Shown here piece after piece: positions 1-64,000 of a stretch of 64,000 bases of DNA. Positions within the stretch are counted from its first letter, which is position 1; each line of letters begins with the position of its first letter. The stretch lies in assembly GCA_018175275.1 (NCBI GenBank), contig GCA_018175275.1_4531.1, one strand, 5' to 3'. The notes under the pieces were generated by a model. That model was not told where the DNA came from. It saw nothing but the letters and a program-made list of their open reading frames with translations, and searched no databases. The position numbers were made by a program, and so were the translations under genes. This DNA comes from a phage.

Positions 1-127
1 AGATCTGATTCAGGATGCCTTTTGTTTGTTAAAAAACCAGCTTCGATTTGAACTTGTTCAAGGTCCATCATCTTTTTGATAATGGTTTCCCAATCCGTAT
101 CATCACCTGGTAAGATCTCACTTTCCA

Positions 128-676
128 TTATTTGTCCCTACGATAAAAAGAAACAGGTCCGTAATTTCGCAAATAATTAACGTTGCGTGTATTACGATCA
201 ACACTTGCAACATTACCAAGACCATTTACAGAGTTAGGATCGCTGTTTACTCGATCAATCTCACGAGCATCAACACCACCAATAAGAACTTTACTGGTTG
301 CTCCTCGTCCTGCCGTGCACCCAGGAATAACCATAAGACCATTTAAATAGTTATGATAAATATCTTCCCACGGAGACTTATAAGTTACTTGACCGTTGTT
401 AAATTTAACTTCAACTTCGACTTCACCCATCTTTTCTCTGCGGGACATAGCTCCTCCTGTTTGAGTATTGTTATTAAGAACATCGTTGTTCCATAAATAC
501 TCTAAAACAGAAATCAAGCTGTTCCACAATACTGCACACTTATCCTTATCTTCATTCCCTATGATATCAATCCAAGTCTGGATGATCTGAATCAGCATTG
601 CATCTGGCAATACTTCTTGAGAAGGGTTATAAACAAGAATTCGGATCAGTGGTGCCAACTCTACCGCATTCAGCAT
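128..676 (-). CDS. hypothetical protein, head/packaging module
   Basis: 182-aa ORF, co-oriented and tightly packed after the capsid-like gene; no recognisable motif. Confidence 0.35.
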   Translation of the reverse strand: MLNAVELAPLIRILVYNPSQEVLPDAMLIQIIQTWIDIIGNEDKDKCAVLWNSLISVLEYLWNNDVLNNNTQTGGAMSRREKMGEVEVEVKFNNGQVTYKSPWEDIYHNYLNGLMVIPGCTAGRGATSKVLIGGVDAREIDRVNSDPNSVNGLGNVASVDRNTRNVNYLRNYGPVSFYRRDK

Positions 677-685
677 AAGCCCACC

Positions 686-1084
686 TTATTTTTTACGAAG
701 GGAACGTTTTTTAGCTGGAGTGTCTACCGCTTCTACTTTTAAAACTTCTTCTTTGATTTTTACAGGTGCATAATCTTCGTAACTTACAAGATAGTAACCC
801 ATGTGTTCTTCACTTGCAAAAGGATGCACAAGAATACCTGTTTCTTCTCTCAAACGTGTGAGGAAGTGAATGAAGTTTCCACCTAATGCAATACGACCAT
901 CTTTCAGATAGAAAGACATTGGTGGCGCAGATACTAATGTTTTATCAGCATCGATCAGTGGTGAAAGCGATTCGAAATCACGAATCATTTCGTGATAACT
1001 AAAGTAACGTTTCAATTCTGGGTTTGACATATCAATCTCCTCATTGTAAACTCTTGTTGTAAACAGAAAAGGCTCGCCCATCAC
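686..1084 (-). CDS. hypothetical protein, head/packaging module
   Basis: 132-aa ORF between capsid-like gene and the 182-aa ORF; position only. Confidence 0.35.
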   Translation of the reverse strand: MMGEPFLFTTRVYNEEIDMSNPELKRYFSYHEMIRDFESLSPLIDADKTLVSAPPMSFYLKDGRIALGGNFIHFLTRLREETGILVHPFASEEHMGYYLVSYEDYAPVKIKEEVLKVEAVDTPAKKRSLRKK

Positions 1085-1114
1085 GGACGAGCCTCTAATA
1101 TTAACAGAGTTCTG

Positions 1115-2116
1115 TTAAGCCGTAGTCAGTTTAACTACCAGTTCTGGACGAGTGTTAACTGCGAGCAGCGAGAATTCAGACTGAAGCTGAATGGTGCGGT
1201 GCTGGCTGATCATGAAGGTATACAGTTCACGAGCCTGGGTGTTAGCCAGTTCTGGAGTATCCGCAGGAGCGTAGTGCGCCTGGAACATACCTTCGATACC
1301 CATAGGCAGAACATATGCTTCACCAGCAGGGATGTTACCGTGGATATCTTCAATGTAAGTTACACCGTTCCATTCGAACACCTGAACATCCATGTTACCG
1401 CTAAGGCGGTCACGCAGAAGGTTAGGAGTTCCCTGGAAATACTGATACGCCTGGCGAACAAATGGAGAGTTAACCAGAGATGCGAAAAATTCACGAGAAC
1501 ACAGAGCTACGATACGAGTAGCGGTAGAGCCATCTTGTTTAGTATCGATGATGTAAGCACGAGCTTCTTGCTCGATAGTGGCTGCTGGAGAAACAGTGGT
1601 AGAAGCAAAGTCTACAGCAACAGATTTCTGGGTAGCACCCCATTCGGTATACCAGTTGTATGCAGAGTTAGCTGCACCACCTACGCCGTTATAGGCACGA
1701 CCCATAACTGCTTCTGCAAAGATTTTCTCTTTGGTTTTTGCTACGTCACGCAGAATCTGGGACATATAGCGGTTAACAACTTCAGCGTCTGTGCGCAGAG
1801 AGTCATTGATTCCTGCCATCGCAAAGCTACGGAAAGATTGAATATCTTGAGCTTTGATGTTTTTATCCAGAGGGAAGAACGGAATACGGAACGCTTTCAG
1901 TTCTGGATTTTTCATGGTCAGGAAGTTACGCTCACCACCACGCTCACGAGCGGAGATCAGAGCATCTTCAGCTTTTTCTTTACCGATTTCAATAGCGGTA
2001 GTTGAATGATAGTCAACGCTGAACAGATTCAGGCTGGCAATCAGTGTATCAGGGGAATCCTGAAGTTCGATCATAGGGCTGAAATCTACAACCTGATCTA
2101 AAATTACTGCTGGCAT
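1115..2116 (-). CDS. putative major capsid protein
   Basis: 333-aa ORF following the scaffold-like coiled-coil gene in the order terminase-portal-scaffold-capsid; call is positional, not motif-based. Confidence 0.4.
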   Translation of the reverse strand: MPAVILDQVVDFSPMIELQDSPDTLIASLNLFSVDYHSTTAIEIGKEKAEDALISARERGGERNFLTMKNPELKAFRIPFFPLDKNIKAQDIQSFRSFAMAGINDSLRTDAEVVNRYMSQILRDVAKTKEKIFAEAVMGRAYNGVGGAANSAYNWYTEWGATQKSVAVDFASTTVSPAATIEQEARAYIIDTKQDGSTATRIVALCSREFFASLVNSPFVRQAYQYFQGTPNLLRDRLSGNMDVQVFEWNGVTYIEDIHGNIPAGEAYVLPMGIEGMFQAHYAPADTPELANTQARELYTFMISQHRTIQLQSEFSLLAVNTRPELVVKLTTA

Positions 2117-2137
2117 TATATTAATCTCCTATTAAAA

Positions 2138-2536
2138 TTAAGAAGTGAAAACGACTTTTTCGGTCAGTTTCAGATCATGTGTTTCCAGTGCTGCTACGCC
2201 AGCGTCATCTACCAGGGAGCCATCTTTGTAGTATACTGCAAAGCGGTTCAGAGTAAGATCACGTACGCCAACAACTGCGGTGAAAGTGTCACCTACTGCT
2301 ACATCGTCAATACCGAACAGAGCATCAGTCCAAATCAGAACTTTAGCAGCATCGGCAGCTTCAGCTTTAGCAGCTTCAGTGTTGTCAGCTTTCAGGATAG
2401 AACCAATTTTCATGGTTGCTGTTTTAACCAGGTTAACTTCACGTACACAGTGTCCAAGGTCAGAGCTAAACACTCCACCCAGAACCAGGTGTCCGAATTC
2501 CTGGCGAGAGTTAGATAAAGTAATTCCTTTAGCCAT
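2138..2536 (-). CDS. hypothetical head-associated protein
   Basis: 132-aa ORF between scaffold-like and capsid-like genes. Confidence 0.3.
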   Translation of the reverse strand: MAKGITLSNSRQEFGHLVLGGVFSSDLGHCVREVNLVKTATMKIGSILKADNTEAAKAEAADAAKVLIWTDALFGIDDVAVGDTFTAVVGVRDLTLNRFAVYYKDGSLVDDAGVAALETHDLKLTEKVVFTS

Positions 2537-2555
2537 TTAATTTAATCTCCTAAGA

Positions 2556-3671
2556 TTATTGTTTCTGGGCTTTTTTAAGTTCAGCAGCTTTCTGACTAAT
2601 CAGTTCAGAAGAAGATTTAGCTACAGGTTGAGTATTGATCACATCAACACCACGTTCTGTTCCAAATTCTTTCTTAACTGCGTCCACTTCTGCACGTGCT
2701 TTTTCGAATGCTTTGACGATAGTTTCAGCGATATCTTTATTGTCTACCAGATATTTAACGAGAGCTTCAACTTTGTCTTCTTCTACGAAAGAATAGGATT
2801 TAACAACAGTTGTATATTCTTCTTCGATACGAGCTTGTTCAGCTTTACGAAGTTCTTCTGCTTCCTGTTCTGCCTTAGCAATTTTTTCCTGTGCTTCAAG
2901 TTCTGCGGCTGCACGTGCATCTGCGGCTGCTTTTTCTACAGCTTCAGCGATCTGTGCTTTCATCAGTTCTTGGAATTCAGCAGATTTCAGGAATTCTTCT
3001 TTGTTGATATTTTCCAAAGGGGTTTCTCCTTTATTGATTCCAGTTGTGTTTGCAGATTTATCACCTGCGGGGTTAGCCTCTGCATCCACAGAGTTTGTAT
3101 TAGCTTTAGCGTGAGCTTTCACTAAATAATCTTTAACTTGACTTTGTTTCAAGGAACTCTTAACGAGATTACTCAAAGCATCGTCTAAAACGTCCTCAAA
3201 GAAATCAATGGAGATCATTACATCACCATCAACAACTTGATAATCAGTAACACGAACAACAGGTTTAGCAACCTCTTCAACTTCAACATTCAGTCCGTCA
3301 ACTTTAAAGCCAACAGAGAACATGCCGTTATCTGAACAGAAAATTGCAACGTTCGCATCGAAGTCAGCATCAATAACGTAAACCCAATCCCAACCAGCTT
3401 CAAATTTTTCACGCACTTTTTCAGAGATGCGATCCATCACTTGTTGAATATAGCTTTTACGTAACTCTGTAACATCTTCTCCCATTTTAGTGAGAGCTTC
3501 TAACTTTTCAAAAGTTATGTCTGGAGATCCGTCTGACTTAAATAAAAGGGGGGTATTATAACCAGATGCTGCTCCACCTTGAAAATCGAAAGTGTAAGCA
3601 ATATGAGCACCTAGTGACTCTTCCGTAGCTTTTCCTGAAAAGTCTACGTTAGTTAAATATGTATTTGCCAC
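2556..3671 (-). CDS. putative scaffolding protein
   Basis: 371 aa; C-terminal Ala/Glu/Lys-rich coiled-coil segment (AAADARAAAELEAQEKIAKAEQEAEELRKAEQARIEEE); lies between portal-like and capsid-like genes. Confidence 0.4.
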   Translation of the reverse strand: MANTYLTNVDFSGKATEESLGAHIAYTFDFQGGAASGYNTPLLFKSDGSPDITFEKLEALTKMGEDVTELRKSYIQQVMDRISEKVREKFEAGWDWVYVIDADFDANVAIFCSDNGMFSVGFKVDGLNVEVEEVAKPVVRVTDYQVVDGDVMISIDFFEDVLDDALSNLVKSSLKQSQVKDYLVKAHAKANTNSVDAEANPAGDKSANTTGINKGETPLENINKEEFLKSAEFQELMKAQIAEAVEKAAADARAAAELEAQEKIAKAEQEAEELRKAEQARIEEEYTTVVKSYSFVEEDKVEALVKYLVDNKDIAETIVKAFEKARAEVDAVKKEFGTERGVDVINTQPVAKSSSELISQKAAELKKAQKQ

Positions 3672-3673
3672 GA

Positions 3674-4153
3674 TTAGTCCTTCTTGACTTTAACGCCCAT
3701 TGCGCCTATACTCAAACCTTTAAGAACGCCGTCTTTACGAGCTTGATATAATTCAGGGTCGTTGAATTGGATTTTAACGAGGGGAGTTCCTTCCACAACG
3801 AGTTCGTCACCAATGTAACAATCGACTTCATTTACCCAAGCTTTAATTGGAGAAAACTTATCGGTGTTCTTCATGTGACCAAGATTACCGCTAATGTTGG
3901 TAATATTCTCATTGAAGTTGTCAACCATCTTCCTGATTTCCAAATCAGACATGCGCTCTCCGTGGAGATCGTCTTCTTCAGGTGGACAATACAAGACCTC
4001 AATAACCTGCATCTTTTCTTCATCAAATTTATTTTGTTTGACTAAAGTTTCAGGTTTTTGAGATGGTATAGAATCTTGTTGGGATTCAGAATTCTCTTTA
4101 AAACCAGCGAAGGTTTTGAAGAGTTCCCACAGTGTATCTTTATTGAGTTCCAT
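3674..4153 (-). CDS. hypothetical protein, head morphogenesis region
   Basis: 159-aa ORF immediately downstream of the portal-like gene. Confidence 0.35.
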   Translation of the reverse strand: MELNKDTLWELFKTFAGFKENSESQQDSIPSQKPETLVKQNKFDEEKMQVIEVLYCPPEEDDLHGERMSDLEIRKMVDNFNENITNISGNLGHMKNTDKFSPIKAWVNEVDCYIGDELVVEGTPLVKIQFNDPELYQARKDGVLKGLSIGAMGVKVKKD

Positions 4154-4189
4154 TTGAAACCTCTTAAAAACAGATATCCCATAAATCTT

Positions 4190-4218
4190 AGTCTACAGGA
4201 TATTTGTTGTTTTGTCAA
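4190..4218 (-). promoter_or_regulatory. sigma70-like promoter (TTGACA-N17-TAGACT) upstream of the 159-aa head gene
   Basis: minus-strand TTGACA at 4213-4218 within the recurring CTATTGACA context; weak -10. Confidence 0.3.
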
Positions 4219-4246
4219 TAGAAAAATTAAAAAATATTAAATATTT

Positions 4247-5812
4247 TTAATTCGACAGGTTTTGTGCTGAAGGATCTAAAGCAGAAACAGTATCAGATGT
4301 TCCAGTACCTGCTGTAGCTAAACCATCTCCTGATCGTGAAGTTTTGTCAGGCATATAGTTATCCATGAATTCAAAGAATTTCTCTTTATTGGCAACAATA
4401 TCGTCAGGGATGCGATATTCGAAACCAATTTTTTCAAGGAACTCGTTAATAACTTCTGGGGTTAAAGGTATTGCACCAGAGGCTACCAACTGCTGAATAG
4501 CTTTAGCATTTACTTCAATATCAGGATCACCCATTTCACCACTGACAAACTTAGGCATATCTTCATCAGAAAGGAAGATATTGTTTAGTCGTAGTGTTTG
4601 AGGGATCAGTTGAGAGTTTATAGCTTCTACAACAATATCTACATCTCGCTCAATAAAATGAGACAATAGTGTTTGTTTGTTGTCAGAAAGCGCAAAACTT
4701 CCTGCATCACCATCACCCATAATCAACACACCCGCACCAAAGCGGTTATAAATATCCAGTTTGCGTTGTTTGATTAGTGCTTGAGTGTCAAACTGTTTAC
4801 CCGTGCCATCAACACCTTGGAATACAAGATCGTATTGACGCATCACTGTGCCTTCATAAACGTCCGAAGGCAATACCATGTAGGCTTGCTCACCAGAGTG
4901 CAGGTTAGCGATGTTGGCTTGGAGAACTCGAAGAGATTGTGCTTCATCCCCAGCAGGATCTAAAGACGCCCTGTTTAGAATGTCACTAGGAACCTTAAGA
5001 ACTGGCATACCGCCTAAATCTTTAGATACCCCAATAACCTCAAATTCCTGAATAAGAGATTTTTCACGCCAGCTACGATATACAGCTAAAAGCGGACTAA
5101 CTCCTAGTGGGTTATTCTCTGTAATGTTGCTACCAACAAATAAAACTTTACTGAAAGGAATTTCTTTAATACCAGTTTCTAAAGTTGTATTACCTGGGGC
5201 TAACATTGTATTGGTGATATTCTGGTTAACAGACAAGATAGAACGTCCGTCTGCCGAATATGTAAAAGGTTGAGCCATATGAAGAGTATCTTGTGGTCTA
5301 AAAGCCAGCTTAGTTAATCGCCAATACCCAAAGTAAGGACTCTTAGGATCTTCATCCAACTCATAAACTTTTTCTGCGAATGCAAACCCATATTGCTTAT
5401 ATGTCAAAAGTGATCTAACATATTGACGTAGAGGGGCTTGCATATTACGTAACATATAATCAATAAACTTAGCAGCTTTTCTTGACTTTGCTGAGCTTAC
5501 ATTGTATTTTATCTTAAAATCAAAGAATGCTCTATCTACAAAGATATACGTAGCATCAAGAGCAGTAGCTACATCAGGGTCTTCACCCATCTCTTTAAAA
5601 GTTCGAATACATTCTGGGAAACGAGTCTCATAAGGTTGCATGAAATTCGTAAATGCTTTGATTGAGTTTAATCCGATCGTTCCTATTTCAGGTGACAGGA
5701 GTAACGTTTTCTCTTTCTCTGCTTCTTTTGTTGGAGAGAGAGCAGCTTTATTTGCAGCACCTTTGTCCCAGTATTCTGACTTTTTAGTGTACGTTCTTTT
5801 TCCTGTTGACAC
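4247..5812 (-). CDS. putative portal protein
   Basis: 521-aa ORF directly downstream of the large terminase gene; size and position typical of portal. Confidence 0.45.
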   Translation of the reverse strand: MSTGKRTYTKKSEYWDKGAANKAALSPTKEAEKEKTLLLSPEIGTIGLNSIKAFTNFMQPYETRFPECIRTFKEMGEDPDVATALDATYIFVDRAFFDFKIKYNVSSAKSRKAAKFIDYMLRNMQAPLRQYVRSLLTYKQYGFAFAEKVYELDEDPKSPYFGYWRLTKLAFRPQDTLHMAQPFTYSADGRSILSVNQNITNTMLAPGNTTLETGIKEIPFSKVLFVGSNITENNPLGVSPLLAVYRSWREKSLIQEFEVIGVSKDLGGMPVLKVPSDILNRASLDPAGDEAQSLRVLQANIANLHSGEQAYMVLPSDVYEGTVMRQYDLVFQGVDGTGKQFDTQALIKQRKLDIYNRFGAGVLIMGDGDAGSFALSDNKQTLLSHFIERDVDIVVEAINSQLIPQTLRLNNIFLSDEDMPKFVSGEMGDPDIEVNAKAIQQLVASGAIPLTPEVINEFLEKIGFEYRIPDDIVANKEKFFEFMDNYMPDKTSRSGDGLATAGTGTSDTVSALDPSAQNLSN

Positions 5813-5881
5813 TTGTTCCTCCAGTCAGGTATAAAATCGTTAAGGCAAGGCTGTATTATATACAACCTCACCTATCTAGTT

Positions 5882-5910
5882 ATAATACACTTTAAAGTGA
5901 CTTTTGTCAA
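5882..5910 (-). promoter_or_regulatory. sigma70-like promoter (TTGACA-N17-TATTAT)
   Basis: minus-strand -35 TTGACA (plus 5905-5910) and -10 TATTAT (plus 5882-5887), between terminase and portal genes. Confidence 0.45.
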
Positions 5911-5913
5911 CAA

Positions 5914-7989
5914 TTATCTTTTACGGACACTATACGGTTGGTGAAATCCGCTGTTCATTCTACTGTATCCTGTAGGAGCATTTGTTGTTGCAGGGATAGC
6001 TACTGCCTTGAAAGTATTCTCTTTTGACAGAGTATTGAAACAAGAAGCAGCAGCATCGGGAATGTCATCTTTAATAGTGGCTGTAGATCTTTCACCATTG
6101 AAAGATTCCAATTCTTTATAAAAGTGGGTTAGAGTTTCCACATTAGGGAAAGAATCTTCAACAATATAAACAAAACCATTTTGACACGCACTACTAAAAG
6201 GCATAAAACGCTGAAGCTTTTTCTTGTTACCTGGCATAGCATCTGGTTTAACAACAAAACCTTCTAGAATAAGTTTCTTTGCAGACTCTGTATATTCTAT
6301 TGTCCCAGCGCCAGATGGGTCTTTAGGAAGCACTACTGTAACTTCTGGTCCATCAATCTTACATTGATTAAGAATCAGATTATCCCTTTCCCCAGGTAGT
6401 CTTCTAAACCTTCCGAAAATTTTACTTTTCTCATCCACAGCGTCATAGTCATAGTCACCAAAGATGTAGATATTACCATCTTGATCTTTACCCATTTTGA
6501 CAGACGTTGTATAGTCTGGATAACGATAAGTTTCTGTAGGAACTGAAACAGCTTTATCCCAGGCTCGCATTAGTTTAAGATTGTTAGGAACATCTTTATA
6601 AGATATTTTATGTAACCATTCACGTTGAAAGAAAGATTCTTTCTGAATACGTGCAAACCAACAACCATCCAGAAGCTGTGCTCTTTTAATTGCTGTTTGT
6701 GATTTAAGCTGTGCTAAGTAATTAGGGTTAAGCCTAATCAGTTCTGGGTTATCAAATATTGTCCCACCAATAAATACGAAAGTTTGTGGTTCAATAACAA
6801 CTGTCTCCCCTGTATTAGGGTTTTCCATGAAACAGTTTTCTGGATATTTTTCTTTCAGTTCTTCAGGTGTGTCAGCAAAAACAGGTTCATCGTTAACAAT
6901 GATGAAATATTTTTGTTTACCACACATATCTTCTCTAGGATAACCACCCTCATCAAGATAAGGTAACACCCAATTCAAAACCCAACTATCTGCATCGGGG
7001 TTACATGTGCACAACATGAAGCTTGTTTCTGATTCTGAACGCATACGTCCCAGAAGATAGAGCATTTCATATTGCGTGAAGTGGGTTAACTCGTCAAAAC
7101 CTACCATTGAATACTGTGTACCCTGATGGTTTGTTTCTGCTGTTACGTTATCATTTTCCAAATGGTCGAATTTGAGGGTTCCACCACCAGTGGCTTCAAA
7201 AATGATATCCATTGTACTTTCTTTTACGTGCGGTTGTAAAGGAAGATACAAACGTTTTGCTTCTGTAAACAGACCACCTGGTTTACGGTGAGCAGTGGTG
7301 TTCTTACGGAAAAGTATTCCACCAAACAAAGGATCTTTGTAGGCGTATTTTAAAGCTTTCAGCAATAGCAGACGAGACTTGCCGCTATTCCCAGTAACGA
7401 AGCAGTGATCGCCACGTCTAAAGACAATATAGCTGCTTGGAGTCTCAAAACAATATTTCTTATCATCTGTTGAAATAACCTCGTGTATTTTTAAGTAAGT
7501 GCTCTTTTTACCAGGTATGTTAAAAGGAACACGTTTACCGAATGGATTTTCTACATAACCTTGAAGGGGTTTTCCTATTTGCTGTAATGCAATAAGATCT
7601 CCTACAAGAATCTCAAAATGTTTCTTTGATTTCTTTTTCTTATAGAATACAAAACGGTGTTCCATACTAAGTTCTTGGAACAACCCTACACCATTTGTTA
7701 TTCTGTATAGGTTATCTCCATTTAAATCGTATTCTACAAAATAAGGTGTTACCAATTCTAAACGCTTATTCTTAGGGTTGTATTGGTAAATATCTTCTCC
7801 CGAATATTCACTAATCTGTCTCCAACCATCTTTTGTAAGATATTCCGTTTCAGCAGAAACACATCCAGCGGCACCACCATAAATCATAACTTCTGGCATT
7901 AAATCCATTGCAAGAGTCTGTTTACCTGGTTGAGCCTTTACTTCAATATCTACTCCAGCTAAACTACCTGCTGCCTTTTTCTTTGCCAC
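5914..7989 (-). CDS. terL: terminase large subunit, interrupted by a mini-intein
   Basis: 691 aa; Walker B-like VGFDELTHF and downstream LCTCNPDADSW; N-terminal GGAAG and GKSR halves of a P-loop separated by a 159-aa insert with intein block A/B signatures. Confidence 0.6.
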   Translation of the reverse strand: MAKKKAAGSLAGVDIEVKAQPGKQTLAMDLMPEVMIYGGAAGCVSAETEYLTKDGWRQISEYSGEDIYQYNPKNKRLELVTPYFVEYDLNGDNLYRITNGVGLFQELSMEHRFVFYKKKKSKKHFEILVGDLIALQQIGKPLQGYVENPFGKRVPFNIPGKKSTYLKIHEVISTDDKKYCFETPSSYIVFRRGDHCFVTGNSGKSRLLLLKALKYAYKDPLFGGILFRKNTTAHRKPGGLFTEAKRLYLPLQPHVKESTMDIIFEATGGGTLKFDHLENDNVTAETNHQGTQYSMVGFDELTHFTQYEMLYLLGRMRSESETSFMLCTCNPDADSWVLNWVLPYLDEGGYPREDMCGKQKYFIIVNDEPVFADTPEELKEKYPENCFMENPNTGETVVIEPQTFVFIGGTIFDNPELIRLNPNYLAQLKSQTAIKRAQLLDGCWFARIQKESFFQREWLHKISYKDVPNNLKLMRAWDKAVSVPTETYRYPDYTTSVKMGKDQDGNIYIFGDYDYDAVDEKSKIFGRFRRLPGERDNLILNQCKIDGPEVTVVLPKDPSGAGTIEYTESAKKLILEGFVVKPDAMPGNKKKLQRFMPFSSACQNGFVYIVEDSFPNVETLTHFYKELESFNGERSTATIKDDIPDAAASCFNTLSKENTFKAVAIPATTNAPTGYSRMNSGFHQPYSVRKR
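7387..7863 (-). other. candidate mini-intein (Hint domain) within terL
   Basis: insert begins Cys (CVSAETEYLTKDGWRQISEY, block A-like), contains LSMEHRFVF (block B-like S/T-x-x-H), ends ...VTGN followed by Ser; excision gives YGGAAG|SGKSRLL = GxxxxGKS. Confidence 0.5.
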
Positions 7990-7998
7990 ATTCCCTCC

Positions 7999-8343
7999 TT
8001 ATTCAGAAATAATACCTTTCTCTTGCAGTGTTTTAATATATGTTTGTAAACCTAAAACCTTTCGTCTATCTTGCTCCCAAAGAGCATTGTTTTGAGTTTG
8101 GTTGTTAACAACTTCAGATCTACTAACCCCTTTTGCAATTTGATTTTTAGTGTATGGCACAGGTGTCGATACTTTATCCATCAAATCAGAATCTGGACCT
8201 CTAACCTTTTCTATTGCTACGGCCTTACACTCATCAATAAGAACTGGGGAAACTTTTGTTGATGATGAACAACCCGTCATCATTAGGGGCAAAGCAAGAC
8301 ATACTGCCAGAATTAGTTTTTGCATAATTCGTTGTATCCTCAT
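7999..8343 (-). CDS. putative o-spanin (Rz1-like outer-membrane lipoprotein)
   Basis: 114 aa; signal peptide plus lipobox-like LMMTGC; overlaps the 3' part of the Rz-like gene in another frame. Confidence 0.5.
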   Translation of the reverse strand: MRIQRIMQKLILAVCLALPLMMTGCSSSTKVSPVLIDECKAVAIEKVRGPDSDLMDKVSTPVPYTKNQIAKGVSRSEVVNNQTQNNALWEQDRRKVLGLQTYIKTLQEKGIISE

Positions 8344-8626
8344 TGATCATTTGTTTCTTCTTCTCTAAATCTGCTTTTAATTGTGCATTGTTTTTAGACA
8401 AGCTATTTATTTGGGTATTTAATAATGCTCTTTCTTCATCTGCTCTTTTTTGAAGAACATTAAAATCCTGTTTTGCTTTTGCTTGGGCTGCTTGATATAA
8501 TTGTGTTTGATAGGCAACACCATCTTTGTAGCCAGACTCACGTATCTTGTTATAAGCAAACATTCCGGCAAAAATAAGAACAACAATTAAAACAAAACCT
8601 AACACAGTTTTAGTCTTTAGATTCAT
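8234..8626 (-). CDS. putative i-spanin (Rz-like)
   Basis: 130 aa; N-terminal transmembrane helix (VLGFVLIVVLIFAGMFAY) followed by Gln/Ala/Lys-rich coiled coil; overlaps the lipoprotein ORF. Confidence 0.5.
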   Translation of the reverse strand: MNLKTKTVLGFVLIVVLIFAGMFAYNKIRESGYKDGVAYQTQLYQAAQAKAKQDFNVLQKRADEERALLNTQINSLSKNNAQLKADLEKKKQMINEDTTNYAKTNSGSMSCFAPNDDGLFIINKSFPSSY

Positions 8627-8905
8627 TATCTTCTACTTCCTCGTAAAATTTTATTTTAGGAAGAGAAGGGGCATTATTAACTATCTTCTTCACTTCCATT
8701 GGTTGAGATTCCGCTAGGATCTCTTCCCACGTCTTCTCTATCATCATAGAGTTCTTCCTCCAAATTCCAAACACGTGTGTAATCATTCTTTTTATCTTTA
8801 TGATAAGAAGAGCGGTTAAAGTCATTTTTAACTACAAAATTGCGCATATTTTATCCTCCTCATATCTGATCTTATCATAAAATGATATACAATTGCAAGC
8901 ATTAA

Positions 8906-8940
8906 AAATAAAAAAGCCCCTAACCTTTCGGAGAGGGGTG
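8906..8940 (-). terminator. rho-independent terminator-like hairpin plus T-run (minus strand)
   Basis: CCCCT...AGGGG stem followed by T-run on the minus strand, after the 98-aa gene. Confidence 0.4.
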
Positions 8941-8984
8941 TTAAAAATAACAAGGAGGGGCAAAGCCCCAAGAGAGGAGAGGGA

Positions 8985-9281
8985 TTAGATTACGATCTTT
9001 TTAGGAACGTCATCTGTATTCTGCACGGCAGGGGTTTCTTCTTCCATAGCTTCATAATGTTCTTCTAACCATTCTTCTACTTGCTCTTTAATAGCTTTAG
9101 CTGCTTGGAAGCGGAGAGGTTTTGCTGCATCCTTATCATTAACAAGTTCAACAATATACCGCATAGCTTCTAAATAATGCTCTGCAAATAATTCTTTTAC
9201 ACTTGCTTGCGCCGCATCCATTGCGTAAATCTGTTGCATTTCGGCTGTTGGTCTTCCACGACCACGTTTTAGTTTAGGCAT
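8985..9281 (-). CDS. hypothetical small basic protein (possible DNA-binding)
   Basis: 98 aa; N-terminal KRGRGRP motif; AGGAGG RBS upstream. Confidence 0.4.
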   Translation of the reverse strand: MPKLKRGRGRPTAEMQQIYAMDAAQASVKELFAEHYLEAMRYIVELVNDKDAAKPLRFQAAKAIKEQVEEWLEEHYEAMEEETPAVQNTDDVPKKIVI

Positions 9282-9350
9282 AATAAAATCCTCCTAAACT
9301 TTATCTTAACATATAAAAAATAATAAGTCAAGTTTTATTCAATAGATAGC

Positions 9351-9372
9351 AAAAAGCCTCCAATAAGGAGGC
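9351..9372 (-). terminator. rho-independent terminator downstream of the tRNA cluster
   Basis: minus-strand hairpin GCCTCC-TTATT-GGAGGC followed by TTTTTG. Confidence 0.45.
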
Positions 9373-9488
9373 CAATAAATACTGTTAATTTGAAATGTTT
9401 TATTATGATTGTGCGTTAAGGAGTCGCACCCCTCCATCTTAGAAGGAACCAGGCAAGGTCTTCAAAGATACCGCTGGCAAGCGATATT

Positions 9489-9567
9489 TGGAGGCGGGAA
9501 TTGGATTTGAACCAATGATCTCCAGCATATGAAACTGGCGAGGACGACCAGACTCCTCTATCCCGCT
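9489..9567 (-). tRNA. tRNA-Met(CAT): tRNA-Met/Ile2 (CAT)
   Basis: acceptor AGCGGGA/TCCCGCC (1:72 mismatch), D-stem GAGG/CCTC, anticodon loop TT-CAT-AT, T-arm ATTGG-TTCAAAT-CCAAT, CCA encoded. Confidence 0.5.
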
Positions 9568-9645
9568 ATTATGTATCCCGTGCTGGATTCGAACCAGCGT
9601 CACAATAAATTGTGGATCTCTTATCCTGTAAGTCTAACGGGAAAC
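9568..9645 (-). tRNA. tRNA-like element, anticodon arm not resolvable (possible degenerate tRNA)
   Basis: canonical T-arm GCTGG-TTCGAAT-CCAGC and 6/7 acceptor complementarity, but no canonical 7-nt anticodon loop found by eye. Confidence 0.25.
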
Positions 9646-9719
9646 TGGTTGTTTCGACAAGAATCGAACTTGTATCTCACGATTATCAGTCGTGGGTTCT
9701 ACCATTGAACTACGAAACA
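9646..9719 (-). tRNA. tRNA-Ile(GAT): tRNA-Ile (GAT)
   Basis: acceptor TGTTTCG/CGAAACA, D-stem GTTC/GAAC, anticodon stem CACGA/TCGTG with loop CT-GAT-AA, T-arm ACAAG-TTCGATT-CTTGT, CCA encoded. Confidence 0.7.
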
Positions 9720-9782
9720 TTTAAAAGAATATCTCACGTCTGATACAGACTAACCTTTTGTCTGACGCATGAAATATTTAAT

Positions 9783-9859
9783 TGGTCGGAATTGCAGGAT
9801 TCGAACCTGCGACCCTACGCTCCCAAAGCGTATGCTCTACCAAACTGAGCTAAATTCCG
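9783..9859 (-). tRNA. tRNA-Pro(TGG): tRNA-Pro (TGG)
   Basis: acceptor CGGAATT/AATTCCG, D-stem GCTC/GAGC, anticodon stem TACGC/GCGTA with loop TT-TGG-GA, T-arm GCAGG-TTCGAAT-CCTGC; 5' end overlaps the stop of the HNH gene. Confidence 0.7.
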
Positions 9860-10368
9860 TTATTAATGTGCTTCCATGTGGTGTAAGTAACAATATCCTG
9901 TATTGTCCATCTTGAAACTTCATACTTTTTTGCCAATGCTCGTTGACTAATTTTAGTAGTCTCATACTCCATACGGATTTGAATAACATCTTTTTCTGAT
10001 AACTTGGCTTTATTATTTTCTTCCCCTTTAGGATTAACAAGTAATCCTGTGCTAACAGCGTGTGTCATATTCTCATGCTGTGTCGCCCACTCCACGTTAT
10101 CCTTGTGGTTGTTAAGCTTGTTACCATCTTTGTGATTAACAGATTTCTTGTTTTCAGGATTAGGATGAAAAGCTTTACAAACCAAACGGTGAATCTTAAA
10201 ACAAATACTTTTTCCTTTTCTACCGCCAATTTTTGTTGCGTGGGTATAGTAACCTGTTTTAGATATGGTTTGGGATAGTATCTTATTAGTTCTCTTACTT
10301 CTTAATCTTCCGAGGTCACTTATTTGGAAGTAATTCTCATAACCAGCTACATCACGCCATTCTTCCAT
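9850..10368 (-). CDS. HNH homing endonuclease (NUMOD4-like N-terminus) inside the tRNA cluster
   Basis: 172 aa; N-terminal EEWRDVAGYENYFQISDLGRLRS; HNH core HRLVCKAFHPNPENKKSVNHKDGNKLNNHKDNVEWATQHEN; AAGGAGG RBS. Confidence 0.6.
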   Translation of the reverse strand: MEEWRDVAGYENYFQISDLGRLRSKRTNKILSQTISKTGYYTHATKIGGRKGKSICFKIHRLVCKAFHPNPENKKSVNHKDGNKLNNHKDNVEWATQHENMTHAVSTGLLVNPKGEENNKAKLSEKDVIQIRMEYETTKISQRALAKKYEVSRWTIQDIVTYTTWKHINNGI

Positions 10369-10494
10369 TTATACCTCCTTATACCTGAATAAAACAATAA
10401 ACCATTTAATGAAGGGCAACCAGAAGAAGTGTGAGAGAAGGAGAAAACCATGAGTAAAAGAGAAAGTTTTCTGGCAACCCTTTATTAAATAATT

Positions 10495-10571
10495 TGGAGC
10501 GTTATATCGGATTCGAACCGATGCCACCGACTTGGAAGGACGGGATGCTGAACCGCTAACACTAATAACGC
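10495..10571 (-). tRNA. tRNA-Gly(TCC): tRNA-Gly (TCC)
   Basis: perfect acceptor GCGTTAT/ATAACGC, anticodon loop CT-TCC-AA, T-arm ATCGG-TTCGAAT-CCGAT, CCA encoded; D-arm slightly irregular. Confidence 0.6.
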
Positions 10572-10588
10572 TTTGTATATATATATTT

Positions 10589-10618
10589 ACTATACTACAT
10601 TTTACTATCGAATGTCAA
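10589..10618 (-). promoter_or_regulatory. sigma70-like promoter (TTGACA-N18-TATAGT) driving tRNA-Gly
   Basis: minus-strand TTGACA (plus 10613-10618) and TATAGT (plus 10589-10594), about 20 nt upstream of the tRNA 5' end. Confidence 0.5.
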
Positions 10619-10893
10619 TAGTTATTTAATAGGTGGGACAGTGACGAGTATCCCTTTGGGTGACTAGCCCTACGTTCGGTAAGCTAACTTAAAATAATAC
10701 AAAACCAAAGTCAAATATTATTCTTCGTTGCTGTCGATGGGAGAGCCGCTTCTCATTTTGCCCCATCCAACCCTACTCCGGTCAAGTTTCGGGTGACTCT
10801 TTTTGTGATCAACACAATACTAAGAACACTGTCTTTCGAGCAGACCTTGTGCACAGGATACGACGATCAATCACAGTGCTCTTAATGTTGTGT

Positions 10894-10968
10894 TGGTGCT
10901 CCCACACTGAATCGAACAGAGATCCACGGATTACAAAACCGTTGTAATAGCCATTATACTATAGGAGC
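10894..10968 (-). tRNA. tRNA-Thr(TGT): tRNA-Thr (TGT)
   Basis: acceptor GCTCCTA/TGGGAGC (one G-U), 3-bp D-stem, anticodon stem ACGG/CCGT with loop TT-TGT-AA, T-loop TTCGATT, CCA encoded. Confidence 0.5.
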
Positions 10969-10973
10969 AATGC

Positions 10974-11051
10974 TGGGACTCGGCAGGATTCGATACCTGC
11001 AATTCCAGAAGCCTATTGGCGACTGGGGGTTTACCTTAACTCTACAAGTCC
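10974..11051 (-). tRNA. tRNA-like element with 8-nt T-loop and non-canonical anticodon region
   Basis: T-arm GCAGG-TATCGAAT-CCTGC and acceptor complementarity GGACTTG/CGAGTCC; central region forms an extended hairpin instead of a standard anticodon arm. Confidence 0.25.
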
Positions 11052-11058
11052 ATAATTC

Positions 11059-11144
11059 TGGCGATGAGTATAGGATTCGAACCTATATTGTTCTTTCGAA
11101 CACGGATTAACAGTCCGCCGCTTAAACCATTCAGCCAACTCATC
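11059..11144 (-). tRNA. tRNA-Asn(GTT): tRNA-Asn (GTT) with unusually long variable region
   Basis: perfect acceptor GATGAGT/ACTCATC; anticodon arm GCGGA-CTGTTAA-TCCGT; about 14-nt variable hairpin GTTC-GAAA-GAAC; T-arm ATAGG-TTCGAAT-CCTAT. Confidence 0.5.
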
Positions 11145-11150
11145 TTAATT

Positions 11151-11238
11151 TGGTGGTGAGTGATGGAGTCGAACCACCCGAATCGCAATGATAACAGATT
11201 TACAGTCTGCCCCGCTACCCCTACGGAATTAACTCACC
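11151..11238 (-). tRNA. tRNA-Tyr(GTA): tRNA-Tyr (GTA), type II
   Basis: perfect acceptor GGTGAGT/ACTCACC, anticodon stem GCAGA/TCTGT with loop CT-GTA-AA, long variable arm, T-loop TTCGACT, CCA encoded. Confidence 0.6.
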
Positions 11239-11368
11239 TAAATACTAATATTTAAATTCTTTTTAAAATAGCCAGTGTTCACACCACTAACTATGAGTTA
11301 TCGGTAAAGTGGTTACCGCCACTTGCCGAAGATTTACTCTGCTAAAGTAAGCTACATTAAAAAGAACT

Positions 11369-11454
11369 TGGCGGTAGATGTAGGACTCGAACCTACACGC
11401 CGTTTCCGACTACAGTTTAGCAAACTGTCGTGGCTACCATTTCACCAATCTACC
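11369..11454 (-). tRNA. tRNA-Ser(GCT): tRNA-Ser (GCT), type II
   Basis: perfect acceptor GGTAGAT/ATCTACC, anticodon stem ACAGT/ACTGT with loop TT-GCT-AA, long variable arm, T-arm GTAGG-TTCGAGT-CCTAC, CCA encoded. Confidence 0.7.
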
Positions 11455-11459
11455 TAATC

Positions 11460-11550
11460 TGGCGGAAGGAGGGAGAGTCGAACTCCCAAGGCTCTTTCAA
11501 GCTCGGCGGTTTTCAAGACCGTTTTCGTCGCCACATCGATTTGCCCTTCC
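11460..11550 (-). tRNA. tRNA-Ser(TGA): tRNA-Ser (TGA), type II
   Basis: acceptor GGAAGGG/TCCTTCC, anticodon loop CT-TGA-AA, long variable arm GAGCTTGAAAGAGCCTT, T-arm GGGAG-TTCGACT-CTCCC, CCA encoded. Confidence 0.65.
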
Positions 11551-11559
11551 ATACTTATA

Positions 11560-11588
11560 ATCTAACATAAAATAATGTTTGTTGTCAA
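11560..11588 (-). promoter_or_regulatory. sigma70-like promoter (CTATTGACA -35, weak -10) upstream of tRNA-Ser
   Basis: minus-strand TTGACA (plus 11583-11588); -10 candidate TAGATT at 18-nt spacing. Confidence 0.35.
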
Positions 11589-11784
11589 TAGTTTTTTAAA
11601 ACATTTTACCATGAATGGTGACTCCACCAACCCCCGTTCTCCACGAACGGTGCTCTTCGAGCATTTATGTCTTCTAATATAACCGTGGCCTTTGTTTATA
11701 ATGTCTGACATACTTGCCTCATTCTCTGCCACCATGATCAGTAGTGGGTTCAAATCACTTGAGCTAATTCATGTTAAAATGTTC

Positions 11785-11859
11785 TGGTGTCTTTACAAGG
11801 AATCGAACCTTGACTAAGAGTTTAGAAGACTCCTGTGCTATCCATTACACCATAAAGAC
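11785..11859 (-). tRNA. tRNA-Arg(TCT): tRNA-Arg (TCT)
   Basis: perfect acceptor GTCTTTA/TAAAGAC, D-stem GTGT/GCAC, anticodon stem GGAGT/ACTCT with loop CT-TCT-AA, T-arm CAAGG-TTCGATT-CCTTG, CCA encoded. Confidence 0.7.
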
Positions 11860-11861
11860 TT

Positions 11862-11936
11862 TGGTGGCCCTGGCTGGTTTCGATCCAGCTACCTATCGGT
11901 TATGAGCCGACAGCTCTCCCATTGAGCTACAGGGCC
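11862..11936 (-). tRNA. tRNA-Met(CAT): tRNA-Met or Ile2 (CAT)
   Basis: perfect acceptor GGCCCTG/CAGGGCC, D-stem GCTC/GAGC, anticodon stem GTCGG/CCGAT with loop CT-CAT-AA, T-arm GCTGG-ATCGAAA-CCAGC, CCA encoded; acceptor resembles E. coli tRNA-Ile2. Confidence 0.65.
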
Positions 11937-12141
11937 ATAAATGTGGTAACAGAGACGCTGACGATTGTAGAGAACCGCTACATTCTCTAAGACCAAGCCC
12001 AACTTTCAGCGTAAAAGTTCTTGAGCCGAGACTGTTCCTTTTCCTCTTTGGTAGCTAACCTCTGAAGAAGTAGTCTCTAACACTATCCGCAGTGCAAGCC
12101 CCTCTTAACAAAAGTCAACGACCCTGTTACCACACTTGATG

Positions 12142-12176
12142 AACGTATCCTAACATATGAAGGATACGTTTGTCAA
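12142..12176 (-). promoter_or_regulatory. promoter -35 box plus 10-bp perfect palindrome (candidate operator) heading the tRNA cluster
   Basis: minus-strand CTATTGACA (plus 12171-12176) followed by AACGTATCCT-N9-AGGATACGTT inverted repeat (plus 12142-12170). Confidence 0.4.
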
Positions 12177-12183
12177 TAGTTAT

Positions 12184-12432
12184 TTAAGCATATTCTGCTA
12201 CTTCTTCACTATCTTTCTTTTCCAGAAGAGCAACAACCAAAGCTTCTGCGTTAAAAGTGTTAATTTCAAGATCCATCTCTCGCATCAGAGCCAAGAAATC
12301 AATAACTTTAACATCTTTAGTGATTACAATAGAAGTTGTACCATTGTTTTCAGATGTGTATTTTTCTGGATGGAAAAGAAAAACTGCATTGCCGTTACCA
12401 TCTTCAAACACGTGTTTTTCTAATAGAGACAT
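12184..12432 (-). CDS. hypothetical small protein
   Basis: ORF with AGGAGG RBS before ATG at 12432 (MSLLEKHVFEDGNG...); track ORF extends further upstream. Confidence 0.4.
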   Translation of the reverse strand: MSLLEKHVFEDGNGNAVFLFHPEKYTSENNGTTSIVITKDVKVIDFLALMREMDLEINTFNAEALVVALLEKKDSEEVAEYA

Positions 12433-12440
12433 TGTTCCTC

Positions 12441-12692
12441 CTAATCTGTTAGTTGTTCGTCCTCTACCAAGTTTGACACGAGAACGTCTGTTATACATTG
12501 ATGCTGATAAACCCTTTCGGGACTATCATCAAAAGCCAAACCTGTGCAAATAGAACAGAGGTCTGATTCCTTGATGACTCCATTTTTATCACGTCTGGAG
12601 TGGTTTGTCAAATGCCTATTACAAGCACGGCACCTAAAATAAAAACTATTTTGCATATATCCTTCGAACCCCAAATGGGGAGTGATCGGCAT
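12441..12692 (-). CDS. hypothetical Cys-rich small protein
   Basis: 83 aa with CRACNRH...CSIC cysteine pairs (possible zinc ribbon). Confidence 0.35.
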   Translation of the reverse strand: MPITPHLGFEGYMQNSFYFRCRACNRHLTNHSRRDKNGVIKESDLCSICTGLAFDDSPERVYQHQCITDVLVSNLVEDEQLTD

Positions 12693-12729
12693 CTCCTCAC
12701 TTCTAGTTTAGCACGAAGGATATCTTAAG

Positions 12730-12915
12730 TCAACTAGGAATAATTTTATCCTTTTTGGTTTCATAACCAGTCCAATCTAAATCCTCCCAGCCTTCATCAT
12801 CGTCTAACACATTGTCATCGTCATAAGATGCAATGTTATAAATAGAACGTGGATTACAAGACATACAATCTTTAATAGGCACATGATGCCATTTGCACGG
12901 ATTCTCACTAATCAT
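12730..12915 (-). CDS. hypothetical small protein
   Basis: 61-aa ORF, last gene of the minus-strand block before the strand switch. Confidence 0.3.
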   Translation of the reverse strand: MISENPCKWHHVPIKDCMSCNPRSIYNIASYDDDNVLDDDEGWEDLDWTGYETKKDKIIPS

Positions 12916-12942
12916 TGCACACCTCCATTCTTGTTAAGATGT

Positions 12943-13137
12943 TCCGTACTGTACTTCATACTAATCTATAGATCAAGTATTATTTATAATAATTTATTAT
13001 TTTATTTTTTAATTGATAGAAGTTGATCTGTACGTACCAGTTCTGATACACTGTACCTGTTTGTTAGATCTAATAATTATTTATTATTAATATTTAATAA
13101 TTATTAATCTAGTACGGAGTACAGTACTTGAGTACAG
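12943..13137. repeat. AT-rich strand-switch region flanked by inverted GTAC-rich repeats
   Basis: left CCGTACTGTACT (12943-12955) and right AGTACGGAGTACAGTACTTGAGTACAGAGTACT (13111-13143) are mutually inverted, enclosing about 140 bp of >85% A+T; genes diverge on both sides. Confidence 0.45.
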
Positions 13138-13397
13138 AGTACTACATCAACAACCTAAAACCTTAACTCGCTGCGCTCGTTAATAGATTTCTAGGGTAGC
13201 ATACTTCGAACACAAAAGTCAAGAGTTTTATTAAAATTATTTTCTGTGTGCAAAAAACCTTGCTTAAATAGGTAGCAATAGTATAGCCTATAACATAAGC
13301 TTCATAAGAGGCTCGTAGAGCAAGTTCACTTACTAGGTAAGGTGATTTATCATCTTATATATAAAAAGTGCGTCAGAGACGCGTTTAGGAGGCTAGA

Positions 13398-13721
13398 ATG
13401 AGATTTACAAGACAAGAGGTAGTTGTGCTGGACGAAGCAATGACAATGATCGTCTTTTACTACGAGGATATCTTCTGTGCAGCATATCATTTAAATGATA
13501 TTCAGATTGAATGGCAGCAGATAGCATTCCTGTTGGACAAGAGTAATCATTTGGATGGCTTTGAGTATTTGGAGTGGGATGGTGCAAAGGAAGTTAAAAT
13601 TGTAGGGTTAAATCACGATCAGATTGTTGACATGCAATGTAAGTTGTGTCATTATCAGTTCTCAAACAAAGTCAAACTCGAAAGGCAATTGGAGGTGGTT
13701 AAAGATGATAGCACTAATTAG
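13398..13721 (+). CDS. hypothetical protein (first gene of plus-strand block)
   Basis: 107-aa ORF with AGGAGG RBS. Confidence 0.45.
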   Translation: MRFTRQEVVVLDEAMTMIVFYYEDIFCAAYHLNDIQIEWQQIAFLLDKSNHLDGFEYLEWDGAKEVKIVGLNHDQIVDMQCKLCHYQFSNKVKLERQLEVVKDDSTN

Positions 13722-13817
13722 TGAGAACCCAATCCTGACAACAATTGTTCTGATTTTTGCCATGTGTGTGGTTCACGATGTTCTGGTAAGTTATTTTGAC
13801 AACAAAGGAGGTAAGAA

Positions 13818-14012
13818 ATGAAAGACGTTATTCAAATGGTATTCCGTGTCACCCTGGATGATATTCATGTTGTTAAAGGCACCCAGAACTACACAGAAGC
13901 GAAAGAACATTTCCTGGAATGGGTTGAGACGTTGAAGACACAAAACGTTTCCTACAACCGTGTGACGCTCACTGGCGACCATACCCCAATCATGGAGTAC
14001 GTAAAGAAATGA
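13818..14012 (+). CDS. hypothetical small protein
   Basis: 64-aa ORF, RBS AAAGGAGG, tightly packed. Confidence 0.4.
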   Translation: MKDVIQMVFRVTLDDIHVVKGTQNYTEAKEHFLEWVETLKTQNVSYNRVTLTGDHTPIMEYVKK

Positions 14013-14248
14013 GCAAATATCCAATTACAGGTGTAACCTATTCTTGTGTATCAAAAGGTGGCTTATATACGGTCGTGGAATTTCCAAAACCTGCCGGAAT
14101 ATCTAAAGTGTTTGATCCTGTTGTTATCTATGAAGATCTTAGAACAGGTCAACGTTATTGGAGATTTGTGAATGACTTTTTAGATCGTATGGAGGTAGTA
14201 AGTGGCGAAAACACCGAAGAAGTTATCAAAGCCAAAGAACGTTACTAA
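14009..14248 (+). CDS. hypothetical small protein
   Basis: 79-aa ORF, start overlaps previous stop. Confidence 0.4.
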   Translation: MSKYPITGVTYSCVSKGGLYTVVEFPKPAGISKVFDPVVIYEDLRTGQRYWRFVNDFLDRMEVVSGENTEEVIKAKERY

Positions 14249-14555
14249 GAAACCGAAAAACGAGGTTCTCAAAGTAGCCAAATCAGTTCCTAAGAAAGAT
14301 AAGTTTGATACGGAGGCATTCGTCTTTGACACACCAATCGAGAAGATTGAAGAAGCGTTGCAACGTCTTGAGGAGCAGGAGGCAGATCCAATGGCTGAAC
14401 CACTCACGGCAGACCAAATCTATTGGTGGGGAATATGGACTTTGCAACTGCCAGAAGCAAAAAGAAGAGGAATGACTTCAGTTCCTACTTGTGCAAAAGA
14501 AGCTGCTGTGTTAGGTTTGTATGAGAAATCTAAAAAGAGGAGCAAAAAGAAATGA
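14202..14555 (+). CDS. hypothetical lysine-rich protein (possible nucleic-acid binding)
   Basis: 117 aa; N-terminus KTPKKLSKPKNVTKKPKNEVLKVAKSVPKK; start uncertain (overlaps previous ORF). Confidence 0.35.
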   Translation: MAKTPKKLSKPKNVTKKPKNEVLKVAKSVPKKDKFDTEAFVFDTPIEKIEEALQRLEEQEADPMAEPLTADQIYWWGIWTLQLPEAKRRGMTSVPTCAKEAAVLGLYEKSKKRSKKK

Positions 14556-14833
14556 TCAAGACTTTCCTGAAGTGTGTAAAAGCAACAGATAGTGAGTGGT
14601 ACTCTGGATTATTCACTGTTGGCAAGAAATATGAGATCCTCAACGGGACAGGCAAGAAGTTTTCTCTCGTTGTAAACGATGAAGGCACGAAGCAAATGGT
14701 ATTTGCTGAAAGCTCTGTCTATGGTATCTTTGAAGTGGTGCAAGAAGGCTCTCCAATGATTCTGGAGTATCATGGCACTAATAAACCATATACTGCTATG
14801 GATGTTATCAACAACAAGAGGAATGCAAAATGA
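14552..14833 (+). CDS. hypothetical protein
   Basis: 93-aa ORF, overlapping-stop/start packing. Confidence 0.4.
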   Translation: MIKTFLKCVKATDSEWYSGLFTVGKKYEILNGTGKKFSLVVNDEGTKQMVFAESSVYGIFEVVQEGSPMILEYHGTNKPYTAMDVINNKRNAK

Positions 14834-15012
14834 TTTTGCTCTATTCCGGTAAGGCAAAATACATGCAAGGTGTTAAACGCGTAGAGGTTACTAGGACAGT
14901 AACAATAGGGAAATCTTTTATCGTTTATTGTTTCCTTGTTAATGGGAAGGAGTATGCTGTAGCAAAGACCTTGGTTGATAATGGTAAAACTTGGAAAGTG
15001 GAGGCACTATGA
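14830..15012 (+). CDS. hypothetical small protein
   Basis: 60-aa ORF in operon-like packing. Confidence 0.3.
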   Translation: MILLYSGKAKYMQGVKRVEVTRTVTIGKSFIVYCFLVNGKEYAVAKTLVDNGKTWKVEAL

Positions 15013-15206
15013 TCACTGTAGCTGGGTGGGTGGTATTGGCAACACTTAATGGGAATGTTACTGTGGAGACTAAAACCATCTTCAAAGCACCAGAAGATTG
15101 CTATAACTCCTTGGTAACTTGGCCTCGTGATGAGGATGATAAGGCAGAGTATCAGTGTTTTTACATTGAGGGTAAGCCTGTAGAATTTGAGGTGAGGGTG
15201 AAATGA
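14991..15206 (+). CDS. hypothetical small protein
   Basis: 71-aa ORF. Confidence 0.3.
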   Translation: MESGGTMITVAGWVVLATLNGNVTVETKTIFKAPEDCYNSLVTWPRDEDDKAEYQCFYIEGKPVEFEVRVK

Positions 15207-15688
15207 AAATAAAAATTACTAAAGCACATGTAGATAACCCACAATTCTTTTCTTTGAATACAAGCTACGATATTAAAAACGGAGATGAGTTTGATGTTGT
15301 TGATATTGTAACAGATTCCGATGGCGTGGATTTTGGATATATGATTGTTCCTCCTTGTGGCGGTAGTCCTATTGTTGTATTGCGTGACGAAGCTGTAGAA
15401 GTGAGTTATGATGAATCCCAATACGACAGTCCATATATGACAGAGTGGATCGTGGCTGTAGATGTTGGAGGTATGGTTTCTGTACTGAAAGCTCCAAATC
15501 TCCACCCTGGTTTTACAGAGAACGGTAAGACAGCTTTGGATTATGGGTTGCCAGAAGATGTTGAGAATACACCGCCAGGTATGTACCGTTGGATTTGCTC
15601 TTTCCATGAAGAGAAGGATTGGGAATCAGGGCTTGTGGAGGATTGGCATTTTGAAGTGGAGAGTTCTTTTTTAATCATGCCTGCTTAG
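15203..15688 (+). CDS. hypothetical protein
   Basis: 161-aa ORF. Confidence 0.4.
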   Translation: MKIKITKAHVDNPQFFSLNTSYDIKNGDEFDVVDIVTDSDGVDFGYMIVPPCGGSPIVVLRDEAVEVSYDESQYDSPYMTEWIVAVDVGGMVSVLKAPNLHPGFTENGKTALDYGLPEDVENTPPGMYRWICSFHEEKDWESGLVEDWHFEVESSFLIMPA

Positions 15689-15698
15689 AGGAGGTTAT

Positions 15699-16055
15699 AT
15701 GGGTACTATTATTTGGCTTGATGATTTACGTGATCCAAAAGATTATGGTTATCCAGATGCAATCTGGTTTAAAACATCACAGGAACTTCTTGCCTCTCGT
15801 TACATGAATGAGGTGCAGAAGGGTTATCGTTTTGTAGACGAGTGGCATTTTGACAACGATTTGGGTGAAGACTCTGATCGAGATGGGTATGATGTTTTCT
15901 TACATTTGGAAGAACTCCTGATGTTTGGTAAACCTTGTTTTGGTTCACCTACTATTTTCGTGCATACTTCTAATCCCTCCGCTGGGGATAAATTCATGCT
16001 TGCAAAAGAATCCATGCTGCGTTATGGTATTCAAATGAAGCGTGTTCACTATTAA
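15699..16055 (+). CDS. hypothetical protein
   Basis: 118-aa ORF with GAGGAGG RBS. Confidence 0.4.
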   Translation: MGTIIWLDDLRDPKDYGYPDAIWFKTSQELLASRYMNEVQKGYRFVDEWHFDNDLGEDSDRDGYDVFLHLEELLMFGKPCFGSPTIFVHTSNPSAGDKFMLAKESMLRYGIQMKRVHY

Positions 16056-16066
16056 GGAGAAACTTA

Positions 16067-16423
16067 ATGAGCAGTATTGATCAGAACATTTGTTACCAAC
16101 CTCTCGCTTGGATCGGTGAGGGGCATTATGCGCAACGTGTTATCGTCTGTGCTGCGAATAAGTATATTTTGAATAATGGTGAAGAATTAATTATTCCTTG
16201 CGTTAGACATGCAAATCCTGTATTATCTGCACAATTGAATGTATTGAAAGAAGCAGGTGTGCTTGATAAAGCGCATTGCCTTCCAAACAATCAAGGTTTT
16301 ATTGATCAATACTACAATTGGTGGAGTCGTGAAGATGCATACATCATTGCAAAACACGCAGACCAGATTGACTACGAACGTAATGGTCATGATCGTGACC
16401 TATTTAGCGAGGGATTATACTAA
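16067..16423 (+). CDS. hypothetical protein
   Basis: 118-aa ORF with AAGGAGA RBS, immediately upstream of the RNA-repair genes. Confidence 0.4.
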   Translation: MSSIDQNICYQPLAWIGEGHYAQRVIVCAANKYILNNGEELIIPCVRHANPVLSAQLNVLKEAGVLDKAHCLPNNQGFIDQYYNWWSREDAYIIAKHADQIDYERNGHDRDLFSEGLY

Positions 16424-16974
16424 TGTTTATTACAAGTGATTTGCATTTTATGCACAAACGTATACGAGAGTTTGCTCCTGAATATCGACCGTGGGAGGAT
16501 ATGGACCACATGACAGAAGCCTTGATCGAAGCATGGAACAAATGTGCTACTACTCCTGGTGTTAAGATGTGGCATTTGGGCGACTTCTGTTTCGGAACTG
16601 AAGAAGATACCCGTAAAATTGCTTCTCGTCTCCAAGGAGATATCACCTACTGTGTTGGGAACCATGACTACAGCAAACACCGAGAAGTGCTTGCAGAGTA
16701 TGGTGAAGTGGTGTATTATGACGAAGTGAAATATCAGAAGCTGTTCTTCGTCTTAAGTCATTACCCTATGGCCTCCTGGAACAAACAAGGTCGTGGATCA
16801 ATCATGCTACACGGGCATTCCCACGGATCTTTCCCTGATGAAGCTTATGGTAAAATGTTAGATGTGGGTTGGGATGCACACGGAAAAATCTTGCATTTTG
16901 ATGAGATAATTACTATGATGAGTAAACGAGATATCGTGACTGTAGACCATCACAAAATAATCAAAGGAGAGTAA
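16423..16974 (+). CDS. calcineurin-like metallophosphoesterase (candidate RNA end-healing phosphatase)
   Basis: 183 aa; motifs SDLHF, LGDFCFG, VGNHD, LHGHSHG; translationally coupled to the RNA ligase gene. Confidence 0.6.
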   Translation: MFITSDLHFMHKRIREFAPEYRPWEDMDHMTEALIEAWNKCATTPGVKMWHLGDFCFGTEEDTRKIASRLQGDITYCVGNHDYSKHREVLAEYGEVVYYDEVKYQKLFFVLSHYPMASWNKQGRGSIMLHGHSHGSFPDEAYGKMLDVGWDAHGKILHFDEIITMMSKRDIVTVDHHKIIKGE

Positions 16975-16975
16975 T

Positions 16976-17908
16976 GTGACTAAATTTAATTGCGACGATT
17001 TGGTTGAAAAAGGTTTAGTTCATAAGAAAACATATAAAGAAGGAGAGTATTCTGGTCTATCTGTTCTTAAGTATAAGAACAAAGTTTTCTGGGATAACCT
17101 GTGGAACATTGATTCTCGTCTTCTAGAATGTCGCGGAATCGTTGTTGACGCTGATGACAATGTTGTTATTTGGCCTTTCACTAAGATTTTTAATCGTTTT
17201 GAGAATGGCACAGATCTACCAGCGGATGAATTTGTAGATGTGGTTCGTAAAGTAAATGGTTTTATGGCCTCTGTAGGTGTATATAAAGGTCAACTTATTG
17301 TATCGACAACAGGAAGCCTTGAATCAGATTTTGCAAGTATTGCAAAGAATCATATTGTTTCAGAGTGTGATGACATAGAACATTTCATCAAATGGACAGA
17401 GAGTGCAAAAGCAACTTTCCTTTTTGAAATCTGTGATCCTTCTGATCCGCATATTGTCGAAGAAGAACCAGGTGCATACTTAATTGGTGCCAGAATTCAA
17501 AACCCTGATGGGACAAGTTTTATGTTACCTGAAGGTGCTCTTGATGGAATTGCTTCTGTCACCAAATTTAAGCGTCCTGAAGTTCATCCAATGGTTAAGT
17601 TTTCAGATGTTGTTGAAATGTCTAAACATTGTAAACACGAAGGGTTTGTAGTTCGTGAAACAAACTATCCGTTCAACTTACTTTTAAAAATTAAATCACC
17701 ACACTATCTTACTAAGAAGTTTCTTATGCGCGGTGGAGATAAAAAGTGGGATCTGATTTGGGATAATCCAAAAAATGCCAAACAAATGGTTGACGAAGAA
17801 TATTACGCTTTGTTAGAATGGATTCGAAATAATTTTACGAAGACTCAATGGGCTGCTTTAAATCAGCAAGAGCGACGTGAAAAAATCGAAAACTTTTTTG
17901 GAGGATAA
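16976..17908 (+). CDS. RNA ligase, T4 Rnl1-like
   Basis: 310 aa; LLECRGIVVDADDNV resembles T4 Rnl1 ALECRGIMFEMDGE; nucleotidyltransferase motifs KVNGF (I), EGFVVRE (IV), LLLKIKSP (V); GTG start with AAGGAGAG RBS. Confidence 0.6.
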   Translation: MTKFNCDDLVEKGLVHKKTYKEGEYSGLSVLKYKNKVFWDNLWNIDSRLLECRGIVVDADDNVVIWPFTKIFNRFENGTDLPADEFVDVVRKVNGFMASVGVYKGQLIVSTTGSLESDFASIAKNHIVSECDDIEHFIKWTESAKATFLFEICDPSDPHIVEEEPGAYLIGARIQNPDGTSFMLPEGALDGIASVTKFKRPEVHPMVKFSDVVEMSKHCKHEGFVVRETNYPFNLLLKIKSPHYLTKKFLMRGGDKKWDLIWDNPKNAKQMVDEEYYALLEWIRNNFTKTQWAALNQQERREKIENFFGG

Positions 17909-18313
17909 ATGAAACAACTTATCATTTTACGTGGCGTTTCAGGTGCTGGTAAATCTACAGTAGCAGAAATTATTTCTGAAGGTTATTGGCCTATCTGTGA
18001 GGCAGATCAATATCATTACACAGAGAGTGGTGTTTACGATTGGAAGCCAGAAAATGTAGGTAAAGCACACGCATGGTGTCAGGGTATTGTTCGTGATGCT
18101 ATGGCATCTAATCTTAACAAGATTATTGTTTCTAATACTTCAACCACAGAGAAAGAACTTAAACCTTATCTAGCTCTTGCTGAAGAGTTTGGTTATCAAG
18201 TTATCTCTTTAGTTGTTGAAAATAGGCACGGTAATGATTCAATTCACGAGGTTCCACAATATATCCGTGATCAGCAAGAGAAACGTCTTCGTGGTTCACT
18301 TAAACTTCAATAA
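17909..18313 (+). CDS. pnk: polynucleotide 5'-kinase (T4 Pnk kinase-domain-like P-loop kinase)
   Basis: 134 aa; MKQLIILRGVSGAGKSTVAEII resembles T4 Pnk [23 protein letters not shown]; Walker A GxxGxGKS. Confidence 0.55.
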   Translation: MKQLIILRGVSGAGKSTVAEIISEGYWPICEADQYHYTESGVYDWKPENVGKAHAWCQGIVRDAMASNLNKIIVSNTSTTEKELKPYLALAEEFGYQVISLVVENRHGNDSIHEVPQYIRDQQEKRLRGSLKLQ

Positions 18314-18322
18314 GGAGAAATA

Positions 18323-18649
18323 ATGCAGATTTATACAGATGATCGTAAATATGAGACAATTTTAGATGAAGATACTGGACGAATTACCGTTCTCCGTCAC
18401 GGTGAAGAGTGGCGTGATGAAACGGGAGACAATTATATCTTGTCTCTGATTCATCTTATTGAACAAATGCGTGATGATTACGCTGAACTGCATTATGAAA
18501 ATGAGGCTAATAAAGTAAAATTTGAAAATGAATTAGAAGAGAAAGAATCCGAAATGGTATATCTAAAAGAAGAGATCTCCCGTTTGGAGGAAGAGATTGA
18601 TGCTCTTCAAGAAGAGATTTACGAACTCAACAACGAACTGAACGCTTAA
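18323..18649 (+). CDS. hypothetical coiled-coil protein
   Basis: 108 aa; C-terminal heptad-like EEISRLEEEIDALQEEIYELNNEL. Confidence 0.4.
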   Translation: MQIYTDDRKYETILDEDTGRITVLRHGEEWRDETGDNYILSLIHLIEQMRDDYAELHYENEANKVKFENELEEKESEMVYLKEEISRLEEEIDALQEEIYELNNELNA

Positions 18650-18658
18650 GGAGGGATT

Positions 18659-18847
18659 ATGAAAAAAGATATCGTTGTTGGTTGGCTGACTTGCCCTTGT
18701 GGTAGTAATGACATAACTGTAAACACAGAGGGTGATAAAAATTATTTATTCTACGGGGATAAAATCACTTGCAATACCTGCGGACGTGTTGGTATTATAG
18801 AAACCGATGATTGTTGTGCTTTTGAATCTTGGGATGAAGAAGAATGA
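18659..18847 (+). CDS. hypothetical zinc-ribbon protein
   Basis: 62 aa; CPCG...CNTCG cysteine pairs. Confidence 0.4.
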   Translation: MKKDIVVGWLTCPCGSNDITVNTEGDKNYLFYGDKITCNTCGRVGIIETDDCCAFESWDEEE

Positions 18848-19065
18848 GTACTGCATTTTATGTTCGTAGCGGAGACGAGGATTTTCTGGCTACTTTTGAT
18901 GACGGTGATATTGAAGATATGTATGACGATATGCTTGACTATGCCAAAGGGCAAGGTTTCACAAGCATTGATTATATGTTGGCAACATCTACAACGTTAC
19001 TCGACGCAGATTTGGATGAAGTGTGTAACAGATTGAAAATTTCAGTTTTTAAATGGGAGGACTAA
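18844..19065 (+). CDS. hypothetical acidic small protein
   Basis: 73-aa ORF, Asp/Glu-rich. Confidence 0.35.
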   Translation: MSTAFYVRSGDEDFLATFDDGDIEDMYDDMLDYAKGQGFTSIDYMLATSTTLLDADLDEVCNRLKISVFKWED

Positions 19066-20180
19066 TGCAACAAACAAATCAAACGCTGTATGGTAAAGAT
19101 TCAAAAGGAAAACTTAAACAGTGGACAGTGTATACAGATGGTGCAGTTGTTACTGTAGCTCATGGAAGGGTAGGTGGAAAAATCACAGAAAAATCTTATA
19201 CAGCAGAAGCAAAAAACATCGGTCGTTCCAATGAAACAACACCGGAAGAACAAGCTGAACTTGAAGCTTTTGCCAAATGGACAAAACAGTTAAAGAATGG
19301 CTATTATAAAACAAAAGAAGAAGCTGAAAACCATGTTCCTTCTACACCAATGAAATGCCAGGATTATAAAGATTATCCTGAAAGGGTTGTGTTCCCTGGT
19401 TATGCACAATACAAACTGAACGGGTTACGTTCTATGATTAACATGAAAGGGGAGTGTTTATCAAAAGCTGGGGAAGTGTATAACCTGCCACCTCATTGGA
19501 AAGGTATTCCAAACTTTATTAGTGAAGTTGTTGGTCATCCTCTTGATGGTGAAGTGTTTGCTGGGTTAGGTGTCCTTAGTCTGCAACAAATTAATAGTGC
19601 CTGGAAGAAGCATAATGCAAATACACCTTTGCTGAATTATTACGTATATGATATTCCAGTTCCAGATCTACCGTTTGAAAAACGTGTTGATGTTCTTGCT
19701 GCTCTTAAGGCAGTAGTTGAAGATTATGGTCTTGATGAGCTTATTTGTGTAGTTCATACAGAGTATATTGAAAACCAAGAACAGTTTGATGCTTTCTATG
19801 AAAAAGCTTTACTTGAAAAGGCTGAAGGTGTAGTATATCGTAATGCTCGCGGAGTTTACGAATTTGATAAACGCTCTTATGACGTTATTAAACGTAAACC
19901 TCGTCATACTCTTGAAGTTAAAGTAACAAATTCAAAAAGTGATAAAAATGGTGATGGAGTGTTGACAGGCGAGATGGAAAATGGTAAAGTAGTCGAATTC
20001 TTAATGCGTAAAGATGCTCATGAGACTATCAATTATCGTAAAGCAGAGAATGCTTCTACCTTGATTAATCAGTTCGTTGAAATAGAATATGAAGAATTTT
20101 CAGATGAAGGTATTCCGACAAAACCTGTTGGTGTTCGTATTCGAGAAATGATCCCAGGCACTTGGGAACCAGCAGAGTAA
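19065..20180 (+). CDS. ATP-dependent nucleic-acid ligase (nucleotidyltransferase superfamily; DNA vs RNA ligase unresolved)
   Basis: motif I K-L-N-G-L-R (Asn where DNA ligases have Asp), motif IV EGVVYR, motif V VIKRK; ATG at 19065 with GGGAGGA RBS. Confidence 0.55.
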   Translation: MQQTNQTLYGKDSKGKLKQWTVYTDGAVVTVAHGRVGGKITEKSYTAEAKNIGRSNETTPEEQAELEAFAKWTKQLKNGYYKTKEEAENHVPSTPMKCQDYKDYPERVVFPGYAQYKLNGLRSMINMKGECLSKAGEVYNLPPHWKGIPNFISEVVGHPLDGEVFAGLGVLSLQQINSAWKKHNANTPLLNYYVYDIPVPDLPFEKRVDVLAALKAVVEDYGLDELICVVHTEYIENQEQFDAFYEKALLEKAEGVVYRNARGVYEFDKRSYDVIKRKPRHTLEVKVTNSKSDKNGDGVLTGEMENGKVVEFLMRKDAHETINYRKAENASTLINQFVEIEYEEFSDEGIPTKPVGVRIREMIPGTWEPAE

Positions 20181-20302
20181 GGAGGAAAAATGTTTTTAGC
20201 CATTCTAATCGTTTTCAGTGCGCTTTCTTTTTATTGTATGAATGCTTCGGAAAACTTTCCTAAGAATTCAAAGAAAAGAACCGTATGTGTTGCGATTGAT
20301 TC

Positions 20303-20563
20303 ATGTATGTCTGGAGTTGGGTATGCGGTAGTTTCTTGTTTCTTAGCTTATCATTGTGCAAAATACTTGGAGGCATTTTTATGATAATTTTAGCAACAAT
20401 TCTTATGATGTTGATAGCAATTGCTATTGTAATACTGGCATCTTTTCCAGCGGATAAATGGTATTTCAATATTCCACGTATGCTTGTTTTCGGTTTTGCA
20501 GGAATTTACATGGGTGAGTCTGTAGTAAATATTAGCAACTTTCTAGAAAGCTATTTTAAATAA
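20303..20563 (+). CDS. hypothetical small membrane protein
   Basis: hydrophobic stretch ILATILMMLIAIAIVILASF; start ambiguous (ATG near 20381 possible). Confidence 0.3.
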   Translation: MYVWSWVCGSFLFLSLSLCKILGGIFMIILATILMMLIAIAIVILASFPADKWYFNIPRMLVFGFAGIYMGESVVNISNFLESYFK

Positions 20564-20572
20564 GGAGTTATA

Positions 20573-21298
20573 ATGATCGAGAATTTTTTTAAAGATATTA
20601 AATTCGATACTGAATTTTTCAAAAATGCAGCAAAGCACGTGATTGATTGGAATGCTAAAGCGCGAGGTGGTGAACAACCTGAATTTACTCAAGAGCTATT
20701 TATGTCCCAAATCGGGTTCGTTCGTGAAGAACTTAAAGAGTATGAAACAGCCGCGAAAGTAAACGATCATGTAGAACTCTTGGACGCAGCAGCAGATATT
20801 TTTGTAGTATCCAGTTATCTGACTTACATGTTCTTTGGTGAAGAACATACGATGAATTTCTTGGACTATACTGTAGGTGATGTTTTTACTCCGACTGTGT
20901 ATACTGACTTTGATGCTTTGGAACAAACATTTACAGAGCCAGTTCAAATGGCACTAATGGCTGCTGGTATTATGCGTATGTCTCGTGACACTCTCATTCG
21001 TTCAAAATATCCAGAAAAGAAAATTATTAAAGAAGTATTGAAAAGTAACGATTCCAAGTATCCAACTAAACAACAGTTGCTGAAAACTTGGAAAACTTCA
21101 GATATCGATTCAGCCATTGCACAAGAATGCACTGCAATTGAAGAACGAAACGCCAATCGTCCAGAAGGAGCATACACGGGTGTTCATGCTGTTTATAATG
21201 AAAAACAGAAAGTGTATGTGTTCTTTGATGATAAAGGTAAGATCATGAAGTGGTCAGGTTTCATTAAACCCAACATTGCAGCTATTATCAAAAAATGA
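20573..21298 (+). CDS. putative MazG-like nucleotide pyrophosphohydrolase
   Basis: 241 aa; REELKEYETAAKVNDHVELLDAAADIFVV resembles the MazG EExxE...D helix pair; weak call. Confidence 0.35.
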   Translation: MIENFFKDIKFDTEFFKNAAKHVIDWNAKARGGEQPEFTQELFMSQIGFVREELKEYETAAKVNDHVELLDAAADIFVVSSYLTYMFFGEEHTMNFLDYTVGDVFTPTVYTDFDALEQTFTEPVQMALMAAGIMRMSRDTLIRSKYPEKKIIKEVLKSNDSKYPTKQQLLKTWKTSDIDSAIAQECTAIEERNANRPEGAYTGVHAVYNEKQKVYVFFDDKGKIMKWSGFIKPNIAAIIKK

Positions 21299-21936
21299 TA
21301 GGTTCAACAAAGGGAGATTTTAGAATCTCCCGTCTTTCTGAAACCAAGATTGACAATCAAACTACTTTTGTATGTTTATGCTTGGTATGCCAAAAAGAAA
21401 GTTTAAGAACATTGTCCAGTCTGAAAAGATCAAAGAGTCCGAAATGCATGTATTGTAGTAAGGGCGATGGCCTATCTAATAAGGAACGATATACTTACGA
21501 AAGTTATCGTAATATGCTACAAAGGTGTTATAATGAAAATTGTGAGCACTATGATAGATACGGTGGACGAGGAATTACTGTTTGTGATGATTGGAAGAAA
21601 TCATTTAACACTTTCTTGAAAGACATGGGTAAGCGACCTAAAAACCATAGTTTAGATCGTGTAAATGTTGATCTTGGTTACAGTAAAGAGAATTGCAGAT
21701 GGACAACACAAAGTGAACAGATTCGAAACAGAGGTAAAACAAAAAGCAAGTATTCAAATTTTAGGGGAGTCTCCTATGACAAAGCTAAAAATAAATGGCT
21801 GGCTTTTATTTGTTTCGATAAGAAAACAAAATATTTAGGAAGATATACTACAGAGTTGGAAGCGGCTGAAGCTTACAATCTCGAAGCATTAGAGTTAGGT
21901 ATGTCTAACTATTTTTTAAATACCCGTTTTAAATAG
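21295..21936 (+). CDS. HNH homing endonuclease with AP2-type DNA-binding domain
   Basis: 213 aa; DRVNVDLGYSKENCRWTTQSEQIRN (HNH-like) plus FRGVSYDKAKNKWLAFI...GRYTTELEAAEAYN (AP2-like). Confidence 0.55.
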   Translation: MIGSTKGDFRISRLSETKIDNQTTFVCLCLVCQKESLRTLSSLKRSKSPKCMYCSKGDGLSNKERYTYESYRNMLQRCYNENCEHYDRYGGRGITVCDDWKKSFNTFLKDMGKRPKNHSLDRVNVDLGYSKENCRWTTQSEQIRNRGKTKSKYSNFRGVSYDKAKNKWLAFICFDKKTKYLGRYTTELEAAEAYNLEALELGMSNYFLNTRFK

Positions 21937-21944
21937 GAGGAAAC

Positions 21945-22823
21945 ATGTTTGTAAAATCTTTTAAATCCGCTCTGCCTATGGTTGTTGGTGACAATGCTTC
22001 TGTAGCATCCCTTAACAGCATTACAGATATTCCTCTGGAATTTGTAACAGCAGAAGGCTCCCAGTCACACACTATCGGTCTTGTTCGTTTCGAAGATGAC
22101 TCTAAATTTGTAAAAGAGTTTTCAGATCTTGAACTGCTTAATGTAGGTCAATCTGTGAAGAAGGTAGATAAAAAGAAAGTTAAACGTATTCTGAATGAAC
22201 GTCTAGAAGAAATGCGTCAGGACATGGAGAGCGAAGGTAAAGAGTTTTATGTCGATAAAGAAGTAGTCAAAGCAATGAAAGAAGATATTGAATTTGCACT
22301 ATTGCCTGAAACAGAACCTGAAGATTTCTTTAACTATGTTGTCTTGGATAAAACTACGAATCTTCTTTATGTTCTTAATGGAAGTAAAAAGGTTGCAGAA
22401 GAGATTACTTCTTTCCTCCGTTCCGTTCTGGGGACTTTCCCTTCGGTAGGTTTTAGTGTGCACGAAGAAGCTATTGTAAAAGGTTTTGGTGAATTGCTGG
22501 AGAATCACGAAGCAGATCGTATTACTCTCGGAAATTATATCAAAATGGAGGATAGCGAGGGCGTTGTTGTTTGGAGTAAAGAATCCCTATACGAGTCTAA
22601 AGCTGTCGAACTAAAAGAAGATGGTAAAGATGTTGTTGCAATCGGTCTTGAATATGACGGTGTTGTAGATTTTGTAGTGGATAAAGAGTTTAAACTTTCT
22701 AAACTACGTTTTCCGAAATATTTTGCAGACGAAGAAGGTAGTATTGAAGCTTCAGTCCTTCTGTGCTTCAATGAGATTCGAGGTCTGATGGAAGATTTAA
22801 CCAAAGCAACAATCCTTAAATAA
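21945..22823 (+). CDS. putative RdgC-like recombination-associated protein
   Basis: 292 aa; GVVVWSKESLYESKAVELKEDGKDVVAIGLEYDGVVDFVVDKEFKLSKLRF aligns by eye with RdgC GGVIRAKKQDL...KVVTKLALDW...DGSLKRLKF. Confidence 0.4.
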   Translation: MFVKSFKSALPMVVGDNASVASLNSITDIPLEFVTAEGSQSHTIGLVRFEDDSKFVKEFSDLELLNVGQSVKKVDKKKVKRILNERLEEMRQDMESEGKEFYVDKEVVKAMKEDIEFALLPETEPEDFFNYVVLDKTTNLLYVLNGSKKVAEEITSFLRSVLGTFPSVGFSVHEEAIVKGFGELLENHEADRITLGNYIKMEDSEGVVVWSKESLYESKAVELKEDGKDVVAIGLEYDGVVDFVVDKEFKLSKLRFPKYFADEEGSIEASVLLCFNEIRGLMEDLTKATILK

Positions 22824-22827
22824 GTTC

Positions 22828-22856
22828 TTGACTTGCGGGATTAGTTATGATATTAT
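22828..22856 (+). promoter_or_regulatory. sigma70-like promoter (TTGACT-N17-TATTAT)
   Basis: -35 TTGACT 22828-22833, -10 TATTAT 22851-22856. Confidence 0.4.
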
Positions 22857-22889
22857 GCCTACCTACCTACTTAATGAGGTAGGCTTTTT
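22857..22889 (+). terminator. hairpin plus T-run (terminator or leader attenuator)
   Basis: stem GCCTACCT/AGGTAGGC with 12-nt loop followed by TTTTT; immediately after the promoter -10 and before the RBS of the next gene. Confidence 0.4.
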
Positions 22890-22899
22890 AGGAGGCGTT

Positions 22900-23109
22900 A
22901 TGAAAAAGATTCTGACAGTCGTTCTTTTAGCTTTTAGTTTCACAGTAGCAGCAGGTCAAATTACTTTAATCTTGTCTGATTCTGAAGTTAATGGCAACAC
23001 AAAATATTGCTACTATTCTAACGCTAACCAAGATGAAGTTATAGCAATCCCGAAAAGTCGTCAATGTCCGTATACTAAAACATTCTCAACAGAGGATGAC
23101 GATGAATAA
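22900..23109 (+). CDS. small secreted protein (signal peptide)
   Basis: about 69 aa from ATG 22900 with TAGGAGG RBS; MKKILTVVLLAFSFTVAAG signal-like N-terminus. Confidence 0.45.
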   Translation: MKKILTVVLLAFSFTVAAGQITLILSDSEVNGNTKYCYYSNANQDEVIAIPKSRQCPYTKTFSTEDDDE

Positions 23110-23121
23110 TTAGGGGGAAAT

Positions 23122-24240
23122 ATTAGCGGTTATATTTTAATTAAACCTGAAGATCTTCATTTATATGTCAACGAAGAAACAATAGCTGCAATTGATTATG
23201 ATCAGATCGCTTTCCAAGCAGCGTCTGCATTAGAGAAAAGAACAATCATTGCGAAGCACATCCCTTCAGGTGCTCAAAAGGAATTTAAAAATAAGACAGA
23301 GTTTTGGGGTAAAAGCAAGACTAAAATTGGAGGTTGGCTAGGAGACACAAATGCAGAAAGAGCCTCCAAAAACAAACGTCCCTTCACAAAGGAAGAGTTC
23401 GAAATTATTGATAAGCAATACCCGCCAGAAGATATCGGACACACCTTCCAAGCAGCTAAAACAAAAGTCTTAGGTATTCTAAAACATCTACGTTTAGAAA
23501 AATATTGCGGAGTTATTGGCGTAGGAAAAACTTTCAGACACGCCTTCAAAATGCCTGTAGAATATAAATCTGAACGATTAGATATCAAACCACTTCAGCT
23601 TTCAGAAACCAAAGATTATCTTGTGGAGTTTCACAATGGTGATGTTGTTACTGTAATAGAAGCTGATGATGAGTTAGAGAAGTATGGTTTCCAAGGTTAT
23701 AAAGATTATAAAAGGACGGGTAAATTTTCTTATATCGTAGTGTCTATAGATAAAGATAGTTTACATACTCCTAGTATCCTTTTTAATTTCTACAAAGAGG
23801 ATGGAGTATTTAAAAATCCAGATATAATTCTTATTGACGAGTCTATTGGCGATATATGGATCGTAGATAAAGGTAAAAAGAAAGAAGTTAAAGGTTGGGG
23901 CAGTTACTGGTTAGCATATCAGATGCTAATGGGAGATAAAACAGATAGTATCCGACCTTATCAAGATTTTGATATTAAGTTCGGAGATATTACTTGTTTT
24001 AATCTTCTTTCAGCTTGTAAAACTCAAGCAGAACTTTTCCAAACAGTTAAAGATACTTACTACTCATGGTTCCCAGATGGTGTTAATTTTACTTCTTGGG
24101 ATGGAGAAGAAGTCCATATGACAACAGATGAATGGATAGAAACAATTTTCCAGTTGGTATACATGAAACGCTGGGATAATGACGATACAACATTTGAGAG
24201 TATGCTTCAGTCATACATCTCGCAACAGGAGGCAGAGTGA
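23122..24240 (+). CDS. putative 5'-3' exonuclease / RNase H (T4 rnh-like), no canonical start codon
   Basis: frame open from 23110 with no in-frame ATG/GTG/TTG until 23551; region before 23551 encodes IAAIDYDQIAFQAASAL resembling T4 RNase H ICLIDFSQIALSTAL; AGGGGG at 23112-23117 precedes ATT 23122. Confidence 0.4.
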   Translation: MSGYILIKPEDLHLYVNEETIAAIDYDQIAFQAASALEKRTIIAKHIPSGAQKEFKNKTEFWGKSKTKIGGWLGDTNAERASKNKRPFTKEEFEIIDKQYPPEDIGHTFQAAKTKVLGILKHLRLEKYCGVIGVGKTFRHAFKMPVEYKSERLDIKPLQLSETKDYLVEFHNGDVVTVIEADDELEKYGFQGYKDYKRTGKFSYIVVSIDKDSLHTPSILFNFYKEDGVFKNPDIILIDESIGDIWIVDKGKKKEVKGWGSYWLAYQMLMGDKTDSIRPYQDFDIKFGDITCFNLLSACKTQAELFQTVKDTYYSWFPDGVNFTSWDGEEVHMTTDEWIETIFQLVYMKRWDNDDTTFESMLQSYISQQEAE

Positions 24241-25196
24241 GCAGATTAACAGAAGAGCAGAAAGCAGATATCCTTAGTATGAGTGCAGAGGGTATGTCTT
24301 CTCGCAATATTGCAGCAATTGTTTTAGGTAGTCCAACAAGAAAAAGCACAGTGAACGATTTCCTTGCACGATTCGGAGCAAGTAAACAAGAGCCAGTTAA
24401 AAAGAAACAACCAGTTATTAAAATTATTGATGTTGAAACTGCACCAGAGATTGCATATACTTTCCGTCGATTCAAAGCCTTCATTTCTCCAGATCAAGTA
24501 ATTCGTAGGGGTTATTTGTTATCTTACTCTTCTGCCGACCTGCATACTGGTGAAGTGGAAGGTAAGAATTTGTCTTCTTATCCTCTTTTTGATATTGATC
24601 ATACAGATGATTGGGAGCTTTGCCAAGATCTTTGGAACCTTCTGAATGAGGCAGATGTAGTTGTGGCACACAACGGGTATAAGTTTGACCGTGCATACAT
24701 TAACCAACGATTTGCATATCACGATATGGCTCCTCCTTCTAATTATGTAGTTGTTGATACATTGAAGGCAGCTAAGAAACAATTTGCACTTCCTTCCAAC
24801 TCCCTTAAAGAAATGGGAGCATATTTCGAAACAGAAAGTGAAAAACTGGATAACGAGGGGTTCCCTTTATGGAAAGCATGTTGTGAAGGTGATCGTGATG
24901 CTTTTGAACGTATGCAGATTTACAATGATGGTGATGTTGTTTCACTCCGTGATTTGTATATGAAAATCCTTCCGTGGATTCCACAGCATCCTAACTTATC
25001 CGCTTATTACCCAGATGAGAAGGTCCGTTGTTCTCGTTGTGGCAGTGATCACGTTCACGTTGTTACTGGTAAACAATACCACACTGCGGTAAGTTCTTTC
25101 GATATCATTCGTTGTGAATCTTGCGGCGGTTTGTCACGTAGTAGAGCAAACACCAGATCCAAGGATAAACGAGCAGCAACTATCATTGGAATCTAA
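24237..25196 (+). CDS. putative DnaQ-like 3'-5' exonuclease with N-terminal HTH and C-terminal zinc ribbon
   Basis: 319 aa; Exo I-like IIDVETAP, Exo II-like VVAHNGYKFDRAYI; N-terminal HTH-like segment; C-terminal CSRCGS...CESCGG. Confidence 0.4.
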   Translation: MSRLTEEQKADILSMSAEGMSSRNIAAIVLGSPTRKSTVNDFLARFGASKQEPVKKKQPVIKIIDVETAPEIAYTFRRFKAFISPDQVIRRGYLLSYSSADLHTGEVEGKNLSSYPLFDIDHTDDWELCQDLWNLLNEADVVVAHNGYKFDRAYINQRFAYHDMAPPSNYVVVDTLKAAKKQFALPSNSLKEMGAYFETESEKLDNEGFPLWKACCEGDRDAFERMQIYNDGDVVSLRDLYMKILPWIPQHPNLSAYYPDEKVRCSRCGSDHVHVVTGKQYHTAVSSFDIIRCESCGGLSRSRANTRSKDKRAATIIGI

Positions 25197-25202
25197 TAAT
25201 CA

Positions 25203-25226
25203 GGGAGCTTATTGCTCCCTTTTTTA
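25203..25226 (+). terminator. rho-independent terminator
   Basis: stem AGGGAGC/GCTCCCT with TTAT loop followed by TTTTTT. Confidence 0.55.
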
Positions 25227-25255
25227 TTGACAAAAATTTTATATTAGTGTATACT
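25227..25255 (+). promoter_or_regulatory. sigma70-like promoter (TTGACA-N17-TATACT)
   Basis: -35 25227-25232, -10 25250-25255, directly after the terminator. Confidence 0.5.
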
Positions 25256-25282
25256 CTGCTAACCACAATAAAAGGAGGAAAT

Positions 25283-25510
25283 ATGAGCATTACATTAACA
25301 GGTAACGAAATTTTCGAACTGTTTGAAATGTTAGGTTTGAACTATACCATCGAGAAAGACCCAGATTTACTTGATGTTGAAATAACAATTCAAGAAGATA
25401 CAGCAATCTACAATAATGATGGTGATGTTATCTATCAAGGTAGGGTAGCTTATTATACAGACTACCCAGAAGAAGGCGCAGTAGGAATTCAGGAGGAAAA
25501 TTATGTCTAA
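25283..25510 (+). CDS. hypothetical small protein
   Basis: ATG with AAGGAGGA RBS (MSITLTGNEIF...). Confidence 0.4.
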   Translation: MSITLTGNEIFELFEMLGLNYTIEKDPDLLDVEITIQEDTAIYNNDGDVIYQGRVAYYTDYPEEGAVGIQEENYV

Positions 25511-25904
25511 TGCTTTTGATAATCAGGTTGACGGTGATCACTACACAAAAATGGCAATGCAACCTATTGAACTAGCTTATTTGGTTGGTGGCACACCTTG
25601 TTTTTGCAAATTGGCAAAATATGCAACACGTATTAAAGGTGAACGTCAGATTAACCTAGATAAAGCTATTCATTGTATTGAACTAGAAAGAACCCTTATG
25701 CAAAATAACACGTATATGGTTCGTGAAAATTATCCATCTATGACAAATGCAGCTAAACATGATCAAGCTATGCTTCTTATTGATTTCTTCACAAAAGATC
25801 CTTTAATCCGAGTGGCACTGAAACACATGTATAACTCTTCTTATGTAGATGCAATCGAAGCTATTAAACAACTTAAGGAACGTATTAGTGGCGAGCAATA
25901 CTAA
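25503..25904 (+). CDS. hypothetical protein
   Basis: 133-aa ORF with GGAGGA RBS. Confidence 0.4.
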   Translation: MSNAFDNQVDGDHYTKMAMQPIELAYLVGGTPCFCKLAKYATRIKGERQINLDKAIHCIELERTLMQNNTYMVRENYPSMTNAAKHDQAMLLIDFFTKDPLIRVALKHMYNSSYVDAIEAIKQLKERISGEQY

Positions 25905-26071
25905 ACAATATGGAGCAGGAGAAGTTTATAAAATATTCAACCGAAAAGGTGATAAACTTTTACTAACTTTGACTATTCCAGAAACAATGTGCAAGGCGGG
26001 GTTAGACCGCCTTTTGTTTTTTAAACACAATATCCCACCAGGGGAATATACAGCTAAAAAGGTGAGCAATA

Positions 26072-26647
26072 TTGGCAGGTGAACCAAAAATAATGTGGGG
26101 TGAAGGAACACCCTGGAAAACACAAGCGGAATTTTATACTTATCTTAGAGGATGTTTTAGAAAAGCATGGATGAGACACCCTAATAAAATTAAGGTTATC
26201 AATGCAAGGCGTTTTAAAGTTGATCGCGTAGATAAAGACGGCAATGTGATGATAGACAAGAAAACTGGAAAACCAAAACAAGTTTGGAATTGTGAGTGCG
26301 AAATATGTGGACATAGAGGAGGAATGAAAGACTTCCAAGTGGATCATATTCACGCAGCAAAACAACTTCAATGTTTTGATGATATTCCTCTTTTTGTTTT
26401 CCGTTTAATCTATGTGAAAGAAGAAGATTTGCGAATGGTTTGTAAATTGTGCAACTCTATTCTTGCTTATGCAGACAAGCAAGGCATATCTTTTGAAGAA
26501 GCGAAAGCTGAAAAAGAAGCAATAGCTTTGTGTAGAGCTAAGAAAGATAAAGCTTGGTTGAAGAAGCGTAAAATAGAACCTGAAAGCACAGTAGCAAAAC
26601 GCCGTAAACAAATAGTCAAAATCCTATTGCAGGAAATTGAAAGTTAG
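26072..26647 (+). CDS. putative HNH endonuclease
   Basis: 191 aa; CECEICGHRGGMKDFQVDHIHA ... LCNSIL fits the His-Me finger pattern. Confidence 0.45.
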   Translation: MAGEPKIMWGEGTPWKTQAEFYTYLRGCFRKAWMRHPNKIKVINARRFKVDRVDKDGNVMIDKKTGKPKQVWNCECEICGHRGGMKDFQVDHIHAAKQLQCFDDIPLFVFRLIYVKEEDLRMVCKLCNSILAYADKQGISFEEAKAEKEAIALCRAKKDKAWLKKRKIEPESTVAKRRKQIVKILLQEIES

Positions 26648-26683
26648 TATAAGATAACTATACTGAAAGAGAGAGGAGGTTTT

Positions 26684-27292
26684 ATGCAGATAGTATGTGA
26701 TTGGGATTTAGTTGTGGCTCCATTAGATGTTGCTTGGTTAGAATGGTTGAATAAGATTAGTGGACTTGGTGTTAAGATAGACACATTCACAAAAAATGCA
26801 GACTATGATCTTACCAACTACTTTCCTGGTTTCAGGGAGGAGTTCAATATAGATCCTTACGGATTTCTGGATAATCCTCATCTCTATGATACAATGGGTT
26901 TTGTTCCAGGTATGCCAGATTTCTTAAAGTATGTTTCAAGGAAAGGTAGCAATCTTTTGATCGCAAGTGTGACAAAAGGTGGTCACTTAAGTTCTAAACA
27001 TAAGCATGTTTTAAGAACGTTAGATACGATTGATTTTAGCAAAGGATCTGGTAACGGCTTTTTTGCTACGAAAGAAAAATACTTATTGCCTTGTGATATA
27101 GCAATAGATGACAGGGCTGATAACCTACTATATTTTCCAGATGAAGTGGTTAAAATATATTTTAATACGCCTTATAAAGATAACCATCTAGAAGAACTAA
27201 AGAAAAAACCAAATGTTGTGATCACAGGTTTAGAAGATCAGTGGCTAACATGTTTGGATGTTTTTAACACTTTGAACAATTTTAAAAACTAA
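26684..27292 (+). CDS. hypothetical protein (weak HAD-like nucleotidase resemblance)
   Basis: 202 aa; N-terminal IVCDWDLVVAPLD and internal AIDDRAD loosely resemble HAD motifs; not convincing. Confidence 0.3.
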   Translation: MQIVCDWDLVVAPLDVAWLEWLNKISGLGVKIDTFTKNADYDLTNYFPGFREEFNIDPYGFLDNPHLYDTMGFVPGMPDFLKYVSRKGSNLLIASVTKGGHLSSKHKHVLRTLDTIDFSKGSGNGFFATKEKYLLPCDIAIDDRADNLLYFPDEVVKIYFNTPYKDNHLEELKKKPNVVITGLEDQWLTCLDVFNTLNNFKN

Positions 27293-27301
27293 GGAGAAAA
27301 A

Positions 27302-28300
27302 ATGACAAAACAGATTTCGGCTAGTATTATTGCGCATTCCATCACTGAAGACGGAAAAGAGATTGTAACTTTTGAACTGGAATATCCACGTATTATTCAT
27401 TCAGAACTGATGACTCACCGCCTGTTCAGTCGTAATGCTGCTTCTAGCCGTGCTATACCTGTTAAAACACTGATTGAAATGGTGCGAAATCAACCTGCTC
27501 GTCCTTATCGTTTTGGGGCTAACCAACCTGGTATGCAGGATAAAGGTGTTGATCATGACGCTCTTATTGATGCAGGTTATACTGCTCAAGAGTGGTGGGA
27601 TCTTGCCGCGCTTAGTGCAGCACGTTTTGCAGAAGAATTCTCTTTGGCAGGGTACCACAAACAAGTTGCAAACCGTCTTCTGGAACCTTTCCAACGAATT
27701 AAAACAGTTCTGACAGCAACAGAATATGAAAATTTCTGGTGGCTACGTGATGACAAAGAAGCCGATCCTACTATCGAAGCTTTGGCTAAAGAGATGCACA
27801 AAGAGTATGAAGAATCTACACCAGAAGTGCTGAAACCAGGGCAATGGCACACACCTTATGTAGACCATTTCTATGATAATATTGGCACAGAAGGTGACGA
27901 TCATTTTGTTTTTGGTGGATACTACGTTCAAGATGAATCTGGAGAAGTTGTTGTGCTTACTTTGGAAGAAGCCAAAGCTATTTCAGCTTCGTGTTGTGCA
28001 CAGGTTAGCTATCGTCGTTTAAATGCAACTAAAGATAAAGCTTTAGATATCTATGGTCGTTTGCTGACTGGGCGTAAGGTTCATGCTTCTCCGTTTGAAC
28101 ATCAAGCTACTCCAATGCAAGAAACATGCGAACAATACGGAGAGAACTGTTTTGAAGATTTGTTTATCAATGCTCCTTGGGATTTTAACTCTTGGGAACC
28201 AGGTATTACCCATGTAGATCGTAATGGTAAGTTTTGGTCTGGCAATTTCAAAGGTTGGATTCAACATCGTCAACTTTTAACAAATCATACTAAATGGTGA
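27302..28300 (+). CDS. thyX: flavin-dependent thymidylate synthase ThyX
   Basis: 332 aa; ThyX signature R-H-R-x7-S-x-R present as MTHRLFSRNAASSRAIP. Confidence 0.65.
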   Translation: MTKQISASIIAHSITEDGKEIVTFELEYPRIIHSELMTHRLFSRNAASSRAIPVKTLIEMVRNQPARPYRFGANQPGMQDKGVDHDALIDAGYTAQEWWDLAALSAARFAEEFSLAGYHKQVANRLLEPFQRIKTVLTATEYENFWWLRDDKEADPTIEALAKEMHKEYEESTPEVLKPGQWHTPYVDHFYDNIGTEGDDHFVFGGYYVQDESGEVVVLTLEEAKAISASCCAQVSYRRLNATKDKALDIYGRLLTGRKVHASPFEHQATPMQETCEQYGENCFEDLFINAPWDFNSWEPGITHVDRNGKFWSGNFKGWIQHRQLLTNHTKW

Positions 28301-28316
28301 TCTGTTTAAATAGTTA

Positions 28317-28344
28317 TTGACTTTAGTATTAGTTTTAGTATAAT
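28317..28344 (+). promoter_or_regulatory. sigma70-like promoter (TTGACT-N16-TATAAT)
   Basis: -35 28317-28322, -10 TATAAT 28339-28344; followed by a GGGAGGA...TCCTCCC hairpin in the leader. Confidence 0.5.
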
Positions 28345-28398
28345 ATAGCACAATACTGGGAGGAGGTGAGTCCTCCCATTCAAAACGAAGGAGAAAAT

Positions 28399-28809
28399 AT
28401 GTCATTAGTAAATACTACAACTTGGGCTACCGTAAGCATGTCTACTGTAATGTCTACCCCTATCTGGAAACTAGAATCAAATAAACACAATGGCAATATC
28501 CCACACGAGAAACAAAATGCTGTTATTAGAGCGTCGCTTGTAATGCTGGGTATGGCTGAAGATTCACACTATTCTGTTGAGCGTAATGTGAATATCCGAA
28601 GCAATAACGATAAGCGAGTAGTGTTTGCAAATACAACGCTTTTCACTTTCCCTGTTTCACCTAATTGTGGTTTTAAACGAATCTATCAAGAAAATGATAT
28701 TTTTCATTTTGGTGATGAAGAATTTACAGGTTGGGGTGCGTCACATATTAAGATGGATGATTTCGGTAACTCTTATGATCCTGCGAAAGCAGATGATACT
28801 AATCAATGA
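28399..28809 (+). CDS. hypothetical protein
   Basis: ATG 28399 with GAAGGAGAAAAT RBS (MSLVNTTTW...). Confidence 0.4.
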   Translation: MSLVNTTTWATVSMSTVMSTPIWKLESNKHNGNIPHEKQNAVIRASLVMLGMAEDSHYSVERNVNIRSNNDKRVVFANTTLFTFPVSPNCGFKRIYQENDIFHFGDEEFTGWGASHIKMDDFGNSYDPAKADDTNQ

Positions 28810-29060
28810 GAGGGACAATGACTGATAATAAATATGAAGGCTGTGAAATCGAAGTCTATTTTGATGAAACTATTGGTTGTAATGTAACTGTAATTCTAGA
28901 CACTTCAAAACGTTTATCTCCTAAAAGACAAGAAGCAGATCGTCGAGCAAAAGCAAAAGGGTTTGATGACATAACTCATTTTGAAGGTTTTCTATATGCT
29001 AATGGACTTTTTAATGAAATGAAGTTCGGTTATGATGTAGATGTTTTGAATATGCATTAA
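28806..29060 (+). CDS. hypothetical small protein
   Basis: 84-aa ORF immediately upstream of nrdA. Confidence 0.35.
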   Translation: MRGTMTDNKYEGCEIEVYFDETIGCNVTVILDTSKRLSPKRQEADRRAKAKGFDDITHFEGFLYANGLFNEMKFGYDVDVLNMH

Positions 29061-29076
29061 TAATAGGGAGGAGAAG

Positions 29077-31320
29077 TTGATTCGTTTTGTAACTAAATCT
29101 AATGGTAAGACAGAGGAGTTTAACCCAGAAAAACTTCGCAAGTGGTCTGAATTTGCAGCAGGTAAACTAAACTGGTCTGAAATTGAATTAGAAGCTGTGA
29201 AGCGGTGTTATGACGGTGTGTCTACACGTGATCTGCATAAAGCAATGATTGCAGCGTGTATTGACAAGAAAACACAAGCTTACAGTGATATGGCAGGAAG
29301 ACTTCTTCTGGGTATGATTTACAAACAGGCTCATGGGGGATACCACAGTATCCCTTCACTGAATACCTTTTATCATGATATGGTAGAACGTGGTCATTGG
29401 GCTAAAATGGATTATACTGATGAAGAGATCAAAGAAATCGGTAAGATTGTAAAGCATAATAAAAATCTAACTTATGGTTATTCTGTTTTACGTCAAATGG
29501 TGGATAAATATCTTATTCGAGATGCAGTAAACGATGTGGTGCATGAGTCTCCACAGTTCCTTTTCATTGGTATCGCAATGAAGGTTATGGAGATCCAACC
29601 AAAAGAACGCCGTATAGAAGATATTAAAAAACTTTATACTTATGTCAGCGATCTTAAGATTAATCTGCCATCGCCATATCTGACAACTCTACGAACTCCA
29701 ATCAAAGGAAGTGCGTCTTGTTGTTTATTCCGTGCAGACGATACGGCAGAGTCTTTAGCCATTGCTAATTACTTAGCTCATGAGTATACGTTGAATAACG
29801 CAGGTATTGGTGTTAATCTTCAAACTCGTGCCACAGGTCAAGGTGTTAAGAATAATCGTATTATTCACGGTGGTCTTCTTCCGTATCTGAAATGGATGGA
29901 AGATAGTGTTGGAGCTTCAAAGCAAGCAAGCCGTGGAGGTAGTGCTACAGTTACCTTTACCATACTTGAACCAGACTTCGACGATCTGATTCGACTGAAG
30001 AATCCAACAACACCTATAGATAAACGAGTGGATAAACTAGATTATTCTATTGTTGTTAACCGTTCGTTCTTGCGTCGAGCAGCAAAAAACGAAGACTGGA
30101 TGTTAGTTAGTTGTGATGATGCTCCTGAACTTTATGAAGCTTTATATAAAAGTGAAGAAGAGTTTGATGCAGTTTATGACAAAGTAAGTCGTCGTCGCAT
30201 TAAGAAAAAATTTGTTAAGGCTCGTGATCTTCTGACAGAGATTATTGTTCAACGTGCAGAAACAGGACGTATTTACATGTTCTTTGCTGACAACGTTAAC
30301 AACCATACACCTTTCTTGGATACGGTGTATCAATCAAACCTGTGTCAAGAGATCTTCTTACCAACTAAAGCTTTTCACAGTATGCCGGATCTCTTTACTG
30401 GTGAAAATACAGAAGATCAAGAATTGGCTTTATGTTTCTTATCTTCTATTGTTGCTGGTCGTGTATTACCTGAAGAATATGAGGATGTTGCATACTACAC
30501 TGTATTGACAATTGACAACGTTATTGAAACAATGGATTATCCATTTAAACATAACGAAATAACTGCTAAAGCACGTAGATCTATTGGTGTAGGCATTACA
30601 AACTTAGCACATTACTTGGCAAGTAATTTTGTAAATTATTCAGATGATTATGCTAAAAAATTAATGCATGAACTTGCAGAACGTCATTACTTTTGGTTGG
30701 CAAAAGCCTCTTTGCGTCTGGCTAAGGAAAAAGGTAATGCAGAATGGATCGATAAGACCAAATGGCCTCAAGGTTGGCTACCGATTGACACCTATGCTAA
30801 AGCAGTAGATAGTGTCGGTAACTTTGATCTTAAAATGGACTGGGAAGGTTTACGTGCTGAAATCATTGAACAAGGTGGTATCCGTAATAGTGTCTTGGCT
30901 GCTATTGCACCTAATGAGTCCAGCAGTTTGGTAAGCAATACTACTAACTCTCTGTACCCTGTTCGTGATACTATTATGTATAAACAAAGTCAGAAAGGTA
31001 GTGTATTATTTATTGTTCCAGACTACGAAAAACTGAAAATGTTCTACCAATCCGCCTGGGATACTCCGGCTAAAGACCTTGCAGAAATGTATGGTATCTT
31101 TACCAAGTTTACAGACCAAGGAATTTCTTGTGATTCTTGGCTAGATTATTCTAAATTGGTAGGTGGACGTTTATCAGTGAAAGCCGAGATGCAGTTTATT
31201 CTGAATTTTGCTAGATTGGGTGGCAAGTCGTTGTATTATCTTAACAGTAGAACAAAATCAGCAGATTCTTTAGCACAAGAAGATTCTGAAGACGAAGGGT
31301 GTAGTGCCTGTAAAATGTAG
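29077..31320 (+). CDS. nrdA: ribonucleotide reductase class Ia large subunit NrdA
   Basis: 747 aa; N-terminal ATP-cone-like segment, active-site N-L-C-Q-E motif, C-terminal Cys pair EGCSACKM; TTG start with GGGAGGAG RBS. Confidence 0.7.
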   Translation: MIRFVTKSNGKTEEFNPEKLRKWSEFAAGKLNWSEIELEAVKRCYDGVSTRDLHKAMIAACIDKKTQAYSDMAGRLLLGMIYKQAHGGYHSIPSLNTFYHDMVERGHWAKMDYTDEEIKEIGKIVKHNKNLTYGYSVLRQMVDKYLIRDAVNDVVHESPQFLFIGIAMKVMEIQPKERRIEDIKKLYTYVSDLKINLPSPYLTTLRTPIKGSASCCLFRADDTAESLAIANYLAHEYTLNNAGIGVNLQTRATGQGVKNNRIIHGGLLPYLKWMEDSVGASKQASRGGSATVTFTILEPDFDDLIRLKNPTTPIDKRVDKLDYSIVVNRSFLRRAAKNEDWMLVSCDDAPELYEALYKSEEEFDAVYDKVSRRRIKKKFVKARDLLTEIIVQRAETGRIYMFFADNVNNHTPFLDTVYQSNLCQEIFLPTKAFHSMPDLFTGENTEDQELALCFLSSIVAGRVLPEEYEDVAYYTVLTIDNVIETMDYPFKHNEITAKARRSIGVGITNLAHYLASNFVNYSDDYAKKLMHELAERHYFWLAKASLRLAKEKGNAEWIDKTKWPQGWLPIDTYAKAVDSVGNFDLKMDWEGLRAEIIEQGGIRNSVLAAIAPNESSSLVSNTTNSLYPVRDTIMYKQSQKGSVLFIVPDYEKLKMFYQSAWDTPAKDLAEMYGIFTKFTDQGISCDSWLDYSKLVGGRLSVKAEMQFILNFARLGGKSLYYLNSRTKSADSLAQEDSEDEGCSACKM

Positions 31321-31389
31321 TAGGAGAACAGATGAAGAAGGGTAAACGTAAAGTTACCGTTCTCACAGAGAGGGGAGAAATCCCCTTGA

Positions 31390-31989
31390 TTGTGGATGTT
31401 GAACGTAGATTGTGGGAAGGTGGTGTTATCAATGGAAAAAAGGGTTAATACATTCATAGATCCTTCCTATGCAGCTTGGAAAGGCATGTTTAATCGCGCA
31501 TATCGTATGGAAAACATTAGACCAGGTTATAAAGATGTTACCGTGTGTGATGCTTGGTTCACCTTTTCAAACTTTGATAACTGGTATCAAGAACATAACG
31601 TGGAAGGCTTTGTTTTAGATAAAGATCTTGTTCTTGAAGGAAATACTGTTTACTGTCCTGAATATTGTAGGTTTGTTCCTCCTTACATAAATACACTCTT
31701 AAGTTATGCTAAGAGGTATGAAAGAAAATACTTACTAGGAGCACATGTTAGGAAAGATGGTAAGATTTATGCCAAAGCTTCTGGGAGCAAAGGTAAGCAT
31801 TTAGGTTACTTCGCTACAGAGGAAGAGGCACACTTCGCTTGGCTAAAGGATAAAGCTAAGTCAATCAGGGAAACAGCGGATCGTTACAAAGAGGAAGAAC
31901 ATTTTTATCAAGAGGTGTACAACACTCTTGTAAACAAGGCGGATTTCTATTGGCATCTGGCTGAAACAAAAACAGTGTTTCGAGGCTAA
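31390..31989 (+). CDS. HNH-AP2 homing endonuclease between nrdA and nrdB
   Basis: VTVCDAWFTFSNFDNW and HLGYFATEEEAHFAW are paralogous to the HNH-AP2 protein at 21295-21936; start may be ATG 31432. Confidence 0.5.
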   Translation: MWMLNVDCGKVVLSMEKRVNTFIDPSYAAWKGMFNRAYRMENIRPGYKDVTVCDAWFTFSNFDNWYQEHNVEGFVLDKDLVLEGNTVYCPEYCRFVPPYINTLLSYAKRYERKYLLGAHVRKDGKIYAKASGSKGKHLGYFATEEEAHFAWLKDKAKSIRETADRYKEEEHFYQEVYNTLVNKADFYWHLAETKTVFRG

Positions 31990-31995
31990 ATATAA

Positions 31996-32016
31996 AGGGG
32001 CTTCGGCCCCCTTTTT
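31996..32016 (+). terminator. GGGGC-TTCG-GCCCC hairpin terminator
   Basis: tetraloop hairpin followed by TTTTT. Confidence 0.5.
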
Positions 32017-32033
32017 ATCGAGGAGAATTTTAA

Positions 32034-33122
32034 ATGGCAGCAATTAATTTACACAATGAAGTTTACAAAACAGGAAAATATCCAGTATTTTTAGGGGAAC
32101 AATTAGGGATCTTTGATTCTGTTAACGTGACTTATCCAGAAATGCACAAACTCTACAAACTTCAAAAAGCACAAGATTGGGATGAAAACGAAGTTAACTT
32201 GGATCAGACACGTAAAGATTTCGTAGCTTGTTCTAAAAACAACTATGATGTTATGATTAAAAACTTATCGTTCCAATGGGAAAATGATTCTCTTGCAAAA
32301 TCAATCATCACTTTGTTCTCTCCATTCTTGAGTAACAATGAAGCCTGTGCTATGATGATGAAGCAGAGTGAAATGGAAGTTCTCCATGCGTTAACGTATT
32401 CTGAAATAATCCGTCAATGTACTCCAGATCCAATCGAAGTCATCAATCAGATTATGATTAATGATAAAATTTTCAATCGTATGGGTATCATTGCTGATAT
32501 CATGGGTCAGTTGGAAGAAGCTGGTCATAAGTATGCTCTAGGATTGATTGAAGCTAACGATGAACTTCGACTGCTGATTCTTAAAGGGATGGTAGCCCTG
32601 ATTGGGTTAGAAGGTATTCAGTTTATATCTTCCTTCTCTGCTACTTTTGCTATGGCAGAACAACAACTGTTTGTTGGAGCTTGTAAACTGATCCAGAAAA
32701 TTATGCTAGATGAAATCTTGCATGTTAAGATGGATTATGCTGTAATTGATGCATTGATGCATGACCCAATTTGGCGTAAAATTTACGAAGACAATATCGA
32801 AGAGTTGACTTTGATTCTCGACACTGTTGTTGAACAAGAGGAACAGTGGTGTGACTACCTGTTTAGTGAAGGGCGTTTTATTGTAGGTCTTAACGCCGAA
32901 TTGTCTAAACAATGGGTTTATTTCAATGCTGCTCCTATTTATCGTCGATTGAAAATGAAAGCCAAGTTTAAAGCACCTAAACATAGTCCTTTAGCTTGGA
33001 TGGAAAAATGGTTGAATCCTGATTTGATTCAGTCAGCAGCCCAAGAGATTCAGTTAACTAACTACAAATTAAATTCAGCTAACAAAGATCTCTCTGATGA
33101 TGAGGAGCTTGACTTCGAATGA
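32034..33122 (+). CDS. nrdB: ribonucleotide reductase class Ia small subunit NrdB
   Basis: 362 aa, size and position after nrdA; ferritin-like helical protein with Glu/His-rich segments. Confidence 0.6.
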   Translation: MAAINLHNEVYKTGKYPVFLGEQLGIFDSVNVTYPEMHKLYKLQKAQDWDENEVNLDQTRKDFVACSKNNYDVMIKNLSFQWENDSLAKSIITLFSPFLSNNEACAMMMKQSEMEVLHALTYSEIIRQCTPDPIEVINQIMINDKIFNRMGIIADIMGQLEEAGHKYALGLIEANDELRLLILKGMVALIGLEGIQFISSFSATFAMAEQQLFVGACKLIQKIMLDEILHVKMDYAVIDALMHDPIWRKIYEDNIEELTLILDTVVEQEEQWCDYLFSEGRFIVGLNAELSKQWVYFNAAPIYRRLKMKAKFKAPKHSPLAWMEKWLNPDLIQSAAQEIQLTNYKLNSANKDLSDDEELDFE

Positions 33123-33328
33123 TTTTGAAATGTGTTGGTATAATCGACACATTCAAAGACGTTTTTGATAAAGGGGCTTCTTATGAAGCCTCTGAAATGA
33201 AGAATGGTTTTTGTGATGTATTCGGTAAACGCCTGAAGAAAAACGGCGATCCTTGGCTAGGAGTTATGTCTTGTGGTCATATTATTGTAAATGGTGTTGC
33301 CAAGTTTGAAATAATTAAGGAGGAATAA
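33119..33328 (+). CDS. hypothetical small protein
   Basis: 69-aa ORF. Confidence 0.3.
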   Translation: MILKCVGIIDTFKDVFDKGASYEASEMKNGFCDVFGKRLKKNGDPWLGVMSCGHIIVNGVAKFEIIKEE

Positions 33329-33481
33329 TGGCTGAAAAACTTATTTTTTGTCCTGTGTGTGGTGGGACTGGACAAATGGAAGTGGAAATTATGGTAACAT
33401 TTCCTTGCCTGAATTGTCATGGTGAGGGGCGAGTAGTAGTCTTTGAAAAAGAAGGGTTGGAGGTAGAAGATGGAGAGTGAA
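33329..33481 (+). CDS. hypothetical DnaJ-type zinc-finger mini-protein (not in ORF track)
   Basis: 50 aa; MAEKLIFCPVCGGTGQ...CLNCHGEGRVV, two CxxCxGxG repeats; AAGGAGGA RBS. Confidence 0.35.
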
Positions 33482-33623
33482 AAAGAGTATGTCCGCATTC
33501 CACGAGAATTAACAGATCACATTGCAGAAGCAATAGCTTTCGAAGCTAGATGTTGTGGAGGTATTGCTTACGATATTTATGAAGCAATTATTAAAGCTGC
33601 TCAAGAAGAGGAGGAGATGAATA

Positions 33624-33950
33624 ATGGGTATTGATATCGAATGGCGTATGTTACAGGGTGCACCATATGATAAATGGAAAGAAATATTTGGAGACGACCC
33701 ACAAGTTGAAGACCAGTTCGATGGGGACTTTAATTGGTTTCTCTGCGAAGGTTTGGGCTTGGAAAACATTTCCCCGTGGTACGATGCAGATCCTGAAGAT
33801 TGTGTCTTCGGTGTCAAGCTGTGTAGCGGCTGTGGTGCTTGTGCCATAGACCTCACAAGCTTAAATAAAAAAGCGAATGAGATCTATTTTGAACTGCTTA
33901 ATAAGTATAATATTGAAACTGAAACATTAGTATCACAAAACGTCTGGTAA
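33624..33950 (+). CDS. hypothetical protein
   Basis: 108-aa ORF with GAGGAGGAG RBS. Confidence 0.4.
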   Translation: MGIDIEWRMLQGAPYDKWKEIFGDDPQVEDQFDGDFNWFLCEGLGLENISPWYDADPEDCVFGVKLCSGCGACAIDLTSLNKKANEIYFELLNKYNIETETLVSQNVW

Positions 33951-33959
33951 GGAGAACTG

Positions 33960-34952
33960 ATGCGCTATCTGGTAACAGGTGGTCTTGGTTTTATTGGGAG
34001 TGCCGTGGTGCGCTCTCTTTGTCAAGATCCTAATAACGAAGTTTTTGTCGTTGATAAGATGAGCTATGCAGCAGATATTGAGAATGTAGGCGATATCACT
34101 CACGTTAAACTAAGCATGACAGATTTGGCAAACGAAGCCCAAGTAAAAAGTTTAGTAGTAGAGTGCAATCCCGATTTCATCATTCACTTAGCGGCAGAGA
34201 GTCATGTGGATAATTCTATCAAGAATCCACGAGTTTTCATCGACTCCAATATTATTGGTACATACAATTTATTGGAAGCTGCAAGGCTCCTCCCAAAGAA
34301 TAAACTGAAGATGTTCGTACACGTCTCCACAGACGAAGTGTACGGCGATATGGCAGACTCTGGCGTTCCCTTTACCGAAGAGACAGCTTATGCCCCTTCA
34401 AGCCCATACAGTGCGTCTAAGGCAGCATCTGACCATCTTGTGAAAGCTTGGCACCGTACCTACGATTTGCCTGTTGTGATAACCAACTGCTCCAATAACT
34501 TTGGACCCTATCAACATCCAGAAAAGCTGATCCCAAAAATCATCACAAGTATCTTGACGAATAAAGAGATTCCGGTGTATGGTAAAGGCGATCAGGTGCG
34601 AGACTGGCTTTTTGTTGAGGATCATGCGCGAGCTATTCTTCAAGTGGCAACAGGTGGAGAACCAGGTAAAACGTATAATGTGGGAACACGTAATCCCAAA
34701 ACCAATATGGAGATCATCTATATGGTTTGTGACTACATGGATGCTGTACATCCAGAAGCAGGAACCTACCCTTCTTCCAACTTGATAACTTTTGTTGAAG
34801 ATCGTAAAGGGCATGACTTGCGTTATGAAATCAATCCTTCTAAGATAGAGTCTGAACTGGGTTGGAGTGCAAACTCTACATTTGAACAAGATCTCTACTC
34901 AACGATTGAATGGTACTTAAACAACCCTCAATGGTGGAGTGGGAAGATTTAA
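33960..34952 (+). CDS. rmlB: dTDP-glucose 4,6-dehydratase (RmlB/RfbB)
   Basis: 330 aa; N-terminal TGGLGFIGS Rossmann motif, catalytic YSASKAA (YxxxK). Confidence 0.7.
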
Positions 34953-34960
34953 GGAGGGCT

Positions 34961-35839
34961 ATGAAAGGTATTATTTTGGCGGGAGGAAGTGGAACCCGCC
35001 TTCATCCGGTAACACGCAGTGTGAGCAAGCAATTGCTCCCTGTGTATGACAAACCCATGATCTACTACCCTTTATCGGTATTGATGTTGGCTGACATTAA
35101 GGATATCTTAATCATCACCACACCAGGCGATCAGGAAGACTTTGAGTATCTTCTCGGAGATGGGTCTATGTTTGGGATAAAACTCACTTACGCAATCCAA
35201 TCCGAGCCGCGAGGTCTTGCGGACGCTTTCATCATCGGTAAAGATTTTATCGGAGAAGACTCTGTTGCTCTTATTTTAGGTGACAACCTATTCTTCGGAC
35301 AAAGCTTTGGTAAACTACTGATTAACGCCAGTGAGATGGTAGATGTTTGTGGCGGAGCTTGTATCTTCGGGTATTTGGTGAAAGATCCTGAACGATTCGG
35401 TGTGGTTGAATTTGGGAGTAATCGTCAAGCTATTTCTATTGAAGAGAAACCTGAAAATCCTAAATCAGATTATGCTGTCACAGGTTTGTATTTCTATGAT
35501 AACTCTGTTGTTCAACGTGCATTAGAAGTAACCCCTTCCGCGCGTGGAGAACTGGAGATCACAGATATCAATCGCAGCTACCTCGAAGACAGGAAGTTAC
35601 AAGTGGAAGTTCTCGGACGAGGATTTACTTGGCTTGACACAGGAACACACGCCAGTCTGATGGAAGCTGGTCAATTCGTGCAGACTATTGAGAACCGTCA
35701 AGGGTTGAAGATTGCGTGCCTGGAAGAAATTGCTTTCAAAAAAGGGTGGATTTCTTTAGAGACTTTGGTATATCATGGAAACTCACTGAAGAAAACAGAG
35801 TACGGGCAATACCTACTCAAATTAGCGGAGAGAAAATGA
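34961..35839 (+). CDS. rmlA: glucose-1-phosphate thymidylyltransferase (RmlA/RfbA)
   Basis: [18 protein letters not shown] signature; start taken at ATG 34961 after AAGGAGGG (track ORF begins 34910). Confidence 0.7.
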
Positions 35840-36402
35840 AAGTAGAAAAAACAAAAATTGAAGGTGCGGTAATTATCAAACCAGACGTTTATAAAGATGA
35901 TCGTGGTTTCTTTTTAGAAACATATAATGAACAAAAATACGAAGATATCATCGGTAGACAAACTTTCGTTCAAGATAACATGTCTAAATCAAACTTCGGT
36001 GTTTTGCGAGGAATGCACTTTCAAACAAATAATCCGCAAGGTAAGCTTGTTCGTTGTGTAAGTGGGGAAGTATTGGATTTCGCTGTAGACCTACGTAAAG
36101 ATAGTCCTACTTACGGTGCTTGGGACGGTGTTGTTCTTCGTGCACGACACCATACACAGTTCTGGCTTCCACCTGGTTTGGCGCATGGTTTTATAGTGTT
36201 GAGTATGGATGCTATCTTCGAATACAAATGCACAACTCCATACGACCCTTCCAGCGAACAAAGTTTACGTTGGGATGATCCTGATATAGGGATTGATTGG
36301 GGCTTCGATATGATTTTTGACGAAGATTTTAAACCTATCTTATCAACAAAAGATGCAATGGCTAAGTCTTTTCAACAGCTACGTAGCGAGGGTGTATGCT
36401 AA
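35836..36402 (+). CDS. rmlC: dTDP-4-dehydrorhamnose 3,5-epimerase (RmlC/RfbC)
   Basis: 188 aa from ATG 35836 overlapping the rmlA stop (ATGA); cupin-type epimerase motifs; gene order B-A-C-D. Confidence 0.6.
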
Positions 36403-37238
36403 CATATCTGGTATTGGGTGGTAATGGACAACTGGGACAAGCTTTACGTAAAGTGGCTCCTTCAAATGTGTCTTTAATTTATCCTAAAGAACGTGTAGAT
36501 ATTACAAATTTTGAAGCTGTGCGAAACGCTATTGTTGAAGATTATGTAGATGGTGTTATTAATTGCGCTGCTTATACGGCTGTAGATAAAGCAGAACAGG
36601 ATTTTGCTACTGCTTTGGCTGTTAATGCCTATGGCCCTGCAAATATTGCGGCAGTGTGCAGCAAACTTAAAATTGATTTTGTGCATATTTCTACAGACTA
36701 TATTTTTAATTATTCTCATCCTATTTTTGAAGACACTACACCTAACCCGATAAACAATTATGGGTATACGAAAGAACTCGGTGAAAAAATGGTGCGAGGA
36801 GTTAACCCAAACGCATATATTATTCGAACAGCGTCTGTATATAGTGAATTTGGAAATAACTTTCTAAAAACCATGTTGTCTCGCTATAATGATGGACAAC
36901 GTGATTTTATTATTGTTGCTGATCAGTTCTCTTGTCCAACATATGCCCCAGATTTAGCAGAAGCTATTTTTGAAGTATTAAAAACAGGTTGGTCAAGATC
37001 TGTAAAGACTTACCATTTTGCAGGAAGCCATCTTATTTCTTGGGCGGAGTTTGCGGAAAAGATCTTGACACAGATGCCAGAACCTGTTAAGATATCGGCG
37101 GTATCAGCTTCAACCTATAATGCTCCAGCAGCACGTCCGGTGAAGTCACAATTAGTAACCAGTCACTATCTTACAAAATCAGATTTAAATAAAGGTATTG
37201 AACGGTCTTTAGCAGTATTACTTAATAAGGAGAGGTAA
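36396..37238 (+). CDS. rmlD: dTDP-4-dehydrorhamnose reductase (RmlD/RfbD)
   Basis: 280 aa; N-terminal LVLGGNGQLGQAL Rossmann motif; last gene of rml set. Confidence 0.6.
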   Translation: MLTYLVLGGNGQLGQALRKVAPSNVSLIYPKERVDITNFEAVRNAIVEDYVDGVINCAAYTAVDKAEQDFATALAVNAYGPANIAAVCSKLKIDFVHISTDYIFNYSHPIFEDTTPNPINNYGYTKELGEKMVRGVNPNAYIIRTASVYSEFGNNFLKTMLSRYNDGQRDFIIVADQFSCPTYAPDLAEAIFEVLKTGWSRSVKTYHFAGSHLISWAEFAEKILTQMPEPVKISAVSASTYNAPAARPVKSQLVTSHYLTKSDLNKGIERSLAVLLNKER

Positions 37239-37498
37239 TGGAATTTGTAATTTTTGGTAAACCTAACTGTCAATTTTGCGAAATGTCAAAACAACTATTA
37301 ACCATGCGCAATAAACAGTTTGAATATTTAAGTCTTGACCAAGACTACGATTTAGAATCAATGACTAAAACAGTTGTTGATCTTACCGGAGTTCCTCCAC
37401 GCACATTTCCACAAATTCTGTCTGAAGTGAACGGGGAGGTAACATACGTAGGCGGTTTTACCGAACTGCGTGATCTCATGGCTCAAATTGCGGAGTAA
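37238..37498 (+). CDS. glutaredoxin-like protein (NrdC/NrdH-type)
   Basis: 86 aa; CxxC active site in GKPNCQFCEM; thioredoxin-fold size. Confidence 0.55.
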   Translation: MEFVIFGKPNCQFCEMSKQLLTMRNKQFEYLSLDQDYDLESMTKTVVDLTGVPPRTFPQILSEVNGEVTYVGGFTELRDLMAQIAE

Positions 37499-37660
37499 CA
37501 ATTATGAAAAGTAAACAGAAACGTAAGATCTTTTCTCGTGCTTTGGCAAATGAGCTGAAGTCCAACATAAAGAAAACGAAACCAAAACGTGAAACTTCTC
37601 CAGAACACCTGTTGTTTAACGAGTTGGATCACGGAGTAGGAGATGACGAATAGGAAGTAA

Positions 37661-38161
37661 ATGGCTAAAGTAGTAGATGAGTTTGATATGCTACGAGTCG
37701 ATGAAGGACTGAAGCTTACTGTTTATCAAGACCATCTTGGTTATTGGACAGTCGGCATAGGACACCTTCTGACTAAAATAAAAGATAAAGCAAAGGCTAT
37801 TCAAATCTTAGATAATCTCCTTGGTCGTAAGACCAATGGAGTTATCACAGAAAAAGAAGCCCGTCAAATCTTTGCTGACGATGTTGCAAAAGTGAAGAGA
37901 GACATAAAAAACAGTGCTATCTTATCACCAATCTATGATAAGGTGAGTGATACTCGTAAATTGGGAATAATCAACATGGTTTTCCAGTTGGGGTTAAAAG
38001 GTGCTGAAGGGTTTAAAAATAGCTTGACTTTAATCAGCAATGCATATTATACTCAAGCAGGTAAAAACATGCGTAAAAGCCGATGGTATAGCCAGACGCC
38101 AAACCGTGCTGAACGAGTAATTAAAGTTCTGACTTCTGGAACTTTAGATGCTTACAACTAA
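37661..38161 (+). CDS. endolysin, T4-type lysozyme (GH24)
   Basis: 166 aa, near full-length similarity by eye to T4 lysozyme: LRVDEGLKLTVYQDHLGYWTVGIGHLLTK, KTNGVITEKEA, INMVFQLG, SRWYSQTPNRAERVI. Confidence 0.8.
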   Translation: MAKVVDEFDMLRVDEGLKLTVYQDHLGYWTVGIGHLLTKIKDKAKAIQILDNLLGRKTNGVITEKEARQIFADDVAKVKRDIKNSAILSPIYDKVSDTRKLGIINMVFQLGLKGAEGFKNSLTLISNAYYTQAGKNMRKSRWYSQTPNRAERVIKVLTSGTLDAYN

Positions 38162-38163
38162 TA

Positions 38164-38180
38164 AAGGGGCTTCGGCCCCT
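38164..38180 (+). terminator. GGGGC-TTCG-GCCCC hairpin (weak T-run)
   Basis: second copy of the tetraloop hairpin, directly after the lysozyme stop. Confidence 0.35.
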
Positions 38181-38197
38181 TCTAAAAGGAGTGCTAC

Positions 38198-38957
38198 TAT
38201 GGGAAATAAAACCGCAGCTAAAACACAACGGCAGAAACTGGCTAATTCAGCAAAGATTGAAAGCCGTTATGCAGCAAAAGCGGTAGGTAATGACGATTAC
38301 CGTTTAGATGAATTTATGCCTGAAGGGGACCAAAATAAGATTGTTCAAAGCATGATTTGGAATGATCTGACTGTTGTAAATGCTCCGGCAGGGACTGGTA
38401 AAACCTCTGTTGCTTTATGGAAAGCTTTGCAGATGCTTCGTTCAGGAGACTTCCGTAAACTACTTTTTATCAAGAACCCTACTGAAGTCGGAGATGACCA
38501 GATTGGTTTCTTGTCTGGGGATAAAACAGATAAACTAGCAGCACACTACGAATCTACAAAACGTATTTTCCAGCAATTCATGACAGCCAATAAATTGGAA
38601 AATGATATTGGATCAGGTAAGATCGAATTGAATATTCCTAACTATTTGTTGGGAGCTACCCTGGATAATACAATTGTCATTATTGACGAAGCACAACTTA
38701 TGTCAACAGAAACACTTAAACTTCTTATTGAACGTGCAGGTATTAATACGCATGTTATTGTATTAGGCGATGTTCGCCAGACATATGCAATTAAAAAACG
38801 TAGCAATGGTCTGCATCAAATTTTGGAACTTTTATATCCAGAAAATGAAGAAGGTGTTCGTGAGCCAATTGTAGATTTTATTGGATATGTTGAACTGACA
38901 ACGGACGATAATAAACGTGGACGTTTGTCTAAACTGATTACTGAAGTGTTTATTTAA
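38198..38957 (+). CDS. phoH: PhoH-like ATPase
   Basis: Walker A NAPAGTGKTSVAL, Walker B-like IVIIDEAQ; ATG 38198 with AAAAGGAG RBS (track ORF starts 38148). Confidence 0.65.
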
Positions 38958-38989
38958 TAACGTGGCAGGGAAGCCATTTATAAGGAGGA

Positions 38990-39493
38990 TTGATGGGTGT
39001 AGCAACAATAGCTATCGGAAGAAGTGGTATAGATGAGTGCTATCAAACGGGACTCGTAAAACCTAACGAATTTCGTCAAATTTGTGTAAACCATATTGAA
39101 AAAGAGATTGCTCTTACTTTAGAGAATATGACCCTCCGAGATAAACTGGAAATGTTTAAATGTTGGTGTCTAGGAGAAGATTGGCTTTTAAACCATTTTC
39201 AAGAACTTTCTGATAGTAAAGAAAGCTTGTTTGATTGTATAATAGGAATAGCTGGCTCCGATCCTAGCCTTCTGCACATAACAGAAGAAGAGGCGAAGTT
39301 ACTGTTCTTAAGTAATTTGTTTAATAAGAAAGCACTGCTTGTTCGTGATTGCAGTGATCTTCTTAATAACCCGCTCGCAACGTCTGATCAAATTTTTGTT
39401 GACAAAGAGACACTACGTGCGATAGAATACATCTGCAAATATGTGAATGGCGGGAAAGCGGTTCTTAAAACATTAACAGAGGAGGAAGAATAG
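38990..39493 (+). CDS. hypothetical protein
   Basis: 167-aa ORF with AAGGAGGA RBS. Confidence 0.4.
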   Translation: MMGVATIAIGRSGIDECYQTGLVKPNEFRQICVNHIEKEIALTLENMTLRDKLEMFKCWCLGEDWLLNHFQELSDSKESLFDCIIGIAGSDPSLLHITEEEAKLLFLSNLFNKKALLVRDCSDLLNNPLATSDQIFVDKETLRAIEYICKYVNGGKAVLKTLTEEEE

Positions 39494-40185
39494 TGACGAC
39501 AATTATTGCAACCAAGAATAAGATTTTGAGTGATGGTAAGGTAACTTTTGGCGGACGTGTAGATTCTATTAATTTCAAAAAGGTCCGAAAAATTGGAGAT
39601 TACCTTGTAGGTGGTGCTGGTCGTCTGACCTCCGTGCTTTCTTTCTTTCAATGGTTTGAACAAAACCTACAGTGCGAAGCAGCACGTGATGCTGTCCCTG
39701 GTTTGATGATTCATTCTGATCCAGATAAAGAAGATGAAGAGTTTATTGCGCTTGTTGTTCATCCAGACGGACGTATTTTCCTGCACGAAGGTAACAATCC
39801 AACACGTGCATATCCGATTGATGAAGAATATTATGCAGTAGGAAGTGGGTCAGACTTTGCTTTAGCTGCTCTTGATGCAGGGGCAACACCAGAACAAGCT
39901 ATGGAAGTAGCTAAAAAGCGAGATGCTTTTTCTGGTGGTGAAACATTTATTGAAGAACAAGACGAGATTATTGAATTAACAGACGATGATTTAGAAAACT
40001 TCTCCAAAGAAGAATTAATCAATCTTTTGAAATTCGGTAATCCCTACGGTGAAGAAGAACCTCGTAACGTGGCAGGTAACGAGGCGGACACTGAAGAAAA
40101 ATCTGTTGCAGAAAACAACTTGACTTCTAAATCTGAAAATATTAATCTCGTAAATGTGGCGGATTTCGAAGGAACCGCTATTTAA
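39493..40185 (+). CDS. HslV-like N-terminal-nucleophile peptidase with acidic C-terminal extension
   Basis: 230 aa; N-terminus M-TTIIA (Thr at 2), VGGAG, YAVGSGSDFALAALDAG parallel HslV TTIVSV/GFAGG/IAIGSGGPYAQAAARA; about 70-aa acidic tail. Confidence 0.5.
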   Translation: MTTIIATKNKILSDGKVTFGGRVDSINFKKVRKIGDYLVGGAGRLTSVLSFFQWFEQNLQCEAARDAVPGLMIHSDPDKEDEEFIALVVHPDGRIFLHEGNNPTRAYPIDEEYYAVGSGSDFALAALDAGATPEQAMEVAKKRDAFSGGETFIEEQDEIIELTDDDLENFSKEELINLLKFGNPYGEEEPRNVAGNEADTEEKSVAENNLTSKSENINLVNVADFEGTAI

Positions 40186-40190
40186 CAAAC

Positions 40191-40212
40191 TGCCCCTTCG
40201 GGGGCATTTCTT
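40191..40212 (+). terminator. rho-independent terminator
   Basis: stem TGCCCC/GGGGCA with TTCG loop followed by TTTCTT. Confidence 0.45.
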
Positions 40213-40230
40213 AAACATAGGAGATTAATA

Positions 40231-40665
40231 ATGTTACAAGTTCCTGCTAAGTTTGTTGAAGGCGCTATCCACTCTTACCGTCAAACATGTAAGAGGGCAA
40301 GAAACTGTTTAGATGGTCTGGTGGCAAAAACCTATACTGTTGAAAAGAAGAAACGTTGGTTTGGCAAAGATGTTTACGAAGTTAATATTTTTGGTGAACA
40401 TAAACTAAACCACGATACTCCTGAAAACATGTTAGAAATATTTCTAAGAGATGACAAAATATCTCCTATGGATTACCAACTTTTAAAATTTTATGATTCT
40501 TCTTTGGCTATTGATAAGTTTGTTGAGGATATTTTGTCTAGAAAAACAGATAAAAACACTTATCCTCTAGAGGCTGATCAAATAGGATTATTAAACGAGA
40601 TTTCATCTTTTAAAGAGTTGGATAATATTACAAAAGAGGAGATTTTAGATGGCATTAGATTATGA
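40231..40665 (+). CDS. hypothetical protein
   Basis: 144-aa ORF with AGGAGA RBS. Confidence 0.4.
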   Translation: MLQVPAKFVEGAIHSYRQTCKRARNCLDGLVAKTYTVEKKKRWFGKDVYEVNIFGEHKLNHDTPENMLEIFLRDDKISPMDYQLLKFYDSSLAIDKFVEDILSRKTDKNTYPLEADQIGLLNEISSFKELDNITKEEILDGIRL

Positions 40666-41158
40666 TCGCCCAACGAGCGATTATTATCCTACACCGCAAA
40701 AAGCAATCAATAGTTTGTTTAGTGTTATAGATTTCAAAAATCTAAAGGAAGAAGGTTGGGTTTTTGCAGAACCTTGCAGAGGTGAAGCTGAAGCGATTTA
40801 TCGCCATTTTCCTGAAGGTTCAGAATATTGTGAACTTGAAGAAGGTAAGGATTATTTTAGTCACGAGTGGGAAAATCGTCCCGACATTATAATCACAAAC
40901 CCTCCATTTAAGTTAGCAATGGAGTTCTTGGAAAAGAGCTTAAAAGAGGCGGATGTTTGTATTTATCTTCTTCGGTTGGGCTTCTTGGAGTCAAAGAAAC
41001 GACGAGAGTTCCATCAAAAGAATCCACCGACAAACCTTATAGTTCTTTCAGAACGGCCTTCGTTTGTTGCAGGTGGAACAGATAAGACAGCATACGCTTG
41101 GTATGTATACGACCCAAAGAATCGTTTGGGCCTCTCTCAACCATTTTATTTTGTTTAA
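40649..41158 (+). CDS. putative methyltransferase-like protein (NPPF motif)
   Basis: 169 aa; IIITNPPFKLAMEF resembles N6-adenine/N4-cytosine methyltransferase motif IV; too short for a complete enzyme. Confidence 0.35.
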   Translation: MALDYDRPTSDYYPTPQKAINSLFSVIDFKNLKEEGWVFAEPCRGEAEAIYRHFPEGSEYCELEEGKDYFSHEWENRPDIIITNPPFKLAMEFLEKSLKEADVCIYLLRLGFLESKKRREFHQKNPPTNLIVLSERPSFVAGGTDKTAYAWYVYDPKNRLGLSQPFYFV

Positions 41159-41170
41159 GGAGTGTGAACT

Positions 41171-41407
41171 ATGGGTAAACTAATTATGACAGTGGCTATT
41201 GATTTTGATGAAGTAGATGAAAGCCTCAACCTTTCACTTTCTACTGATGTAGAGGGTGAAATGGATAATATTGAAGCAGCTACTGCTCTTTTCTTCAAAA
41301 AAGCTATTGAAGTTTATGCCGAACATGCTGCAAACCAAGCAGTAGACTATGGCGGCATCGTGCGAGCTTTGGTTCACTCTACCGAGAACAATGACTGGGA
41401 AGACTAA
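41171..41407 (+). CDS. hypothetical small protein
   Basis: 78-aa ORF. Confidence 0.35.
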   Translation: MGKLIMTVAIDFDEVDESLNLSLSTDVEGEMDNIEAATALFFKKAIEVYAEHAANQAVDYGGIVRALVHSTENNDWED

Positions 41408-41610
41408 TGGCTTACAATTATTACTGCATTTATGCACATGAAAAGAAAAAAGGTGACACTGGGACTAACGTTTATGCGGAGTCTGAATCTCATGCAAAAG
41501 AGATTGGTGCTATCCTTCTATCACGCTGGACTGGAAATAATTACAGTGCAGAAGATATGTTTGCAGAAGTGGATTCTGGTATCCAAGAAGACAACATAAC
41601 AACTACGTGA
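41407..41610 (+). CDS. hypothetical small protein
   Basis: 67-aa ORF. Confidence 0.35.
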   Translation: MAYNYYCIYAHEKKKGDTGTNVYAESESHAKEIGAILLSRWTGNNYSAEDMFAEVDSGIQEDNITTT

Positions 41611-41618
41611 TATACTTA

Positions 41619-41645
41619 TACTCCCTTCTCGGAGGGAGTATTTTT
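41619..41645 (+). terminator. rho-independent terminator
   Basis: stem TACTCCC/GGGAGTA followed by TTTTT. Confidence 0.5.
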
Positions 41646-41656
41646 AAGGAGGGATT

Positions 41657-41851
41657 ATGCAGAGCGGAGAAGAACTTTTAGAGAAACAATTCTCAACGCG
41701 TCAACAAGCTTTAAGTTATATGGTTTTTCTAAGTAATCTTGATGTGAATGAGATACTTTTACGGCGCGAAGGTAATTTCTGGAGCGTTAAATATCATGCA
41801 ACAAGGTCTGTAATCTACCTGGAAGAGGCGGAATTCTCTTTGGTAGAATGA
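41657..41851 (+). CDS. hypothetical small protein
   Basis: 64-aa ORF with AAGGAGGGA RBS. Confidence 0.35.
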   Translation: MQSGEELLEKQFSTRQQALSYMVFLSNLDVNEILLRREGNFWSVKYHATRSVIYLEEAEFSLVE

Positions 41852-42438
41852 TCCGAGGAGTAGTTATGCGTTCAACTTTCACTGGCAAAATAAACGCTGG
41901 TTTGATTTTTACCGCAGTAAGCATTCTTAGCAAAAAGTTTAAAGTTGTTAACTTACCTGTGTGTGTCGATTTCGATCATGTTTTTGATCCTTCGAACCCC
42001 ACTCGTTGCATAGTAAGGAGTAATGTTGAAAACCCAACAGAAAATCTTTTTTATGTAACAAAACCATCTCAAAGCATACTTAACCAGGTTGAGGCGAAAT
42101 TGATACCTAACGGTAAATATTACTCCTTTTTACCTTGTAAGTCGGTTGAAGTAGAGAATAGCAGTACTTTCGCTAACAACTTGTCTGTATTCGTTTTCTT
42201 TGTTTCGCACGAAGATGAAACAGATGAAATGGTAGCAACAGTGAGATCACTTTATGACTCTTTAGGGGTTGTTTATAGACAACAAGTGTGCGAAAATAAT
42301 AAAGCCTGTGTAGATTTCATTATCAACGGTATTTGTGTTTGTAGAGTAGAATCTTTTTGGCTGCACGATACATATGTGACTGTAGCAGAGGTTATATCTG
42401 AACCAAAATTTAGTCATGCGGTTTCGTTAATAATTTGA
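41848..42438 (+). CDS. hypothetical protein
   Basis: 196-aa ORF. Confidence 0.4.
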   Translation: MIRGVVMRSTFTGKINAGLIFTAVSILSKKFKVVNLPVCVDFDHVFDPSNPTRCIVRSNVENPTENLFYVTKPSQSILNQVEAKLIPNGKYYSFLPCKSVEVENSSTFANNLSVFVFFVSHEDETDEMVATVRSLYDSLGVVYRQQVCENNKACVDFIINGICVCRVESFWLHDTYVTVAEVISEPKFSHAVSLII

Positions 42439-42448
42439 GGAGGAAGGA

Positions 42449-42778
42449 ATGGAAATTACTACAGAACAAGCCCTTATCGACGAGGGTCGTAAAATCTTAG
42501 AAAAGCATTTAGGGGAGATTCATAAAACTCCTGGCTATTTGGGTTGGAGAATTGTTGAAGCTGTAGATTTCCTTCCTCGTAACAGTAAAAGCGTCGAAAT
42601 GCGATCTCTTTTCTTATTAGTAAAGGTGGATGGGGATACACCTTTTAAAGATGCCGCAGAGCATATTGAAAAAGTTGAAGAGAAAGCTTATGCAGAATTT
42701 GCCGATCTTGTTTTAGAACAAAAGATTGAAGGAAAGGTGAATATTTTTATTTTCTTAGATTTTGAGGAGGATAAGTGA
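42449..42778 (+). CDS. hypothetical protein
   Basis: 109-aa ORF with GAGGAGGAAGG RBS. Confidence 0.4.
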   Translation: MEITTEQALIDEGRKILEKHLGEIHKTPGYLGWRIVEAVDFLPRNSKSVEMRSLFLLVKVDGDTPFKDAAEHIEKVEEKAYAEFADLVLEQKIEGKVNIFIFLDFEEDK

Positions 42779-43518
42779 TCATACATAGAGAAATTACTGT
42801 TAAAAGCGATCAAGATCTTTTTATAATTGGAGATCTACACGGTTGTTATAATTTGTATGAAAAAGGAAAGGCAAAGTTAGGTATCCGAGATACAGATGTA
42901 GTTGTATCTTTAGGAGATCTTACTGACCGTGGAAAGCAAAACTTTCGTTGTGTTTTAGAATTTACTCGTAAACACAACCGCTACGCTATTCGTGGAAATC
43001 ATGAAGACATGATGATTAAAGGTATGCTGGAAGGAGATCGTAGCTACTTCGAGTGTTGGTATCAAAATGGAGGATATACAGTCCTTGAAGAATGTGGTGA
43101 AGAAGGAGCTACAGCCTTAGCAATGATGACAGAAGATTTACCTGTTGTTCTCATTGTTAACTACAGAGGCATGAAACTTGCGTTTATTCATGGTGGGTAT
43201 CCATCTTCTTTGGAATATCTCCCTGTAACAGATATTCCAGAATACACTTTGAAGATGACAAAAACACAGGAAAACCGTTTTGCTGAAGCACTTATGTGGG
43301 ACAGAGATATGGTGGACTGTGCTAAAGAGGGAATGAAACTTCCTGTTGTGATGGGTGTGGACTATGTGTTTCATGGACACTCTTATGTAAAAACACCTAT
43401 TATCAATGCGAATCGTGTTTATATGGATACTGGATCTGTGTTCAATAATAACTTAACATTTGCTTATTTCGATATGGACGGTGGTCTTCAATTTTATTCA
43501 ACTCTTGAGGAGGATTAA
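42775..43518 (+). CDS. Ser/Thr protein phosphatase (PPP-family metallophosphatase)
   Basis: 247 aa; GDLHG, GDLTDRG, RGNHE motifs in canonical order. Confidence 0.65.
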   Translation: MIIHREITVKSDQDLFIIGDLHGCYNLYEKGKAKLGIRDTDVVVSLGDLTDRGKQNFRCVLEFTRKHNRYAIRGNHEDMMIKGMLEGDRSYFECWYQNGGYTVLEECGEEGATALAMMTEDLPVVLIVNYRGMKLAFIHGGYPSSLEYLPVTDIPEYTLKMTKTQENRFAEALMWDRDMVDCAKEGMKLPVVMGVDYVFHGHSYVKTPIINANRVYMDTGSVFNNNLTFAYFDMDGGLQFYSTLEED

Positions 43519-43829
43519 TGTATAAGATTACAATTATTCAAAGTGTAGGTAATATCCGTAAAGAAGTTATCTTAGAAACAGAAGATGTTAATCTTGTTCG
43601 TGAGATTGTTTTTAAGGAAGATGACCTGCAAGCTGTAGAATCGGATGCACCGAATCTTATGGTGGATCAAGAATATTCTGAACTTCGTCGTATTTTTGAA
43701 GAGATTCAGAAGAAAGAAACACAACCTACCATAAAACCTTTTGGTCCTTATGATCCGAGCAATCCTAGCAGTCCTTGGATCATGAGAAATACGGAACCCT
43801 ATTATGCACCTTTTGAAATTACTTGCTGA
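43518..43829 (+). CDS. hypothetical protein
   Basis: 103-aa ORF, translationally coupled to the phosphatase. Confidence 0.4.
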   Translation: MYKITIIQSVGNIRKEVILETEDVNLVREIVFKEDDLQAVESDAPNLMVDQEYSELRRIFEEIQKKETQPTIKPFGPYDPSNPSSPWIMRNTEPYYAPFEITC

Positions 43830-43836
43830 GGTGTTT

Positions 43837-44418
43837 ATGGCAGAATTGTTTTATACGGGAGTTGGAAGTAGAGACATCTCCAAAGAAGAGTGGGCTTTGA
43901 TGGTAGGCATAGGGAAATGGCTTTCCAACCTTGGATTTAAATTAAGGTCTGGGAAGGCAGAGGGTAGTGATTCTGCTTTTGAAACAGGTGTCCAAGAGTC
44001 TGAAAATCCTAGCAACAAGGAGATTTATGTACCTTGGGAAAATTTCAAAGGTAATCAGATTCCAGGTGATGTTATTGTTCTTGCAAAACCAGATACAATG
44101 AACTATGCTATCTCTGTGCAATGGATCAAAGATGTTCACCCAGCTTATGAAAAGCTTAAGCAGGGCGCTAGAAAATTGCACCAACGTAATGTGCATCAGG
44201 TGTTAGGTAAAGATTTGGAGAATCCTGCTCCATCATGTTTCTTGTTGGCTTGTGCCGATACTGATAAACATGGAGATGCAAAAGGTGGAACAGCTACGGC
44301 TTGGAAGATAGCTAAAGCCAATAATGTTCCTTGTTTAAACATTCGTGGGAAAACAAAACAAGAGATTTACGATTTTCTACGACCTTTGGTAATGAGGGCA
44401 ATAACAAGTGATTCCTAA
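43837..44418 (+). CDS. hypothetical Rossmann-like protein (DprA/SLOG-type motif)
   Basis: GVGSRDIS ... LRSGKAEGSDSAFETG resembles the GxGxR...SGxAxGxD pattern of DprA/LOG-like folds; start set at ATG 43837. Confidence 0.3.
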   Translation: MAELFYTGVGSRDISKEEWALMVGIGKWLSNLGFKLRSGKAEGSDSAFETGVQESENPSNKEIYVPWENFKGNQIPGDVIVLAKPDTMNYAISVQWIKDVHPAYEKLKQGARKLHQRNVHQVLGKDLENPAPSCFLLACADTDKHGDAKGGTATAWKIAKANNVPCLNIRGKTKQEIYDFLRPLVMRAITSDS

Positions 44419-44920
44419 ACGTAAACGTGGTGAACAAAGAACAAACTTGGCAGAAATCTTAGATTACAACATGGTTAATGATGTGACAAAAGAAATTCTG
44501 CCTGTTGTAGAAGATATTCTTCAAAGAGGGTTACGATTCTGCTCGGATCGGGTGCATTTCATGTGGACACATAAAAGTGACTCCGCTTTGAATTTCTATC
44601 CTTTGGACTATACTCTGAACAATACGGAGATGAAAGATATCAACAAATACTTAATGGGATATAAAGATATAACAGAAACTGTTCTTGGAGAATTGGCAGA
44701 AATCTTGGCTAACGATATCCTTAGAAATATTAATAAGGCTCTTGACAGAAGCCCAGCAGGAGTAGTAGTATCTTTTGCTGTGCCAGATATGGTTAAATAT
44801 GAGTCTACAATACCTAATAAAGCTTATGCCTTTCTTCGGAGAGACGTTCGTGGAAATGTGTTGGAGATGGAGTCAAACTACAAGATTGAGGAGGTTTTAT
44901 GGCAGAGTTCGGATCAGTAA
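44408..44920 (+). CDS. hypothetical protein
   Basis: 170-aa ORF. Confidence 0.4.
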   Translation: MIPKRKRGEQRTNLAEILDYNMVNDVTKEILPVVEDILQRGLRFCSDRVHFMWTHKSDSALNFYPLDYTLNNTEMKDINKYLMGYKDITETVLGELAEILANDILRNINKALDRSPAGVVVSFAVPDMVKYESTIPNKAYAFLRRDVRGNVLEMESNYKIEEVLWQSSDQ

Positions 44921-45189
44921 CAAGTTTTGAAAGTAACTTCGTTACCGCTTGGGAAGCTTGGGATGAAATGGGTGTTGGGGAACTTTATTTTTACAATGTA
45001 ACACTACGTCCAGAGTATGCTTACCTGGTACCAGAAGGAACAGTTCAAATTGGCATGTATTTGTCTTCTCAAGACGGTGTTGTTCAATTTGAGTTTTATT
45101 CTAACACAACGGACAACGAATTTACATACCGCGCATTTCATGTCAACATGTCTTTAGGAGAGGAGAAATTTTATGACGACCAAGTTTAA
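44899..45189 (+). CDS. hypothetical protein
   Basis: 96-aa ORF. Confidence 0.35.
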   Translation: MAEFGSVTSFESNFVTAWEAWDEMGVGELYFYNVTLRPEYAYLVPEGTVQIGMYLSSQDGVVQFEFYSNTTDNEFTYRAFHVNMSLGEEKFYDDQV

Positions 45190-45370
45190 AACAGTAGAAG
45201 AAGCCGTAAAAGCAGCTTATGATGCTTTAGCGGAAGCAGAGCAGTTAGCAGACGAGACTGGAGAAGGTTTCCATTTCTCCCCTGAATATGGGATGGGTGG
45301 TTATTATGATCCAGAAGATGAAAATGAGAATACTGGGACAAATTGGCATCCATCTTCTTTAAGTTGTTAA
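45173..45370 (+). CDS. small acidic protein with C-terminal W-H-P-S-S-L-S-C tail (family member 1)
   Basis: 65 aa, AGGAGAGGAG RBS; C-terminus NWHPSSLSC. Confidence 0.5.
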   Translation: MTTKFKTVEEAVKAAYDALAEAEQLADETGEGFHFSPEYGMGGYYDPEDENENTGTNWHPSSLSC

Positions 45371-45381
45371 TAGGAGGTAAA

Positions 45382-45657
45382 GTGGGAATCGAAGATATCA
45401 AAGGTTATAAGGCGCATACTGACGATAAGATTGGCAAGGTTAACGCTATTAAAGATGCAGAAGAGCGTTTAGGTTTAATCTTCAAAGCTTTAGAGGAAGA
45501 GTATTGTGAAGCATATCATGGGTCTTTTGACGGCACAGAAAAAGAATTAGATGTTGCATACGAGCGTATTGATCAAATCCGTTGTGCTATTAAACATTTA
45601 AAAGAAGCTAGTATGTGGGCTTGTCGTTCAGTTTTCCAACCGGAGGAGAAATACTAA
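45382..45657 (+). CDS. hypothetical protein between tail-motif family members
   Basis: GTG 45382 after TAGGAGGTAAA; about 92 aa. Confidence 0.35.
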   Translation: MGIEDIKGYKAHTDDKIGKVNAIKDAEERLGLIFKALEEEYCEAYHGSFDGTEKELDVAYERIDQIRCAIKHLKEASMWACRSVFQPEEKY

Positions 45658-45875
45658 TGAGTGATCGTAATGTTGAAGAATTAACTGAAAAAGCCCAAGC
45701 TATTATGGCTTTAGTGGACGAACTTACAAAAGAAGCTGAAGATGCTGGTTTTGGTCTTAGTTTAGAAGATAACGCAATCTGTTTTGAAGATTGGCAATCC
45801 TCTTCTTGTTATGGTGAAGGTGATGATGGTTTTGTCGTTAATTCTCAAGGTGTTTGGCATAGTAGTAGCTGTTAA
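45656..45875 (+). CDS. small acidic protein with internal DWQSSSC and C-terminal VWHSSSC (family member 2)
   Basis: 73 aa from ATG 45656 with GGAGGAGAAA RBS. Confidence 0.5.
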
Positions 45876-45884
45876 GGAGAGATT

Positions 45885-46157
45885 GTGGAGTCTGAAGGCG
45901 AACTGCTGATAAAAAAGAAAGTTAAAGAGATGGAACAAGCACAGAGAAAGTTTCGTAAGGAAATTGAAGAACTTTGTGAACAGTTTCAGGAACAAGCTTG
46001 GATAGGTGACTACGGCAACGGAGAAACTTATTACCCTACAGGAACGCCAGCCGCAGATCACTATATTGATTTCATTTGTGAAGATTATGGTGTAGAGTTG
46101 GATGAAAATGGTTTAACCACAAGAGGTGTTTGGATCTCTTCTTCCTCAATGTGTTAG
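45885..46157 (+). CDS. small acidic protein with C-terminal VWISSSSMC tail (family member 3)
   Basis: 90 aa, GTG start with AAGGAGAG RBS; followed by terminator. Confidence 0.5.
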   Translation: MESEGELLIKKKVKEMEQAQRKFRKEIEELCEQFQEQAWIGDYGNGETYYPTGTPAADHYIDFICEDYGVELDENGLTTRGVWISSSSMC

Positions 46158-46165
46158 TAAATAAT

Positions 46166-46187
46166 AACCCGCTTCGGCGGGTTTTTT
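46166..46187 (+). terminator. rho-independent terminator
   Basis: stem CCCGC/GCGGG with TTCG loop followed by TTTTTT. Confidence 0.55.
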
Positions 46188-46188
46188 A

Positions 46189-46217
46189 TTGACAGGAATC
46201 TGGAAGCTTGATAAACT
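46189..46217 (+). promoter_or_regulatory. sigma70-like promoter (TTGACA-N17-TAAACT)
   Basis: -35 46189-46194, -10 46212-46217, directly after the terminator. Confidence 0.45.
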
Positions 46218-46247
46218 TAACCTATCAACCAATAGAGGAGAAATATT

Positions 46248-47189
46248 ATGGTGTTAATTGGTAGCCGTGCATTACAAATTCATGCTATGGACATGGGAAA
46301 AGACTTGTATCGCCCTTGTGTAGATTTAGATTATCTCTGTACAGAACAAGAGTGGGAAGAATTATCAAAAATGTTCTCTCAAGACGAGTTTGTTGAACTT
46401 GTAGAACGTAAAGGGAACAAAGGCCATGTCAAAATGATAGCTGGTGCACATTTGGAATACGATATTGCTTCTCAAGGAGATAGCACAGAAGCTTTGATTA
46501 GTTATTGTGAAGATTCTGATGATGTTCGTCGAACTTACGCTGGACATGTTGTTGCTCCTTTAGATGTGCTCTACCTTCTTAAAATGAGTCATCGTTTTAA
46601 AAAGGATAGTCCTCACTTCTTTAAAACTATGAAAGATATTCATTTCATGCGGTCACTGGGCGCAAAGATCCCAGAAAATCTTAAGAGTATTTATGAGTTG
46701 CGTGAGAAAGAAACATACACTTACTCTCATCCGAACTTAAACGTAAAAAGTAAAGAGTTCTTTAAAGGTGACGAGGTTCCGTATGTTTATGATCATGATT
46801 CTATCCATGAAGCAATCGCGTTAATGGATGCTCCAGCATATAAATCTTATATGAAAGATGGAAGTGAAGTTATGACCAGCAAAGAAAAGTTTTTTGCTCA
46901 ACCAAAACATGTGCGGCTGTTAGGTGTTTATGAAGAAGCGTGTGTTTTGGCTTTGGAACGTTCACAAATTCCTTTCGGTGAAGAGATCGGAGGTCCAACC
47001 CCTAAGCAAAGTTTTATAATGGCTTTATCTAAAGTCTGCACATCCATCACTAGTGGTTGGTTTAGGGAATATGCTTGGGAAAACTTTTATGTTGTTATTA
47101 AGCTATATGAAAACATGGGCGAAAACGACTATGTTGAACGTTTTAAAGCTAATCAACATGTAGTAAAGCCTTTTGAAGGAGGTTATTAA
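46248..47189 (+). CDS. hypothetical protein (possible nucleotidyltransferase fold)
   Basis: 313 aa; N-terminal LIGSRALQIH...CVDLDYL loosely fits the GS...DxD pattern of pol-beta-type nucleotidyltransferases; unverified. Confidence 0.3.
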   Translation: MVLIGSRALQIHAMDMGKDLYRPCVDLDYLCTEQEWEELSKMFSQDEFVELVERKGNKGHVKMIAGAHLEYDIASQGDSTEALISYCEDSDDVRRTYAGHVVAPLDVLYLLKMSHRFKKDSPHFFKTMKDIHFMRSLGAKIPENLKSIYELREKETYTYSHPNLNVKSKEFFKGDEVPYVYDHDSIHEAIALMDAPAYKSYMKDGSEVMTSKEKFFAQPKHVRLLGVYEEACVLALERSQIPFGEEIGGPTPKQSFIMALSKVCTSITSGWFREYAWENFYVVIKLYENMGENDYVERFKANQHVVKPFEGGY

Positions 47190-47586
47190 TATGTGTGGAT
47201 ATCTTTCAGAAAGTTATTTCAAAGTGACGCATGAGGATTTAGAAAAAGCACGATTGAAACTGACAGCTATTATTGAATACTCTAATACTGTTGAACACAG
47301 ATTAAAGACTACTAAAGTATCTGTTCCTTGTTGGTTAGGTTTACGGCATAAAATAATGTCTCAACATGACCATGTTGTTCGAGAGATGCATGGTTGGTGT
47401 TGGTTTCACGATGTGGCTCTGCATTTTGGTTATATTACAGAAGAAGAGCATAGATTCTGTGAACTAACATATCGTATTCCAACCCTTCACGATTTAGATT
47501 TGTGGAAGAAAGCAAACGAGATTTTTCTTACAGAAAGTGATTGGCGTAAAGTTATGGCTTGTCTTGAATGGAGGGGTAATGAGTAA
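47173..47586 (+). CDS. hypothetical protein
   Basis: 137-aa ORF. Confidence 0.4.
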   Translation: MKEVINMCGYLSESYFKVTHEDLEKARLKLTAIIEYSNTVEHRLKTTKVSVPCWLGLRHKIMSQHDHVVREMHGWCWFHDVALHFGYITEEEHRFCELTYRIPTLHDLDLWKKANEIFLTESDWRKVMACLEWRGNE

Positions 47587-48262
47587 AACAGTTTTGTCTA
47601 TGTTTGACGGATCTGGGATCATGGTGTTACGTTATGCCGAAGCAGGTCACAAGTGTTTTTGTGTAAACGCTGATGAAGGGGATCACGGTAAATACGAGGT
47701 TAGGATGGAGCACCCAAACATAACCTATGTGAATGCTTGGATAGATTCTACATTCAACCCTGAAGATCATGGGATACCTAAACCCGATATTATTTTTGGA
47801 TTTCCACCTTGCACTATGTTAGCAGGTAGTGGTAGCAAACACGAACGCAGCACAGAGGAATTGGATGAAGCTTTAGCTAATATTCGTGTAGTGGAAGCTT
47901 TGGGTAACAAATATAATGTTCCTTGGATGATTGAGAACCCAGTAGGTAAACTTTCAACCTTATGGCGTAAACCCGATTTTTACTTTGATCCTTATGAGTA
48001 TGGTGGGTATTTGTTTGAAGAGGAAGGAAGCTTTCATCCTAAAATGCCTACCCGTGATGGGTATACAAAGAAAACTTGTATTTGGCACGGCAATGGTTTT
48101 GTTCAACCAGTGAAGAAACCAGTAGATCATATAGGCTGCTTCTGGGGTTGGAAAAGCTTAGGTGGAGCTAGTGCAAAAACAAAACAACTTAGATCCCTAA
48201 CCGCACGTGGTTTTGCTCGTGCCGTGTTTTTGTCTAACAATCTTCTAGATAAGGAGAAATAA
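47579..48262 (+). CDS. C5-cytosine-methyltransferase-like small protein
   Basis: motif I LSMFDGSG, Pro-Cys motif GFPPCT, ENV-like MIENPVG; about 227 aa, no obvious target-recognition domain; start set at ATG 47579. Confidence 0.4.
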   Translation: MSKTVLSMFDGSGIMVLRYAEAGHKCFCVNADEGDHGKYEVRMEHPNITYVNAWIDSTFNPEDHGIPKPDIIFGFPPCTMLAGSGSKHERSTEELDEALANIRVVEALGNKYNVPWMIENPVGKLSTLWRKPDFYFDPYEYGGYLFEEEGSFHPKMPTRDGYTKKTCIWHGNGFVQPVKKPVDHIGCFWGWKSLGGASAKTKQLRSLTARGFARAVFLSNNLLDKEK

Positions 48263-48912
48263 TGTCAAATTCAAAACCAGTAGTTGCTTATCAAGTAGAT
48301 CGTAATGATGGTGAAGGAAGTGTTGTTATTTTCAGTACACACGGTCTTGAGGCTCGTCGAAAAGGTGCATATCGTTTAGAATGTGAGTTTGAAGACTGCA
48401 CAAGCCACCGTGTCAAACAATTCGATCAATATGCTGATAAAGGCTTCGTCCCTATCAAAGCCTTACTGGAAGATGGTTGGTGGGTATATTCTGCTTTTGA
48501 TGGTGTTAGACTCGACGAACCTGTAGGAGGTCTTGAGGCAGATTTTGACGAATGCGAAGATGGCTTGTATATTGAAGAGGATCTTGTATTTTCCCTTGAC
48601 GAGAAAAGCGTGTGGAAGAACTGGGAAGAAATGGAACGTCACGCGCATTTTATCAACAATGCTTTGATTCGTAAAGCTTGGTTTATGGAGGCGGTGAAGG
48701 TAGCGTATCCGCAGTTCACCTTTACAGAGGTTTGGGGCGGTCCACACCACATCACCCATACAGCATTTTTCGACTTCCCTGGTTCACGTTACAAAGGTAA
48801 TATAATGTGGGACTGGGATGAGAATAAACAACCTTCGGCTCAAGACTTCCGTTGTTATGTTTGCCAAGGCGATCAAGAAGCCCTTGACAAATACCTACAA
48901 AGTCTGGTATAG
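48262..48912 (+). CDS. hypothetical protein
   Basis: 216-aa ORF. Confidence 0.4.
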   Translation: MSNSKPVVAYQVDRNDGEGSVVIFSTHGLEARRKGAYRLECEFEDCTSHRVKQFDQYADKGFVPIKALLEDGWWVYSAFDGVRLDEPVGGLEADFDECEDGLYIEEDLVFSLDEKSVWKNWEEMERHAHFINNALIRKAWFMEAVKVAYPQFTFTEVWGGPHHITHTAFFDFPGSRYKGNIMWDWDENKQPSAQDFRCYVCQGDQEALDKYLQSLV

Positions 48913-48970
48913 TGCCAGCATCTGAACAAAGCCTCCTGTTTCAGGGGGCTTTTCTTTTATGGGAGGAAAT

Positions 48971-49462
48971 ATGTTTCAAGTAGAAATTCATGTGCACAAC
49001 AGTTGTTCAAATTGCGAAACTTGTGGTTACAATAGTTCAACCATGATCACTATTAGCGGAGACTTAGGAGATGCCAAGTTTGGCGAAGTTGCAAGCTGCT
49101 TCAGCGGAGAGGATGCAGATTGGCATGATATTGCACACTGGTTGGTGAGCAAACTAAAAGAAAAAGAGAAACCATTTCCTGCTCTGCTTGATCGTTCTCT
49201 TGTGGAAGATGCAGGTAAAGCATATGCAGACTATGCATATGCAGACGGGAAATATTTGGAAGATGATAAGGCTAACCATTTGCTTTATGTTTACTATGAA
49301 GCTGAATCTGCCTACGATAATTATTACAGCATGTCCAACATTCTACGTTTGTTTGCGGAGTTTGATATTTACTTTGAAGTGAGTTATTCTCAAGACGAAG
49401 TGCACGATTTGGATGACGAAGATTATGATGATTATGAGGAGGAAGAATGCCAAGACGATTAA
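48971..49462 (+). CDS. hypothetical highly acidic protein
   Basis: C-terminus DEVHDLDDEDYDDYEEEECQDD; ATG 48971 with GGGAGGAAAT RBS. Confidence 0.4.
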   Translation: MFQVEIHVHNSCSNCETCGYNSSTMITISGDLGDAKFGEVASCFSGEDADWHDIAHWLVSKLKEKEKPFPALLDRSLVEDAGKAYADYAYADGKYLEDDKANHLLYVYYEAESAYDNYYSMSNILRLFAEFDIYFEVSYSQDEVHDLDDEDYDDYEEEECQDD

Positions 49463-50247
49463 TAGTGATCAGCGGCGCTGGCTTAAGCGCCGATAGCGGT
49501 GTTCGTACTTTCCGCACTGACACAGAAAGTGGCAAAGCTTTGTGGGATGAATACGACCTTTCTGAAGTGTGCGACATTTTCAACTTCCGTGCTGGATACC
49601 AACAAGAACAGTGTGTTCCTGGGGCTGTTGGCGGATTAGATGCAGAGGGATACAACCTCTACCGTAAAACTCATGACTTCTACAATAAACGTCGCGTAGA
49701 GATGGATAGTGTAACTCCTAACGCTGCGCATTACCAGATCGCGGAATGGTTTCAAGAGTACGGCTGTGATCGTGTTATCAACATCACGACAAACGTAGAT
49801 GATCTTCTGGAACAAGCGGGTGTTGTTCATGAAGATGTTCTACATGTTCACGGCTTCCTGCCTGAAGTGATCGTAGACAATAGAATCATCAAAGATGTTG
49901 GCTATGCTGCTATCGATGTGGATGATTACAAGTATGTGAAGCCCAATGTAGTGTTCTTTGGGGAGACTGCCCCATTGTATAACGATATGTACCACATCTT
50001 AGACGGCTTGACGGCTCAAGATATGGTGATTGTAGTGGGTTGCTCTAATCAAGTTATCAATTTTAACTGGGAGCTTTTTCCTGCTCTTAATAGCGGGACA
50101 AAAATGGTTGTAGTTAACCCTGGAGTTAATTACGAAGAAACACTTCTCTATGAAGATCGTGGAGTTTTTGTTTACCGAGAAAAAGCTGCAACAGCCTTCA
50201 GCAATGAAGGTTTCATTAAAATGGTCGAAGACCACTTAAACAAATAA
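49447..50247 (+). CDS. Sir2-family (sirtuin-like) NAD-binding protein
   Basis: 266 aa; GAGLSADSGVRTFR, ITTNVDDL, HVHG, VVFFGE motifs; no CxxC...CxxC zinc ribbon. Confidence 0.6.
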   Translation: MPRRLIVISGAGLSADSGVRTFRTDTESGKALWDEYDLSEVCDIFNFRAGYQQEQCVPGAVGGLDAEGYNLYRKTHDFYNKRRVEMDSVTPNAAHYQIAEWFQEYGCDRVINITTNVDDLLEQAGVVHEDVLHVHGFLPEVIVDNRIIKDVGYAAIDVDDYKYVKPNVVFFGETAPLYNDMYHILDGLTAQDMVIVVGCSNQVINFNWELFPALNSGTKMVVVNPGVNYEETLLYEDRGVFVYREKAATAFSNEGFIKMVEDHLNK

Positions 50248-50256
50248 ACCACTCAA

Positions 50257-50276
50257 GGGGCTTCGGCCCCTTTCTT
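50257..50276 (+). terminator. GGGGC-TTCG-GCCCC hairpin terminator
   Basis: third copy of the tetraloop hairpin followed by TTTCTT. Confidence 0.45.
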
Positions 50277-50290
50277 ATTAGGAGAATAAA

Positions 50291-50563
50291 ATGACTGAAG
50301 AAATCCGTGATTACTACCTTGCACATTACGTTTACTACTTTGCTAATGCTACACAAAAAGGGGAAGGTAATCTTTACTTGGCAACAGGACATGGAACAGG
50401 CGTTAGGAAATCAAATATTGATAATGCCTTGGCTCAAGTGGCTGCGGGGCTAGAAGATAAACTTCAAACACCTGTAGTTGTAGTGATGCAAAATATAAGT
50501 TACCTAGCAAGTTGTACTGAAACCGAATTTAACGCGTCTGAGACGCAATCTAACGAAGAATAA
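50291..50563 (+). CDS. hypothetical protein (last plus-strand gene)
   Basis: 90-aa ORF with AGGAGAA RBS. Confidence 0.4.
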   Translation: MTEEIRDYYLAHYVYYFANATQKGEGNLYLATGHGTGVRKSNIDNALAQVAAGLEDKLQTPVVVVMQNISYLASCTETEFNASETQSNEE

Positions 50564-50567
50564 AACA

Positions 50568-50597
50568 AAGGCACCCAAGTGGGTGCCTTTTCTATTT
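50568..50597. terminator. bidirectional terminator at the convergence of plus and minus blocks
   Basis: stem GGCACCC/GGGTGCC (AAGT loop) flanked by A-run upstream and TTTTCTATTTT downstream. Confidence 0.55.
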
Positions 50598-50632
50598 TAG
50601 AGCGTCTCTGTTCGATTTAGGTGGGTTCTAGC

Positions 50633-50863
50633 TTACTTGTGCAGTGCTCTCTCGTATAACTCGATGATCAATTCATCCTCTACTGTAATACGCGCCATTT
50701 GATCCGTCTTGAGTATTGTTGGTTGGTAGTGGTGCATTTCACTATTGATACTACAATCCCATTCGTCATAACCTAAATACTCTCCTACATGGACCTTAAC
50801 CATAAAGGGAAACGGGTTATCTACCAAAAATGCCATACAACCTTCTTCGATTTTATTTAACAC
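50633..50863 (-). CDS. hypothetical small protein
   Basis: 76-aa ORF. Confidence 0.35.
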   Translation of the reverse strand: MLNKIEEGCMAFLVDNPFPFMVKVHVGEYLGYDEWDCSINSEMHHYQPTILKTDQMARITVEDELIIELYERALHK

Positions 50864-50888
50864 ACGACCTCCTATTGCTACAGATATG

Positions 50889-50908
50889 AAAAAACCCGCC
50901 GAAGCGGG
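50889..50908 (-). terminator. rho-independent terminator (minus strand)
   Basis: minus-strand stem CCCGC/GCGGG with TTCG loop followed by T-run. Confidence 0.45.
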
Positions 50909-50954
50909 TTCTATTGCTACGATAGGATCACTATCCTATAGTATTGTTTCTGTG

Positions 50955-51236
50955 TCAAGCCTTAGCGTAGAAAAACTTCTCATATTCAGATTTTGTTACG
51001 ATTGTGGGGCAACCTTTTGTTCCATCCTCGATAACAGGGGCTTCTACCATTCTGGTGTTGAATAAGCAATAAGTTCCACGCATGTAAATACCCAGTTTTG
51101 TTTCTACGATGTGCTCTTTACTTACGCTTGAAAACTTAATCTCACCATCGGAGTCTCTTATAGCAATAAGCGCATGTTCGGGCCAATCTTTTCCTTTTGC
51201 TCCTAAAGCATTATACAATTCTTGAACGAGTTCCAT
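50955..51236 (-). CDS. hypothetical protein
   Basis: 93-aa ORF. Confidence 0.4.
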   Translation of the reverse strand: MELVQELYNALGAKGKDWPEHALIAIRDSDGEIKFSSVSKEHIVETKLGIYMRGTYCLFNTRMVEAPVIEDGTKGCPTIVTKSEYEKFFYAKA

Positions 51237-51248
51237 ATGACCTCCTTA

Positions 51249-51449
51249 TTAAATAACAAATTTTTCTTCTTCTGGCTTATCGTAATCTGGAGAATAAACA
51301 TGTGCGGGATTAAAACCTTTAAAATTTCCGCGACCTTTACGTGGACAGTTGAATGTGCGAGCTTGATGATCCCCAAAAGATTTCCCACAATGCATACATT
51401 TAAAATCAGTGCGTTTAGTCATGCCATATCTCCTTTTAAAAGGCTGCAC
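51249..51449 (-). CDS. hypothetical zinc-finger small protein
   Basis: 66 aa; CMHCG...NCPRKG cysteine/histidine pattern. Confidence 0.35.
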   Translation of the reverse strand: MQPFKRRYGMTKRTDFKCMHCGKSFGDHQARTFNCPRKGRGNFKGFNPAHVYSPDYDKPEEEKFVI

Positions 51450-51585
51450 CTATTGAAGATGCAGCTTTGATAGATTATTTAGATGAGTCTAAAATGTCTT
51501 TTACTTTTGCCGTGATAACGTCTTGATATTTGTTAATAAGATAGCCTACAACTACACCTACGATAAATGAAACCATTATTTCTCC

Positions 51586-52194
51586 TTATTTAAGTGGTGA
51601 GAGAACAATCTCTCGGTTTTTTAAGAACCAAAGCATGTCATCTTGATCATAGTCTGATCCCTCTGTAGTAGAATTTTTGATAGAATCAAAAAACCAACGA
51701 GGTATACCAAAACAACTTCCAGATGACTGCATGTCTTTCTGCGACATTTTAAATGTGATTGGAAAATCACAATTATCAATCTCTCGTATATCTGCTGAAG
51801 ATAAGATTGTAACTTCAACCAGTTCGTCGTTAGATGTAGTATCGTTGTCTTCCTGAATAATGTCAAATGCTTTTTGCACATCTTTTGCATCTAATGTTAA
51901 ACCTGTGGCTTTCTGAAAAGCCGAAACAAAAATTAGAGCTTCTTCAGAGCAAGGGGCTTCCAGCAAATGAGCCATAATAGGTGACAAGCAAATGTTAAGA
52001 TCTTTGTCATACCAACGAACAATCCACACAGGCGTTGCTCCGTTTTGTTTGTCACGAGCCAAAATTGTAACGTGCTGACCTTCTTCTGGTATATGATACA
52101 AACCAGAAAAACCAGGGCCTGTAGTAGATTTTTTGACACGTGCTACGTGTCCAACTTCTAAAGGATCTTTACCATCCCAAATCTTCTCTTCCAT
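51586..52194 (-). CDS. hypothetical protein
   Basis: 202-aa ORF. Confidence 0.4.
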   Translation of the reverse strand: MEEKIWDGKDPLEVGHVARVKKSTTGPGFSGLYHIPEEGQHVTILARDKQNGATPVWIVRWYDKDLNICLSPIMAHLLEAPCSEEALIFVSAFQKATGLTLDAKDVQKAFDIIQEDNDTTSNDELVEVTILSSADIREIDNCDFPITFKMSQKDMQSSGSCFGIPRWFFDSIKNSTTEGSDYDQDDMLWFLKNREIVLSPLK

Positions 52195-52202
52195 ATAACC
52201 TC

Positions 52203-52466
52203 CTAAATAACATCTTTGAAATAGTGAATCACTTCAATATTATGGTACAAAGTGCTTCGCTCTTTTGTGTACTCTGTTTTAGTAACAAACACTTTTGCAA
52301 TACCGTACTTATGTGCTGGTAGGTTTGGATTGGTTTGCATAATTTCTTTCACTACACTTATAGTTTCGTGCTCGGATTCCCAATAAGTGAAGTAACCCTC
52401 ACTATCAACGATTAAAGACTCGTTTTCAAGATCTACAAAACAGAAAAATATTGACGGATGGCTCAT
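52203..52466 (-). CDS. hypothetical protein
   Basis: 87-aa ORF. Confidence 0.35.
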   Translation of the reverse strand: MSHPSIFFCFVDLENESLIVDSEGYFTYWESEHETISVVKEIMQTNPNLPAHKYGIAKVFVTKTEYTKERSTLYHNIEVIHYFKDVI

Positions 52467-52626
52467 TCTTTTTCTTCAACCTTCTTCAAAGCTTTTTGAT
52501 CGAATATAGCGTGTTGCAACTCCCCGTTTTCATCAAACCAAGTTACTTTACAAGATTCACCATAACTTTCTATTACTGTCATTTGTTTGTTTGCACCTTT
52601 AAGACAAACCACATCACCTACTTGCA

Positions 52627-53076
52627 TCATGATTGAGTTCCTTTTTGTTTTTCAATAGCTGCACGAATTTCTGCTAAAGGCTCTGCTACCAGATCTTCAA
52701 CTTCTTGGATTTGTTCATTCATTACGTCACGAACCATTTGAATCCGCTCTTCAAGGGAAACAGCAAGTTCATCTGCATAAGCCATATTAAGAACGTGGTA
52801 GAAATTTTCTTGTGCACTTAAAGCACCAGATAACAAATAATCCTGATCTTCCTCTGGTAAAAGCATGTGTTGCTCATATTCAGCAAAAGTGTTTTTGTTA
52901 ATCTCAAGCAAAGCACCCATCATAACATCATACTGATAATCTTTATGACCAGGATTGTTTAAAATAACATCTTCAAAGATATTAAGAAGAATCTTAGTAA
53001 CAAAAGCATTGTTTTCGGCACCTTCCATCTGACGGATTACTGTGATTACTTCTTTTTCTTTAGCGTTTTGGCTCAT
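52627..53076 (-). CDS. hypothetical protein
   Basis: 149-aa ORF. Confidence 0.4.
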   Translation of the reverse strand: MSQNAKEKEVITVIRQMEGAENNAFVTKILLNIFEDVILNNPGHKDYQYDVMMGALLEINKNTFAEYEQHMLLPEEDQDYLLSGALSAQENFYHVLNMAYADELAVSLEERIQMVRDVMNEQIQEVEDLVAEPLAEIRAAIEKQKGTQS

Positions 53077-53266
53077 AGTGTTTCTCCTCTGATTCTATTT
53101 GGATATAACCTGTGGTTTTGCACGGGTTACACTCGTAAATTTGACCTACATCCGCCATAACATATCCTGCACCACCACAATAGGGGCAAGGCATAGGAGG
53201 ACAAGGTATGGACGTAGTGATTGTTACGACATTATCAATTTTCAACATTTTCGCCATTATTACCAT
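53060..53266 (-). CDS. hypothetical zinc-ribbon small protein
   Basis: 68 aa; CPPMPCPYCGGAG ... CNPCKTTG. Confidence 0.35.
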   Translation of the reverse strand: MVIMAKMLKIDNVVTITTSIPCPPMPCPYCGGAGYVMADVGQIYECNPCKTTGYIQIESEEKHYEPKR

Positions 53267-53305
53267 TCCGCTATTAACGTCAAACCAAGTGCATCGTTAA
53301 AACGC

Positions 53306-53509
53306 TCAACATTTGAGTATAGGTATGGAGGGGGTTATTTGCTCTAAAATTTGTGCTGCTTCCACTTGGTGCTCTATGTTTTGAGAAGTTCGGGCATAAA
53401 CTAAGACACCCATTTTATTCAAAATAAAAACAGAATCAGACCCATCCAGCTTATCAACGGCTGCATACATTTTAGTCATATCTTCTCCTGGATTACCACT
53501 CAGCAACAA
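53306..53509 (-). CDS. hypothetical small protein
   Basis: 67-aa ORF. Confidence 0.3.
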   Translation of the reverse strand: MLLSGNPGEDMTKMYAAVDKLDGSDSVFILNKMGVLVYARTSQNIEHQVEAAQILEQITPSIPILKC

Positions 53510-53708
53510 GACTAGGATTCATAGCAAAAGCTTTGAAAGTTGTTATATCATGACTAACATTAAAACTAACACCTTTTACTTTCTCTAGTATTTGAACTTT
53601 CGTCTCTCCGTCCCACGGTAGGATGATAACACCATCTGCTGTGATCAACCACCAATGGTTCTCTCCATCTCGTGAATCTTTTGCTTTGTATAGAAAATTG
53701 GAACTCAT
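53493..53708 (-). CDS. hypothetical small protein
   Basis: 71-aa ORF; first gene downstream of the 360-bp non-coding region. Confidence 0.35.
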   Translation of the reverse strand: MSSNFLYKAKDSRDGENHWWLITADGVIILPWDGETKVQILEKVKGVSFNVSHDITTFKAFAMNPSLVAEW

Positions 53709-54068
53709 TCTTCCTCCTGTTCGGTATTATTCACTTGTGAGACACAATGTAACATAAGCTTTGTGAGTTTGTCAAGGATCTAATTACATTCTACAGAAGA
53801 AGAGGGTTAATAACTATAGGAATAGTCTTACTATAGGTGCAATACTAGTTAAGAGTTAGATTGATAGGTAAGACTTATCTTAAACAGATAATTGATAGGT
53901 GAATCAGCATTGACTTTTTCAAAAAAATATGGTACCCTAAACATATGTTTACGAGCGATAGCGAGTAGTAGATTTCTATATAATAATGTTTCATGTTACT
54001 CACGATAGTGAGGTATGAAACGTAAGTGAAGGTAGATAAACTATGATCATCTATCTACCATCTATTAA

Positions 54069-54278
54069 TCAATATAGATCTAATGTTAGACTAACAGTTA
54101 TCCAACAAACAATAGCAGTCCATATAACAAGTAATGATCTACAAACTACATCCCATTCAAATACATTGTATGTTAACCATTCTCCCATCACAACAGAAGA
54201 ACCCAACCAACATCCAACAACAACTATAATCCAATAAAAGAATCCTACAGTAGAGTATACAGCAAAAGCTTTTAACAT
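54069..54278 (-). CDS. hypothetical small hydrophobic membrane protein
   Basis: 69 aa, largely hydrophobic (FFYWIIVVVGCWLG...); GGAGGAAA RBS before ATG 54278. Confidence 0.4.
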   Translation of the reverse strand: MLKAFAVYSTVGFFYWIIVVVGCWLGSSVVMGEWLTYNVFEWDVVCRSLLVIWTAIVCWITVSLTLDLY

Positions 54279-54691
54279 CTTTCCTCCAGAAGTTGTTCAA
54301 CAGTTTGACGAGTATGATTGTCCCAGTAAACCTTAGTGAAGTCAAGAGTTCCTTGTTCGTTTCTCTTAGTTTCGAAGAAGTATCCGCCTTCTCTTTCTAC
54401 TCTGTCTCTAATGTGCTCTATGAGGTGCTTTTTACAAGATGCTGATAAACAATAGTCATACTCCCCACGAAGCAATGCTATAGCTGCAAGTCTGTTATCA
54501 CCAACTTGAGATATTGTCCAAGAAAGCATACTACCTTTTATACCTAAAGGTGTTTGTCGAATGGAATATCCACCATGCCGACTGATAGAAATTATGGCAA
54601 GTGGTTCTCCTGTTAGAGATCTTCCTAATGCACCTTCTGTTGGACTTCCTTCGATAATACGTTTGAAAAAGGCTTTGATCTTACCTAACAT
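54272..54691 (-). CDS. hypothetical protein
   Basis: 139-aa ORF. Confidence 0.4.
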   Translation of the reverse strand: MLGKIKAFFKRIIEGSPTEGALGRSLTGEPLAIISISRHGGYSIRQTPLGIKGSMLSWTISQVGDNRLAAIALLRGEYDYCLSASCKKHLIEHIRDRVEREGGYFFETKRNEQGTLDFTKVYWDNHTRQTVEQLLEERC

Positions 54692-54835
54692 AAGTCCCCC
54701 TTAAAAATTTACTTGTTTAAAGTATCTCTTACTTGTTCTGCTTGACGTTTAGTAATAAAAGTCCCAACCGAAACGTTAAACTCATTGACTACAGAGAACG
54801 ATCCATCACGGTTCTCACGAATATTAAACAATTTC

Positions 54836-55039
54836 TTACTCATTTCTACCTCCTTCAATGCTTTGTGCCGTACCATCCCAAGCCATTAGAATGTTTTCCA
54901 ATAGTTCACGAGGATCTTTAAACCAAACTTCCATTTCATCAAGGATCTCGTCCGTGTCGTAAGTATAACCTGGAACACCAAGTTCACATTTCTTAAGATA
55001 GCTTTCTAACCAGCGGTGATAATTCTTAACCCCATTCAT
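54836..55039 (-). CDS. hypothetical small protein
   Basis: 67-aa ORF. Confidence 0.3.
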   Translation of the reverse strand: MNGVKNYHRWLESYLKKCELGVPGYTYDTDEILDEMEVWFKDPRELLENILMAWDGTAQSIEGGRNE

Positions 55040-55412
55040 ACTGTGCTACCTTTTCTTTTACCCAATCTACACGATCTTTATCATAATGTTGAGTGCCAAG
55101 GAAAAGACCATTGTGGAAACTTTCCTCACCGAAAGGATAAATTGGATCTAAACCATCTTCTTCAAATAACATTTTTAATCTGTTTGATGTAGATTTCTTA
55201 GTTTCTGAATTGTAGTTTGTGGTTATAAGCCAATCTTCCAAACAACGACACAAACCTTGACGAGAATCCCAAGGAAAAACACAATCTCCGACAGGAGCTT
55301 GTTCCGCCCATTTCAACCAGCCTTTAAAAAAGTTATACAGTATGTAGTCTTCAGTGTAATACATTATCTCCTCCTTTACGTATACAATAACACCCCGAAG
55401 AACGGGGTGCAA
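55026..55412 (-). CDS. paralog-family protein A (W-L ... G-L-C ... Y-P-F ... R-V-x-W-V-K/R)
   Basis: shares the conserved motif series with ORFs at 56304-56702, 59739-60065 and 62971-63285; likely start ATG 55364 after AGGAGG. Confidence 0.45.
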   Translation of the reverse strand: MHPVLRGVIVYVKEEIMYYTEDYILYNFFKGWLKWAEQAPVGDCVFPWDSRQGLCRCLEDWLITTNYNSETKKSTSNRLKMLFEEDGLDPIYPFGEESFHNGLFLGTQHYDKDRVDWVKEKVAQYEWG

Positions 55413-55415
55413 CTG

Positions 55416-56027
55416 TTATTTAATCTGTTTGAAAATTTCGTTTGGAACGGTACCGTTTAAAATACCTTCTACGATCTCTTGTGCAGATGTGTAAGAGAGT
55501 CCAAAAGAAGCTACGCCTAAAATTGCCTCCTTCAAAGGATCTGGCAGGGGTTCAAAATTACCTGCAACAAAGCCACCTGCACAAGCAGCGCCTTCATCAT
55601 CCCAGAAAACAACTGCTACATCGTTACCATGCGAAGTTGTGCGATGTGCAATAACTTCAACTTCGGTGCCTTCTTTAGGAACAGAATAAGAACTGTCCCA
55701 AGAATATCTTTCTAAATCAGGAACAAAGATAACCTTTTCACCTACTGGCGGCAGTTCACAACGATAATACCAAGAATTTTTTTCGTTCATTGCTCTATTT
55801 TCCTCCACGTCTTCAAAAGTAACGATCCAATCGTAGCCGTAAGAAAACGGATATTTTAGATCTAAAGAATAAGTTTGACCTAGATCGTCCTCAACAAGAA
55901 CCATCTTGTCAAAGTTTGCGATGTTAGGATTATGTTTAATGACAGGGTATGTTTCCCCTACAGTAAATTGTCCTAAATGGTAAAGTTCATCTCTCCAAGT
56001 AATTTGGATATGAGTGCATTGAATCAT
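55416..56027 (-). CDS. hypothetical protein
   Basis: 203-aa ORF. Confidence 0.4.
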   Translation of the reverse strand: MIQCTHIQITWRDELYHLGQFTVGETYPVIKHNPNIANFDKMVLVEDDLGQTYSLDLKYPFSYGYDWIVTFEDVEENRAMNEKNSWYYRCELPPVGEKVIFVPDLERYSWDSSYSVPKEGTEVEVIAHRTTSHGNDVAVVFWDDEGAACAGGFVAGNFEPLPDPLKEAILGVASFGLSYTSAQEIVEGILNGTVPNEIFKQIK

Positions 56028-56031
56028 AAAA

Positions 56032-56304
56032 TCACCCCCAAGAAATATTTATATATCTTACAATGTTTGCACTGTCTAAAGCCATGTTTGCACCACACCC
56101 ACGCTCGCGCCAGTAACTAACAATACCTTCACAGATACTCTCTTGTATCTTCTTATCACTTGGCATTTCTAGTATAAGACTTGGGTTGTGGATGTTTATG
56201 TTATAATACCCTTCCTCTGCTGCTTGAGCTACCAATTTACTTACTTTTTCAAAGTACGGGGAATTAGTGGCATCTGCCATTGTTTTTAAGGTTTGTCTAT
56301 CCAT
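56032..56304 (-). CDS. hypothetical protein
   Basis: 90-aa ORF. Confidence 0.35.
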   Translation of the reverse strand: MDRQTLKTMADATNSPYFEKVSKLVAQAAEEGYYNINIHNPSLILEMPSDKKIQESICEGIVSYWRERGCGANMALDSANIVRYINISWG

Positions 56305-56702
56305 TATTCTGCCTCATCATAGAAGAAATCCAACTCTTGTTCCAGTTGTTTAACTTGATCCTTAACCCACTGTACACGTTTTTCATTAAACATGCAACGT
56401 TTTTCCTTACACTCTTGCTCAAAAGATTTTGCTGTGTTAAACGGGAAAGTTGTATCTAAACCAGCATTTTCAAAACTGGCTAATTGCATACCATAAACAG
56501 AATATGCTAAAGAATGATCGGCTCGAAATTCATCACTTATATACATACGTAGACCTCGGCATAAGCCAACATCAGCGTAACCACTTTCTCGTGGAAAGAG
56601 ACGGAGGTGTTCTAACCAATTATTATAGAAATCTAAAAGAATCCTCTTACACTTCAAATCAATTGTCATAAAAAGTTTCTCCTTCATCGAACAAGTTGGC
56701 AA
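56304..56702 (-). CDS. paralog-family protein D
   Basis: FYNNWLEH...VGLCRGL...TFPFN...KRVQWVKDQV matches the family pattern; start probably ATG 56669. Confidence 0.45.
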   Translation of the reverse strand: MPTCSMKEKLFMTIDLKCKRILLDFYNNWLEHLRLFPRESGYADVGLCRGLRMYISDEFRADHSLAYSVYGMQLASFENAGLDTTFPFNTAKSFEQECKEKRCMFNEKRVQWVKDQVKQLEQELDFFYDEAE

Positions 56703-57069
56703 GATTGTTCACCGCAATTTGGGTGGAAAGAAGACAACTGTTTGCAGACACATAAGCACGAGCTATTTTGTAAACATAGGCTTTCGTATTACAATTATCT
56801 AGGATCGGAAGACTTTCGTCGATAGCATCTATAACACTAAACATCACATCTAAAACTTTAATGGTGAGTGTTGTATTTGTATCTTCGTAACCTTTTTCAA
56901 TCCGACCTGAATAGAAAGCATAGTCCTCAACAGTTCGTCGTTTAAACTGGCGCATAAAATCGGAACCATCTGTAGCAGAATTGAACAAATTTTCAAAAAA
57001 TACGTCCCATCCGGCAAAAAGGGCTGACAGCATGATTAAGTGATCTATAGATTCATTTTCTTGTTTCAT
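56659..57069 (-). CDS. hypothetical protein
   Basis: 136-aa ORF. Confidence 0.4.
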   Translation of the reverse strand: MKQENESIDHLIMLSALFAGWDVFFENLFNSATDGSDFMRQFKRRTVEDYAFYSGRIEKGYEDTNTTLTIKVLDVMFSVIDAIDESLPILDNCNTKAYVYKIARAYVSANSCLLSTQIAVNNLANLFDEGETFYDN

Positions 57070-57077
57070 ATCCTCTC

Positions 57078-57755
57078 CTATTTAATGTTCAGTCTGGCAC
57101 ACAAACGAGAAACAGTTTTAGCATCCCATTTACCACCACGTGCTGTTGCTATTTTCTTACTATTGAATTTTTCAGCAATAGTTTTGTAAGGTGTATTTAA
57201 ATCTCTAAGGATCTCCAAGCGTTCACGGAATGTCTCTGCAAAAGCGTCTGCTTTAACAGAGTTGTATTCCATTTTTCCTTTTCTACGTGCAGCGGCAGTT
57301 TTAGGATTAGCACTGCCTAATAAAACACCTTTGCTTTTTGCTACAGCAAGCCCCTTTTTAATACGATCAGCAATACCTCTAACTTCTTGTTCAGCCAGAA
57401 CAGACAGAAGCTGTATAACCATTTTATCTGCGTCTGGCATGATGGCTATCTTAACATCAATCATTTCTAGAAGAGTTGCTACGGAGGCGTTGTTACGACC
57501 CAAGCGGTCAACTTTAGCTACCAATAAAGTTGCTCCGGTAGCTTTACACATTTCAACCGCTTTAACCAGTTCCTTACGTTGCTTCCAATCGCCCTTACCC
57601 GAATAGTATTCAGAAAATTGACCAATAACTTCCGCATCAGGCACAGAGTCTAAGAAGTAACGGATATCATTCTCTTGGCTCTCCATACCATATTGTGCCT
57701 CACCTTTTTTCTGTTTAGAAAGACGACTGTAAACAACAAACTTTTTCATAACCAC
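57078..57755 (-). CDS. serine recombinase (resolvase/invertase family)
   Basis: 225 aa; N-terminal VVYSRLSKQ (catalytic Ser context), VAKVDRLGRN motif, C-terminal HTH-like segment. Confidence 0.55.
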   Translation of the reverse strand: MVMKKFVVYSRLSKQKKGEAQYGMESQENDIRYFLDSVPDAEVIGQFSEYYSGKGDWKQRKELVKAVEMCKATGATLLVAKVDRLGRNNASVATLLEMIDVKIAIMPDADKMVIQLLSVLAEQEVRGIADRIKKGLAVAKSKGVLLGSANPKTAAARRKGKMEYNSVKADAFAETFRERLEILRDLNTPYKTIAEKFNSKKIATARGGKWDAKTVSRLCARLNIK

Positions 57756-57819
57756 TCCTAAACCATTGCTGTATTCTCACTTTACAAAACGAATAAACAC
57801 TTGTCAAGGTATTTATTAT

Positions 57820-58032
57820 TTACAGCCATTCTACTCTTAAGCAGTATTCCTCGACATGTTGTTTACGCTTGTTTTTGTCTATGTAAGTGTATTCAACAAA
57901 TGTCCCAAGATAGTCCTTGTCTACATTGTGTGGGCTATTGATTGGACATTTAGTACGACAAACCCGTTGCCACTGACGAAGAATTACGGCTTTGTTTTTA
58001 GGATCAAAGGGATGAGGGTAATGTACCTTCAT
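57820..58032 (-). CDS. hypothetical small protein
   Basis: 70-aa ORF. Confidence 0.3.
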   Translation of the reverse strand: MKVHYPHPFDPKNKAVILRQWQRVCRTKCPINSPHNVDKDYLGTFVEYTYIDKNKRKQHVEEYCLRVEWL

Positions 58033-58356
58033 TCACGCCTCCTGTTTTAGTCGAAAAATATTTTGAATAACTAGAGATGTATAGTTATCACTTAGTCCCA
58101 TAAGTTCTACTTCCAAGTTTCGAATATCTTCCACCGTAGGAGGATATGTTGGTAAAAATGCTTGAGCATTGCCAGATCCAACCTCATTGCTGTAAGCAGT
58201 TGTAAAATTGTAAGATACAAAACATGAAACACCTTTTTGTCGGTACCCGATTAATCGACGAATACACCAGATAAGAGCCAAACCTATGAGAACACCTCCT
58301 AAACCAGCTAACAAGAAGGATAAGTTCATAATAGCTTCGTTAACAACTGCTTGCAT
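58033..58356 (-). CDS. hypothetical membrane protein
   Basis: 107 aa; hydrophobic segment LSFLLAGLGGVLIGLALIWCI. Confidence 0.4.
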   Translation of the reverse strand: MQAVVNEAIMNLSFLLAGLGGVLIGLALIWCIRRLIGYRQKGVSCFVSYNFTTAYSNEVGSGNAQAFLPTYPPTVEDIRNLEVELMGLSDNYTSLVIQNIFRLKQEA

Positions 58357-58366
58357 TCTTTTCTCC

Positions 58367-58714
58367 TTAGTTGTGTAAACCCAAATGTGCTACAACTTCT
58401 CTACGATAAGATAACTGCATAGCGATTTTATAGCCAGGATGAAAACCATTTACATCAATGTCATCAAACCAAACCTCAAATGAACCGTGTTTAAGAGTCA
58501 TTAAGTTAATATACCATTCAATAGTATAATGATCGTTAGCAATACCTTCGATGTAAAATTCTCGACAACAGTGAGATAAATCTTCACTTGTTTCACGTTT
58601 CCAGTCTTTGATAGCACCCTTCTCTTTGGCTTTATTCAGAATGTGGATCAGGTCTTCAACTTGCATATTCTCTCCTTTAGTTCCAACTAATAATAATGTG
58701 TTTGATAATCCCAA
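58367..58714 (-). CDS. hypothetical protein
   Basis: 115-aa ORF. Confidence 0.4.
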   Translation of the reverse strand: MGLSNTLLLVGTKGENMQVEDLIHILNKAKEKGAIKDWKRETSEDLSHCCREFYIEGIANDHYTIEWYINLMTLKHGSFEVWFDDIDVNGFHPGYKIAMQLSYRREVVAHLGLHN

Positions 58715-59231
58715 AAATACTGTGCTCTGCGGTTGCCAATGTTACATCCAAACCTTTTGCACGTAGCATTGTAGCTACAACATTTGCCCCTCTTTTCTGT
58801 TCACTTATCTGTTCATAAGAAGAAGGGTTATTGCACAAACCAAAACTGGAAGGTTCAAAGTATTTTTCAAACTTCCCTTGTTCCGCACAATCTTCAATCT
58901 CTAATAGAACGGCGTCTACCATTTCAGTAAAATGGGAATTTGCTTGCAGTGCTTTATTACGCAGTTTATCACGTAAACTTCCCGTAGATTCTTCCTGCTC
59001 TTCTGTCTGTCCATCTTCACAGAAAGGATGAAGTTCAGCCCAGTCCCAAGCATCTCCTTCTAAAGCAAATGGAGTGTTGTAATTGAAGAAAGTGCAGCGC
59101 GGATATTCCCCGTTGAAAGAATCTTTCAGCAGAATATATTTCTTACCGTTTGCATGGAAGAGTTCTCCTTTGATAACCTTACCTACAAGGATATCACTGT
59201 TAGTGGAACGGGTGCAAATAAATTTTTTCAT
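58677..59231 (-). CDS. hypothetical protein
   Basis: 184-aa ORF. Confidence 0.4.
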   Translation of the reverse strand: MKKFICTRSTNSDILVGKVIKGELFHANGKKYILLKDSFNGEYPRCTFFNYNTPFALEGDAWDWAELHPFCEDGQTEEQEESTGSLRDKLRNKALQANSHFTEMVDAVLLEIEDCAEQGKFEKYFEPSSFGLCNNPSSYEQISEQKRGANVVATMLRAKGLDVTLATAEHSIFGIIKHIIISWN

Positions 59232-59293
59232 GATTTTCTCCTCTTTGTTTCGATGAGATGATTATGACAAAGACAGATCCTTCTGTCAACTAT

Positions 59294-59515
59294 TTATTTC
59301 CATTCCCCTTGGTGTTCTTTGATCTCATAAGAGTAGTATTCGAACATGCTCATACAAACCACACCAGACATTTCTAAACAAAGAGGTTTACTATTATAAA
59401 AGGCACTTATCATTCTTCCAGCTTTATCTGCTGACTCTTTAGTATCACATCCACAAACTGTTCTCACCCAAGGATCAGGGCCATCATATTTAAGACGCAC
59501 AATCCACATGATCAT
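59294..59515 (-). CDS. hypothetical small protein
   Basis: 73-aa ORF. Confidence 0.3.
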   Translation of the reverse strand: MIMWIVRLKYDGPDPWVRTVCGCDTKESADKAGRMISAFYNSKPLCLEMSGVVCMSMFEYYSYEIKEHQGEWK

Positions 59516-59739
59516 TCTTCCATCTCAAACCATTCAGGGAACACTTTGCGGAAGACCCGCGTGTTTTCTAAGAGAAATTCCAACTCTTTTTCCAAATCTG
59601 CGTTCCAACCGTTTATTTTAACACGGATTGCCAATGCACTTGCACGGCGACTCAATTCTTGACAGATTGGATCACGCAGAACTATTGAGTCATAAAACTG
59701 ACAAACAGCCTCAAGTTCATACCAGTTATAATCCGACAT
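59512..59739 (-). CDS. hypothetical small protein
   Basis: 75-aa ORF. Confidence 0.3.
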   Translation of the reverse strand: MSDYNWYELEAVCQFYDSIVLRDPICQELSRRASALAIRVKINGWNADLEKELEFLLENTRVFRKVFPEWFEMEE

Positions 59740-60065
59740 TATTCATCCTCCTCTGCAATACGATCTCTTACCCAATTAATCCTGTCCACGTTCAGGTGAC
59801 ATACCTCTGCATCTGATTCTAAGACATATGCATCGTAGTTCTCATTGAAAGGGAGTGCTTGACTCAACCCTTTGTGGTAAAACTGTGCGTGCATTTCATC
59901 TGACAAGGTTGTTATAAGGGGATTGTAATTACCTCTGTGCACATAATCGAACAAGTTGGCACACAAACCACAATCCCGCCGAAAAGGTTTACCATCAGGA
60001 GCACCAACATCAATCCATGCTAGATAAATTTTATAAAACTCCATCAACCTTGTGCTTGTTTTCAT
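59739..60065 (-). CDS. paralog-family protein B
   Basis: FYKIYLAWIDVGAPDG...CGLCANL...ALPFNENYD...DRINWVRDRI matches the family pattern. Confidence 0.45.
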   Translation of the reverse strand: MKTSTRLMEFYKIYLAWIDVGAPDGKPFRRDCGLCANLFDYVHRGNYNPLITTLSDEMHAQFYHKGLSQALPFNENYDAYVLESDAEVCHLNVDRINWVRDRIAEEDE

Positions 60066-60303
60066 TTAGCCACCTCGTTAGTTTTTCTTGCTCTTTGTTT
60101 GCGCGTTCTAAGCTTCTGAACTTTAAACAGAGGGAACGAGAATCCCTACCCATGCACAAGCTTTCATCTAAGCTGTGCTCCCCAACCAACCAAAGAGAGT
60201 ATGTTTGAACATCTAACCCATAGTTTCTGTCTTTCCATAATCTCACCCCAAGAACATCAAAAGGAGCTTCCGCGACTAAAGAAAGAAACCGATCTTTATT
60301 CAT
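60031..60303 (-). CDS. hypothetical protein
   Basis: 90-aa ORF. Confidence 0.35.
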   Translation of the reverse strand: MNKDRFLSLVAEAPFDVLGVRLWKDRNYGLDVQTYSLWLVGEHSLDESLCMGRDSRSLCLKFRSLERANKEQEKLTRWLNENKHKVDGVL

Positions 60304-60365
60304 ATTACACCACCTTGCTCACGTTGATAATGTATGTATACCATACATAAAATAAATGTCAAGGC

Positions 60366-60566
60366 TTATCGACACAGATAGTTGTAACGATCTGCTTTAT
60401 CCTCGGCTTCAGCAAAGTCAGCAATCAAGGAAGTTTTGAGTTCTTCCAACTCTTTCACCCAAGAGTCGTAATCGTTCTGTGTTTCTCCAATAGTTTGGAG
60501 AAAACAATCGTCGTAGCCAATAGACATGGCTAACTCGATAATACGTTCCAGTTTTTCTTCCATCAC
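60366..60566 (-). CDS. hypothetical small protein
   Basis: 66-aa ORF. Confidence 0.3.
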   Translation of the reverse strand: MMEEKLERIIELAMSIGYDDCFLQTIGETQNDYDSWVKELEELKTSLIADFAEAEDKADRYNYLCR

Positions 60567-61057
60567 TTCTCTCCTTCTACAGACTTCTGTTTAACATAAA
60601 AGTAAGCACCACGAGCAAGATACAAATCATGTTCAATATCGCTCACAGGAAAACCATCTGGATTTTTAAAACCGTCTTCTACAGCCAAAATGAGAGATCG
60701 TAAACTGATAGCTAACAACTCCATTTGATCTTGTAGTTTTCTATTTTCTGCATAAAGGTTTTTGCATTTTTGTTCTGCATTTTTCCATTGTTCTAATGCA
60801 TGATCATAGTTTCGCATAAGGATAGCTTTTTCTTGTTCACGTTTAAAAGTTTCTTCACAAATGAAACCCGTGCCTAAACCAGTTTCTTCATCTTTGACAA
60901 ACACTTCAACAAAATCTTTAGACATATTATCTCCTATTTGCTTTTGGATACTCCCAACCCTCTGGGAGATCTTCTTTACACATCCACTCAAAAGGCCAGC
61001 GACAATAACTGTGCCACTTTCCATCGAGATACAAGCAATCTTCATCCACTGGTCCAC
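60563..61057 (-). CDS. hypothetical protein
   Basis: 164-aa ORF. Confidence 0.4.
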   Translation of the reverse strand: MDQWMKIACISMESGTVIVAGLLSGCVKKISQRVGSIQKQIGDNMSKDFVEVFVKDEETGLGTGFICEETFKREQEKAILMRNYDHALEQWKNAEQKCKNLYAENRKLQDQMELLAISLRSLILAVEDGFKNPDGFPVSDIEHDLYLARGAYFYVKQKSVEGEK

Positions 61058-61194
61058 AAGGGTTGATAACTACAACACACCCTTTTGCTCGCCAATATTG
61101 AACTATTTCAGGGTAAAAACAAGAAACGTCGGTCCACTCCCAAATACGTTCATCATTCAAACGGTATGCTGCTGGCAATGTCTCTTTCATATTA

Positions 61195-61641
61195 TTAAAC
61201 CTCTGTCAAAGAGAAACGCCAATCCTTACTACTACCTACACCAAGGAAGATATAGTCTCCGGTACTAACGGAATATCTCCAAGCGGGAATCCAATCAGGA
61301 ATCTCTGGCTTATGGCTGTAGCCATAACGCTCGCCACTCGAATCTGTTGCAATATAATTAACAAATTCAGGAACCTCTAAAGTTTCACCTTGATACTCTA
61401 CACGCTTGAAGCCATCTTCCACTTCTTTCTCACCTTCTACCAGAAGGGCAAGAAGTTTGATGTGAGGGCAAGTGAAATCTTGTCCTGGATAACGTGAACG
61501 GATATCTGTTAACAATGCGACTACAGCATCCGATAACTCTTTATAATCCTCATATCTTACAAATGTGCCTTCTGTCGGATCATCAGGACACAAACGCCAA
61601 ACATCGTTGCAGTTTACAGCGTAATGTCTCATTTTAGTCAT
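61195..61641 (-). CDS. hypothetical protein
   Basis: 148-aa ORF. Confidence 0.4.
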   Translation of the reverse strand: MTKMRHYAVNCNDVWRLCPDDPTEGTFVRYEDYKELSDAVVALLTDIRSRYPGQDFTCPHIKLLALLVEGEKEVEDGFKRVEYQGETLEVPEFVNYIATDSSGERYGYSHKPEIPDWIPAWRYSVSTGDYIFLGVGSSKDWRFSLTEV

Positions 61642-61650
61642 AAATCCCCC

Positions 61651-62049
61651 TTATCGTTGCGTACAATCAGCTTCTAGAGTAAGAACATTCGTTATTGTTT
61701 TATCATTTTTTAGAAATGCAAACCAAGCCAAAGTGTCTCGATACTCTGTGCGCATCATTACTACTTCAGTAGTGCCAATAAATTGTTGTGAACCGTACAT
61801 AGCACTACCATCTTTACTTTTTTCTCCTGTGTATTGCAGAATGCCACTCATCAAAGCACCACCTGAATTTTTAAGGATAAAGGAGTTATCTTTATTAATG
61901 ACAACAGAAGCCATTTTCTTAGGACCAGAAATCACTTCACCTTTCAGATTTTTAACAACCACATCTGACACACACTCATAAACTTGAGACGCATTTGCTG
62001 TTCCAAGTGATGCAACGAGTAGCAATAAACCTACAATGATCTTTTTCAT
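61651..62049 (-). CDS. hypothetical secreted protein (signal peptide)
   Basis: 132 aa; MKKIIVGLLLLVASLGTANA signal-like N-terminus; AGGAGAG RBS. Confidence 0.45.
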   Translation of the reverse strand: MKKIIVGLLLLVASLGTANASQVYECVSDVVVKNLKGEVISGPKKMASVVINKDNSFILKNSGGALMSGILQYTGEKSKDGSAMYGSQQFIGTTEVVMMRTEYRDTLAWFAFLKNDKTITNVLTLEADCTQR

Positions 62050-62144
62050 ATAAACTCTCCTCTTTATTTACCCGACGCGCCCCTGTTGGGCAGAAAGGGT
62101 TGTACGCAAAATTTTTAGCTCCAATCGTCGGGTGTCCCGACTCC

Positions 62145-62351
62145 TTACGCTTTTAATGTTTTAATAGAATGACAAGCTTTGCAAACCATAACCGGAACAA
62201 GTTCGTCTCCACTATCCGCATAAATCACTGTTTTCTTCATCCTGCCACCACATGAACAATACTCCGTATGATCTGCTGGAATATTAAATATTCCGTAATC
62301 ACTTTCATACTGTTTCTTACATATGGACACTGCTTTTGTAAAACAAGACAT
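62145..62351 (-). CDS. hypothetical zinc-ribbon small protein
   Basis: 68 aa; CSCGG ... CKACH. Confidence 0.35.
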   Translation of the reverse strand: MSCFTKAVSICKKQYESDYGIFNIPADHTEYCSCGGRMKKTVIYADSGDELVPVMVCKACHSIKTLKA

Positions 62352-62353
62352 AC

Positions 62354-62575
62354 CTACTCCGAAAGAACATTCACTTCATCAGAGAAAAATACGTAATCAC
62401 AACCTTCCCAAACATCTTCTTCAAACCACTCCCATCCCTCAACTTTGGACATTTCTTCTATCGTAACAAAGAATGTTGTCATGTCATCGCTAACAAGATG
62501 TGCTTCAACAACAAAAGGAATCTGAACATTCTCAAAACCAACATAACCCAATACATCACAAACTCTAATTTTCAT
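62354..62575 (-). CDS. hypothetical small protein
   Basis: 73-aa ORF. Confidence 0.3.
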   Translation of the reverse strand: MKIRVCDVLGYVGFENVQIPFVVEAHLVSDDMTTFFVTIEEMSKVEGWEWFEEDVWEGCDYVFFSDEVNVLSE

Positions 62576-62576
62576 A

Positions 62577-62777
62577 TTATGCTCCTTTGTAGATTATGTT
62601 GGTGCGTTCACACTCTGCCACCAGCAAGCGATTAGCGATGTTGTCCATAGGAACATCAATCTCTACGCTCCAGGCATTGATATACACTTCTTCAATCTTT
62701 GCTCCAAGCGTTTGTGCGATCAGGGCAACAGCCCCAGCATATTCAAGTTTAATCTCTATTACCATTTTGCACCTCAA
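62577..62777 (-). CDS. hypothetical small protein
   Basis: 66-aa ORF. Confidence 0.3.
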   Translation of the reverse strand: MRCKMVIEIKLEYAGAVALIAQTLGAKIEEVYINAWSVEIDVPMDNIANRLLVAECERTNIIYKGA

Positions 62778-62779
62778 GG

Positions 62780-63016
62780 TTATTTATCTTGCTTGTATCT
62801 TACAAGGCGATCACACTCCAGGTCAAGAAATTTCTCCGCATTTCGTTCATGTTTGAGCACAATACATTGTTCTTTCCAGTCTGTAGCTCTTTGCTGCGCT
62901 GCTCCTGGGTCAAAATCCCAAAGCCATGCCGCGAAAAGAACAACCATAACAATTACCAAGAAACTAAACACTATTGGCATTGCACATCCTCCTGTGTAGC
63001 ATGATCTTTTACCCAT
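62780..63016 (-). CDS. hypothetical small membrane protein
   Basis: 78 aa; hydrophobic segment PIVFSFLVIVMVVLFAAWLW. Confidence 0.35.
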   Translation of the reverse strand: MGKRSCYTGGCAMPIVFSFLVIVMVVLFAAWLWDFDPGAAQQRATDWKEQCIVLKHERNAEKFLDLECDRLVRYKQDK

Positions 63017-63285
63017 TTTATACGGGCAGCATTCAAATGTAGCAGCCCGTTTCTTTGTGCAAAATCATATTTAAACCAATCCCCATCATCAAACGGGTAT
63101 TCTTCAGACAAACCTGCTTCGCGGAATTGCATTTGCATTTCATAATTTAGGTCATCATAACCACCAGACCAAAGATAGAGGCAACTACATAATCCTTTAT
63201 CATGCCAGAAAGGATTATTATCTGGAGCACCAGCTAACAGCCAGTTATGATATGCCTGATAAAATTCTTTAAGTTCCTCTGACAT
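62971..63285 (-). CDS. paralog-family protein C
   Basis: FYQAYHNWLLAGAPDN...KGLCSCL...EYPFDDGD...ARIKWVKDHA matches the family pattern. Confidence 0.45.
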   Translation of the reverse strand: MSEELKEFYQAYHNWLLAGAPDNNPFWHDKGLCSCLYLWSGGYDDLNYEMQMQFREAGLSEEYPFDDGDWFKYDFAQRNGLLHLNAARIKWVKDHATQEDVQCQ

Positions 63286-63498
63286 TTAACCTCCTGTATA
63301 CAGTGTTGAAAGATACGCAGCAAAAGCATTCTCGGCTGTTTTCACCTCCTCTTCAAGATCTTCACGCTCTGCTGGCGTTAATGCATTCCGCACAGCAGCG
63401 TCTGCTTCTCGGATTTTTCTTACTAAACGTGAAACATCTTTCAGTTGTTGAAAAGTAGCCATAATCTTTCTCCTAGAATCTTTGTGATTTCACTTTTT

Positions 63499-63717
63499 TC
63501 AATTAGTCTGATTTTCATATCGTACTTCCTTCAATGCGAGTAATGCATTCACCAGATTATCAACACCTTGATCATCCAGTGCAATAACATCAAAGTTAAA
63601 CCCTGTATCAGTTGGGACTTTACGTTTTATGGTGTAATAGTCTCCTTCATGACGTTCAACATACGCGTATGGGTAACTGCTGTTTGGATCATGTTTCACG
63701 CGAATAGATGTTTTCAT
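63499..63717 (-). CDS. hypothetical small protein
   Basis: 72-aa ORF. Confidence 0.3.
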   Translation of the reverse strand: MKTSIRVKHDPNSSYPYAYVERHEGDYYTIKRKVPTDTGFNFDVIALDDQGVDNLVNALLALKEVRYENQTN

Positions 63718-63732
63718 GTTTTGTTCTCCTCT

Positions 63733-63984
63733 TTAGTCAAACCAGTCGTATTCAGAAGGGTAACGAGCGTAGTTTGGCTTGTACCCCAGCCTTTCCATCT
63801 TAACAGACATACGAGTGAAGCCAAAGGTTGTTTTGCCCTTAGACATAAACTTCTTCCCACTCTTCATTGGCTTCTTAGGGTCTTTGATCGTCTGGTGTAA
63901 CGCTCGCGCAAGCCACAAAGTGTATGCGCTCGGCACTTGATTAACTTTCATCTTGTTACCTTTCATCATTTCACCTCGGACCAA
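63733..63984 (-). CDS. hypothetical basic small protein
   Basis: 83-aa ORF, Lys/Arg-rich. Confidence 0.3.
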   Translation of the reverse strand: MVRGEMMKGNKMKVNQVPSAYTLWLARALHQTIKDPKKPMKSGKKFMSKGKTTFGFTRMSVKMERLGYKPNYARYPSEYDWFD

Positions 63985-64000
63985 TCAATAGTGATCCACT

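What the first reader, a model, noticed from the sequence alone, without database searches (positions are those of the whole stretch)
7387..7863. Mini-intein splitting the Walker A P-loop of the large terminase
The terL ORF has a 159-residue insert beginning with Cys (CVSAETEYLTKDGWRQISEY, intein block A) and containing LSMEHRFVF (block B, S/T-x-x-H). Removing residues 43-201 joins ...MIYGGAAG to SGKSRLLLL, giving a canonical GxxxxGKS P-loop; the +1 residue is Ser and the insert's last residue is Asn. About 159 aa is mini-intein sized, with no homing-endonuclease domain. The penultimate residue is Gly rather than the usual His, so the C-terminal boundary and splicing competence are not certain.
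Basis: partly seen in the sequence, partly recalled or inferred. Interest (0 to 1): 0.6.

Follow-up and report, generated by a model that had tools for sequence, protein, structure and literature searches.

The report
Self-splicing mini-intein in phage terminase
The DNA-packaging enzyme gene of this E. coli phage is interrupted, in its ATP-binding loop, by a small self-excising protein element (an intein) that standard annotation tools miss; inteins at such sites are a known phenomenon, and this one belongs to an unusual, little-studied branch.

Summary
Window 7387-7863 (- strand) encodes 159 residues inserted between G42 and S202 of the large terminase (TerL) of a phAPEC8-like E. coli myophage. 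Intein-free homologues, including Klebsiella phage FBKp34 from the same subfamily, read IYGGAAG|SGKSRL straight across the junction. The predicted structure (pLDDT 92) matches only intein, BIL and Hedgehog (HINT) folds. Relatives of this TerL carry 146-aa and roughly 246-330-aa versions at the same site, the longest with a weakly LAGLIDADG-like central domain.

The penultimate Gly is not a defect. In 210 copies of this intein family, Cys1 and the terminal Asn are present in all 210, Gly before the Asn in 207, and a Cys at block F position 4 in 208. The closest solved relative is the AceL NrdHF intein (profile E 2.7e-13). It ends TGN|S, splices within minutes, and loses activity when that Gly is changed to His.

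The intein's protein sequence has diverged about as slowly as the essential extein.

Verdict: a functional, vertically inherited, unannotated mini-intein, so a new member of a known kind. Whether Cys1, Cys138 or both start the reaction cannot be decided from sequence.

The parts
5914..7989 (-). terL precursor ORF (691 aa, 78.7 kDa, GTG start preceded by AAGGAGG)
   Evidence: ORF list. PHROG 979 terminase large subunit, E 1.5e-216. Pfam Terminase_6N on residues 202-460. 98-99.6% nucleotide identity to the terL genes of phAPEC8-like phages.
7864..7989 (-). N-extein, TerL residues 1-42, ending ...MIYGGAAG (first half of Walker A)
   Evidence: Aligns without a gap to intein-free homologues up to G42.
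7387..7863 (-). Mini-intein, 159 aa (18.6 kDa), TerL residues 43-201
   Evidence: Absent from intein-free homologues. AF2 model has pLDDT 92.4 and a HINT fold. Family HMM score 140 bits.
7822..7863 (-). Block A (intein residues 1-14, CVSAETEYLTKDGW), with Cys1 at 7861-7863
   Evidence: Cys1 is present in 210 of 210 family copies. T6, E7, G13 and W14 are nearly invariant.
7645..7686 (-). Block B (intein residues 60-73, GLFQELSMEHRFVF): Ser66 (B:7), His69 (B:10), Arg70 (B:11), Phe71 (B:12)
   Evidence: His B:10 is present in 210 of 210 copies and Ser/Thr at B:7 in 199 of 210. This block aligns to SPNHRMIY of AceL NrdHF.
7414..7461 (-). Block F (intein residues 135-150, KKYCFETPSSYIVFRR), with Cys138 (F:4) at 7450-7452 and Arg149
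   Evidence: Cys F:4 is present in 208 of 210 copies and Arg149 in 204 of 210. Cys138 aligns to AceL NrdHF Cys124, the proven branch nucleophile (PMC7891396).
7384..7407 (-). Block G (HCFVTGN plus Ser+1): Thr157 (G:5), Gly158 (G:6), Asn159 (G:7, 7387-7389), Ser202 (+1, 7384-7386)
   Evidence: Thr/Ser at G:5 in 196 of 210 copies, Gly G:6 in 207, Asn in 210; the +1 residue is S, C or T in all 210.
5914..7386 (-). C-extein, TerL residues 202-691 plus stop, starting SGKSRLLLL (second half of Walker A), followed by the ATPase and nuclease domains
   Evidence: Terminase_6N spans residues 202-460. S202, G203, K204 and S205 are invariant in 25 homologues.
7090..7107 (-). Probable Walker B (MVGFDE, TerL residues 295-300)
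   Evidence: D299 and E300 are invariant in alignment A1. The assignment as Walker B is an inference from the hydrophobic-stretch-then-DE pattern.

Best explanation
Window 7387-7863 (- strand) encodes a functional 159-aa mini-intein with no homing endonuclease. It sits between G42 and S202 of the large terminase, inside the Walker A motif G-A-A-G|S-G-K-S. The 78.7 kDa precursor cannot bind ATP normally. The insert folds as a HINT domain, cuts itself out and joins the two halves, giving a 60.1 kDa TerL with an intact P-loop plus a free 18.6 kDa intein. [quoted passage not shown] The intein belongs to a very large clade, mostly in phage and metagenome sequences, whose members typically sit at the G|[S/C/T]GK[S/T] position of P-loop NTPases. 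In this phage subfamily it has lost its endonuclease and is inherited vertically together with terL.
For: Precise presence or absence: FBKp34 (same subfamily) and metagenomic homologues at 61-64% identity read IYGGAAG|SGKSRL. Fold: the AF2 model has pLDDT 92.4 and pTM 0.83, and every significant PDB match is an intein, BIL or Hedgehog domain, with the AceL NrdHF intein (6zgq) best at TM 0.68-0.70. Sequence: family profiles hit 6zgq at E 6e-8 and 2.7e-13, against 1.3e-3 for the next PDB intein; the restored AceL sequence aligns nearly end to end at 65.5 bits, with Cys124 on Cys138 and TGN on TGN. Catalytic residues are conserved across 210 copies. Host spectrum is typical for inteins: primase-helicases, RNR, RtcB, PhoH and terminases, with up to 5 copies per protein. 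Versions with a central domain that weakly matches LAGLIDADG_3 occupy the same TerL site. Selection: intein dN is 0.09-0.14 against extein dN 0.08-0.12, with dS saturated. More than 130 isolated, viable phages carry it, and their packaging ATPase needs an intact Walker A (established knowledge of P-loop NTPases). AceL NrdHF, with the same TGN|S end and no F:13 or G:6 His, splices within minutes (PMC7891396).
Against: No experiment shows splicing of this protein. No Pfam or NCBIfam intein model detects the insert, so membership rests on fold, custom profiles and motifs. The penultimate His and the block F His, which assist Asn cyclisation in most inteins, are both absent. The chemical route (Cys1 or Cys138) is undetermined. 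The dN/dS ratios are imprecise because dS is saturated. The 210 copies are the best-scoring hits to a profile that already contains these residues, so their invariance is somewhat inflated.
Confidence: 0.87

Rival explanations
1. The intein splices, but by a class 3-type route. Cys138 (F:4) attacks the G42-C1 bond directly and forms a block F branched thioester before transfer to Ser+1. Cys1 is then not the initiating nucleophile, or acts only in a relay. This differs from the best explanation only in chemistry.
For: Cys F:4 is present in 208 of 210 copies, Thr/Ser at G:5 in 196 of 210, and Ser/Thr at +1 in 157 of 210. All three are class 3 signatures (PMC2807308; PMC5222942). AceL NrdHF scores 65.5 bits against the family model, with its Cys aligned to Cys138. 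It has Ala1 and demonstrably uses that Cys, whose modelled thiol lies 3.0 A from the N-scissile carbonyl.
Against: Cys1 is present in 210 of 210 copies, which argues that it is needed. There is no Trp at B:12 (Phe71; V/F/I/M/L across the family). [quoted passage not shown]
Confidence: 0.3
2. The insert is a decayed, splicing-dead intein remnant that TerL tolerates or works around.
For: There is no homing endonuclease, no penultimate His and no Pfam intein hit. Dead inteins are known, for example Arth_1007 (PMC3196547).
Against: It splits GxxxxGK[ST], which an ATPase cannot tolerate. All catalytic positions are intact and conserved. Intein dN is as low as extein dN across genera. Arth_1007 sits in a dispensable pseudogene, whereas this gene is the only terL of viable phages.
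Confidence: 0.04
3. The segment is a native accessory domain of this TerL lineage, a structural insertion rather than an intein.
For: The PHROG 979 terminase profile covers the insert, and database annotations call the whole ORF 'terminase large subunit'.
Against: PHROG 979 simply contains intein-bearing members. The same domain occurs in RNR, RtcB, PhoH and primase-helicases. The fold is HINT. Homologues lack it without any compensating residues.
Confidence: 0.02
4. Splicing is conditional. The two active-site cysteines (Cys1 and Cys138) form a reversible disulfide, so that TerL maturation, and therefore DNA packaging, is gated by redox state or timing.
For: Two invariant cysteines lie at the catalytic centre (geometry inferred from AceL NrdHF). 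Oxidative-stress sensing is described for the class 3 Msm DnaBi1 intein (PMC6195587 abstract), and H2O2 inhibits N-cleavage by the MchDnaB1 intein (PMC7664689).
Against: There is no direct evidence. I had no access to model coordinates to measure the Cys-Cys distance. The E. coli cytoplasm is reducing.
Confidence: 0.1

Closest known systems
AceL NrdHF-1-1 split intein (PDB 6zgq; Hoffmann et al. 2020, PMC7891396)
   Same: It is the best structural and sequence match (Foldseek E 3.4e-6; profile E 2.7e-13; 65.5 bits nearly end to end). It shares Ser B:7, His B:10, Arg B:11, a non-Trp hydrophobic residue at B:12, Cys F:4, the T-G-N|S end, and the lack of both the F:13 and G:6 His. It appears to be of phage origin.
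   Different: AceL is naturally split (98 + 48 aa) with a GIY-YIG endonuclease gene between the halves. It starts with Ala1, so it is obligately class 3, and it sits in an RNR beta subunit. The window intein is contiguous, starts with Cys, and sits in the TerL P-loop. It also has the family's Arg149, which AceL lacks.
Mycobacteriophage TerL P-loop inteins (TerL1-a and TerL1-b; Kelley et al. 2016, PMC5050341)
   Same: These are inteins in the Walker A loop of a phage large terminase. They were shown to splice, and splicing was argued to be required for ATPase and pentamer assembly.
   Different: The terminase family differs (Terminase_1 against Terminase_6N). The insertion point differs: the 'classic' site is between Lys and Thr, with a second site one residue away, whereas here it is G|SGKS, two residues before the Lys. 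Those inteins are standard class 1 or WCT class 3 types, and endonuclease activity was shown for TerL1-b.
Canonical class 3 (WCT) inteins, e.g. MP-Be DnaB, Msm DnaBi1, MchDnaB1
   Same: Cys at F:4, Thr at G:5 and Ser/Thr at +1. They favour P-loops of helicase-like ATPases, including terminases, and a phage origin has been proposed.
   Different: They lack the N-terminal nucleophile and have Trp at B:12 and usually His at G:6. The window intein has Cys1, Phe71 and Gly158. The PDB class 3 DnaB inteins match its model less well than AceL does (E 3e-3 to 3e-2).
[quoted passage not shown]
   Same: An N-terminal Cys together with Cys at F:4. This is the default formal class for the window intein.
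   Different: That category is described as polyphyletic. I could not read the primary paper, so I do not know whether members of this particular TGN clade were among those examined.

Membership tests
Intein (HINT protein-splicing domain) | In-frame insertion in a conserved host protein, precisely absent from close homologues | tested here: met
   FBKp34 and P0018-P0020 read IYGGAAG|SGKSRL with no gap and no extra residues.
Intein (HINT protein-splicing domain) | HINT fold | tested here: met
   AF2 pLDDT 92.4. All 11 PDB matches with E<=1e-3 are inteins, BIL or Hedgehog domains.
Intein (HINT protein-splicing domain) | Block B His (B:10) with Thr/Ser at B:7 | tested here: met
   Ser66 and His69. 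His is present in 210 of 210 family copies.
Intein (HINT protein-splicing domain) | C-terminal Asn followed by Ser/Thr/Cys at +1 | tested here: met
   Asn159 | Ser202. Asn is present in 210 of 210 copies, and +1 is S (124), C (53) or T (33).
Intein (HINT protein-splicing domain) | Penultimate His (G:6); common but not obligatory | tested here: not met
   Gly158, and Gly in 207 of 210 copies. AceL NrdHF with Gly at this position splices, and its G145H mutant is dead.
Intein (HINT protein-splicing domain) | Demonstrated excision and extein ligation | not testable with these tools
   Requires expression followed by western blot or MS.
Mini-intein (no homing endonuclease) | A single splicing domain of about 130-200 aa, with no endonuclease domain and no alternative-frame ORF | tested here: met
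   159 aa in one compact domain. No other ORF of at least 60 aa lies inside 7387-7863. The longest versions at the same site (~326-328 aa) carry an extra ~170 aa that weakly matches LAGLIDADG_3.
Class 1 inteins | [quoted passage not shown] | tested here: met
   Cys1, present in 210 of 210 copies. Whether it actually acts as the nucleophile was not tested.
Class 3 inteins | No N-terminal nucleophile | tested here: not met
   Cys1 is present and invariant.
Class 3 inteins | Trp at B:12 | tested here: not met
   Phe71. The family has V/F/I/M/L at this position. AceL NrdHF, a proven class 3 intein, also lacks the Trp (Met70).
Class 3 inteins | Cys at F:4 | tested here: met
   Cys138, present in 208 of 210 copies, aligned to AceL Cys124.
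Class 3 inteins | Thr at G:5 and Ser/Thr at +1 | tested here: met
   Thr157 and Ser202.
Class 3 inteins | Block F branched thioester intermediate | not testable with these tools
   Needs C1A and C138A mutants and trapping of the intermediate.
AceL NrdHF-like clade | Significant sequence similarity plus a shared S..HR block B, C-[FL]-x-V-P block F and a TGN|S end | tested here: met
   E 2.7e-13; 65.5 bits over model positions 6-156.
AceL NrdHF-like clade | Split architecture and Ala1 | tested here: not met
   The window intein is one contiguous ORF that starts with Cys.
Bacterial intein-like (BIL) domain | Lacks the +1 nucleophile and mainly cleaves rather than splices | tested here: not met
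   Ser+1 is present, and the host P-loop is restored only by ligation.

The most novel reading that the evidence does not exclude
The window intein represents a very large, Pfam-invisible 'two-cysteine' intein clade (Cys1 + Cys F:4 + T-G-N) that sits mechanistically between class 1 and class 3. In this reading Cys138 is a true acyl carrier, either as a relay from Cys1 or as an alternative initiator. AceL NrdHF would then be a member that lost Cys1, which would make the class 3 mechanism at least biphyletic. The cysteine pair might also give redox control over terminase maturation and hence over DNA packaging.
Probability: 0.25. Interest if true: 0.6.

Novelty: new member of a known kind. Interest (0 to 1): 0.4.

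Why it matters
Practical annotation: more than 130 sequenced Stephanstirmvirinae phages carry this intein, many of them phage-therapy candidates against E. coli and Klebsiella. In every record I opened it is labelled only 'terminase large subunit' or 'hypothetical protein'. The BASEL collection's table counts 0 inteins for a phage that has it. A 2024 paper states that no inteins have been reported in coliphages.

Effect on analyses: terL is widely used for phage phylogeny and for predicting the packaging mechanism. An unrecognised 159-aa insert distorts both alignments and structure models.

Mechanism and tools: this is a compact, naturally contiguous relative of the fast AceL NrdHF intein that works in E. 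coli infections, so it may be useful as a protein-engineering tool. It is also an accessible system for asking what a conserved block F cysteine does when Cys1 is also present.

The phenomenon itself, an intein in a terminase P-loop, is well known.

Tried and rejected
Searches that gave nothing useful:
- Pfam and NCBIfam scans of the insert and of larger relatives gave no intein or Hint hit. There was only a weak LAGLIDADG_3 match for the central domain of the larger forms.
- A single-sequence phmmer search against PDB gave nothing significant. Profiles were needed.
- The word-indexed protein search with the intein alone returned only five fragments.
- The same search with the AceL fragment returned only the PDB construct itself. 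That did at least supply its full sequence.

Things I could not do:
- Tori & Perler 2011 (PMC3133030) is not held. What I say about class 3 inteins that begin with Ser or Cys therefore rests on secondary citations.
- Model coordinates are not exposed, so I could not measure the Cys1-Cys138 distance.
- The dN/dS ratios are unreliable because dS is saturated, so I used only the comparison of dN between intein and extein.

Hypotheses considered and rejected:
- A shifted C-terminal boundary: no other boundary reproduces the intein-free sequence GGAAGSGKS.
- A second copy of the family elsewhere in the window: none was found in a six-frame HMM scan.
- An endonuclease ORF in another reading frame within the intein: none of at least 60 aa.
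- A native accessory domain or a dead remnant: see the rival explanations.
Full report
**1. The observation**

The only long ORF across the region is window 5914..7989 on the - strand. It is 691 aa with a GTG start preceded by AAGGAGG. It is the large terminase: PHROG 979, E 1.5e-216, and Pfam Terminase_6N, which matches only from residue 202 onward. At the nucleotide level the gene is 98-99.6% identical to terL of phAPEC8-like E. coli myophages (genus Phapecoctavirus, subfamily Stephanstirmvirinae).

Residues 43-201 map exactly to 7387..7863. The segment starts with Cys (TGT), contains LSMEHRFVF, and ends TGN followed by Ser. The finding's coordinates and sequence statements are all correct.

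**2. It is a precise insertion**

I searched with the hypothetical spliced protein and found 1,974 homologues at E<=1e-10. The closest ones of 690-700 aa carry the insert. Homologues at 61-64% identity and 514-517 aa lack it, and so do many at about 50% identity. They read ...IYGGAAG|SGKSRL... with no gap and no extra residue.

One intein-free protein is 99.6% identical to TerL of Klebsiella phage vB_KpM_FBKp34, which is classified in the same subfamily. Its DNA reads GGT GCA GCA GGA | TCT GGT AAG TCA.

Other relatives have inteins of 146 aa, or of roughly 246-330 aa, at exactly the same site. The extra central ~170 aa of the longest versions gives weak LAGLIDADG_3 matches. The window copy is therefore a version of a mobile intein that has lost its endonuclease. 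No alternative-frame ORF lies inside it.

**3. It is a HINT domain**

With a 14-sequence alignment (A2), AlphaFold2 gives pLDDT 92.4 and pTM 0.83: a compact, mostly beta domain with one short helix. In a Foldseek search against the PDB, all 11 hits with E<=1e-3 and nearly all of the top 50 are inteins, bacterial intein-like domains or Hedgehog autoprocessing domains. The best hit is 6zgq, the AceL NrdHF class 3 split intein (E 3.4e-6, TM 0.68-0.70).

Pfam and NCBIfam intein models do not detect the insert. This explains why GenBank records label the ORF simply 'terminase large subunit' or 'hypothetical protein'.

**4. The family**

An exhaustive profile search found 10,904 cluster representatives at E<=1e-3, 2,675 at E<=1e-10 and 151 at E<=1e-30. 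Hosts include Toprim/DnaB primase-helicases, the ribonucleotide reductase large subunit, RtcB, PhoH and other terminases, with up to five copies per protein. That is the classic intein host range (PMC4760082).

I aligned 210 full-length copies to the family model:

| Position | Window residue | Conservation in 210 copies |
|---|---|---|
| A:1 | Cys1 | Cys 210 |
| B:7 | Ser66 | Ser/Thr 199 |
| B:10 | His69 | His 210 |
| B:12 | Phe71 | V/F/I/M/L, never Trp |
| F:4 | Cys138 | Cys 208 |
| (block F) | Arg149 | Arg 204 |
| G:5 | Thr157 | Thr/Ser 196 |
| G:6 (penultimate) | Gly158 | Gly 207 |
| G:7 | Asn159 | Asn 210 |
| +1 | Ser202 | S 124, C 53, T 33 |

In 113 of the 210 copies the intein sits directly before [S/C/T]GK[S/T]. 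That is the same P-loop position as in this TerL.

One caveat applies. These are the best-scoring hits to a profile that already contains these residues, so their invariance is somewhat inflated.

**5. The penultimate Gly**

Gly is the family norm. The solved AceL NrdHF intein is specifically related to this family. A profile of diverse mini-inteins (A3) hits it at E 2.7e-13, against 1.3e-3 for the next PDB intein. With its two mutated residues restored, its sequence aligns nearly end to end with the 210-copy model at 65.5 bits. In that alignment SPNHRM lies on SMEHRF, HCLSVP on the family's YCFtVP, and TGN on TGN.

Hoffmann et al. report the following for that intein (PMC7891396):
- It lacks both the F:13 and the G:6 His.
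- It splices nearly to completion within minutes.
- It is killed by the G145H mutation.
- It uses Arg69 (B:11) near the C-scissile carbonyl. The window intein has Arg70 at that position.

**6. Selection and history**

I compared the window with Justusliebigvirus JohannJBalmer, Citrobacter phage Tr1 and Klebsiella phage KP13-26. Synonymous sites are saturated (dS 1.3-2.2 over the intein). The intein's dN is 0.09-0.14 and the extein's is 0.08-0.12. Amino-acid identities are 79-87% for the intein and 86-90% for the extein. The intein is thus under purifying selection comparable to that on an essential enzyme, and it has co-diverged with its host gene.

A tblastn search finds the intein in 147 phage records, 132 of them at 80% identity or more. 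Its GC content is slightly lower than that of the extein (0.342 against 0.386).

All these phages are viable isolates, and a P-loop ATPase cannot function with 159 residues inside GxxxxGK[ST]. Splicing is therefore a strong inference. It has not been demonstrated.

**7. Mechanism**

Shown:
- the insertion site;
- the fold;
- the conserved active-site residues;
- the homology to a biochemically proven splicing intein.

Inferred: the standard sequence of events, namely a (thio)ester at the N-junction, transfer to Ser+1, Asn159 cyclisation and an O-to-N shift.

Open: which cysteine starts the reaction. Cys1 is invariant, which points to class 1. Cys138 is also essentially invariant and aligns with the residue that AceL NrdHF, which has Ala1, uses as its branch nucleophile. 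In that structure the modelled thiol lies 3.0 A from the scissile carbonyl.

[quoted passage not shown] It fails two class 3 criteria, because it has an N-terminal nucleophile and has no Trp at B:12. It meets three others: Cys F:4, Thr G:5 and Ser+1. I put the class 3-like or relay route at about 0.3.

**8. Comparison with what is known, and novelty**

Inteins in phage terminases, including in the P-loop, are well documented and have been shown to splice (PMC5050341; PMC2807308). The site used here, G|SGKS, differs from the 'classic' Lys|Thr site described for mycobacteriophage TerL1-a.

I found no paper describing this intein in Phapecoctavirus or Justusliebigvirus. The BASEL supplementary table lists 0 inteins for phage EmilieFrey, yet its bas61_0003 TerL contains the intein. 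A 2024 paper states that no inteins have been reported in coliphages.

I rate the finding as a new, unannotated member of a known kind, with moderate interest. The extra interest lies in the clade's unusual two-cysteine, TGN active site and its link to AceL NrdHF.

Noticed in passing
window 9492-11936 (- strand): A cluster of 10 tRNA genes lies about 1.5 kb upstream of terL (Rfam).
   Followed up: partly
window 9850-10368 (- strand): A free-standing homing-endonuclease-like ORF (172 aa; NUMOD4 + HNH_3) lies inside the tRNA cluster. Its 3' end overlaps the tRNA at 9786-9859 by 10 nt. It is not adjacent to terL, and nothing links it to the intein.
   Followed up: partly
window 7999-8343 and 8234-8626 (- strand): Two overlapping small ORFs lie immediately upstream of terL. 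They are in the position of the o-spanin and i-spanin genes annotated in BASEL relatives. The first encodes a lipoprotein-like signal (LALPLMMTGC).
   Followed up: no
P0126 (855-aa TerL homologue from the protein database), residues 38-362 and 461-798: A related TerL carries two inteins of this family. One is at the same P-loop site. The second is right after the Walker B region (GFDELTHY|C...SGN|TEYQ).
   Followed up: no
P0127, P0146, P0173, P0205 (2,200-2,600-aa metagenomic proteins): Very large proteins carry 3-5 copies of this intein family, some nearly back to back and separated by only 4-7 extein residues (e.g. ...SGN SGYQ C...). I did not identify the host proteins.
   Followed up: no
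L004 (Escherichia phage EmilieFrey, MZ501063) 676-2760: The BASEL supplementary table lists 0 inteins for this phage, although its TerL holds the same intein. Close relatives are listed with 1 or 2 inteins, so this phage group contains further, variable inteins that are not in the window's terL.
   Followed up: partly
window 7387-7863: The intein's GC content is 0.342, against 0.386 for the rest of terL and for the whole window. The difference is modest and I have no explanation for it.
   Followed up: no
phage records MG065656.1 and relatives: Records named 'Campylobacter phage C3' and similar, with C. jejuni given as host, carry a terL intein 86.8% identical to the window's, like the Justusliebigvirus coliphages. 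The host label looks doubtful.
   Followed up: no

Follow-up and report, generated by a model that had tools for sequence, protein, structure and literature searches.

A coliphage tRNA gene cluster encodes several structured non-tRNA RNAs, one of which is a near-exact antisense copy of the end of a plasmid abi gene

Results

We analyzed a 64,000-nt stretch of phage DNA (the window; GenBank assembly GCA_018175275.1, contig GCA_018175275.1_4531.1), which belongs to a phAPEC8-like coliphage (Phapecoctavirus, 99% to phage nepoznato), and found that its tRNA gene cluster also encodes several structured RNAs that are not tRNAs. One of these, referred to here as island C, contains a 62-nt core that matches plasmid ColIb-P9 at 59 of 62 bases, with a 53-nt stretch identical. 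As transcribed with the tRNAs, this core is antisense to the last 19 codons and the stop codon of a 114-aa gene named 'abortive infection protein' by NCBI, and the RNA therefore probably allows the phage to silence this bacterial defence. The homology is shown, whereas the function is inferred, and we found no description of such an RNA. The features of the region are summarized in Table 1.

Table 1. Features of the tRNA gene cluster, listed in the direction of transcription
Position	Strand	Feature	Supporting observations
12147..12176	-	Promoter-like site 1 (TTGACA, 18-nt spacer, TG, TAGGAT); start of the first transcription unit	10 of 12 matches, TG present; block conserved in relatives
11939..12137	-	Island A: structured RNA of about 200 nt; closing helix of about 22 bp encloses five hairpins; leader of the first tRNA unit	MFE -76 kcal/mol; 74 predicted pairs, 9 with compensatory changes among three sequence types; no Rfam match; found only in Phapecoctavirus records
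11862..11936	-	tRNA with anticodon CAT (Met/Ile2)	ARAGORN; called tRNA-Ile-CAT by tRNAscan-SE in phage ASO2A
11785..11859	-	tRNA-Arg(TCT)	ARAGORN
11600..11783	-	Island B: structured RNA of about 185 nt with an 18-bp closing helix; ends invariant, centre variable	Alignment and consensus fold give one compensatory pair in the closing helix and a poorly conserved centre
11559..11588	-	Promoter-like site 2	10 of 12 matches, TG present
11461..11550	-	Atypical tRNA-Ser(TGA)	See text
11369..11454	-	tRNA-Ser(GCT)	ARAGORN
11254..11369	-	Island C: 116-nt RNA cassette; 18-bp closing helix P1 (11352-11369 with 11254-11272) encloses hairpins P2 (11334-11350), P3 (11301-11329) and P4 (about 11273-11290)	See text
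11290..11351	-	abi-antisense core of island C; matches the + strand of ColIb-P9 at 13400-13461	See text
11151..11238	-	tRNA-Tyr(GTA); constant downstream neighbour of island C in several phage lineages	Rfam tRNA model, 39 bits (match at 11154-11238)
11059..11144	-	tRNA-Asn(GTT) with a helix and GAAA loop in the variable region	ARAGORN; covariation of the extra arm
10974..11051	-	tRNA-like RNA with no anticodon loop and an 8-nt T-loop (UAUCGAAU); homologue of T5 RNA3	95-100% conserved in 88 phage records
10894..10968	-	tRNA-Thr(TGT)	ARAGORN
10630..10893	-	Island D: almost invariant 86-nt hairpin (10810-10895) followed by further conserved blocks	First 140 nt nearly identical in two clades that differ by about 18% elsewhere
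10589..10618	-	Promoter-like site 3	11 of 12 matches
10495..10571	-	tRNA-Gly(TCC)	ARAGORN
9850..10368	-	HNH homing-endonuclease ORF (NUMOD4 and HNH_3 domains) in the place of tRNA-Gln(TTG) in relatives	Replacement seen against ASO2A
9783..9859	-	tRNA-Pro(TGG)	ARAGORN
9646..9719	-	tRNA-Ile(GAT)	ARAGORN
9568..9645	-	tRNA-like RNA with a canonical T-arm and acceptor stem; central arm ends in a 4-nt loop	Loop varies among close relatives, the rest about 95% conserved
9489..9567	-	Atypical 79-nt tRNA(CAT) with an enlarged D-arm	ARAGORN (Met-CAT); labelled a pseudo-tRNA in one relative
9355..9373	-	Intrinsic-terminator-like hairpin followed by a U-run; end of the operon	Annotated as a terminator in ASO2A

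tRNAs and tRNA-like RNAs

The initial annotation, made from the sequence alone, listed 11 minus-strand tRNAs with encoded CCA, a hairpin in the variable region of tRNA-Asn, two elements with good T-arms and acceptor pairing but no canonical anticodon arm, and three stretches that could not be resolved into tRNAs. These observations were confirmed. Nine tRNAs were called by ARAGORN, and tRNA-Tyr was added by the Rfam tRNA model. The remaining tRNA, tRNA-Ser(TGA), was only sub-threshold here (tRNA-Sec model, 35.7 bits against a gathering score of 47), but a sequence differing at one base is annotated as tRNA-Ser-TGA by tRNAscan-SE in phage ASO2A. All 11 carry an encoded CCA. The extra arm of tRNA-Asn is a 4-bp helix that covaries in relatives (GUUC/GAAC, GAAC/GUUC, GAGA/UCUC and GUC/GAC).

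Both tRNA-like elements fold as cloverleaves whose central arm ends in a 4-nt loop. The element at 9568-9645 scored 24.3 bits on the tRNA model, below the gathering score of 29, and the element at 10974-11051 obtained no Rfam match at all. However, the latter is a homologue of the RNA annotated in the phage T5 record as 'RNA3, putative tRNA-like RNA', with which it shares GTAGAGTTAAG..TAAAC and ATCGAAT blocks and the position directly after tRNA-Asn; three divergent sequence types fold to the same cloverleaf.

Structured RNAs between the tRNAs

No tRNA was found by covariance models in 11239-11368, 11551-11784 or 11937-12140 at E values up to 10. Standard tRNAs at slightly shifted coordinates, which had been named in advance as the outcome that would overturn the observation, thus do not explain every segment. 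These stretches fold much better than shuffled sequences (z-scores of -4.0, -3.3 and -4.9, respectively), and so does a fourth stretch of the same kind that was not listed initially, at 10572-10893 (z-score of -4.2). Of the four islands, one has strong and one good compensatory support, and the other two weak or none: compensatory changes support islands A and C, whereas support for island B is weak. Homologues of the island D hairpin lie next to a pseudo-tRNA in E. coli prophages and in a plasmid carrying phage tail genes.

The initial interpretation was supported only in part. The tRNA list, the odd tRNA-Asn and the reading of the two elements as tRNA-like RNAs all stand, but the unresolved stretches are neither tRNAs nor tRNAs with inserts; they are separate structured RNAs closed by long terminal helices. 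The relationship of island C to a plasmid gene, which was not visible from the sequence alone, changes the interpretation from odd tRNA debris to a probable anti-defence RNA.

Island C and the plasmid abi gene

In a 17-sequence alignment of island C, 99.9% of cells were paired and 8 pairs showed compensatory changes, compared with 0-1 in slid controls. The model of this RNA (R1) scores 127.9 bits in the window, and hits a Scandinavium plasmid-like contig at 58 bits, antisense to the end of a 114-aa ORF. This ORF lies in 460 plasmids, mostly conjugative E. coli and Salmonella plasmids, where it is named 'abortive infection protein', and ColIb-P9 itself carries it at 13401-13745 on the minus strand. 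The match of the window core to ColIb-P9 has an E value of 1e-18, and 340 plasmids were matched. The + strand of the window translates as L*VIGKVVTATCRRFTLLK* against plasmid LWGIGKVVTATCRRFTLLK*, and a joint alignment was also made. In the phage the sense strand is closed by an in-frame stop codon, so that it is not a coding remnant under protein selection. All eight plasmid loci examined (seven distinct alleles) were hit by R1 on the strand antisense to abi, at 34-58 bits.

When a 421-nt abi query was compared with phages, 141 phage records were hit, and only positions 43-148 of the query occurred in them, never the rest of the gene. In total, about 140-180 phage records from four lineages carry this module in their tRNA clusters, which belong to Stephanstirmvirinae, Vequintavirinae (Vequintavirus, Certrevirus and Avunavirus) and T5-like Tequintavirus. 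Phage variants match different plasmid alleles, up to 100% over 53-58 nt. For example, Mt1B1_P17 is 100% over 53 nt to an IncF allele, the second module of ESCO8 is 100% over 56 nt to an allele found in 44 plasmids, and the second module of L008 is 100% over 58 nt to ColIb-P9. Some phages carry two modules in tandem, matching two alleles: the extra first module in ESCO8 and L008 is 89.5% to the RCS74_pI allele. Avunavirus is 89% over 81 nt to that same allele. The cassette is absent from the tRNA region of T5 itself, and T5 is the classical victim of ColIb abortive infection (PMC10644984).

We also examined whether the plasmids might encode an antisense RNA of their own. The plasmid strand antisense to abi has an invariant TGTTGACATT 17 nt upstream of TAGNNT in all seven alleles, amid variable flanks. 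The consensus scan, however, does not call a promoter there, because the -10 hexamer matches only 3 of 6 positions. For islands A and B, no identifiable target was found in E. coli genomes or plasmids, and the only homologues of island D are phage-borne; the anti-defence reading thus covers only island C.

Discussion

We consider it moderately likely that region 9355-12176 is a phage tRNA operon with three sigma-70-type promoters and one terminator, encoding 11 tRNAs and, co-transcribed between them, six other RNAs: two tRNA-like RNAs without an anticodon loop and four structured RNAs closed by long terminal helices. In this view, the enzymes that cut the flanking tRNAs would release these RNAs with paired, protected ends. 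They are the counterparts of the stable RNAs of the T5 tRNA region. The phage-specific closing helix of island C presents two hairpins that copy the antisense strand of the last 60 or so nucleotides of the ColIb-type abi gene, which encodes a hydrophobic protein. We propose that the RNA pairs with abi mRNA, probably starting at the complementary hairpin loops, and prevents Abi synthesis, either by duplex cleavage that removes the stop codon or by mimicking a plasmid-encoded cis-antisense antitoxin. Either way, the phage would escape ColIb-type abortive infection. Our analysis demonstrates the homology, the antisense orientation, the RNA structure with its covariation, the tracking of plasmid alleles and the tandem modules, whereas transcription and processing, pairing in vivo, the effect on Abi and the identity of this ORF with the genetically defined abi/ibf function are inferred. 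No expression, processing or phenotype data exist for any of these RNAs, and it is not known whether Phapecoctavirus is sensitive to Abi at all. The link between the 114-aa ORF and the genetically defined ColIb function rests on database naming and on the work of Gupta and McCorquodale (1988), although the ibf/abi products are described as not identified (PMC10644984). Allele matching could also arise if plasmids track phages rather than the reverse.

The closest known RNAs are the 'stable RNAs of unknown function' and tRNA-like RNAs of phage T5, of which eight are annotated among its tRNAs (RNAI, RNAIII, RNAIV, RNA2H, RNAX, RNA1, RNA2 and RNA3; GenBank AY543070). These are likewise non-tRNA RNAs interleaved with tRNA genes, expressed from the same early promoters, with paired 5΄ and 3΄ ends. 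Apart from RNA3, no sequence similarity to islands A-D was found, and no function is known for any T5 RNA. Species 1 and 2 RNAs of the T4 tRNA cluster (rnaC, rnaD) are also stable small RNAs of unknown function, co-transcribed and co-processed with phage tRNAs, and have no known complementarity to a defence gene; no sequence comparison with them was made here.

With respect to mechanism, Pectobacterium phage phiTE escapes the type III toxin-antitoxin/Abi system ToxIN through pseudo-ToxI, a phage-encoded RNA antitoxin mimic (Blower et al. 2012). There too, the phage carries a copy of, or look-alike to, the RNA that keeps an abortive-infection toxin silent, escape is sequence-specific, and copy number can expand. 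However, ToxI binds and inhibits the toxin protein, whereas the action proposed here is antisense pairing with the toxin mRNA, by a module that sits in a tRNA operon and tracks several target alleles. In type I toxin-antitoxin systems with 3΄-overlapping antisense antitoxins, such as txpA/RatA and bsrG/SR4 of Bacillus subtilis, and in the exclusion of T4 by hok/sok, the toxin is also a small hydrophobic membrane protein and the RNA is complementary to the 3΄ end of its mRNA; abortive infection could follow host transcription shut-off. Here, no plasmid antisense transcript has been shown, Abi is larger (114 aa) than typical type I toxins, and the antisense RNA is supplied by the phage in trans. 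Finally, phage tRNAs act as counter-defence against tRNA-cleaving immunity (van den Berg et al. 2023; T5 tRNA-Tyr against retron Eco7, Azam et al. 2023; both as cited in PMC10644984; T5 tRNA-Lys against PARIS, PMC11464382). The tRNA operon similarly acts as a store of RNA-based counter-defence, and the cassette is physically linked to tRNA-Tyr, but those cases replace cleaved host tRNAs, whereas island C is not a tRNA and its target is an mRNA.

Other explanations are possible but less likely. The RNAs between the tRNAs might be only processing scaffolds or spacers, whose long terminal helices would be RNase III, E or P substrates that help to cut the polycistronic precursor, without a trans-acting role; the similarity to abi would then be an accident of horizontal transfer. 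Indeed, every island has a long closing helix directly abutting a tRNA end, the 3΄ end of the cassette abuts the 5΄ end of tRNA-Tyr in several phages, and the 5΄ hairpin of island D sits next to tRNA-like genes in unrelated prophages. This unlikely reading does not explain why only the last 100 or so nucleotides of abi, always in antisense orientation, occur in phages, why different phages match different alleles at 100%, or why some carry two modules for two alleles.

Slightly more doubtful is the possibility that island C is a passive hitch-hiker, picked up once as a piece of plasmid DNA next to tRNA-Tyr and spread with that tRNA by recombination or homing, without selection on the piece itself. 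The module travels with tRNA-Tyr across phage families, homing endonucleases are active in these clusters, and many copies are nearly identical. However, the phage-specific closing helix shows compensatory changes at 3 pairs, the module has been exchanged repeatedly (at least four allele types) and duplicated, and it persists in lineages whose flanks differ by 20-30%.

A still less probable reading is that the plasmid uses the 3΄ end of abi mRNA to sense the abundant phage RNA, with pairing activating or stabilizing abi expression, so that island C would be a trigger rather than an inhibitor. The allele matching is symmetrical, and RNA-structure-preserving changes in abi alter its amino acids, so the plasmid pays a cost to keep this RNA region. 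On the other hand, T5 and BF23 trigger ColIb abortive infection (PMC10644984), yet the T5 tRNA region has no such element, and phages would be selected to lose a trigger, not to keep it inside a covarying helix and duplicate it for a second allele.

Least likely, the tRNA-like elements and islands could be decaying tRNA genes left from the larger sets of relatives (15-26 tRNAs against 11 here), as the drifting central loop of element 9568-9645 and the labelling of some atypical members as pseudo-tRNAs might suggest, but element 10974-11051 keeps the same anticodon-less cloverleaf in three sequence types shared with T5 and is more conserved than its flanks, while islands A-D have no tRNA-model similarity and A and C show compensatory changes for non-tRNA folds.

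Context of the tRNA cluster

The 3.1 kb surrounding the cluster is 99% identical to Escherichia phage nepoznato and 97% identical to many phAPEC8-like phages of Stephanstirmvirinae, genus Phapecoctavirus, and in those records only tRNAs are annotated here, whereas the stretches between them carry no features. Several records labelled as Campylobacter, Acinetobacter, Pseudomonas or Klebsiella phages are 97–99% identical to E. coli phapecoctaviruses across this region; the host labels are probably wrong, or the isolates are contaminants. The features discussed below are listed in the following table.

Coordinates of the features in the phage sequence and in the records compared with it
Feature	Record	Coordinates	Strand
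First sigma-70-like site	window	start at 12176	minus
Stretch of island A	window	11937-12140	
Stretch of island B	window	11551-11784	
Second sigma-70-like site	window	start at 11588	minus
tRNA-Ser(TGA)	window	11461-11550	
Stretch of island C	window	11239-11368	
Segment of island C matching ColIb-P9	window	11290-11351	
tRNA-Tyr(GTA)	window	11154-11238	
RNA3-like tRNA-like element	window	10974-11051	
Third sigma-70-like site	window	start at 10618	minus
HNH homing-endonuclease ORF	window	9850-10368	minus
Second tRNA-like element	window	9568-9645 (tRNA model match, 9574-9643)	
tRNA(CAT), last of the cluster	window	9489-9567	minus
Terminator	window	9373-9355	
Segment matching island C	ColIb-P9	13400-13461	
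abi	ColIb-P9	13401-13745	minus
abi and convergent DUF4238 gene	plasmid locus L073	12224-13745	
Leader before tRNA-Tyr	T5, AY543070 (L025)	11429-11540	minus
Small ORF region replacing tRNA-Asn	phiWec179 clade (L004)	4489-4640	
Small ORF region replacing tRNA-Asn	phiWec179 clade (L005)	4488-4640	
Homologues of the island D hairpin	E. coli prophages and a Salmonella plasmid (L075; L074; L076)	3001-3180; 3001-3083; 3001-3084	
Further RNAs between tRNAs	Justusliebigvirus and a distant IMG/VR phage (L021; L011)	3990-4077 and 4248-4392; 7146-7257 and 7419-7513	
Cluster of 26 tRNAs	IMGVR_UViG_3300030441_000047 (L011)	1-7600	

tRNA genes and transcription units

ARAGORN detected nine minus-strand tRNAs, to which the Rfam tRNA model (RF00005) added tRNA-Tyr(GTA). 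tRNA-Ser(TGA) was only sub-threshold in the window, although a sequence differing at one base is called tRNA-Ser-TGA by tRNAscan-SE in phage ASO2A. All eleven tRNAs carry an encoded CCA, and, with the exception of Ser-TGA, they score 39–72 bits, compared with a curated gathering threshold of 29 bits. tRNA-Asn has a 4-bp helix capped by GAAA in its variable region, and this helix covaries in relatives; it is therefore a maintained feature. The last tRNA (anticodon CAT, 79 nt) has an enlarged D-arm, with a 5-bp stem and a 9-nt loop, and a mismatch at the top of the acceptor stem; one relative annotates it as a pseudo-tRNA, yet it is 95–97% conserved even in Justusliebigvirus.

The initial annotation had reported eleven tRNAs, an odd tRNA-Asn, two elements without a canonical anticodon arm and three stretches that could not be resolved into tRNAs, and this observation was confirmed. 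It had also stated in advance that it would be overturned if covariance models explained every segment by standard tRNAs; at E up to 10, however, nothing in the three stretches resembled a tRNA. Its interpretation was partly supported, in that the idea of tRNA-like RNAs was right, while the unresolved stretches proved to be structured RNAs of another kind.

Three strong sigma-70-like sites on the minus strand and one terminator define three transcription units. Unit 1 comprises island A, tRNA(CAT), tRNA-Arg and island B (islands A–D being the structured stretches between the tRNAs); unit 2 comprises Ser, Ser, island C, Tyr, Asn, a tRNA-like RNA, Thr and island D; and unit 3 comprises Gly, an HNH endonuclease gene, Pro, Ile, a tRNA-like RNA and Met. 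The endonuclease ORF (NUMOD4 and HNH_3 domains) replaces the roughly 160-bp segment that carries tRNA-Gln(TTG) in most relatives, and its 3΄ end overlaps tRNA-Pro by 10 nt. Among the records examined, only the window and phage nepoznato have it.

tRNA-like RNAs without an anticodon loop

The second tRNA-like element scored 24.3 bits on the tRNA model, below the gathering threshold, and neither the RNA3-like element nor islands A–D were matched at E up to 10. Both fold as cloverleaves, with a 6–7 bp acceptor stem and a 5-bp T-stem, but the 7-nt anticodon loop on a 5-bp stem is absent: the central hairpin is closed by a 4-nt loop (6 nt in T5 RNA3), and there is no anticodon. The T-loop is canonical in the second element, whereas it has 8 nt in the RNA3-like element and its homologues. 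We also asked whether the second element is a decayed copy of the extra tRNA-Met found in Justusliebigvirus, and found that the sequences are unrelated.

The curated T5 record (AY543070) annotates eight RNAs among its tRNAs as “stable RNA with unknown functions” or “tRNA-like”. When these T5 stable RNAs were compared with the window by blastn, only RNA3 was related. T5 RNA3 lies directly after tRNA-Asn, as does the window element, and the two share the block GTAGAGTTAAG..TAAAC and the block (Y)ATCRAAT, which forms the unusual 8-nt T-loop (Y)AUCRAAU. A third version occurs in Justusliebigvirus. The window, Justusliebigvirus and T5/Spc35 versions differ throughout their stems, which covary, the acceptor stems being GGACTTG/CGAGTCC, TGCTTG/CAAGCA and TCTGTG/CACAGA and the T stems GCAGG/CCTGC, GTAGG/CCTAC and GCTGA/TCAGC, yet they give the same anticodon-less cloverleaf. 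The 3΄ CCA encoded in T5 RNA3 is not shared, since the window element ends ...GAGTCC-CAGCA and the Justusliebigvirus element ends ...CAAGCA-AATA. The element thus belongs to an old family that has never been explained; no role is known for either anticodon-less RNA or for the extra arm of tRNA-Asn. In the phiWec179 clade, tRNA-Asn is replaced by a small annotated ORF of 129 bp, while the RNA3-like element just downstream is kept at 97% identity.

Structured RNAs between the tRNA genes

Each of the four islands has a long helix joining its two ends and folds much better than shuffled sequence, with z-scores from –3.3 to –4.9. Island A has 74 consensus pairs, 9 of them with compensatory changes, among only three sequence types. 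Island B has invariant ends and a variable centre, and its support is accordingly weak. The first 140 nt of island D are nearly identical in two clades that differ by about 18% elsewhere. Island C could be aligned across 17 phages from four groups; 99.9% of cells are paired, and 8 pairs show compensatory changes, against 0–1 in slid controls.

Searches of Rfam 15 at gathering and at permissive thresholds, on the window and on the plasmid abi locus, found no known family for any island or for the abi antisense region. In particular, the Y RNA-like YrlA model (RF02553), which combines a long closing stem with a tRNA-like domain, gave only an 18.9-bit chance hit spanning two true tRNAs, against a gathering score of 69, and nothing on islands A–D.

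Similarity of island C to the plasmid abi gene

Island C occurs in 178 phage records: in Phapecoctavirus and Justusliebigvirus, in Vequintavirus at 97% identity, in Certrevirus, in Avunavirus and in a subset of T5-like Tequintavirus. It usually lies immediately upstream of tRNA-Tyr. A genome-wide pattern scan of bacterial genomes gave 40 hits, which were then scored with R1, a covariance model built from island C. By model score 39 were chance matches, whereas one, on a Scandinavium plasmid-like contig, scored 58 bits. There, the match lies antisense to the end of a 114-aa hydrophobic ORF. This ORF is present in 460 plasmids, mostly conjugative E. coli and Salmonella plasmids of the IncI and IncF types examined, and is named “abortive infection protein” by NCBI and UniProt. 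ColIb-P9 itself carries the ORF, convergent with a DUF4238 gene.

The segment of island C matches ColIb-P9 at 59 of 62 bases (95%), with a 53-nt exact stretch and an E-value of 1e-18, and 340 plasmids are matched. The tRNA-sense RNA is therefore complementary to the last 19 codons and the stop codon of abi. We also considered a coding reading of island C on the opposite strand, but there the window reads L*VIGKVVTATCRRFTLLK*, closed by an in-frame TGA, against LWGIGKVVTATCRRFTLLK* in the plasmid, and thus the phage copy is a non-coding fragment.

According to PMC10644984, the ColIb abi/ibf locus aborts T5 and BF23 infection through membrane depolarisation and is triggered by a pre-early phage function, its products and mechanism being unknown. 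Gupta and McCorquodale (1988) sequenced abi as a small ORF. The 114-aa ORF has long hydrophobic runs, but no family was found for it in Pfam, NCBIfam or PADLOC; as toxicity was not assayed, these features leave undecided whether abi encodes a small toxic membrane protein of the type I toxin kind. In the plasmid loci L070, L071, L073 and L077–L079, the abi ORF is always convergent with a gene for a 333-aa DUF4238 protein about 175 bp away, with a conserved GC-rich hairpin between them. The DUF4238 protein gives only a faint match to a PADLOC candidate system, and the pair might correspond to the ibfA/ibfB genes defined genetically on ColIb.

Evidence that the similarity is selected

Five lines of evidence indicate that this similarity is selected. 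First, when the whole abi gene was used as query, only its last 100 or so nucleotides were found in phages, in 141 records, and the match was always to the antisense strand. Second, phage variants match different plasmid alleles: the window, ECML-10 and UPEC06 match the ColIb-P9 allele at 95–97%, Mt1B1_P17 matches an IncF allele at 100% over 53 nt, ESCO8 matches an allele carried by 44 plasmids at 100% over 56 nt, L008 matches ColIb-P9 at 100% over 58 nt and Avunavirus matches the RCS74_pI allele at 89% over 81 nt. Trees of the abi alleles and phage modules were not compared for co-clustering. Third, ESCO8, L007 and L008 carry two modules in tandem inside one closing helix, the first of the RCS74_pI type and the second of the ColIb-P9 or pB17EC type. 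Fourth, the phage-specific closing helix covaries independently. Fifth, the tRNA region of T5, the classical sensitive phage, has no such element: model R1 does not find island C in T5 positions 24–44 kb. The leader between T5 promoter P14a and tRNA-Tyr has, by eye, a long closing helix (TGAATGAGAAGTAA...TTACTTTTCATTCA) and a TTACTTT..GTAAA motif that recall island C, but it is not matched by R1 and has no similarity to abi.

On the plasmid side, the two hairpins are also maintained among abi alleles by paired changes that alter the protein sequence (KVVTATCRR against KMVGTICRK). A perfect TTGACA lies 17 nt upstream of TAGNNT and is invariant in seven alleles, just outside the abi stop codon and pointing into the gene, although a simple consensus scan does not accept it as a promoter. 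An RNA starting there would fold into the same two hairpins inside a closing stem. A plasmid cis-antisense RNA, as in a type I toxin-antitoxin system, is therefore plausible but unproven; without transcript data, these observations do not settle whether the plasmid has its own antisense promoter.

Proposed role of island C and alternative explanations

We propose that island C is transcribed from the strong promoter at the second sigma-70-like site and that the enzymes processing tRNA-Ser(GCT) and tRNA-Tyr trim it to a helix-capped RNA of about 116–130 nt. This RNA would then pair with abi mRNA through the complementary hairpins and block Abi production, or it would replace a labile plasmid antitoxin RNA after host shut-off; in either case the phage would escape abortive infection. 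The homology, the orientation, the structure, the tracking of alleles and the tandem modules are established by the present analysis, whereas expression, pairing and phenotype are inferred, and neither a reduction of abi expression or toxicity nor escape from abortive infection was measured here. We hold this reading with moderate confidence. Among the alternatives, a pure processing scaffold appears unlikely, a passive hitch-hiker with tRNA-Tyr slightly more so, and a trigger rather than an inhibitor of Abi less likely still. Decay of tRNA genes is the least likely.

The nearest concept is the pseudo-ToxI antitoxin mimic of phage phiTE, and derivation of the phage copy from the abi locus is shown by the matches described here. 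We found no description of these RNAs in phAPEC8-like phages, or of a phage antisense RNA against abi, in Rfam 15 or in the searchable literature. If the proposal is correct, it would add mRNA-targeting antisense RNA to the known phage counter-defences, and would give a first function to one of the “stable RNAs of unknown function” that have sat in phage tRNA clusters since the T4 and T5 era. The mechanism of ColIb-mediated abortive infection of T5 and BF23 has been open since the 1960s, and a 2023 paper still calls the gene products unidentified (PMC10644984); a natural, allele-matched antisense RNA carried by about 140–180 sequenced phages makes this question directly testable. Moreover, these phapecoctaviruses, vequintaviruses and T5-like phages are widely used therapy and biocontrol candidates, while IncI and IncF plasmids carrying abi are common in clinical and livestock E. 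coli and Salmonella, and the module could therefore predict or extend host range.

A broader and more tentative possibility is that the tRNA operons of large coliphages are RNA-based anti-defence islands. In this view, a conserved helix-framed cassette next to tRNA-Tyr would carry exchangeable antisense modules, one or two per phage, that match the circulating alleles of the plasmid abi gene and silence it, in a nucleic-acid arms race between phages and conjugative plasmids. As a corollary, the classical ColIb abi/ibf system would be a type-I-toxin-antitoxin-like Abi controlled through the 3΄ end of its mRNA. The other orphan RNAs (islands A, B and D, the anticodon-less tRNA-like RNAs and the T5 stable RNAs) would be further decoys or antisense RNAs against defences not yet identified.

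Other RNAs of the tRNA clusters

Islands A, B and D, both tRNA-like elements and the remaining spacers were searched as one concatenated query against 72,556 plasmids and 5,426 E. coli genomes. Islands A and B had no detectable relatives there, and only the invariant 5΄ hairpin of island D matched, in prophages and in a plasmid carrying phage tail genes, not in defence genes. Islands A, B and D and the T5 stable RNAs were not searched, as antisense queries, against all defence-island genes in Enterobacterales pangenomes and metagenomes. In the E. coli prophages, the homologues of this hairpin lie between the portal and terminase genes, next to a 115-nt “pseudogenic tRNA-Gly”; the plasmid is a 92-kb non-mobilizable Salmonella plasmid.

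Justusliebigvirus and a more distant IMG/VR phage carry further conserved RNAs between their tRNAs that are absent from the window. One is an element of about 88 nt before a tRNA-Met, and another is a tRNA-like RNA ending in GGTTCGAYTCC...GCCA between Met and Ile. The 26 tRNAs of the distant relative IMGVR_UViG_3300030441_000047 include one with anticodon CTA, which ARAGORN calls “Pyl” (an amber-suppressor type), and one with an unreadable 2-nt anticodon.

Follow-up and report, generated by a model that had tools for sequence, protein, structure and literature searches.

In our preferred, though tentative, reading, the non-coding region at positions 12943–13143 of the window (the whole 64-kb stretch of phage DNA analysed here) is the core of a compound promoter and leader control region for a leftward transcription unit, which would comprise three small ORFs, a tRNA cluster, and the terminase and structural genes. 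Two tandem promoters of the host type (sigma-70, extended -10) would fire leftward. The distal one, P_L1, would carry a conserved 5' leader hairpin and transcribe through the region, and the proximal one, P_L2, would lie at the region's left edge, with the left arm of a set of GTAC repeats providing its -10 and start site and the adjoining A+T block 1 serving as an upstream activating tract, either UP-like or curved. The central and right GTAC clusters, together with A+T block 2, would then be a fast-evolving, low-complexity spacer or leader specific to one clade, and the rightward genes would have their partner promoters at 13260–13353. The sequence-only reading had placed here either an origin or a bidirectional control region built around an A+T core; a divergent control region is retained, but not that anatomy, since the promoters are not symmetric around the core and both well-supported ones point leftward.

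The window belongs to a Phapecoctavirus genome, i.e., a phAPEC8-like myovirus of the Stephanstirmvirinae, about 150 kb in size, that infects E. coli. Its positions 12000–15000 are 99.1% identical to ESCO25, and about 65 other records are 95–99% identical; the complete genome of phAPEC8, used below for genome-wide counts, has 147,737 bp. The region falls inside a 482-bp non-coding gap (12916–13397) whose two bordering ORFs point apart (Table 1), as had been noted from the letters alone. To the left lie the leftward 61-aa ORF, two further small ORFs, nine tRNA genes, the terminase gene (4.5 kb from the region), and structural genes, and to the right the rightward 107-aa ORF is followed by genes for RNA ligase, polynucleotide kinase, DNA ligase, exonucleases, and nucleotide metabolism. 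The replication genes are 40–80 kb distant from the region and, according to the annotation, the phage encodes a PolA-type polymerase and a primase/helicase fusion.

None of the related records annotates a function for the gap, even though three records of one study, including that of nepoznato, mark in it a 55-bp "repeat_region", which coincides with one of the two arms of an imperfect inverted repeat rich in A+T. Pfam domains are lacking in the eight small ORFs that flank the gap, Rfam covariance models run against 12300–13900 returned just two snoRNA matches at chance level (E > 2), and no similarity to E. coli genomes was found.

Table 1. Features of the divergent gap and its two borders (window coordinates)
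Feature	Position	Strand	Description
61-aa ORF	12730–12915	-	left gap border
P_L2, predicted proximal leftward promoter	12976→12948	-	-35 TTGATC (12976→12971), 17-bp spacer, -10 TACAGT (12953→12948)
A+T block 1	12960–13029 (about)	none	84.5% A+T; low-complexity TATTATTT x4; adjoins the -35 of P_L2 upstream
Central GTAC cluster	13030–13056	none	GTACGTAC at 13030–13037, GTAC at 13053; CTGTAC twice
A+T block 2	13060–13110	none	92% A+T; TAATTAT x5.6 / 17-mer x2.2
Right GTAC array	13111–13143	none	five GTAC in 31 bp; degenerate heptamer (A)GTAC(A/G)G
Leader hairpin	13163–13183	- (leftward-reading)	TTAA-CGAGC-GCA-GCGAG-TTAA; core GCGNAGC, tandem G.A pairs
P_L1, predicted distal leftward promoter	13222→13193	-	TTGACT-N18-(TGc)TACCCT
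Candidate rightward promoter	13260–13287	+	TTGCTT-16-TATAGC; weak in window clade
Candidate rightward promoter	13325–13353	+	TTCACT-17-TATCAT; overlaps conserved box GGTAAGGTGATT-TATCAT
Small G+C hairpin GCGTCAGAGACGC	13370–13382	none	immediately precedes the ribosome-binding site of the 107-aa ORF
107-aa ORF	13398–13721	+	right gap border

Several side observations concern the surroundings of the gap. The 107-aa ORF is mosaic: among phages that are otherwise near-identical, its nucleotide identity in EcG1 is 81%, versus 97–100% for its flanks, and its amino-acid identity is 93.5% in phiWec188 versus 58% in phiWec179, a pattern that suggests that the gap is a recombination boundary. Within the tRNA cluster of the window and of nepoznato there is an HNH endonuclease ORF (172 aa, 9850–10368, minus strand), at a place where phAPEC8 and ASO2A have tRNA-Gln and more tRNAs, which suggests the insertion of a mobile homing endonuclease. 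Finally, deposits of Campylobacter, Acinetobacter, Pseudomonas, and Klebsiella phages include Phapecoctavirus genomes that are about 98% identical, and these records with hosts other than E. coli probably reflect mis-assigned hosts or contaminant coliphages.

Predicted promoters, leader hairpin, and A+T core

Divergent sigma-70 signals are present in the gap: the diverging genes of either side are preceded, on their own strand, by predicted -35/-10 pairs with 16–18 bp spacing. The predicted start of P_L1, at about 13186, is to the right of the region, and its transcript would cross all of it. Across lineages, this promoter takes the form TTGAC(T/A)-N14-15-TATGCTACCCT, and the promoter family to which it belongs, TTGAC-N13-16-TGnTAnnnT, we regard as real because it occurs 14 times in the window versus 1.2 expected (11-fold) and 29 times in phAPEC8 versus 2.6 expected, 26 of these 29 being co-oriented with genes. 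P_L2 is the sole sigma-70 promoter predicted within 12943–13143; its -10 and start region coincide with the left GTAC arm (GTAC at 12946 and 12951), and equivalents of the form TTGAC(T/C)-17/18-TA(G/C)A(G/C)T occupy the corresponding position in phiWec188, muut, Klebsiella phi1_175008, and Citrobacter Tr1. The motifs themselves, with their conservation and statistical excess, are shown by the sequence, whereas their use as promoters and the role of the A+T tract are what we infer.

The leader hairpin is built on a 13-mer, CGAGCG(N or NN)AGCGAG, that sits 12–15 nt downstream of the -10 of P_L1, is identical or nearly so in five lineages, and occurs in three copies per genome. All 17 distinct copies have the core GCGNAGC or GCGNNAGC, and the bases of the flanking stems vary by lineage, being covarying or complementary in about half of them. 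With its tandem G.A pairs the hairpin can fold on the leftward-reading strand only, i.e., the non-template strand of P_L1; sheared G.A pairs are not modelled by ViennaRNA. Promoter and hairpin together form a module, in full TTGACTTTT...TATG(C/G)TACCCTA-N12-15-CGAGCG(N/NN)AGCGAG, which is conserved across the Stephanstirmvirinae and has neither an Rfam match nor an annotation. Its other two copies, at 53910–53966 of the window (plus strand) and at 134.5 kb of phAPEC8 (L009:34470–34560, minus strand), have no A+T tract. A search of IMG/VR with TACCCTA...CGAGCGNAGCGAG returned about six unrelated contig families versus about eight chance matches expected for a 19-base pattern in 18 gap combinations, and for this reason we make no claim for the module beyond the subfamily. 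A long minus-strand RNA hairpin at 13150–13230 was also discarded, its one arm being invariant and the other varying without compensation.

The comparison of syntenic gaps covered five lineages, namely the window clade, phiWec188/179, Justusliebigvirus muut, Klebsiella phi1_175008, and Citrobacter Tr1. Conserved in all five are P_L1 with its hairpin, P_L2, and an A+T core directly upstream of P_L2; in each lineage the most A+T-rich 60-mer of the gap begins at the P_L2 -35, and the core, whose window counterpart is A+T block 1, is kept in composition but not in sequence. Homologues of the 107-aa ORF exist across the subfamily, at about 43% identity in Justusliebigvirus, and the fact that P_L1 and the hairpin are kept in five lineages in which this neighbouring protein has diverged so far argues for a control region. 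Relative to the phiWec clade, the promoter-hairpin module is 85% identical and the flanking ORFs are 77–90% identical, versus 63% identity with 39 gap columns for the region itself, which is the most diverged segment locally. This divergence, along with the lack of GTAC arrays and A+T block 2 in the sister lineages, also agrees with the control-region reading, as does the other divergence point of the genome, which holds back-to-back promoters within 115 bp.

The base composition of the region is extreme. The interior between the GTAC arms had been described as about 140 bp of nearly pure A+T, and it is indeed very A+T-rich, but the description is overstated: 12957–13110 has 81% A+T, and the richness is concentrated in two low-complexity blocks of about 70 and 50 bp, parted by a GTAC-bearing centre. 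The region contains the most A+T-rich 60-mer of the 64-kb window, and in phAPEC8 (148 kb) it provides both the most A+T-rich 60-mer and the most A+T-rich 150-mer of the genome. Strong stable-RNA promoters of E. coli, such as rrn P1 and tyrT, have UP elements or upstream A+T activating tracts, and P_L2 resembles them in having its A+T tract immediately upstream of the -35 and in leading into a tRNA cluster. It differs from them in that the tract is 3–6 times longer than a canonical UP element, comes in two blocks, and is the genome's most A+T-rich place. Three facts weigh against the control-region reading: some 125 bp with 85–92% A+T far exceed what an UP element needs (about 20 bp), the tract is unique in a genome whose other strong promoters do without one, and a 10-fold build-up of an otherwise avoided palindrome, GTAC, is left unexplained.

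On the rightward side, the promoter candidates span 13260–13353, beyond the region. The first has a counterpart in phiWec, TTGTGT-16-TATAGT with TGc, and the box overlapped by the second occurs once in the genome. The small hairpin at 13370–13382 scores as terminator-like on the minus strand. Other signals were set aside: TTGCTTAA at 13260, considered as a T4 MotA box, is not conserved in phiWec; CGCTCGTTAA, considered as a lambda-nut boxA, is found in one clade only and on the wrong strand; and a check by eye for the LexA, FNR, and IHF consensus gave no convincing site.

Regarding the further copies of the module, that at 53910–53966 fires against the surrounding gene block (53780–54350), and more than 400 nt downstream of it contain no ribosome-binding site plus ATG, so that its product may be a non-coding or antisense RNA. 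This copy is closely preceded by direct repeats, ATTGATAGGT x2 and ACTATAGG x2, and a back-to-back promoter is found nearby at 53775→53746. Moreover, each of the early sigma-70 promoters of phAPEC8 has downstream of it a conserved G+C hairpin, GTAGGGCGGCAATGGTGCCGCC, present in at least 10 copies (L007:238–3221, L009:43712–47561); annotated as "PHIRE promoters", this element resembles a stem-loop of the 5' leader more than a promoter. Judging from the sequence, a promoter plus a conserved leader hairpin would be a general design of this phage, which favours the control-region reading.

A possible origin of replication

The main rival, which we consider possible but doubtful, is a transcription-activated origin of the T4 oriF/oriG or T7 primary-origin type. 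Transcripts from P_L1 would enter the A+T-rich unwinding element, where an R-loop would prime leading-strand synthesis, and the GCGNAGC mini-hairpin of the displaced non-template strand would load a primase-helicase similar to T7 gp4. The two readings are not mutually exclusive.

The layout agrees with such an origin. Counted from the predicted P_L1 start, A+T block 2 (not present as such in the sister lineages) spans +75 to +125 and A+T block 1 spans +155 to +225, and the arrangement of a promoter followed by a candidate DNA unwinding element is conserved in five lineages, with the promoter pointing into a core that keeps its composition and not its sequence. Further points on this side are the unrivalled A+T content, a tract longer than an UP element, a PolA-type polymerase and a primase/helicase fusion as in T7, the location at a divergence point of transcription, and the hairpin, which is confined to the non-template strand and is of a class found at primase-dependent origins. 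On the other side, the conserved A+T core adjoins the -35 of P_L2 in the fashion of an UP element, the promoter-hairpin module occurs three times per genome with two copies lacking the tract, and the analogous leader hairpin of the early promoters favours a role as RNA; indeed, the 13-mer mini-hairpin may act as RNA.

The T7 primary origin consists of the promoters phi1.1A/1.1B and a 61-bp A+T-rich region. The phage studied here is similar in its predicted tandem promoters, which would fire into an A+T tract, and in its combination of a PolA-type polymerase with a gp4-like primase-helicase; it differs in that T7 relies on an RNA polymerase of its own and on a defined primase site, with nothing comparable defined here. 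The related phage rV5 also has a PolA-type polymerase and a primase/helicase (PMC3606486). In T4, oriF (uvsY) and oriG (gene 34) pair a promoter with an A+T-rich unwinding element that is sequence-nonspecific (PMC3016281), and the region shares with them a candidate element of this kind, unconserved in sequence, within about 100–200 bp downstream of a predicted promoter, as well as a divergence point with a flip in skew (PMC3016281). The T4 promoters, however, are MotA-dependent middle promoters, whereas the one predicted here is a plain sigma-70 promoter with extended -10; unlike at oriF/oriG, the promoter module also recurs twice without an A+T tract.

As for the hairpin, GCGNAGC and GCGNNAGC are the two classes of "mini-hairpin DNA", which are reported at the primase-dependent origins of G4, St-1, and alpha3 and at ssiA of RSF1010 (PMC13037366). 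The 13-mer resembles them in its cores (GCGCAGC, GCGAAGC, GCGATAGC) and in being restricted to one strand (PMC13037366). The known mini-hairpins are priming signals of ssDNA phages and plasmids, or the hairpin promoters of N4, whereas the present one occupies about +10 to +25 of a sigma-70 promoter.

GC skew had been put forward as a check on replication initiation. A sign change is found at about 13000, but it is fully explained by the direction of transcription: the cumulative skew of phAPEC8 bottoms out at 57.9 and 135.9 kb and peaks at 23.7 and 101.3 kb, which are exactly the four switches in gene orientation, with the global minimum falling on the other divergence point. Since all four extremes coincide with transcription switch points, skew gives no independent support for an origin and we discard it as evidence; in rV5 it was likewise attributed to the direction of transcription (PMC3606486).

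Origins of other types find no counterpart in the region. With respect to iteron origins, such as lambda ori and plasmid oriV, there are no sets of three or more direct repeats of about 17–22 bp, just GTAC units of 4–7 bp and short repeats in two copies, and no initiator gene adjoins or overlaps, the eight flanking ORFs having no Pfam family. With respect to a DnaA/oriC-type origin, there is no cluster of DnaA boxes (one perfect box, about the chance level), and the three GATC are not significant. The perfect box, TTTTGCACA (13247–13255, minus strand), is situated in between the divergent promoters; phiWec has a version with one mismatch, and the remaining lineages lack the box.

A more specific proposal, which we hold to be unlikely, is that the Stephanstirmvirinae have an origin activated by the host RNA polymerase, composed of a sigma-70 promoter, a displaced-strand mini-hairpin for priming or helicase loading, and a downstream A+T unwinding element, to which the GTAC arrays of the phAPEC8 clade would have been added as newly acquired sites for the primase-helicase or an origin factor.

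GTAC repeats, spacer sequence, and genome ends

The GTAC repeats are where they had been reported, with the left arm CCGTACTGTACT at 12944–12955 and the right arm AGTACGGAGTACAGTACTTGAGTACAGAGTACT at 13111–13143, and their clustering, also proposed from the sequence alone, is far above chance. GTAC is depleted about 3-fold in the window (61 sites versus 178–224 expected) and similarly in phAPEC8 (157 versus 450), yet 10 of the 61 sites fall within 12946–13142, and 20,000 random placements of 61 sites never put more than five in any 200 bp. The densest 200 bp of phAPEC8, which has one GTAC fewer in the region, holds nine, and the next densest four. The description of the arms as mutually inverted is not distinguishing, as they match at 11 of 14 positions when inverted and at 10 of 14 when direct, because the GTAC unit is itself palindromic. 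Nor is there enrichment of GATC/AGATCT behind the TAGATCT palindromes to which attention had been drawn: the region has three GATC, denser clusters exist elsewhere in the window, and the total of 278 is close to the 296 expected. Two further signals were rejected, i.e., the GTAC array as a formal tandem repeat, which Tandem Repeats Finder does not call, and a fold z-score of -3.9 for 12916–13230, a by-product of the self-complementary GTAC units.

The avoidance of palindromes extends to other motifs. The ratios for window and phAPEC8 are 0.34–0.35 for GTAC, 0.34 for CCGG, 0.39 for GGCC, and 0.46 for CTAG, with GGATCC observed 0 times versus 8.6 expected and CGATCG once versus 6.2; restriction avoidance is the explanation that this pattern suggests. 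GATC itself shows no such avoidance, and an N6-adenine methyltransferase is among the proteins that the phage encodes.

The repeats had also been taken for protein-binding sites, but as conserved operator-like sites the arms do not stand, for they are missing in four sister lineages. Arrays are not found beyond the clade of at least 93% identity, the sister gaps having 0–3 GTAC each; the central cluster is replaced in the sisters by an element TATAGAGCAGATCTGTTA(G/C)TAT, and, compared with the phiWec clade, the right array represents an insertion of 37 bp. The GTAC arms, the most conspicuous feature of the region, are its least conserved part and would be a recent trait of one clade only. Within the clade, the three clusters are kept across about 65 isolates at 93–99% identity.

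Two opposite explanations of these repeats have been considered, neither of which we find probable. In the first, RGTACAG, AGTACT, and GTACGTAC would be bound by a DNA-binding protein peculiar to this clade, which would either control the tandem promoters or serve to mark the site. This would account for ten GTAC per 200 bp in a genome that avoids the motif, for the orientation of GTACAG (leftward in the left and centre clusters, rightward in the right one), and for the gathering of AGATC(T) instead in the sister gaps (7 of 15 in the phiWec locus, 8 of 20 in the Tr1 locus). Clusters of the GATC palindrome in oriC and at the P1 pac site offer a precedent of a 4-bp palindrome gathered locally in an A+T-rich regulatory stretch, although here the palindrome is GTAC and the cluster is clade-specific. 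We know of no GTAC methylase or binder for this phage, and no candidate emerges from the eight small flanking ORFs, which lack Pfam domains. The 107-aa ORF was rejected as the binder, as it does not vary in step with the arrays: in EcG1 the ORF is diverged and the arrays are identical, and in phiWec188 the ORF is 93.5% identical and there are no arrays. Moreover, the units are spaced 5–8 bp apart, with no helical phasing, and the origin of the right array as a single indel fits slippage.

In the second, equally improbable to us, the A+T repeats and the GTAC heptamer would have expanded neutrally, in the manner of microsatellites, within a tolerant spacer between promoters, with no function of their own. 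The tandem low-complexity repeats of the A+T blocks, the fastest divergence locally, the single-indel nature of the right array, and the loss of one GTAC by phAPEC8 without consequence are all compatible with it. Against it, the three clusters persist in the isolates mentioned above in spite of genome-wide negative selection on GTAC, and the A+T core is kept at its site in all five lineages.

That the region is a packaging signal or a physical genome end (pac site or terminal repeat) is very improbable and largely refuted: it is non-coding, repeat-rich, and near the terminase gene, it carries the repeat annotated in nepoznato, and the record of phage nieznany starts inside it, but the 342-bp direct terminal repeat of BME3, from a sister genus (PMC12210895), maps instead to the non-coding gap at 5.5–7.0 kb of phAPEC8, and the nieznany break is an untrimmed assembly overlap with the complete element at the tail of the record. 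The apparent deletion of A+T block 1 in nieznany is an artefact of the same overlap. The phAPEC8 gap in question (5512–7022, just past window position 64000) is a 1.5-kb non-coding stretch of the early region and, because it is homologous to the terminal-repeat stretch of Justusliebigvirus BME3 (L010/L011), is likely to be the physical genome end of phAPEC8-like phages, whose records begin at arbitrary positions.

Meaning for the phAPEC8/rV5-like phages

The phAPEC8/rV5-like phages are widely used in phage-therapy collections, and yet no origin, mapped promoter, or regulatory element had previously been defined for them; our literature search found no transcriptome of any Stephanstirmvirinae phage. 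Their main control region is now mapped, with two predicted tandem leftward promoters, a leader hairpin that extends across the subfamily, and a candidate unwinding element. The region is within the known kinds of phage control DNA, being an unannotated promoter region and possibly also an origin. Its one peculiarity, the local build-up of an otherwise avoided GTAC palindrome, is unexplained, and the adjoining promoter-hairpin module, shared by the whole subfamily, is previously undescribed.

If the origin reading is false, this is an ordinary, though unusually A+T-rich, promoter region. If the more specific proposal with the mini-hairpin as priming or loading signal is true, the site would be the first origin for rV5/phAPEC8-like myoviruses and the first instance of a mini-hairpin having a role in the origin of a dsDNA phage. 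If the origin reading as such is true, the site would be useful both for engineering and for studies of replication.
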